Shown piece after piece: positions 1 through 64,000 of a stretch of 64,000 bases of DNA; the first letter of the stretch is position 1, and every line of letters begins with the position of its first letter. The translations under genes and the position numbers were made by a program. The notes beneath the pieces were generated by a model that did not search any database, was not told the origin of the DNA, and saw only the letters and a program-made list of their open reading frames with translations. This DNA comes from Eledone cirrhosa (lineage: Eukaryota): contig OZ024762.1 in the NCBI GenBank assembly GCA_964016885.1, forward strand, positions 16,182,001 through 16,246,000, written 5' to 3'.

Positions 1-11287: not shown

Positions 11288-12710
11288 GTATGTGGTGGTT
11301 ATTGTAGTCTCTAGTGTGTGTATGTGGTGGTTATTGTACTGTCTTTAGTGTGTGTATGTGGTGGTTATTGTACTGTCTTTAGTGTGTGTATGTGGTGGTT
11401 ATTGTAGTCTCTAGTGTGTGTATGTGGTGGTTATTGTACTGTCTTTAGTGTGTGTATGTGGTGGTTATTGTACTGTCTTTAGTGTGTGTATGTGGTGGTT
11501 ATTGTAGTCTCTAGTGTGTGTATGTGGTGGTTATTGTAGTCTCTAGTGTGAGTATGTGGTGGTTATTGTACTGTCTCTAGTGTGTGTATGTGGTGGTTAC
11601 TGTAGTCTCTAGTGTGTGTATGTGGTGGTTATTGTAGTCTCTAGTGTGTGTATGTGGTGGTTATTGTAGTCTCTAGTGTGTGTATGTGGTGGTTATTGTA
11701 GTCTCTAGTGTGTGTATGTGGTGGTTACTGTAGTCTCTAGTGTGTGTATGTGGTGGTTATTGTAGTCTCTAGTGTGTGTATGTGGTGGTTATTATAGTCT
11801 CTAGTGTGTGTATGTGGTGGTTACTGTAGTCTCTAGTGTGTGTATGTGGTGGTTATTGTAGTCTCTAGTGTGTGTATGTGGTGGTTATTATAGTCTCTAG
11901 TGTGTGTATGTGGTGGTTACTGTAGTCTCTAGTGTGTGTATGTGGTGGTTACTGTAGTCTCTAGTGTGTGTATGTGGTGGTTATTGTAGTCTCTAGTGTG
12001 TGTATGTGGTGGTTATTGTAGTCTCTAGTGTGTGTATGTGGTGGTTATTGTAGTCTCTAGTGTGTGTATGTGGTGGTTACTGTAGTCTCTAGTGTGTGTA
12101 TGTGGTGGTTACTGTAGTCTCTAGTGTGTGTATGTGGTGGTTACTGTAGTCTCTAGTGTGTGTATGTGGTGGTTATTGTACTGTCTTTAGTGTGTGTATG
12201 TGGTGGTTACTGTACTGTCTTTAGTGTGTGTATGTGGTGGTTATTGTACTGTCTTTAGTGTGTGTATGTGGTGGTTATTGTAGTCTCTAGTGTGTGTATG
12301 TGGTGGTTATTGTACTGTCTTTAGTGTGTGTATGTGGTGGTTATTGTAGTCTCTAGTGTGTGTATGGTGGTTATTGTACTGTCTTTAGTGTGTGTATGTG
12401 GTGGTTATTGTACTGTCTTTAGTGTGTGTATGTGGTGGTTATTGTACTGTCTTTAGTGTGTGTATGTGGTGGTTATTGTACTGTCTTTAGTGTGTGTATG
12501 TGGTGGTTATTGTAGTCTCTAGTGTGTGTATGTGGTGGTTATTGTACTGTCTTTAGTGTGTGTATGTGGTGGTTATTGTAGTCTCTATAGTGTGTGTATG
12601 GTGGTTATTGTACTGTCTTTAGTGTGTGTATGTGGTGGTTATTGTAATCTCTAGTGTGTGTATGGTGGTTATTGTACTGTCTCTAGTGTGTATGTAATGG
12701 TTACTGTACT
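11288..12710. repeat. 32/34-bp minisatellite filling almost the whole intron
   Basis: Unit GTATGTGGTGGTTATTGTAGTCTCTAGTGTGT and a 34-bp variant; about 43 copies. Confidence 0.96.
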
Positions 12711-12748
12711 GTTTATATATGATGATCATGAAGGAATTTCTTTTGCAG

Positions 12749-12850
12749 AAAAGAAAATGTACGCTAGAGAATGAAGTGAAAAAATTAGAGAAACAAATTG
12801 CTGGTCTTCGAAAGGCCAGTCTACAGCAATTGAAGAATCGGCTTGGTGAA
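12749..12850 (+). CDS. DOT1L: DOT1L internal exon (coiled coil)
   Basis: ttttgcag/gtaagt. KRKCTLENEVKKLEKQIAGLRKASLQQLKNRLGE, heptad pattern; compare DOT1L LFQQKLDE. Phase 0-0. Confidence 0.92.
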
Positions 12851-12901
12851 GTAAGTCAAAGGTTATTCTTTTGAGAAGGAAGTTGTGTGTGTATGTCGAT
12901 A

Positions 12902-12947
<46 letters not shown>

Positions 12948-14434
12948 TGTGTGTGTGTGTATATATCTCAACACAACTGATGAGTTTCATTGAGTTTTTG
13001 CTTTTGCCAGTGGCGTGGTTATTACATCTGATCTTGCACTGTCATTCAGTAAGACCAGAGTACTTCTCTAGGCTTGTGAGACAGACTGGGTTAGTCAATC
13101 TGACTTTTGCATCGTATATGATAGTCTTTAGCTTACAAGCTCTGTTTAGCAGACTCAAAACACTGTTCCTACAGAAGTAACTAACCTCAGTAGGTAGTGC
13201 AGGTCTATGGGTGTCTAAATTTTTTTAATTTGAGGAGGCATTAAAACTAATCTTACAGTTATGTCTATTAAATAGTTTCTTATACGTTTTGCTAGTTGAG
13301 AATTCTTTTTTAGCTATCAGCACTTAAAAGGTTTTAGCTATGTTAGTCCTACTGTTTAATAAATAGGCAGGTGTGAACTAGATAATGTTCCGACACCTTT
13401 TTTTTATCTAGGTGGCCCTGGAGCTGGGAGTGGAACTAATCTTATTCTTAAAGCTACTTCCTTCTACGAGGCACCATTTTAGTTAAGGAATTGCTCAATC
13501 AAATATTTCTTTCTAAAATTGGCACAATGCCTGAAATCTAGGTGAAGGAGGAAATTGATTATATTGCCCCTAGTATTTAACTGGTACTTGAATTTATGGT
13601 ATTTTACAAACCCTGGAAGGATCAAAGGAAAAGTTGACCTCAGCTGGATTTGAACTCGGAATGTAAAGAGCCGAATGAAAATACCTTAAAACATTTGTCC
13701 AACCCCCCTTCCACCCCACCCACCACCACCCCTGGTCCTAGCAAACAATGTCCTTTTTTTGGAAATTTCTTTAAATTAGATTTTTTTTACTAGGATGTTC
13801 TTCAGAACAGTTTCCTCACCCTGGAATCTGTACATTCCCCTCCCCCTCCTTACAGTCAACCGTCTCTCACCCCTCCCCCTCCTTACTGTCAACCGTCTCT
13901 CACCCCTCCCCCTTCTTACCGTCAACTCTCTATCACCCCTCCCCCTCCCCACTCCCAGCAGTCACTCCCCCCTCTCCTCTCTCTCAACAGTAACCCACGC
14001 CCCTCTTCTGTATAAACAAACAAACAAACAAACAAACAATTTTTTTTTTTCTTATCTTGCTTTCTTTTTTTTTCTCTTTCTCCCTTGTTTCCTTACAGGC
14101 GTCGTAACTTTGTGTAGTTTGTGTGGAGGAAACATAGCTGGATGGAGAGAGGAGAGATGGAGATATAGAGAGAGATACCTTGAGATATATATATATATAT
14201 AGCATTATCATCTCTCATCCCCCCTCATTCCTTCTCTCTCTTACTCTCACTCTCTCTTTCTCTCTCTCTCTCTCAAAACAGGAAACCATTCCTTCTGGGG
14301 CCAAAAAAAAAATGAAATAGAGAAAAATAAAATTACCAAGTGTCTAATCAAAATTATCAGAAATAATTTTTTTTAATATTTATATTTTGTTTTCATTTTT
14401 CTGTTTATTTATTTATTATATTTATTTTTACAAT

Positions 14435-15125
14435 TTTAACATTTTCCTTACCATATTTCCAATGAAAGACACTGCCTATGTCATTAACCATTTCCTTACC
14501 ATAATTCTAATGAAAGACCCTACCTCTGTCTCTAACCCTTTCGTTACCATATTTCCAATGAAAAACACTGCCTATGTCTCTAACCCTTTCCTTAACATAA
14601 TTCTAATGAAAGACCCTATCTATGTCTTTAACCCTTTCATTACCATATTTCTAATGAAAGACCCTACCTATGTCTTTAACCCTTTCATTACCATATTTCC
14701 AATGAAAGATACTGTCTATGTCTTTAACCCTTTCCTTCCCATAATTCTAATGAAAGACACTGTCTATGTCTTTAACCCTTTCATTATCATATTTCTAGTG
14801 AAAGACATTGCCTGTGATTTTCAATTCCTTTTGAAAATACTCAAGAATTTGAAAGGATTTAGTAAATAGAACTTAACTTTCTCTTTATTAAGCTGGTGTA
14901 TGGAACATAATTTGACATAAATAGCATGATGGGAGGGTTTTTTTTTTAGATAAATATAATAAGCTTTCCCCACCCCAAACATAAAAGTATGATGGTAAGT
15001 TTTTAGATAAATATAAGCTTTCCCACCCAACAGCCACAAATTATTGAATTCTAAACACAAAGGGATGTAACTAAATGCCATAATGTCTAATAAGTTTTAG
15101 TAGGTTTGGTATCAAAAGGGTTCCA
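14435..15125 (+). mobile_element. TTAA/CCCTT-ended non-autonomous DNA element (family B) whose 5' end is amplified as a 48-bp tandem (~8 copies, 14435-14820)
   Basis: Unit TTAACCCTTTCATTACCATATTTCCAATGAAAGACACTGCCTATGTCT. Body GGATTTAGTAA...TTAAGCTGGTG...GGAACATAA, also seen near 4170, 20642 and 21930. Confidence 0.6.
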
Positions 15126-15199
15126 TTTTCAGCATTATATCTTCCCTATTGAAACTTAGTCCTATAGTCTTCTGAGGTTAATAAAATAGATTCCAGTGT

Positions 15200-15838
15200 G
15201 GTGGCACATGGCCTAGTGGTTAGGGTGTTGGACTTACAGTCATAGTGTAATGGGTTTGATTCCAGGGCTGGGTTGTGTGTTGTGTTCTTGAGCAAAACAC
15301 TTCATTTCATGTTGCTCCAGTATACTCAGCTGGAAATGAGAACCAGCAGTAACTGGGAGTTTAACCTTGCAATAGAATGGCTGACATTCTGTCCAGGGGG
15401 GAGGGAGTCTTGTACTTTGAGTTGCTTAACACCACAGAAACTGGGGCAAACACTGACCAGATGTACCTCTAGATATGAGACAAACACTGGCCAGATGTAC
15501 CTCTAGATATGAGACAAACACTGGCCAGATGTGCCTCTAGATATGAGACAAACACTGGCCAGATGTGCCTCTAGATATGAGACAAACACTGGCCAGATAT
15601 GCCTCTAGATATGAGACAAACACTGGCCAGATGTGCCTCTAGATATGAGACAAACACTGGCCAGATGTGCCTCTAGATATGAGACAAACACTGGCCAGAT
15701 GTACCTCTAGATATGAGACAAACACTGGCCAGATGTACCTCTAGATATGAGACAAACACTGGCCAGATGTACCTCTAGATATGAGACAAACTCTGACCAG
15801 ATGTACCTCTAGATATGAGACAAACACTGGCCAGATGA
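15200..15838 (+). mobile_element. tRNA-derived SINE family B ending in a 34-bp tandem array (15447-15837, ~11 copies)
   Basis: Head GGCACATGGCCTAGTGGTTAGGGTGTTGG; array unit GAGACAAACACTGGCCAGATGTACCTCTAGATAT. Related copies at 23473-23745, 24677-24950 and 56420-56530. Confidence 0.8.
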
Positions 15839-16164
15839 GCCCATATTTTTTCACCTTCTACCTGCCAAAAACAACACAGTTGATAGTAAAAAAATATATA
15901 TATTTAATTCAATAATTCCTTTATAACAAATATTCTATGTAACAATACTTGAATCCCTAATGTTTCTTGACCTTCTCCCTCTTGTCAGCCATTACAGTAT
16001 TACACTTTACATTTATTTAAATTAATTACAATAATTTTCTGCCTTCTTTTTTTAATCAGTAACAAAAATATATCCTCCAAATTACAGTAACTTTGTTCTA
16101 TCTGTCTATTTATGTCTAGCTATCTAAATCTCTCTATCTGTATCTGTCTATATATGTATATTTA

Positions 16165-16500
16165 TGGCTTAGTGGTTAGAACATTGGCCTTGCAATCGAA
16201 AGGTTGTGAGTTCAATTCTCAGACTGGGTGATGTGTTGTTTCCTTGAGCAAGACACTTTATTTCACATTGCTCCAGTTTACTCAGCTGTAGAAATGACAT
16301 GATAGGGACTGGGGTCCCTATCATTCCACTGCAAAGTGGTCGTGTAGGTGCCATGGCAAAAAAGGCACCCAGCACTCACTGTAAATGAGGTTGGTGTTAG
16401 GAAGGGCATCCAGCTGTAGAAATCAAGCCAGAATCAGTTCCCGTCCCACCCTTGCATGCGGGGAAAAGCGGACGTAAAATGAAATGATGATGATGATGAT
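16165..16500 (+). mobile_element. SINE family A copy
   Basis: Head slightly truncated; body and RTE tail with (ATG)n present. Confidence 0.88.
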
Positions 16501-16504
16501 ATAT

Positions 16505-16834
16505 ATATTTATGAAAATAACAGATTAAAGTTTAAGCAAAGAATCGCTGCTTTCACCCTTAACGGGATCTTCTGAAACTAACAAAGTCAATCTGTGAACG
16601 CAGAAGTGAATATTTCAAAAAACGTTGCAAACCGGAGGATTTTTCCTGTTCTTTGCCAGGGAACATTTCTACGAACCAAAGTATTGTCTTCCTGTCTTCC
16701 TCCAGTTTGCAACGTTTTTTTTTAAATATTCACTTCTGCGTTCACAGATTGACTTTGTTAGTTTCAGAAGATCCCGTTAAGGGTGAAAGCAGCGATTCTT
16801 TGCTTAAACTTTAATCTGTTATTTTAATAAATAT
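16505..16834. repeat. Foldback palindrome, ~135-bp arms, 58-bp spacer
   Basis: 16505-16639 is a near-perfect reverse complement of 16698-16834. Confidence 0.93.
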
Positions 16835-16919
16835 TTGCTCTACGGTTCTTATATATTTGATATATATTTATCCTTATCGAGCCCTCTTTGGATTTTAGTC
16901 TTCAAATTTATTATTATTA

Positions 16920-17692
16920 CTATATATATATGTGTATGTATATATATATATGTGTATGTATGTATGTATATATGTGTGTATGTATGTATATATATGTGTG
17001 TATGTATATATATGTGTATGTATATATATATGTATGTATATATATATGTATATATATGTATGTATATATATATGTATATATGTATATATGTATATATATA
17101 TGTATATATATATGTATATATATATGTATGTATATATATATGTATATATATATGTATATATATATGTATATATATATGTATGTATATATATATGTATGTA
17201 TATACATATGTATGTATGTATATATGTATGTATATATATATGTATGTATGTATGTATATATGTATGTATATATATATGTATGTATGTATGTATATATGTA
17301 TGTATATATATATGTATGTATATATATATGTATATATGTATGTATATGTATATATATGTATGTATGTATGTATATGTATGTATATATGTATGTATATATG
17401 TATGTATATATGTATGTATATATATATGTATGTATATGTGTATGTATATATATATGTATGTATATGTATATATATGTATGTATATATATATGTATGGATA
17501 TATATATATATATGTATGTATATATATATGTATGGATATATATATATATATGTATGTATATATATATGTATGTATATATATGTGCATGTATATATATATG
17601 TATGTATATATATATGTATGTATGTATGTATATATATATATATGTATATATATATGTATGTATATATATATATATGTATATATATATGTATG

Positions 17693-17739
<47 letters not shown>

Positions 17740-17822
17740 GTATATATATATGTATATATATATGTATGTATATATATATGTATATATATATATATATATG
17801 TATGTATATATATATATAGTTG

Positions 17823-17857
<35 letters not shown>
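16920..17857. repeat. (TA)n/(TATG)n microsatellite
   Basis: Direct reading. Similar tracts at 19049-19607, 35520-36700, 41955-42500, 45840-46605, 49725-50790 and 55030-55357. Confidence 0.98.
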
Positions 17858-17859
<2 letters not shown>

Positions 17860-18018
17860 GATAACAATTTATCATTATGGTAATCCAGTTAGAGGTTGTG
17901 AGTACTCTGCGTCGTGGATAGTTTTAATGTACGGCTTTGTTTAACTCAGAAAGTTGCTTCCATAGTTAGGCAATGAGTTCGCAGTAATTTCAATGCTGGT
18001 TATACTTGGTGTAATAAT

Positions 18019-19047
18019 AGTGAAAGAATGAAGAGTAACATGGTTGGCTGTACAATAAGGGGCTTTATTTAAAGTACTGACAATTGTTTCGTTGATCAGG
18101 TGAGTCTAGAGGTCGTTAATCGCTTGAGGTTGCGTCACTCGATCTCCATTACATTATTTACCTCTGATCAACACATCAGGGTACGTAGATATAAAAATAA
18201 TTCACTCGCGGCAAGATTTATATATAGAAAAATAGTGTATAATCAAAACAATAACATCAATAATAAAACATATATGGTAAACAGGTAGAGAAGTTACAGA
18301 TGTAAAAAGTAAAAAGAAAAAGATAAGATAGGATACATTAAAAAAGTAAGAAAATGAGAGAATGGAAAATATAAAGAAATAAATGAGGATAAGTGAGAGC
18401 ATGTAAGTACAGAGTGTGTTAGTAGTAAGTTGTGAGTAAGTGTTACAACAAACGTTTGTCAAACGTCCCTTGACCCCTAACCCGTAAATCTCATACATGT
18501 ATCCCCCAATTAATCTCTAATTTATTGTTTTTTCTTTTATCTCTCACTACATCAGACCCTCTACACGTATCTATGTACATCTCAAATCTGGTTTTTCATG
18601 TTAGCACTAAACCCACCAAGGAATCCTTATAAGAACACTTACTCACAACTTACTACTAACACACTCTGTACTTACATGCTCTCACTTATCCTCATTTATT
18701 TCTTTATATTTTCTATTTTCTCATTTTCTTACTTTTTTAATGTATCCTATCTTATCTTTTACTTTTTACATCTGTACCTTCCTATTTACCATATATGTTT
18801 TATTATTGATGTTATTGTTTTGATTATACATTATTTTTCTATATATAAGTCTTGCCTCGAGTGAATTATTTTTATATCTACGTACCCTGATGTGTTGACC
18901 AGAGGTAAATAATGTATTGGAGATTGAGTGACGCAACCTCAAGCGATTAACGACCTCTAGACTCACCTGATCAACGAAACAATTGTCAGTACTTTAAATA
19001 AAGCCCCTTATTGTACAGCCAACCATGTTAATCTTCATTCTTTCACT
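18019..19047. repeat. Long inverted repeat (arms 18019-18444 and 18634-19047), possibly Penelope-like terminal repeats
   Basis: Arms are reverse complements with scattered substitutions and small indels. Each has a hammerhead-like core followed by AATAAA. Confidence 0.9.
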
Positions 19048-19079
19048 GTATATATATATATGTGTATGCACATATATAT

Positions 19080-19113
<34 letters not shown>

Positions 19114-19568
19114 GTATATATGTATATATATATGTATATATATATATATGTATATATATGTATATATATATGTATATATATGTATATATATATATTTGTA
19201 TATATGTATGTATATATATATATTTGTATATATTTATATATATATGTGTATATGTATATATATGTGTATATGTATATATATGTATGTATATATATATATT
19301 TGTATATATTTATATATATATGTGTATATGTATATATATGTGTATATATATATATATATGTGTATATATATATATATGTATGTGTGTATATATATATATA
19401 TGTCTATATATATATATATATGTGTGTATATATGTATATGTGTATATATATGTATATGTGTATATATATATATATGTGTGTGTATATATATATATGTGTG
19501 TATATATATATATATGTGTATATATATATATGTGTGTATATATATATGTATATGTGTATATATATACA

Positions 19569-19612
<44 letters not shown>

Positions 19613-19724
19613 GGAAGTATACAATCAAATCTCAGAAGAGTAGAGAAAGACATCTAACATAGGTTGTCACTGGCAACCACAGACAGTGGCAATTGCTCAA
19701 TTTTTATCTCATGTAAAACAAACG

Positions 19725-20106
19725 TTTAAACCGGCCGTATCTGACCAGAATTCTCTCACCTGTTTCTGTTTAAACTGGCTGTAACTGGCTGCTCATACTT
19801 ATGTTAAGGTATTGTTTTCAAAATAAATAATTGTTTCTACTTTAGGCACAAGGCCAGCAATTATCCAGTGCATTACTGGTACTTTATTTTATCGACCCCG
19901 TAAGGATGAAAGGCAAAGTCAACCTCGGCGGGATTTGAACTCAGATCGTAAAGGGACGTAACTATGCTGGAAAGCATGGCGTCTGACCCTCTACCGATAC
20001 TGCAAAATCTCAGGCTCAATATTATGTGAAGTAATTATGTGACATAAAGTGTTTACCGTGAAAATATCATAGTATATATAGAGTAATGTAAATGGTAAAG
20101 GGTTAA
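19725..20106 (+). mobile_element. TTAA MITE copy interrupted by a minus-strand family C SINE (~19830-20005)
   Basis: MITE body TTTAAACCGGCCGTATCTGACCAGAATTCTCTC; right end TAAATGGTAAAGGGTTAA; SINE nested inside. Confidence 0.75.
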
Positions 20107-20759
20107 CTCAACCACAAGGGAGTTGGGACAAAATAGTTATGACACACACACAGATACATAAGTGTGTGTGTGTGTGTGGTGTCCTGTCTTGACCAGTTTT
20201 GCTCAATGACCGAAAGATTTATAATTATCAAAAGAATTAAAACAATTATTTTATGAAAGGCAAGGCTAACCTCGGAGTAAAGGGACGTAACTCTATGTCG
20301 CTAAACATGTCCGATGTTCTACTGAGTCTGATAAAACCAGTTGACTTGCTTACCCCCCCCCCCCCCCCCGTCACTCTTTATGAAAGGTTTGATCCCTCAC
20401 TCAAAATAACCTCCCCTCTTTTTTTAACCCACCATTCCCCTTGTTACTTCAAACATTCCGTTAGTTTTTATTTTAATTACACAATTTAATATCATCAATT
20501 TGATTGACATTTAATAAAAAAAAAAAAAAACAATTTCCAATCATGTTGTTTAGATTTTTTTTTTTTTTTTGTTTAAATTTATTTGTTTCTTTGTTCTGTT
20601 GTTTTTGTTTTGTTTCTGTTTGTTTGTGTTTTTTTTTGTTATTAACCCTTTTGTTGCCATAGTTTTAATGGGATACAGTACTGTCTGTGATGTTTTCAAA
20701 TAGTTTGGAAAATAACCAGGGAATTTGGAGAGATTTAGTAATATAAAGTTTTCTCATCA

Positions 20760-21470
20760 TTAACCTCTTCAATGCTGTAGATGAGATAACTCGTCCTAAC
20801 ATGTTTGAATTCCTTTCCAACCGTTCATAACTTCAAAGTTATGAACTGTTTTCCAACAGTTCATAACCTCAAAGTTATAAACTCGTTTCCAACAGTTCAT
20901 AACTTCAAGGTTATAAACTCATTTCCAACAGTTCATAACTTCAAGGTTATAAACTCGTTTCCAACAGTTCATAACTTCAAGGTTATAAACTCGTTTCCAA
21001 CAGTTCATAACTTCAAGGTTATAAACTCGTTTCCAACAGTTCATAACTTCAAGGTTATAAACTCGTTTCCAACAGTTCATAACTTCAAGGTTATAAACTC
21101 GTTTCCAACAGTTCATAACTTCAAAGTTATAAACTCGTTTCCAACAGTTCATAACTTCAAGGTTATAAACTCGTTTCCAACAGTTCATAACTTCAAAGTT
21201 ATAAACTCGTTTCCAACAGTTCATAACTTCAAGGTTATAAACTCGTTTCCAACAGTTCATAACTTCAAAGTTATAAACTCGTTTCCAACAGTTCATAACT
21301 TCAAAGTTATAAACTCGTTTCCAACAGTTCATAACTTCAAAGCTAGATGGGGTTACTAGTTTATTGATGTGGCATTTTTCAATCAAAATAGTCATTTTAC
21401 AGAGAGAAAAAAAAAACAACCTGGCACAACAACTGTAGCTGTGTAAAATATGTAGCCGTCAACAGGTTAA
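20760..21470. mobile_element. TTAA-flanked element with an internal 36-bp tandem (~15 copies, 20805-21343), nested in a family B element
   Basis: Ends TTAACCTCTTCA and TCAACAGGTTAA. Removing it restores CTCATCATTAAGCTGGTG, as in uninterrupted copies near 14881 and 21961. Confidence 0.75.
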
Positions 21471-22461
21471 GCTGGTGTTTGGAACATAGCTTAAAAAAAG
21501 GTTCTTACATGAATTTATGATGGAAGGTTTTTTTTAGATAAATATAAACACTTGAAAACAAATTGTTTTGTCTCATAAAACTAGTGGCTGGTGTTTGGAA
21601 CATAACTTAACAAAGGTTCTTCACTAAATATTTATAAGTTAAAACAACAGAATTCTTTAGAATATGAAAACTCCGCAGTTACTGCTCTAAATTGGAACTT
21701 TTTTTTTTTTGTTTTCCTGATCAAAATGTTTTAATTAAAATATTAAATTTAATTACTATGTTTATTATTTTTTTTTTCCAAGTAAAACATATTTTAAACA
21801 ACAAACAAAATAATTCATGTGAAGTTATTGATGGTCTGTATCAGCGAAAGAATTATTATTAACATTTATTAAATACTTAATCATTTCATTACTATATTTC
21901 TACCTATAGTTTTTAAATAATTTTGTAAATTTAGAAGGATTTAGTAAGGTAACTAACTTTCTCATTATTAAGCTGATGTTTGAAATACAACTTAGCTTAG
22001 GTTCATACATACAATTATGTTGGGAGGTTTTGAGATAAATATAACAAACACTTTAAGCCTTTTTCATTATCATGTTTAACCCTTTTTTATTGTGGTTTTT
22101 AAATAATTTTGTAAATAATAAAGAATTTGGAAGGATTTAGTAACGTAACTAACTGTCCCATTAAATTTATAATAGAAACTTTTTAGATAAATACGAACAC
22201 TTTTAAACAAATGCCTTTGTATCATAGAAATAAGTTCTTTAAAGAAGTACCCTGCTTTGCAATGACAGGGTTTGGGGTTACGCCCTTCGGTGTGGCACCT
22301 TGGGCAAATGCTTTCTACTATAGCCACAAGTTGATCAATATTTTGAGAATGAAATTTGGTAGGCATAAACTGTTGTGTCTCTTCCTGTATTTAGGTAAAC
22401 TAGCAGTTGAAGAATAAGAGATAGATAAAAATAAGTTCTGGGTCAATATGGGAACCTCTAC

Positions 22462-23290
22462 GTGATGATGTTGCTGTTGGTAGTGGTGGTTGTGGTGGTG
22501 GTGGTGATGATGATGTTGCTGTTGGTAGTGGTGGTGGTGGTGGTGGTGGTGATGATGTTGCTGTTGGTAGTGGTGGTGGTGGTGGAGATGATGATGTTGC
22601 TATTGGTAGTGGTGGTGGTGGTGGTGGTGGTGATGATGTTGCTGTTGGTAGTGGTGGTTGTGGTGGTGGAGATGATGATGTTGCTGGTGGTTGTGGTGGA
22701 GGTGATGATGATGTTGTTATTGGTGGTGGTGGTGGTGATAATGTTGCTATTGGTAGTGGTGGTGGTGGAGGAGGTGATGGTGTTGGTAGTGGTGGTTGCG
22801 GTGGTGGTGGTGGTGGAGGTGATGATGATGTTGTTATTGGTGGTGGTGGTGGTGATAATGTTGCTATTGGTAGTGGTGGAGGTGATGATGTTGCTATTGG
22901 TAGTGGTGGTTGTGGTGGTGGTGGTGGAGGAGGTGATGTTGCTATTGCTAGTGGTGGTTGTGGTGGTGGTGATGGTGGAGGAGGTGATGATGATGTTGCT
23001 ATTGGTGGTGGTGGTGGTGGAGGAGGTGATGATGCTATTGGTTGTGGTGGTGGTGGAGGTGATGATGATGTTGATGCTATTGGTAGTGGTGGAGGAGGAG
23101 GTGATGATGATGATGTTGCTATTGGTAGTGGTGGTGGAGGTGGTGATGATGTTGCTATTGGTAGTGGTGGTTGTGGTGGTGGAGGAGGTGATGATGATGT
23201 TGCTATTGGTAGTGATGATGATGATGATGTTGCTATTGGTAGTGATGATGATGATGATGATGTTGTTGCTATTGGTAGTGGTGGTTGCTG
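22462..23290. repeat. Compound trinucleotide repeat (GTG/GAT/TTG)
   Basis: Direct reading; the poly-V/M/L and poly-T/I ORFs are artefacts. Confidence 0.95.
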
Positions 23291-23392
23291 AAAGATATCT
23301 CTCTGTTTGGCTCTGCTTGAGCAATCTGTGACATAGCTGAAAGATTTAGAGTTGGGAAAGCATCTGATTAGAAATGCTTCAGTGTTTGTTGT

Positions 23393-23428
<36 letters not shown>

Positions 23429-25225
23429 ATCTTAGCCTTTCATATTTTTGTCATGGGTAAATAAAGTCTCAGGACCGCACAACCTAATGGTTAGGATGTA
23501 AGACTTATGGCCATAATGTCGGTGGTTCAATTCCTGGACAGAGTGCTGCATTGTGTTCTTGAGCAAAACACTTTATTCCACGTTGCACCAGTATACTTGG
23601 TTGAGAGCGAGTACCAGCAGTAGCTGGGGAGTTAATCCTAACATAGACCAGCTTCCCGTCCAGGGAGGAGTCTTGTACTCTCAGTTGCTTATCACCAAGG
23701 AAACCGGGGATAGGCACTTGGTCAATGAGCCTTCAACTTAGAACAGACTTTAACCAAGTACCAGCAGTTATCTTGGAAGCAGTGGATTAGCAGAAGTGTT
23801 AAAGAATTGTAAATGATGCTTTGTGGCGTCTAGTCTGACTCCAACATTTCTAGGTTATCTTGATTCCTGTTGCCAGGAGTTGTGACTGGTAGATGATAGA
23901 CTCAGCAATGCAAAGATTAACTGAAAAATTGTTTCCTTGGTCTGATCTGACCATTGTCTCATTTGATTCCTGTTGTGACTGGCAGATGATAGACTCAGCA
24001 ATGGAAAGATTAACTGAAAAATTGTTTCCTTGGTCTGAGCTGACCATTGTCTCATTTGAATGACTACTAGAAACATTTTTTCTTTGGTTCAATCTGACAA
24101 TGACTAGGTAGCAAATTGGTAGAGTTGTTACAATGTCAGGTAGAATAGTTTGCAGTATGTGTTATGGATTTCTGTGTTTTGAGCTGAAAAGCATCCATGA
24201 TCAGCTTTGCTCTTCATCTTTTCGAGGTCAATAAAAAAAGTACCAATCTGCTACTGGGATTTATTCTTCCTCTATATCTCTTTCTCATTTCCTCTCTATC
24301 ACACACACACACTCTCTCTGTCTCTCTCTGGAAGAAATCAGGTGTGTTCAGACCTGGTAAGAGGACGGGCTGTGCCAGGATTTAAAGTTCCCATGATAGG
24401 TGTGTCATTATGGTACTCCTATGACTCCATCAGGAGTTACGAGTCAATACAAATCAGTCATGACTAACCATGGGGTTGGACGACACATGAAATATTCCTC
24501 TCCAAGGTGTTTTGTGAAAGACCGACAGTCAGCCATGCATGTCAGTTTCCCTGCCCATATCCAGGAAAGGTTTTAGATAAATACAAATAGTTTTGTATTC
24601 TAGAACTAAAGAGGTGGTTTGATATTAATAGGATTCATTTTAAATGATTGAAGGATCTTATATAAATATAAACAGGTGAAAGCATGTGGCTTAGTGGACA
24701 AGGTGTTGGACTTACGATCATAATGTTGTGGGTTCGATTCCTGGGCTACATGTTGTGTACTTGAGCAAAACACTTCATTTCACGTTGCTCCAGTATACTT
24801 AGCTGAAAATGAGTACCAGCAATAGCTGGGGGATTAACCCTACGATGGACTGGCGTCCTGTCCAGTGGGCAGTCTTGCACTCTCAGTCGCTTCACACCAT
24901 GAAACCGGGATAAGCACCAGCCAAATGAGCCTTCTGGCTTAAGGCAGACTTTAGACTTAGACAGGTGAAGGCATGTGGCTAAGTAGTTAGAGCATTGGAT
25001 TCACAATTGTGAGATAGTGTGTTCAATTCCTGGACTGGGTGATGTGTTATGTCCTTGAGCAAGACACTTTATTTCACGTTGCTCTTTCTGCCAGGAGTTG
25101 CAACCAGTAGATAATATCAGCAATGGAAGATCAATGAAAACAATGTTTCTTTGGTCTGATTTAACAAACTCCACCTCACATGGTAAGCAAATGTGGTCTA
25201 GGATCTTATTGATCAATTCCTAAAC

Positions 25226-26890
25226 TAACCCTTTAGCATTTAAACTGGCCGTATCCAGCTAGAATTCTCTCACCTCTTTCTATTCAAACTGGCCATAACC
25301 TGCTGCTCATACTTATGTTAAGGTATTGTTCTCAAAATTAATAATATCAAAATCTAGATTCAATATTATGTAAGATAATTATGTGAGATAAAGTGTTTAC
25401 CATGAAAATATAATAGTATATATAGAGTAATGTAAATGTTATGTGAGATAAAGCCTTTACCATGAAAATATAATAGTGTATATAGAGTAATGTAAATGTT
25501 ATGTGAGATAAAGCCTTTACCATGAAAATATAATAGTGTATATAGAGTAATGTAAATGTTATGTGAGATAAAGCCTTTACCATCAAAATATAATAGTATA
25601 TATAGAGTAATGTAAATGTTATGTGAGATAAAGCCTTTACCATGAAAATATAATAGTGTATATAGAGTAATGTAAATGTTATGTGAGATAAAGCCTTTAC
25701 CATGAAAATATAATAGTGTATATAGAGTAATGTAAATGTTATGTGAGATAAAGCCTTTACCATGAAAATATAATAGTGTATATAGAGTAATGTAAATGTT
25801 ATGTGAGATAAAGCCTTTACCATGAAAATATAATAGTGTATATAGAGTAATGTAAATGTTATGTGAGATAAAGCCTTTACCATGAAAATATAATAGTGTA
25901 TATTGAGTAATGTAAATGTTATGTGAGATAAAGCCTTTACCATGAAAATATAATAGTGTATATAGAGTAATGTAAATGTTATGTGAGATAAAGCCTTTAC
26001 CATGAAAATATAATAGTGTATATAGAGTAATGTAAATGTTATGTGAGATAAAGCCTTTACCATGAAAATATAATAGTGTATATAGAGTAATGTAAATGTT
26101 ATGTGAGATAAAGCCTTTACCATGAAAATATAATAGTGTATATAGAGTAATGTAAATGTTATGTGAGATAAAGCCTTTACCATGAAAATATAATAGTGTA
26201 TATTGAGTAATGTAAATGTTATGTGAGATAAAGCCTTTACCATGAAAATATAATAGTGTATATAGAGTAATGTAAATGTTATGTGAGATAAAGCCTTTAC
26301 CATGAAAATATAATAGTGTATATAGAGTAATGTAAATGTTATGTGAGATAAAGCCTTTACCATCAAAATATAATAGTATATATAGAGTAATGTAAATGTT
26401 ATGTGAGATAAAGCCTTTACCATGAAAATATAATAGTGTATATAGAGTAATGTAAATGTTATGTGAGATAAAGCCTTTACCATGAAAATATAATAGTGTA
26501 TATAGAGTAATGTAAATGTTATGTGAGATAAAGCCTTTACCATGAAAATATAATAGTGTATATAGAGTAATGTAAATGTTATGTGAGATAAAGCCTTTAC
26601 CATCAAAATATAATAGTGTATATAGAGTAATGTAAATGTTATGTGAGATAAAGCCTTTACCATCAAAATATAATAGTGTATATAGAGTAATGTAAATGTT
26701 ATGTGAGATAAAGCCTTTACCATCAAAATATAATAGTGTATATAGAGTAATGTAAATGTTATGTGAGATAAAGCCTTTACCATCAAAATATAATAGTGTA
26801 TATAGAGTAATGTAAATGTTATGTGAGATAAAGCCTTTACCATCAAAATATAATAGTGTATATAGAGTAATGTAAATGTTAAAGGGTTAA
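25226..26890 (+). mobile_element. TTAA MITE with an internal 60-bp unit amplified 25 times (25381-26880)
   Basis: Left end TAACCCTTTAGCATTTAAA, right end TAAATGTTAAAGGGTTAA; unit ATGTGAGATAAAGCCTTTACCATGAAAATATAATAGTGTATATAGAGTAATGTAAATGTT. Confidence 0.9.
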
Positions 26891-27048
26891 AAAAAAACAG
26901 TTTTGTATTGTAAAAGTGGGAGGTTTGGTATTAAAAGTTAAATTACAAGGGAACAACTTTATTTCTATAAATGCTAACGAGTTGTTTATTATCATTTAAA
27001 ATTTTTTCTATTTTCCTTATCTTACTTTTTTTCTTCCATTTTTTCCAG

Positions 27049-29071
27049 AACGGCTTCACCACTCTTCCTTATGCTGAAAAACAACTCGTTAGTGAAGTGT
27101 CTGCTTTGCTGAACCATAACAAGCAGTTGTTAACTCGGGTGGACCAGTTGGAAGTAGAAGTTCAGGAGTTGGAGAAGAGGCATGGGGACATCGTCTCGCT
27201 GCATCAACAAGACTCAGCAGCCGCTCGCAGTGGAGGGGGGGCATCGACAGTCGCAGCCGATGCCAACCCTCGTAACAACAACAACAACAACAATAATAAA
27301 GATGATGAAGAATGCGAGCGGCAAGAGAAAGTGGACATCAAATCTCATCCCGTCAACACCGTCACTGTAGACAACAGTAAGAAACCACTCGAGAAATCTG
27401 CTAGGAAGAGTTCAGAAGCGGCCAAGGAGGAGGAGGAGGAGAAGAGCGAGGAGGAGGAGGAGGACGAGGAAGAAGAGGAGGAGGAGGAGGAAGAGGACGA
27501 TGATGACGAAGACGAAGACGAGGATGATGACGACGACGACGATGACGATGACGACGACGACGACGATGACGACAATGAAGAGCCGATTGAAAAAACTGTG
27601 AAGAGTCAAGTGTTCAAACCTGAAAATGGCAATAAGAAATCACCTGTGGTGTGTAAAACTGAGGAGAACCGAACGAGGCAGGACAACAGCTTGTCTGTCC
27701 ACTCGCATGAGCACAAGACTTCGGAAGAATCGAGGGACAATTCCTCGTCGTCTCATTCATTATCATCATCTCACTCATCATCATCCCACTCATTGTATAA
27801 ACCAAACGGAAACAGAGAGCCGGTTACTATTTCAGTGTCAAAGTCATCTTACAAATCAAACTCCCATCATTCACCTGACTACAAGGACAAACATAGTAGC
27901 GGCTCGCACAAAAGCTCAAGTGAGTTGAAAGAGAAGAAAGCTCTTTCCTGCAGCAGTCGCATCCGTAACGGTGTGGTGAGTGATGCTGTGAAACACAGTG
28001 GTGGTGGTGGTGGTGGTGGTGGTGGTGGCAGTAGCAGTCAGATGATGCCGAGTAAGAGTAGTTGCTCGGAACATAAGGTTGCCTTCACTAACGCTAAATC
28101 TCCGTTGAAACTGCGTATAACCAGCAAATGCCTGGACGGGAGTGGAGAGAAGAACGGGCCGCCTACGTATGTTATCACACCTGTGTCCGATTCCCATCAT
28201 CATCAGCACTCACCTGTTAGCCGTCCTAGCAGTCGCAGTAGTTCTGAGTCTGCCAGCACCAACAGTGATGAGACCCATCAGAACCCCTGCACGCTGAAGA
28301 TCAGCTCTGTTGCCCTCAACCGGCAGAACAGCTCCAAGAACACCGAGTATACGAAACTGAACTCTCCGCAGTCGAGTTCCACGTCTGAAAGGTATAGTCC
28401 TTTCTCTGAGTACTCTTCAGGCACGTCTAGTAAGAGCTCCAAGAGCTACTGCTGTAAACGTTCCATCCAGTCGATGGGAGGGACAAAGATCTCCATCTTG
28501 AAGACGTCGACACGAGACTGCGACTTCCAGGTGTCCCCTGCCAATGCGGGTTCTGCCTCCCACTCACACTCACACTCAGCCTCGGCACGGGAGTGTGACT
28601 TCCAGGTATCGCCTTCCGCCGCGGGGGTCAACTACACCTCGCACACGGCTTCGGCGCGGGACTGCGACTTCCAAGCGTCGTCTCCCTCCCCCGCCGGCGC
28701 CACTTACTCCTCGCACTTGCACTCGCACTCGCACTCCCACTCCCACTCCCACTCGGAGAAGCGCAAGGAGAAGAAGAAGCACTCGTCTGGCAAATCTCAC
28801 CACAAGCATTCACATGCGAACGAGTCGAAACAGTCAAACAGTGATAATGTGAAGAATGAATGTGAGCCTTACTCCATGGACACCACCACCACCACGACCT
28901 CCACCTCCTCCACACCCCTCACCAGTATCACAGGCCCCACCGGCACCACATCTGCTGTTACTCTGCCATCAATTTCCACTCAGCTTCATGTAATGTCTTC
29001 AGATTCTTCAGGCCAGTCAACACACACAGACTTCAGTCCACGCAGATCCAGCTCTGTGAGCTCAAGTGCAG
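27049..29071 (+). CDS. DOT1L: DOT1L large exon (end of coiled coil plus long low-complexity region)
   Basis: ttttccag/gttagt, 2023 nt, phase 0-1. Starts NGFTTLPYAEKQLVSEVSALLNHNKQLLTRVDQLEVEVQELE (compare DOT1L EISAHNQQLREQSEQLEQD), then acidic, Ser-rich and His-rich tracts; GC-rich codon-like composition. Confidence 0.9.
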
Positions 29072-29104
29072 GTTAGTATTTAATTGATTGTTTAATTTCA
29101 GGTC

Positions 29105-29456
29105 GTGTGTGTGTGTGTGTGTCTGTCTGTCTGTGTATATCTATATCTGTTCTGTCTGTGTGTGTGTGTGTCTGTCTGTGTATATCTATATCTGTTCTGT
29201 CTGTGTGTGTGTGTGTGTGTGTCTGTCTGTCTGTGTATATCTATATCTGTTCTGTCTGTGTGTGTGTGTGTGTCTGTCTGTGTATATCTATATCTGTTCT
29301 GTCTGTGTGTGTGTGTGTGTGTGTCTGTCTGTGTATATCTATATCTGTTCTGTCTGTGTGTGTGTGTGTGTGTGTCTGTCTGTCTGTGTATATCTATATC
29401 TGTTCTGTCTGTGTGTGTGTGTGTGTCTGTCTGTCTGTGTATATCTATATCTGTTC

Positions 29457-29487
<31 letters not shown>

Positions 29488-29513
29488 CTGTCTGTGTATA
29501 TCTATATCTGTTC

Positions 29514-29544
<31 letters not shown>

Positions 29545-30149
29545 CTGTCTGTGTATATCTATATCTGTTCTGTCTGTGTGTGTGTGTGTGTGTCTGTCTG
29601 TCTGTGTATATCTATATCTGTTCTGTCTGTGTGTGTGTGTGTGTGTGTCTGTCTGTGTATATCTATATCTGTTCTGTGTGTGTGTGTGTGTCTGTCTGTC
29701 TGTCTGTGTATATCTATATCTGTTCTGTCTGTGTGTGTGTGTGTGTCTGTCTGTGTATATCTATATCTGTTCTGTCTGTGTGTGTGTGTGTGTCTGTCTG
29801 TGTATATCTATATCTGTTCTGTCTGTGTGTGTGTGTGTGTCTGTCTGTCTGTGTGTGTGTGTGTGTGTGTCTGTGTGTATATCTATATCTGTTCTGTCTG
29901 TGTGTGTGTGTGTGTGTGTCTGTCTGTGTATATCTATATCTGTTCTGTGTGTGTGTGTGTGTCTGTCTGTCTGTCTGTGTATATCTATATCTGTTCTGTC
30001 TGTGTGTGTGTGTGTGTGTGTCTGTCTGTGTATATCTATATCTGTTCTGTCTGTGTGTGTGTGTGTGTGTGTCTGTCTGTGTATATCTATATCTGTTCTG
30101 TCTGTGTGTGTGTGTGTGTGTGTCTGTCTGTGTATATCTATATCTGTTC

Positions 30150-30180
<31 letters not shown>

Positions 30181-32230
30181 CTGTCTGTGTATATCTATAT
30201 CTGTTCTGTCTGTGTGTGTGTGTGTGTGTCTGTCTGTCTGTGTATATCTATATCTGTTCTGTCTGTGTGTGTGTGTGTGTGTGTCTGTCTGTGTATATCT
30301 ATATCTGTTCTGTGTGTGTGTGTGTGTCTGTCTGTCTGTCTGTGTATATCTATATCTGTTCTGTCTGTGTGTGTGTGTGTGTCTGTCTGTCTGTGTATAT
30401 CTATATCTGTTCTGTCTGTGTGTGTGTGTGTGTCTGTCTGTGTATATCTATATCTGTTCTGTCTGTGTGTGTGTGTGTGTCTGTCTGTCTGTGTGTGTGT
30501 GTGTGTGTGTCTGTGTGTATATCTATATCTGTTCTGTCTGTGTGTGTGTGTGTGTGTGTCTGTCTGTGTATATCTATATCTGTTCTGTGTGTGTGTGTGT
30601 GTCTGTCTGTCTGTCTGTGTATATCTATATCTGTTCTGTCTGTGTGTGTGTGTGTGTGTGTCTGTCTGTGTATATCTATATCTGTTCTGTCTGTGTGTGT
30701 GTGTGTGTGTGTCTGTCTGTGTATATCTATATCTGTTCTGTCTGTGTGTGTGTGTGTGTGTGTGTCTGTCTGTCTGTGTATATCTATATCTGTTCTGTCT
30801 GTGTGTGTGTGTGTGTCTGTCTGTCTGTGTATATCTATATCTGTTCTGTCTGTGTGTGTGTGTGTGTGTGTCTGTCTGTGTATATCTATATCTGTTCTGT
30901 CTGTGTGTGTGTGTGTGTGTCTGTCTGTGTATATCTATATCTGTTCTGTCTGTGTGTGTGTGTGTGTCTGTCTGTGTATATCTATATCTGTTCTGTCTGT
31001 GTGTGTGTGTGTGTCTGTCTGTCTGTGTATATCTATATCTGTTCTGTCTGTGTGTGTGTGTGTGTCTGTCTGTCTGTGTATATCTATATCTGTTCTGTCG
31101 GTGTGTGTGTGTGTGTGTGTCTGTCTGTCTGTGTATATCTATATCTGTTCTGTCTGTGTGTGTGTGTGTGTCTGTCTGTCTGTGTATATCTATATCTGTT
31201 CTGTCGGTGTGTGTGTGTGTGTGTGTCTGTCTGTCTGTGTATATCTATATCTGTTCTGTCTGTGTGTGTGTGTGTGTCTGTCTGTCTGTGTATATCTATA
31301 TCTGTTCTGTCTGTGTGTGTGTGTGTGTCTGTCTGTCTGTGTATATCTATATCTGTTCTGTCTGTGTGTGTGTGTGTCTGTCTGTCTGTGTATATCTATA
31401 TCTGTTCTGTCTGTGTGTGTGTGTGTGTGTGTGTCTGTCTGTGTATATCTATATCTGTTCTGTCTGTGTGTGTGTGTCTGTCTGTCTGTGTATATCTATA
31501 TCTGTTCTGTCTGTGTGTGTGTGTGTGTGTGTGTCTGTCTGTGTATATCTATATCTGTTCTGTCTGTGTGTGTGTGTGTCTGTCTGTATATCTATATCTG
31601 TTGTGTGTGTGTGTCTGTCTGTGTACATCTATATCTGTTCTGTCTGTGTGTGTGTGTGTGTGTGTCTGTCTGTGTATATCTATATCTGTTCTGTCTGTGT
31701 GTGTGTGTGTCTGTCTGTATATCTATATCTGTTGTGTGTGTGTGTCTGTCTGTGTACATCTATATCTGTTGTGTGTGTGTGTGTGTGTGTGTCTGTCTGT
31801 ATATCTATATCTGTTCTGTGTGTGTGTGTGTCTGTCTGTGTACATCTATATCTGCTCTGTGTGTGTGTGTGTGTATACATCTATATCTGTTCTGTGTGTC
31901 TGTGTACATCTATATCTGTTCTGTGTGTGTGTGTGTGTGTGTCTGTCTGTATATCTGTTCTGTGTGAGTGTGTATGTGTGTCTATGTTTGTGTGTGTATA
32001 TGTGTCTGTTTGTGTGTGAGTGTGTGTCTGTATATGTGTATGTTTGTGTGTGTGTGTGTCTGTGTGTGAGTGTGTGTCTGTATGTGTCTATGTTTGTGTG
32101 TGAGTGTGTCTATGTTTGCGTGTGAGTGTGTCTATGTTTGTGTGTGAGTGTGTGTCTGTTTATGTGTATGTTTGTGTGAGTGTGTGTCTGTTTGTGTGTG
32201 AGTGTGTCTATGTCTGTGTGTGTGTCTGTT
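29105..32230. repeat. Compound (TG)n minisatellite filling the intron
   Basis: Unit GTATATCTATATCTGTTCTGTCT(GT)n(CTGT)m; the ~1000-aa ORFs here are artefacts. Confidence 0.97.
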
Positions 32231-32268
32231 TGCGGTGTAATCTGATGCCATGCTGTTGTAATTGACAG

Positions 32269-33035
32269 GAGGACGAAGTAAACGGCGTAAAGACACTCAT
32301 GAGTCTCCGAAGAAGAAGTGGCAGTTGCAACAACAGCAACAACTTGAAATGGGGAACAATCTGGAAGCTTTGGCCAAGTATGCCTTGTATGATGTGGAAC
32401 GGAGTCGACAGAAGCGGCGCAAGAGCCCCGACAGCGAACTACGTCGCAAACACTCCAAGAAGGATCTTGTTCCAGTTGACCAAGAGGAGCGCAGCAAACA
32501 GAAACACTGCAACTCTGTGGTCAGTGGACCACGAACGCCACCTGGCACGCCGCCATCAGACGTCGCACAAGATGCCATCTCACCTCCCGATTCTCCCATG
32601 ACGGAGCCTTCAAGTAATCCTCATTTGTGGACTGTGTGGAACAGCAGTAGTAGTAACAACAACAACAGCAGCAACAACAACAACAACAACAACAACAATA
32701 ATAGTAGTAATAATAATAGTCTGCTGACCTCGGAGAAGAAGGAGGGGGTATCTTTGGGCAATGTTAATTCAGATCGCGACCATCGAACTTCGTTAGAACA
32801 TAAATCTAGTCCAGCTTCCATTCGCGACAGCACGGACCACCCGAAATCAAATGCTGCCCTTAACAACAACACCAACACCAACACCAACACCAATACTGAC
32901 TCTTTGCACTATCAACATTTCTCTTCGGTCTCCAAGCTTCACAACCCAGCATATTCCACAGATGCTGAGAAATCTTCTACTGAGAAACACTTCAAGAAGC
33001 GCTACTTCTCCAAGACCAAGCAATGGAACCAGCAA

Positions 33036-33068
<33 letters not shown>

Positions 33069-33450
33069 GGGGGAAGCAGCAGCAGCAGCGGGGGCAGCAG
33101 TAGCGGGGGAAGCAGCAGCGGCAGCAGCAGCAAAAGTAAGCGGCTGCACAAACACTGGGAAACTGACTTCTCCACATCTCACGGGAACAGCAGCGAGCCG
33201 ACGGAGAACTACAAAAGTCAGAGCTTCGAAATAGTTAACCGAGGAGATTTAAGTGGCGGCAAGGTGATCCTTAATCGCCTCCTCACGCAGAACAGCGACC
33301 ATGTCTACAGAATCTCGGACTCCCATTCCTTAGAGCAACGAAACACAAACAGTCTACATAGTAAGCATCATAGTAAAGCTTCGTCATTTACTGGCGCTGA
33401 ATTTTCTCAGGGAGATGGAATTCCAGGTGCTGGATCTAGCAAAACTTCCA
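32269..33450 (+). CDS. DOT1L: DOT1L penultimate coding exon (low complexity)
   Basis: gacag/gtaagt, phase 1-1, open throughout (ORF 32262-33467); motifs NLEALAKYA, GPRTPPGTPP, EKHFKKRYF. Assigned to DOT1L by phase continuity, not by recognised homology. Confidence 0.82.
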
Positions 33451-33519
33451 GTAAGTATATATTGTAATTCTACACACACACACACACACACCACACACCA
33501 CACACCACACATACACACC

Positions 33520-33772
33520 ATCATCATCATCATTTTACGTCCGCTTTTTCCCTGCGTACAAGAGTGGGACGGCTCCTATTCAGCACAGCATCTCTCCGCT
33601 CGTCACGGTCCTTCGTCATCTCCTCCGTGAGCTTCAGCAATCTGAGGTCTGCTCTCACCACCTCCGCCCATGTTTTTTGTGGTCTTCCTCTACTGCGTCT
33701 TCTTTCAACTGGCATTTCTTGGCACTTCTTTACCCAGCGGTCATCCTCCATGTGTATCACATGTCCATACCA
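33520..33772 (-). mobile_element. RTE LINE 3' fragment
   Basis: MEDDRWVKKCQEMPVE...RGRPQKTW plus tail; close to 98-350. Confidence 0.9.
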
Positions 33773-33800
33773 TCACATCCCACACACTACAACTTATACA

Positions 33801-33989
33801 TACCATATTTCCCAGCGTCGAAGACGCTACTTTTTTCCTAAAATAAGTCTCAAAAAATCAACCAATGCATCCTGCAGGCCGAAGGTTTATTTATTTTTTT
33901 TTTTTTTTGATATTTTATCGTCAAAATTCGGGTGCGTCCTCGAGGACACACAAAATTAGGGTGTGTCTTCAGCGCCGGGAAATACGGTA
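33801..33989. mobile_element. Tc1/pogo(Tigger)-like MITE
   Basis: Inverted termini TACCATATTTCCCAGCG and CGCCGGGAAATACGGTA with TA at both ends. Confidence 0.75.
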
Positions 33990-34968
33990 TATATATATAT
34001 ATATATATATATGAATGTAAAAGGTAAACAGAAATAACAACACAATCGGTACAGTATATGGAAGGTATATATTAGGTTAATGCTTGATATAGCAGGAAGA
34101 GGGTCTTAACGTTTCGGACGCTAGTCCTTCACCAGAAGAAAGAATGAGAAATGAGATAGATTGAGGGGACGGGAGGGTTGGAATTGGAAAAAATGTCAAC
34201 ATGAATGGACCTATTATTTTTATATAAAGACATCTCTTGCAAAACTGTTGGTGCTGGCGTTTTGTGTATGATTTGTTTTTTTAGAAAAATGGATGATGGA
34301 GCACGTCTACCTGAAATGGAAAAAAAAAACATTTTGTAAAAAGAGCTATACTTGAGCACGTGTGTAAGCATGAGTGTGTGTCTGATAGAGATAGAGAGTG
34401 TGTGTGATAGAGATAGAGTGTGTGTGTGATAGAGATAGTGTGTGTGTGATAGAGATAGAGAGAGAGTGTGTGTGTGTGACAGAGATAGAGAGTGTGTGTG
34501 ATAGAGATAGAGAGTGTGTGTGATAGAGATAGAGAGAGAGTGTGTGTGTGTGACAGAGATAGAGAGTGTGTGTGATAGAGATAGAGAGTGTGTGTGATAG
34601 AGATAGAGAGTGTGTGTGATAGAGATAGAGAGTGTGTGATAGAGATAGTGTGTGTGTGATAGAGATAGAGAGAGAGTGTGTGTGTGATAGAGATAGTGTG
34701 TGTGTGTGACAGAGATAGAGAGTGTGTGTGACAGAGATAGAGAGTGTGTGTAATAGAGATAGAGAGAGTGTGTGTGTGTAATAGAGATAGAGAGAGTGTG
34801 TGTGTGTAATAGAGATAGAGAGAGTGTGTGTGTGATAGAGATAGAGAGAGTGTGTGTGTGTGTGTGATAGAGATAGAGAGAGAGTGTGTGTGTGTGTGGT
34901 AGAGAGAGTATATGTGAGTGTTATGAGGTAGACCAAACCAACTGACATGTCCTTCTCTTGTTTTGCAG

Positions 34969-35015
34969 GACTTTCTACAAATGCCAGCAAGTCTTGTGGC
35001 AACAGGAATTATTGA
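34969..35015 (+). CDS. DOT1L: DOT1L putative terminal coding exon
   Basis: Strong acceptor ccttctcttgttttgcag; phase 1 gives (R)LSTNASKSCGNRNY-TGA; AATAAA at 35115-35120. Confidence 0.7.
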
Positions 35016-37995
35016 AAGAGTTTAAAGAATTTTAAAAATAAATGGAAACAAAAAAACAACACAAAACTATACAAAAACAATAATAATAAGAAAGAAAGAA
35101 AGAAAGAAGCAGTCAATAAATGTAATTGGTATTATTTATATTTCACTAAATCATTTTGGACATCAAGAAAGAAAGAAAGAAAGAAAGAAAGAAATATGAT
35201 GTGTGAGAGTGGGGGTGGGGTCATATTGGACATATTCTGACAGACAGGGACTCTCATATACACATACAGATGTAGAAGTGCAGACACATACATACACACA
35301 CACATACATTGACTCTCGTACACTCATACACATACACACACTTACAGTCACACTCATATACATACACACATACACAGACAAACACACTGATACACCGTGG
35401 TGCATACTCACCCTCACACATTTACATACATATACACCCACACATGTAAAAACACTACACTACACACTACACTACATCACACCACACTACACTACACCAC
35501 ATAGTACATAACCCATACTGTATGCTTGTGTGTGTGTCTGTATGTATGCTTGTGGTATGTATGTACTCGTGTGTGTGTGTCTATGTCTGTATGTATGCTG
35601 GTGTGTATATGTATGCTTGTGTGTATGTGTCTATGTATGTGTGTATGTGTCTTTATGTATGCTTGTGTCTGTCTGTATGTGTGTGTGTCTGTCTGTATAT
35701 GTATGTGTATGTGTCTATGTATGTGTGTGTGTCTGTGTATATATGTCTGTATGTATGTGTATGTGTTCCATTTGTTAAGTCTGTCTTGTGGACAGTAGTG
35801 GTGGGGTTGGTATTTACATCTTCTGTCAATATCTTGATGATGATGATGGTTAAATATAGCCACCCCACCCCAATCACCCCACACTCCACTAAAACACCCT
35901 CTTTGTCTAGATTGATCTCTTTGGAGGGGAGGGGGAGATATTGTGGGTTTTCTTTTTGTTTTTGTATTTTTTGCCAAATTTCTTTACAGATTTTTTGGGG
36001 GTTTTTCCCTGCTGATATTTTTAATTTTATTTATTCTACCCCCCCCCCCCCCCCCCCCCTCACGCACACACTTCAGTTTTTTTATTATTTTGTATTTGAT
36101 TTTATTTATTTTCTATTTTTTTTTATTGTTGAAAGCTTTGAAAATCTTTAGCTTACAGGAGTGTGTGTGTGTATATATATATATACATATATATATGTAT
36201 GTATGTGTAGATATATAGATATGTATGTGTGTGTGTATATAGATATGTATGTATGTATGTGTAGATATAGATATATGTATGTATGTGTAGATATATATAT
36301 AAGTATGTGTGTATAGATATGTATGTATGTATGTGTAAATATATATATATATGTATGTATGTGTACACACATATATGTGTGTGTGTGTGTGTATGTAGAT
36401 ATATATATGTATGTATGTGTAGATATATATATATGTATGTATGTGTAGATATATATATGTGTATGTGTGTAGATATATATGTATGTGTGTGTATAGATAT
36501 GTATGTATGTGTAGATATATATATGTATGTGTAGATATATATATATTTATGTGTGTGTATAGATATGTATGTATGTATGTGTAAATATATATATATATAA
36601 ATGTGTGTGTGTGTATAGATATGTATGTGTAGATATATATATATATAAGTGTGTGTGTGTGTGTATATATATATATGTAGATATATATATAAGTATGTAT
36701 AGGGGTTGTGTATTGTGGGTTATTTTTAAAAATAATTTTTGTATTAACAGATACAACACTCCCTTCCCATTCCTTTACCTCCTCCCTCTACTCATTCTCA
36801 GCTCCCTTACTTCACCTGAAACATTTCTATCAGTTTAACATTACTCAGATATATATATATATATATGTGAGTGTGTGTATATATATGTGTATATGTATGT
36901 ATATCTATATAGGCGTCGAATTGGCAGAGTCGTTAGAACGTCAGATAAAATACTTTTTGGTGTACATTCTGACTCGCTGAGTTCAAATCCTGCTGAGGTC
37001 AACTTTGCCTTTCATCCTTTCGAGGTCAATAAAAAAAAAGTACCAGTCTCGTACTGGGGTCGATTCTTCCTCTATATCTCTTTCTCATTTCCTCTCTATC
37101 ACTCTTTCTATCTTTCTCTGGAAGAAATCTGCTGTATTCAGGCCTGGAGAAGAGATGGGCTCTGCCAGGCTTAAAATACCCCAAGAAATGGCGTATGTCA
37201 ATATGGCGCCCCTACAACTGTATCAGGAATTATGGGACCATACATACATGTATATCTACACACACTCACACACATATACATATATAGGGGGCAGCTTATC
37301 TTTATTAAATGTTATACTGAAAAACACGACTGTGCTCAATTTTGATAGTTTTCTATTAAGTATTTTTTATATTCCCTCATCAGTTGTTTATGTTTGATTT
37401 AGGACCATAGAGTTCTTAAATCTGTAAGTTTATTAATGTTTCAAGACCTTCTCAGCCCCATCATCAGAATATGAGTGATTGTAGTATTAGAGGTGTATCT
37501 TTCATGGGCTTTGCACTGGTTGCAAAGGATTGTGGGCATAATAGTAACACACATATATTATATACATATATACATATATCTCTGTGTATAGTATATGTAT
37601 ATTTATATATATATATATATTTATATGTATGTGTCTAGAAATATGTATATTTATATATATTTTATATATATATATATATGTAGAAATATGTATATTTATA
37701 TATATATGTCTTATATATACACATATTTCTGTGTATAGTATAAATATAAATATACATTTGTGTGTGTGTGTGTGTGTGTATATATTTCTGTGTGCGTTTA
37801 CATATATGAATGGAATACTACATCCAAGTGCATACATTCACACATATACATACATATAAACATATTTCCACATACACACACACTCTCACACACAAAGAAA
37901 TATATATTTATAAAACCTATCCTAACTTATCACAGATTTTTTCAAGACTATATTTTTTATCCTTTTGTCTCCTGCTTCTCAAGATTTTGTTTTGT

Positions 37996-38372
37996 TTAAC
38001 CCTTTAACATTTTAACTGGCCAGAATTCTTTCTGTTCCAACTGGCATTAACCGATCACTCATACTTATGTTACGGTATTGTTCTCAAAATAGATAATATA
38101 AAAAACTTATAGATTTGATATTATGTGAGGTAAAGTGTTTACTGTGAAAATACAATAGTATATATAGAGTAATGTAAATGTTATGTGAGGTAAAGCCTTT
38201 ACTGGGAAAATATAATAGTATATATAGAGTAATGTAAATGTTATGTGAGGTAAAGCCTTTACTGGGAAAATATAATAGTATATATAGAGTAATGTAAATG
38301 TTATGTGAGGTAAAGCCTTTACTGGGAAAATATAATAGTATATATAGAGTAATGTAAATGGTAAAGAGTTAA
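37996..38372 (+). mobile_element. TTAA MITE with 4 copies of the 60-bp unit
   Basis: TTAACCCTTTAACATTT...TAAATGGTAAAGAGTTAA; units start at about 38123, 38183, 38243 and 38303. Confidence 0.85.
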
Positions 38373-38645
38373 GATGAGTAAATTTGGTTATTATTTGAGG
38401 TAGGGGAGGGGTTAGTGTGGGGGTGAGTGTTGGTGTTGGGAGGGGAGAATACTGTAGAAGTTTCTAGAACTAGTTGACTTAAAATTTGAAATGGGCGCCT
38501 CCCAATGAAGATAACCAAAATAATAGTTGAGAAAATCGTGTAAGGTACTGCTGGAAGGGGTGGGGGGCAGTAGTACATATTTTGTCGATCTCTTTTGTCA
38601 AACTGCTAAGTCATGGGATAAACTGACACAGGCACACACACACAC

Positions 38646-38677
<32 letters not shown>

Positions 38678-38679
<2 letters not shown>

Positions 38680-38922
38680 CATCATAATCATCATTTTACG
38701 TCCGCTTTTCCCTGCTTGCAAGGGTGGGACGGGTCTTATTCAACACAGCATCTCTGCATTTGTCACGGTCGTTCGTCATCTCCACCGTGAGCTTCACCGA
38801 TCTGAGGTCTGTTCTCACCACCTCCGCCCATGTTTTTTGTGGTCTACCTCTACCAAGTCTTCCTTCAACCGGCATTTCCTGGCACTTCTTCACCCATCGG
38901 TCGTCCTCCATGCGCATTACAT
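38678..38922 (-). mobile_element. RTE LINE 3' end fused to the viral insert
   Basis: MRMEDDRWVKKCQEMPVEGRLGRGRPQKTW...REKRT plus (ATG)n tail; similarity to 98-341 stops abruptly at 38922. Confidence 0.93.
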
Positions 38923-40919
38923 AAATAGTCGCAAAAGGCCTGGCGTTGCTTTTGCTTCGTATTCTTTACTATCTCTTCCAGGTCCAGATCGTGACACAGG
39001 TTGTCCACAAGTATCGCGATTTGCCGACATAGAACAGATAGCCTGGAGGGTTGGGGGGGGGGGGGCGTATTGGAACCGAGTAAATGTCTGCCACAAGCCT
39101 CGAATAATCGGGAGATCTTTCCATAGCTTGATTGATAATGTTCAGTATCCATTCTTGGCATGAAGGGTCCGTATATCCGAGATATCTCAAGTAGGTTACA
39201 CCATTAATCAGATGGTCATTCTCAGCTCGAACCATCATTTGATCCAGATAGAAAATCGGCATGCCACCAAGCACTGCCGGGATAGATGATAAAACCTGGA
39301 AAATTCGGAGGTCCGTCATCTTTGGATCCCTCAATTTGCAATACCAAGTCGTCATGATCTGGGCTACTATCATCATACCTGGGAGTGGGTTTGTGCTCTT
39401 CCCCACCATGCTATGCGCGTTGGAGTAGATCGATGCGATTGAATCACTCGTGAGTAGTAGGGCATTGTTGAAACTGTATTTTTGCCCCTTTCTTCAAACA
39501 ATTGCAACCGTAAGCATCATTAACTTGGAATTCCTTGGAGAAGGATATTACGCTGCTAGGTGTAAAGGATTCAATGGAGTTGATTTCCTGGCCGATTGCC
39601 CTACTCGCAGTACCTAGAGCTTCTTTGATGTTTCAACTTACCTCTGGTATGCCGTGCCTTTGTATCTCAAACTCAGGTATTTCGGTGGCAGTGATCCAAT
39701 CATCTCCTTTCACAATGTCCCAGTGAGGGAAGCCCAACTTATCAATGGAGAGTCCTAAAGACTTTGTTTAGGTTAGGGACCAGAGTTCTTGCAACAAGCC
39801 CTCTATTCCACCTCCTGGGCCTTCCCAAGAATAGCAGCTTGTAGAGGATGGTGCATCAAATGCTGTTTCTTTGAAGGATTTCATGCAATTCTTCCACATG
39901 TTAAACCCGTAGATTTCATTAAGGAAGTCTCTGGTGTAGGAACATGTCTCATGTCGAAACACATTGTTCCACCCGTTGATGTCGACACGAACGTAAAGTC
40001 TTGTAACCAGCTCTAGCATCCCGTATCTTCCGGACAGCATAGAGCTTCTTAATCATCTCTAGATTAGAAGGAGTGAAAGCTTGATCAGGAGCAAAATATC
40101 TCATGTATTTTTTCACATGTGTGCCTAGCAACTGCTGTGTGGCTCTATTACTGAAAGTAGTTTGGCCGAACCACCGACCTTCCACGTTTAACTCAGCCTC
40201 TTTCCTGGTTAGCTTTATAACGAGTTCATCATGGAGATCCTGGAGGGCATCGACATAAAGAAATAGGAAATCTTGTAAGTCCTGTCCGGCATCACGTTTG
40301 AATAGAAAGGGTATTAGCACTTTCTTTTCTTTCCATCCAGCTTGACGAGTTTTGAAGATATATGTATCATCTGCGTGTCGGTGCAAGGCAGCTAGAGCAT
40401 GATCTTTGAGCTAAGGAATAAAATTTTTCTTGATGTCAAAGATCATATTCTTCTGTGGCCATACATCTCCCCAAGCTAACAGATCCGGCTTCCTGTCATA
40501 CTTGGTCACCATAGGGTTGTTGATCCAGACATTTCTGAGAGCCGCCTATTGGATAACTTTGTTGGTTTCTGGAGCCATCTCCAATAAGGGCCACTGATGT
40601 TTATTCTGATATGGAACTTAGAATAATCCTTCATCAGCTTACACCTCGCCTCCCACAAGAAGTTCAGATCCAAAGTCTTGATCTCCAATGTACGTGAAGT
40701 TAATTTCTCGATCCCTTGTTGGCTAGAGATATACGGGTGTCTGCTGAGCTTCTGCATACCCCCCCACTTGAGAAGTTCGGGAGTAGAGCCATTATCAAGG
40801 ATATCTACTAATTGGCGATAATTCATTCTTTTACAGCTTAGATCATCTAGGGTCTTAGTGAGGAATTCTTCATTGATCCATTGTTTGTCTTCTCTTTTCA
40901 ATACAATGCCCAGACACAT
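38923..40919 (-). pseudogene. Endogenous viral element: decayed L protein (RdRp) fragment of a chuvirus-like (Jingchuvirales) negative-strand RNA virus
   Basis: Colinear L motifs across frameshifts: GMQKLSRHPYIS; KNFIP*LKD; LVIKLTRKEAELNVEGRWFG (motif F); PDQAFTPSNLEMIKKLY; VDINGWNNVFR (A); WEGPGGGIEGLLQELW (B); IVKGDDW (C, 39699-39710); GQEINSIESF...FSK (D/E); NNALL...IASIYSNAHS; IPAVLGGMPIFYLDQMMVRAENDHL; DIYSVPIRPP. Confidence 0.9.
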
Positions 40920-41255
40920 GGAGGCACATGGCTTAGTGGTTAGAGCATTGGGCTTGCAATCGAAAGGTTGTGAGTTCAATTCTCAGACCGGGTGATGTGT
41001 TGTTTCCTTGAGCAAGACACTTTATTTCACATTGCTCCAGTTTACTCAGCTGTAGAAATGAGATGATAGGGACTGAGGTCTCTATCATTCCACCGCAACG
41101 GGGTCGTGGAGGTGCCACGGCAAAAAAGGCACCCAGCACTCACTGTAAATGGGGTTGGTGTTTAGAAGGGCATCCAGCTGTAGCAATCGAGCCAGAATCA
41201 GTTCCCTTCCCACCCTTGCAAGCAGGGAAAAGTGGACGTAAAATGATGATGATGA
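40920..41255 (+). mobile_element. SINE family A copy abutting the 5' end of the viral fragment
   Basis: Full head GGAGGCACATGGC through to the RTE tail and (ATG)n. Confidence 0.9.
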
Positions 41256-41394
41256 GGATATGAAACTGCCGGTGTTTTTACTGTATTACTAACAGCATGT
41301 TTTAATCTGTGCGTGTGTACGTGTATCTATTGTGTATATATATGCACACACACACATATATATATATGTGTGTGTGTAAATATATATATTAACC

Positions 41395-41431
<37 letters not shown>

Positions 41432-43913
41432 GTACAGAAGCACACACATATATACTCACAGAGTGGGCTTCTATACAGCTTCTGCCTACCAAATTTTTCT
41501 CATAAGGCATTGGTCATTCCAAGGATATAGTCGAAGCCACTTGACCTCTGACCTTCAGCTGTGTCGCTGTTGAAGTCATTTCATACAAAATACAAGAAAC
41601 TAAATGAAAAAATAGCATTACTGATCTCATCATACTGGAATTGACATACTACTACTACTACCACCACTACTACTAGTACTGCTACTACCACTACCACCAC
41701 TACTACTAGTACTGCTACTACTACCACTATACTACTACTACCACCACTACTGGTACCACTACTACTGCTGCTACTACAACTACTAATAATGCTCATACCA
41801 TCACTACCACTGCCACAACTACTATTGCTACTACAACTAGTACTACTACTGTTACTGGGTATTGTGTCATTGATCTCAACAAAATAGGGAAGATGGTGGT
41901 TCCAACATTTATTTAAACTATCATTTTACTGTGAGTTACCTATTCATAACCTATGTTGTGTGTGTGTTTATACATACATATATGTGTATATATATTGTAC
42001 ATATATATGTGTGTGTTTATACATATATGTGTATATATATTGTACATATATATATATGTGTGTTTATACATATATGTGTATATATATTGTACATATATAT
42101 GTGGATATTTATTGTACATATATATACACATATATATATATATGTGTTTATACATACATATATGTGTATATATATTGTACATATATATATATGTGTGTTT
42201 ATACATATATGTGTATATATATTGTACATATATATGTGTTTATACATATATATATGTGTATATATGTGTGTTTATACATATGTGTGTATATATATTGTAC
42301 ATATATATATGTGTTTATACATATATGTGTATATATATTGTACACATATATATATATATATGTGTGTTTATACATATATGTGTATATATATTATACATAT
42401 ATATATATGTGTATATATATTGTACATATATATGTGTGTTTATACATATATGTGTATATATATTGTACATATATATATGTGTGTTTATATATATATATAT
42501 TTCATATAGAAATGATCTCTAGAAGACTAAAACTAAAACATCCCTCATGATTCCAAACAACTGAGACAGTTCTAGTCCTATAGAATTAATTTCTATATGA
42601 AATATATATACAAGAGTGTGTTGGTGTGTGTGTGTGTATATATATATATATTATATATGTATATGTGTGTGATTTAATGAATGGATCAATATTGTACCAA
42701 GTTGTCAACGGTGAAGGAGGAGGATAGCTTTTTTTCTTTTCTTTTAGTTTTGGTTTGCTTGATTTTTGTTTGTGTTATTTTAATTTTATTTATTATTATC
42801 ATGATTATTTTTTTTTTTTCTGGTCTTTTTTTCTCCACCTTCTCCACCACCATCTTGGTGATATCATTCCAGACATCTCTATAGCTCTATCACTGCCAAA
42901 AAAAAATACCCAAAAAACAAAACAACCAAGCTATTGAATCAGACATCCTTTTCTTTATTTTATAAATTTACAGAGGTGATTTAAGGGGAAGGCCCCTTTA
43001 AATCTTCTGTTGTTGTGATTGGTTATGAGTGTGTTATGGCCCATTGCTTCCTAGCTTAGGTCTTCGTTTTGTTATTTTTTTCATTTCAGTTTTAAGCTAA
43101 ATACTTCATTAGAAATGCTTAAACTGTAAATGTCCTGTAATGATTTAGCAGAAAATTATCTTTAAAAAAACAAAACAGGTTTGTTAATCCAAATGTTTGC
43201 AGTACCTTTACTACTGGACAGATTGTTGTGAACATTTACAGTATTAGAGTGAAGACTTCAGTTTTTAATGGGATGCAGTCAGAGTGCTGTTTTTGCACTT
43301 TTTTCTTGTTTTTTTTTCACAGAATGTCTTGCTAATACTGTTTAATGTGGTACAGGACTTTAGGAGTTGAGCTGTCACGAAAGTGTCTTTCTGTTGTCCT
43401 TGCAAACTTCCACACAACGCTATTTCTTTCTATGTTTGTCTTTGATTGAAAAGGCAGAAGACCTTTAATATTTTTTGTCTGCTTATGTGTAGATCAATGC
43501 GATATCTTTTACAAAACAACCCCAACCCTAAAAAAAAAAAAACGAAAAAGTAACCCTACAAAAAAAAAAACAGGGAAAACGAAACACCAACCGAAACCAC
43601 ACAACTCACATACAAAAATAATCTATGTCAAAGCCTAACTTAAGATATTTTATATGTCCACTTGATATTTTTTTTACCCCATGTTCTCACCAAATTTTGG
43701 GGACATGAAGAAAAGCTAAAAAAATAATTTTGTAATTGTAATTATTGGCATATATTTCTAAAATACAGCATTTTTTTTTTTTTTTTGAATTTGACGAATT
43801 ATATGATGTATGTGTCTGTGTGTATATATATATATGTGTGTGTGTGAGTATGTATATATATATATATGTATATCATGTATGCATGTGTGTGAGTGTAACT
43901 ACATATATATATT

Positions 43914-44200
43914 GCATTGGCCTTGCAATCGAAAGGTTGTGAGTTCAGTTCTCAGACCGGGTGATGTGTAGTTTCCTTGAACAAGGCACTTTATTTCACA
44001 TTGCTCCAGTTTACTCAGCTGTAGAAATGAGATGATAGGGACTGGTGTCCCTATCATTCCACGGCAAAAAAGCACCCAGCTCTCACTGTAAATGAGGTTG
44101 GTGTTAGGAAGGGCATCCAGCTGTAGAAATCAAGCCAGAATCAGTTCCCGTCCCACCCTTGCAAGCAGGGAGAAGCGGACGTAAAATGATAATGATTGAT
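43914..44200 (+). mobile_element. 5'-truncated SINE family A copy
   Basis: Body and RTE tail match the other copies. Confidence 0.85.
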
Positions 44201-44824
44201 GATATGTCATATATGTATGTGAGTGTATGTATATATATATATAATGTGTGTTTCAGTGTATGTATATATGCGTGTATGTTTGTATATATATATATATTAT
44301 GTATGTATTATGTATGTATATGTGCATGTATATATATTATGCATATATATATTTATGTATGTGTGTGCATGTATATAATATATATATAATTTAAATGTTT
44401 CCTTCTCTTTCTCAATAATAATAATAATAATAATAACTTCACCATCTAGCCCCCCACCCCCCACCCCCATCTGTATATATGCCACCCTATTTAAAATTTT
44501 CTTTAAATCTATTCCATCCCCTCACCCACTAGGGTTATGGTGTTTAAACTATCAATTGGTCTCTTCATTTCTAGAATAACTGAAGAATGTAAATACTTGA
44601 GATAAATATAATTATTGAGCATCATAATTATGAAATTATGCAAATTTTTTCACCTCACCCTCCCTCACTGCCACCTTCTCCAACAGCCAATGTCACTAAC
44701 CAAACTGTGTGTGTGTGTGTATATATATATTATTATTATTATTGTCCTTGTATTGTCCTCAACATCATGGGCCCTTGTGGCTAATAAAAGAATTCATTAT
44801 TATTATTTTTTTTATTATTATTAA

Positions 44825-45648
44825 CTTTGCCTTTCATCCTTACGGGGTCGATAAAATAAAGTACCAGTAATACACTGGGTAATTGCTGGCCTTGTGCCTA
44901 ACGTAGAAACAATTATTATCATTATTGTAAATTATATTTATATATAAGGGCGGTGGTTTGGCAGTATCGGTAGAGCGTCAGACGCCATGCTTTGCAGCAT
45001 AGAGTTATGGCCCTTTATGTTCTGAGTTCAAATCCTGCCGAGGTTAGCTTTGCTTGTCATCTTTACGGTATTGATAAAATAAAGTACCAGCAATGCACTG
45101 GGGTTAATTGCTGGCCTTGTGCCAAAAGTAGAAACACGTTAGAGGGTCGGATGTCATGATTTTCAGCATAGAGTTGTGTCCCTTTACGTTCTGAGTTCAA
45201 ATCCCGCCTAGGCTGGCTTTGCCTTTCATCCATGCGGGTTTGATAAGATTAAAGTACCAGTAATGCACTGGGGTAATTGCTGGCCTTGTGCCAAAAGTAG
45301 AAACACGTTAGAGGGTCGGACGTCATGATTTTCAGCATAGAGTTGTGTCCCTTTACGTTCTGAGTTCAAATCCCGCCTAGGCTGACTTTGCCTTTCATCC
45401 ATGCGGGTTTGATAAGATTAAAGTACCAGTAATGCACTGGGGTAATTGCTGGCCTTGTGCCAAAAGTAGAAACACGTTAGAGGGTCGGACGTCATGATTT
45501 TCAGCATAGAGTTGTGTCCCTTTACGTTCTGAGTTCAAATCCCGCCTAGGCTGGCTTTGCCTTTCATCCATGCGGGTTTGATAAGATTAAAGTACCAGTA
45601 ATGCACTGGGGTTAATTGCTGGCCTTGTGCCAAAAGCAGAAACAATTA
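44825..45648 (+). mobile_element. Tandem array of family C SINE (169-bp period, ~4 units from 44948)
   Basis: GAAACACGTTAGAGGGTCGGA recurs at 45131, 45300 and 45469. Confidence 0.85.
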
Positions 45649-46190
45649 TATAGTATTGTATATGAAGTTGTCTGATGGATGTCATATGTTCGTTTAATAA
45701 CTCCCTTCACTAATTAATTAGTTAATCAGCACCAATCTTCGTTAATGTATTGCTTCATTTGTATTCCTCTTCTTAAAATTGTTAAAGAAACGATTATATA
45801 CCCTTGAAGGTTGGCAACAAGAAAAGGTATGTATGTGCGTGTGTATATAATGTATATTTATATAATATATAATGTATATTTATATATATATATATATAAT
45901 GTATATATATATATAATATATAATGTATATATATATATATATATAATGTATATATATATATAATATATAATGTATATATATATATATATATATAATGTAT
46001 ATATATATATAATATATATATATATAATGTATATATAATGTATATATATATATATATGTATATTTATATAATGTATATATATATATATATGTATATTTAT
46101 ATAATGTATATATATATATATGTATATTTATATAATGTATATATATGTATATTTATATAATGTATATATATATATATGTATATTTATATA

Positions 46191-46240
<50 letters not shown>

Positions 46241-46494
46241 TTATATAATGTATATATATATTTATATAATATATAATGTATATATATATTTATATAATAT
46301 ATAATGTATGTATATATATATATATATATATATGTATATTTATATAATATATAATGTATGTATATATATATATATATATATATGTATATTTATATAATAT
46401 ATAATGTATGTATATATATATATATATATTTATATAATATATAATGTATGTATATATATATATATATATATGTATATTTATATAATATATAATG

Positions 46495-46537
<43 letters not shown>

Positions 46538-46554
46538 TTATATAATATATAATG

Positions 46555-46608
<54 letters not shown>

Positions 46609-46939
46609 AATAAAATGACGGGACCTGATTGGTGAAATTCTTTTAACGTTTTATTTCTGCAGACACTATATATGGTTGGTGATAGGAAGAGCATCTAGCC
46701 GTAGAAAACTTGCTGAATAAAGGGTTGGGAGGACCCTTCAGTTGTGTTTAAAGGCATGACAACCTTTCTTGTGCATTCGATAGAACGTGAACCCGTACAT
46801 AAGCAGGACGAAGCACCCTGGCTTGTCTGGGAGATCAGTAGGCCCCGCTGCAGTACTGACTTGATCTATATAGAACCATCCGACCCTTGCTAGCTGGCAA
46901 AACGACGGCAATGATGATGATCATGTTATATATATATAG

Positions 46940-47735
46940 TCAACCTATTTTGAAGAAGTTCAGGGAACTACTACCACTGCTAGCTGCAAAAGGCTTCTCC
47001 CTCAAAATGAAAGGCAGACTGTATGATGCGTGTATCCGAACAGCAATGTTACATGGTAGTGAGACCTGGTCGCTGAAGGTGGAAGACTTACGTAGATTAG
47101 AGAGAAACGAAGCCTGCATGCTCCGATGGATGTGTAATAGTAATATACGCGAACGACAAGGCATAAATGAATTGAGAGAGAGACTGAGCATAAGAGGAAT
47201 CAAATGCTGCGTGCAGGAGAGGCGGTTGCGTTGGTATGGACATGTGATGCGTATCAAGGATGACAGCTGCATAAAAAGGTGCAGAGCACTAGAAGTCGAT
47301 GGAAACCGCGGAGTGGGGAGACCCAAGATGACCTAGGATGAGGTGATAAAAGCCGACCTTACCCAATTACACCTCTCAAAGGCGATGACACACGACCGTG
47401 ACCTCTGGCGTCACGCAGTAATACAGAGTACCCGACCTCCCATGGGTACAAGCTGAAGCATATAGACAATATGCCCCACACCCGCCCACTGCAAGGTGGT
47501 CGTGGAGGTGCCACGGCAAAAAAGCACCCAGCCCACACTGTAAAGTGGACGTGTAGGCGCCACGAAAAAGCACCCAGCACTCACTGTAAATGAGGTTGGT
47601 GTTAGGAAGAGCATCCAGCTGTAGAAATCAAGCCAAATCAGTTCCTGCATGAGCAAGGCATGGTCAGCCTACAACAGGACAACCCGTCTAACCCATGCTA
47701 GCGTAGAAGAACGGACGTAAAACGATGATCATGAT
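46940..47735 (+). mobile_element. RTE LINE 3' fragment (46940-~47440) followed by the 3' half of a SINE A
   Basis: KKFRELLPLL...GRLYDACIRTAMLHGSETW...RRLRWYGHVMR...GVGRPK; then the SINE body and tail. Confidence 0.88.
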
Positions 47736-47939
47736 TTTCGTCCAACCACTAATTACGCAACATATACACAGAATAGTTTTAGATTAATCGGTCGGTTTGC
47801 TGCGAATCTACAAATATTATTAAAACTTTAGACATTAATTACCAAAAGTTTTAAGCATTCTAAAAATCAAGAAATAATTAAAGAGTTTTAAACATTCGTA
47901 AAATCTTAATTTGTAATTAATTTTAGTAAATAAATTTTG

Positions 47940-48060
47940 TTTCATGTCTCTTCTTTAAAAATAGTTCTGCTACCACGGTTGTTATGACTACCTCCCACCA
48001 CTCCTCTCTTTACCTCTGTTCATGGCGGCAGACGATGAATAAAAAAAAAAATTAAAATAT
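47940..48060 (-). promoter_or_regulatory. Putative start region: GCCGCCATG (YY1-like/Kozak) with a 10-nt coding stretch and donor
   Basis: Minus strand GCCGCC-ATG AAC AGA G|GTAAAG (48023-48014) in a locally CpG-retaining region; no downstream exons confirmed. Confidence 0.35.

Positions 48061-64000: not shown

Follow-up and report, generated by a model that had tools for sequence, protein, structure and literature searches.

A decayed jingchuviral polymerase fragment between a LINE and a SINE in a cephalopod genome

Introduction

Arthropods, horseshoe crabs and vertebrates carry endogenous viral elements (EVEs) of the order Jingchuvirales (PMC11521997, PMC12282059, PMC10084718), and a family of flatworm jingchuviruses has been proposed (PMC9241645). 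The EVEs are broken fragments of the L gene, with a KGDD-type motif C, that have become fixed in animal chromosomes. Host retroelements offer two described routes by which a foreign RNA can be captured. In Aedes mosquitoes, EVEs have been captured through copy-choice by LTR retrotransposons, with virus and retroelement in the same polarity (10.1101/127498). Template switching by RTE-clade LINEs has been described from U6/RTE chimeras, together with opposite-sense chimeras attributed to twin priming (PMC4476161); in the former, a copy of the foreign RNA is joined in the same sense to the 5'-truncated 3' end of a LINE, and in the latter a second RNA stands in the opposite sense. A second source reports likewise on snRNA/LINE chimera patterns, and the words "virus" and "viral" are absent from its text (10.1101/2025.02.02.635956). 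RTE LINEs have been described in octopus (PMC9115989).

The locus described here, in a cephalopod genome, resembles the known jingchuviral EVEs in being a broken L fragment with KGDD in motif C, but differs from them in its mollusc host and in having at its ends a LINE, which is a non-LTR element, and a SINE rather than Pao/Bel LTR elements. It shares with the U6/LINE chimeras of PMC4476161 the same-sense join to a truncated LINE, but its passenger is 2 kb of viral RNA and a target-site duplication was not found. With the Aedes EVEs of 10.1101/127498 it shares the common polarity of virus and retroelement, but the retroelement is non-LTR, the copy is single, and no piRNA-cluster context was seen. 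The literature searched reports no cephalopod jingchuviral fossil in its titles and abstract openings (most subscription journals lay beyond its scope), and, among the papers listed, no junction of a viral EVE with an RTE LINE. The class of element, a jingchuviral EVE, is known; the host phylum is new as far as the literature searched shows, and the viral lineage is unnamed and deep.

Results

The viral element and its coding content

The window, meaning here the whole 64-kb stretch of DNA analysed, contains on its minus strand a viral element that ends where the head of a SINE begins, at 40918-40920 (Table 1). The first-pass annotation had placed the element at 38923..40919; the start stands, while the viral part stops at 40917. 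Its description of about 2 kb of non-repetitive, GC-richer DNA with roughly 660 codons interrupted by several stops and frameshifts proved accurate: the whole 3.0-Gb genome holds one copy at the DNA level, a related protein used as query matched only the element's own locus, the GC content is 44% against 32-34% in the flanks, and 659 codons were counted. With four in-frame stops and four frameshifts, the element has no working polymerase product.

Table 1. Features of the locus and other L fossils of the genome. Positions are those of the window unless a contig is named.
Feature	Position	Strand	Remarks
Parent LINE copy	68-2100	-	endonuclease and RT domains; (TGA)n tail
Probable host exon, open frame	32262..33450	+	GTAAGT donor at 33451; no Pfam match
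(CA)n/(TA)n microsatellite beyond LINE tail	38640..38676	.	usual landing site of the SINE/LINE pair
RTE-type LINE, 5'-truncated 3' end with (TGA)n tail	38677..38922	-	from genome matches; gap-free join to viral 3' end, same sense
L-gene (RdRp) fragment, Jingchuvirales	38923..40917	-	decayed; about residues 277-945 of full L; single copy
In-frame stops of element	40546-48, 40411-13, 39768-70, 39633-35	-	from codon count
Frame breaks of element (n=4)	near 40612, 39995, 39495, C-run 39053-39065	-	from tblastn, pairwise and profile alignments
RdRp motif A region, DINGWNNVFR	39954..39983	-	read directly; profile match
RdRp motif B, GGIEGLLQELW	39780..39812	-	read directly; aligns with solved L proteins
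RdRp motif C, KGDDW	39696..39710	-	read directly
Full-length tRNA-headed SINE	40918..41258	+	head to head with viral 5' end
Rhabdo-like L fossil, near-complete, broken	C3:130160001-130164890 (L012 1-4889)		PF00946 496 + 156 bits; methyltransferase domains
Scrambled L mosaic	C27:16993875-16998640 (L015 3875-8643)		DNA 74-77% identical to large C3 fossil
Short L fragment, older-looking	C3:37502164-37502541 (L014 5086-5598)		40 bits to PF00946

The Mononeg_RNA_pol profile search (PF00946), which had been suggested as a check, was run on nine pieces, and five separate minus-strand pieces matched, collinear in genome order, at profile positions 276-385, 451-583, 600-690, 745-797 and 860-952 (E-values 0.0028, 9.8e-10, 5e-06, 0.12 and 0.023, respectively; just one of the five, taken alone, passes the curated cut-off). 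Nine window pieces also align over positions 273-949 of a jingchuviral L profile built from 46 L proteins, with scores from 138 bits down to 3 bits; the highest score among 20 base-shuffled versions of the element was 1.4 bits. The hit to L proteins on which the first reading depended is significant: by tblastn the element corresponds to about residues 277-879 of the L protein of Hubei myriapoda virus 8 (E 6e-58). Viral homology extends to the 3' junction, where pairwise alignment with the library protein P0003 gives 37% identity over 41 aa (E 2e-05). Homologous to an RNA-virus protein and embedded between host repeats, the element is best explained as a non-retroviral endogenous viral element.

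The motifs SRHP, DINGWNNVFR, GGIEGLLQELW, KGDDW, SNAHS and LGGMPIFYLDQMMVRAENDHL were read directly on the minus strand. Almost all of the motifs listed at first pass are there, the exception being "ENFIPxLKD", which actually reads KNFIP-stop-LKD; motifs A-C stand in order and the pieces are collinear on PF00946, in agreement with the claim of a complete ordered RdRp core. The use of KGDD in place of GDNQ as a jingchuviral trait is well founded: among the 107 full-length L proteins retrieved, 94 contain KGDD and a single one GDN[QV]. A tryptophan after GDD is found in the element and in the unnamed proteins P0005/P0150, P0154, P0155 and P0185, and in 0 of the 107 full-length proteins.

Viral affiliation

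A search of 1.84 billion protein representatives with one 153-aa piece of the element gave 147 matches. Among the 30 that were looked up, seven clusters carry a virus name, six of them jingchuviruses and the other, a weak match, the rhabdovirus VHSV (taxonomy was checked for three named clusters); the top eight library matches are unnamed fragments (seven of the eight looked up). Jingchuviral L proteins score 118-275 bits and VHSV 53 bits. The best named match is the L protein of Hubei myriapoda virus 8 (Myriaviridae), at 297 bits summed over tblastn pieces and 28-39% identity per piece; the element is 42% identical to P0005. When a 183-aa piece was used as query in a word-index protein search, none of the 244 candidates proved a match, and a viral contig scan with P0005 as query found none.

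Phylogenies were obtained as a 147-row FastTree, from which eight ids (own pieces, duplicates and three poor matches) and rows shorter than 120 aa were left out, a 43-row IQ-TREE of 41 chosen relatives together with the element and a single piece from C3, and a mixture-model tree of 30 rows, for which 13 further rows were dropped. Some of the rows are short and sit on long branches, and the outgroup is only two rhabdo-type sequences. Against this thin outgroup, the jingchuviral ingroup of 41 rows, including the element, is supported at 100/99. The element forms one clade with P0005, P0154 and their kin (96 in FastTree, 100/99 in IQ-TREE, 99 in the mixture-model tree), joined next by P0067 and P0084/P0161 (97, 100/98 and 95). 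In the IQ-TREE the clade comprises, besides the element, P0005, P0154, P0155, P0185, P0004, P0103, P0009, P0003 and P0006, with P0067 and P0161 farther off. The five fragments of the clade that reach motif C all carry [KR]GDDW there. The sole full-length L among these relatives is P0067 (2150 aa, RGDD, on a 6.6-kb contig).

The rows that represent Chuviridae (Piscichuvirus-like, Morsusvirus, Pediavirus) group together at 100/99 to the exclusion of the element, whose lineage lies outside the clade that holds the vertebrate piscichuvirus. The element's clade is weakly placed as sister to Chuviridae (81/87 in IQ-TREE, 84 in the mixture-model tree), and a tree constrained to place the element within core Chuviridae is worse by 46 log units (AU p=0.0003 under LG+G4, the group having been picked after the tree was seen). 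The clades of Myriaviridae and of the obscuruviruses, which we take to be Aliusviridae, are separate from the element in all three trees. Membership in Myriaviridae, suggested by the top score of Hubei myriapoda virus 8, is rejected by these trees; that virus has the highest summed score yet never groups with the element, and its score reflects length and short branches. The predicted fold of P0154 (pLDDT 80) has chu-like proteins as its fold matches ranked 1-11, eight of them by name or taxonomy and three presumably so; none of the 50 fold matches listed exceeds 30% identity.

Identity at the level of the order is accordingly close to certain: the phylogeny that had been proposed as a check upholds the first-pass assignment to a Jingchuvirales L gene, named library matches being jingchuviral except for the weak VHSV. 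The narrower assignment to Chuviridae fails, since the element falls outside the sampled Chuviridae clade in two trees and the constraint on the core group is rejected. In the trees the clade of the element is distinct from the sampled members of Chuviridae, Aliusviridae and Myriaviridae (no compared row was recognised as belonging to Natareviridae, Crepuscuviridae or the flatworm jingchuviruses), and the virus behind the element would represent a chu-like lineage with no named member among the viruses compared.

Several of these relatives (P0154, P0155/P0183-P0185, P0004, P0006 and P0084/P0161) are truncated jingchuviral L sequences on 38-456-kb contigs of public assemblies, and are probably further unreported fossils in other animals, of the same or a sister clade. 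In the genome studied here, a strict first look run without a positive control gave no match to PF24664, the jingchuviral G profile.

Junctions with host repeats

At the viral 3' end, 40 genome matches to the LINE were scored, and the other 39 all begin at query base 129, which is position 38922; upstream of the join, 11/11 fetched copies run on as LINE. The LINE tail at the element is 93% identical to the RT-bearing LINE at window 68-2100 and differs from the majority of 11 copies at 9/228 positions (3.9%). The label RTE-type follows from domain order and tail type. The copy at 68-2100 also encodes a PHD-like cysteine cluster after the RT (PF00628, 28.3 bits, cut-off 24).

At the viral 5' end, the head of the SINE contains a tRNA match at 40929-40986 (31.2 bits, gathering score 29). 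The family has 4354 first-look candidates in the genome, of which 40 were scored, the other 39 at 95-96% identity, and this copy departs from the majority of 24 copies at 12/325 positions (3.7%). Over its final 58 nt the SINE matches the LINE tail at 93% identity, and both tails point outward from the element. A possible 3' extension of the SINE to 41454 proved to be microsatellite only, and Rfam microRNA matches near the element were likewise microsatellite, below the gathering score. Elsewhere in the window, 2538-3584 holds three copies of the SINE family in 1 kb, including a head-to-head pair separated by 12 nt, and members of the family insert into (TA)n runs next to the heads of other copies. 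Neighbours at SINE heads comprise this head-to-head pair (2877/2889) and a LINE tail adjoining a SINE head (52/68).

Beyond the LINE and the SINE no viral sequence was found in nine flanking stretches, whose best scores were -3.7 to 0.2 bits (30 random stretches, -4.1 to 4.1 bits; positive controls, 15 and 27 bits). No target-site duplication was found for the SINE, nor by eye for the whole composite, a weak test in microsatellite flanks; duplications of at least 8 nt accompany just 6 of 24 SINE copies, and lie mostly in TA runs. The four stops imply a divergence of 4.4-4.9% (by Poisson limits, in our own estimate, about 1-11%), near the 3.9% of the LINE and 3.7% of the SINE, values that may be low as the repeat copies compared are best matches. 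At a rate that we assume to be about 0.36% per million years, 4% would correspond to roughly 10 million years.

Host genome and read support

The cephalopod host proposed at first pass is borne out by molluscan hemocyanin, with 39 matches in the genome. For one unit the score is 855 bits with the single-unit entry 1js8, 738 with 4yd9_C and about 500 with the best-matching units of 3j32 and 8trz; as these entries are from octopus, squid and, for the last two, gastropods, the genome is octopod-like. The locus is at 16.22 Mb of contig C23. In a public run, a 2052-nt contig spans 38888-40939 with zero differences, and another sample label from that study has the element in two pieces, also without differences. 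The junctions, whose presence in genomic reads had been named as decisive, are covered unequally: contigs of two runs bridge the LINE side by 35 letters with no differences, and the SINE side by just 22 and 25, short of the 31 letters that the bridging rule requires (the runs may derive from the assembled animal). Four stops, four frameshifts and host repeats at both ends agree with the earlier view of a germline fossil rather than a live virus.

In two RAD-seq runs from a different study the interior of the element is almost uncovered; the few letters inside it (depth 0.2-1.7 in three bins, two of them around a G-run) may be short matches that arose by chance and were disregarded. Run X4 yields 88 Mb of contigs with a word depth of about 19 at the element's single-copy locus, which would fit a transcriptome or other reduced library.

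Other L fossils in the genome

A PF00946 search of the genome, a strict first look that sets a floor, found three further L loci, so that there are at least three (Table 1). The large C3 fossil is called rhabdo-like from its motifs and its grouping with VHSV in the two-row outgroup. It contains an internal duplication (4601-4812 repeats 1421-1632), and a Gypsy-type pol lies about 500 nt downstream on the opposite strand. The C27 mosaic carries an inserted RTE-type LINE at 6370-7095, an inverted duplicate, and an 83-nt stretch at the end of its viral-looking block that has expanded into a tandem array (7735-8643); it was considered as a second virus-LINE chimera and withdrawn when viral sequence was found past the LINE tail. 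The C3 fragment at 37.5 Mb has no DNA match to the large C3 fossil. Together with the jingchuviral element, the rhabdo-like fossils indicate that this octopod lineage has recorded at least two virus orders.

Genomic neighbourhood

A second long, low-complexity open frame with splice-like ends lies at window 26971-29073 (+), and with the frame at 32262-33450 it probably represents exons of one host gene. Neither frame has a Pfam match or an Atlas name (best 0.87), and the next exon after the donor at 33451 was not found. The element is thus likely to be intronic and antisense within a plus-strand host gene. Also in the window are a GC-rich 79-nt minisatellite (17 copies) and, at two sites, a 60-nt satellite (8483-9829, 25379-26881 and 38121-38360).

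Discussion

The locus shows the arrangement expected of LINE template switching, a viral passenger fused in the same sense to a 5'-truncated LINE 3' end. Because virus and LINE share one sense, the LINE is truncated exactly at the join, and viral homology reaches both junctions with none beyond either retroposon, we favour capture of the element by host RTE-type LINE machinery through a template switch during reverse transcription, and consider this fairly probable. The best candidate for the template is an internal stretch, 2 kb long, of L mRNA (or antigenome) from an unnamed jingchuvirus. The virus would have replicated in, or reached, germ-line cells; the LINE endonuclease would then have nicked a (TA)n/(CA)n site such as the one beside the tail, with reverse transcription starting on the 3' tail of the LINE RNA. 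After about 230 nt the enzyme may have jumped to viral plus-sense RNA, as the gap-free same-sense junction suggests, and copied 2 kb. The far end would have been resolved against the SINE, which either was copied in the same event from the second nick (twin priming on another RNA that carried this tail) or stood there beforehand; the 58-nt tail that SINE and LINE have in common, pointing outward, matches the layout of twin priming. The inserted piece has since decayed with no sign of coding selection. A single event is favoured by the agreement of the three decay measures (LINE, SINE and stops), and a burst of the repeat families would give similar ages without co-insertion.

Alternatively, a longer viral insert may have come first, through any reverse transcriptase or break repair, the LINE and the SINE landing later and the outer viral parts being deleted. 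The C27 fossil makes this a live rival, because an RTE-type LINE has been inserted inside it: the 5'-truncated LINE joins viral sequence without a gap and without clear duplication, and collinear viral sequence resumes past its tail (L015 7096-7233). Repeats are also dense, two probes having found five RTE-type tails in the 64-kb window. Such a history requires two insertions and the loss of viral sequence on both outer sides, where none was found, and the stop count gives the virus no greater age than the repeats; we regard it as somewhat unlikely. Without any template switch, free viral cDNA could have been end-joined into a double-strand break between, or made by, two retroposon insertions, a course consistent with the lack of a duplication at the ends and with the way SINE heads attract neighbours (2877/2889 and 52/68). 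End joining predicts neither the common sense of virus and LINE, a chance of one in two, nor a gap-free join at the LINE truncation point, and appears improbable.

That the sequence is contamination, or an assembly chimera with a live virus or parasite genome, is scarcely credible: a live virus would lack four stops and four frameshifts, the locus stands 16 Mb into contig C23 between host repeats, and the element recurs without difference in the 2052-nt public-run contig and under the second sample label, even if the SINE junction is unbridged under the strict rule and independent individuals are uninformative. As to function, the element may by analogy with mosquitoes have been kept as an antiviral small-RNA source, transcribed antisense from a host intron and cut into piRNAs, a role compatible with LINE capture as the mechanism of entry. 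EVE-derived antisense piRNAs are reported in Aedes (10.1101/127498), and the element is probably intronic and antisense to a plus-strand gene; it is also an isolated single copy outside any LTR-dense cluster, with the SINE promoter directed away from it, and such a role seems very doubtful. The element is most likely a neutral fossil without function.

A wider proposal we advance only tentatively, as a possibility: the GDDW clade may rank as a family within Jingchuvirales, so far unnamed and sister to Chuviridae, whose members infected cephalopods and are also preserved as fossils in other animals. Entry of the element here may have been one three-RNA event in which the RTE LINE provided priming at one nick before the switch to viral RNA, its partner SINE primed the other, and the copies were joined head to head. 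The suggestion at first pass of an undescribed mollusc virus lineage is plausible, and access to the germline points to infection of the octopus itself; a germline copy is stronger evidence of a host than a metatranscriptome contig. The element brings molluscs into the host range of Jingchuvirales and points to a deep, unnamed clade, further members of which can be sought in public runs and animal assemblies. Its junctions offer a case, open to testing, for endogenisation of RNA viruses through template switching by RTE-type LINEs, although such LINEs favour their own tails.
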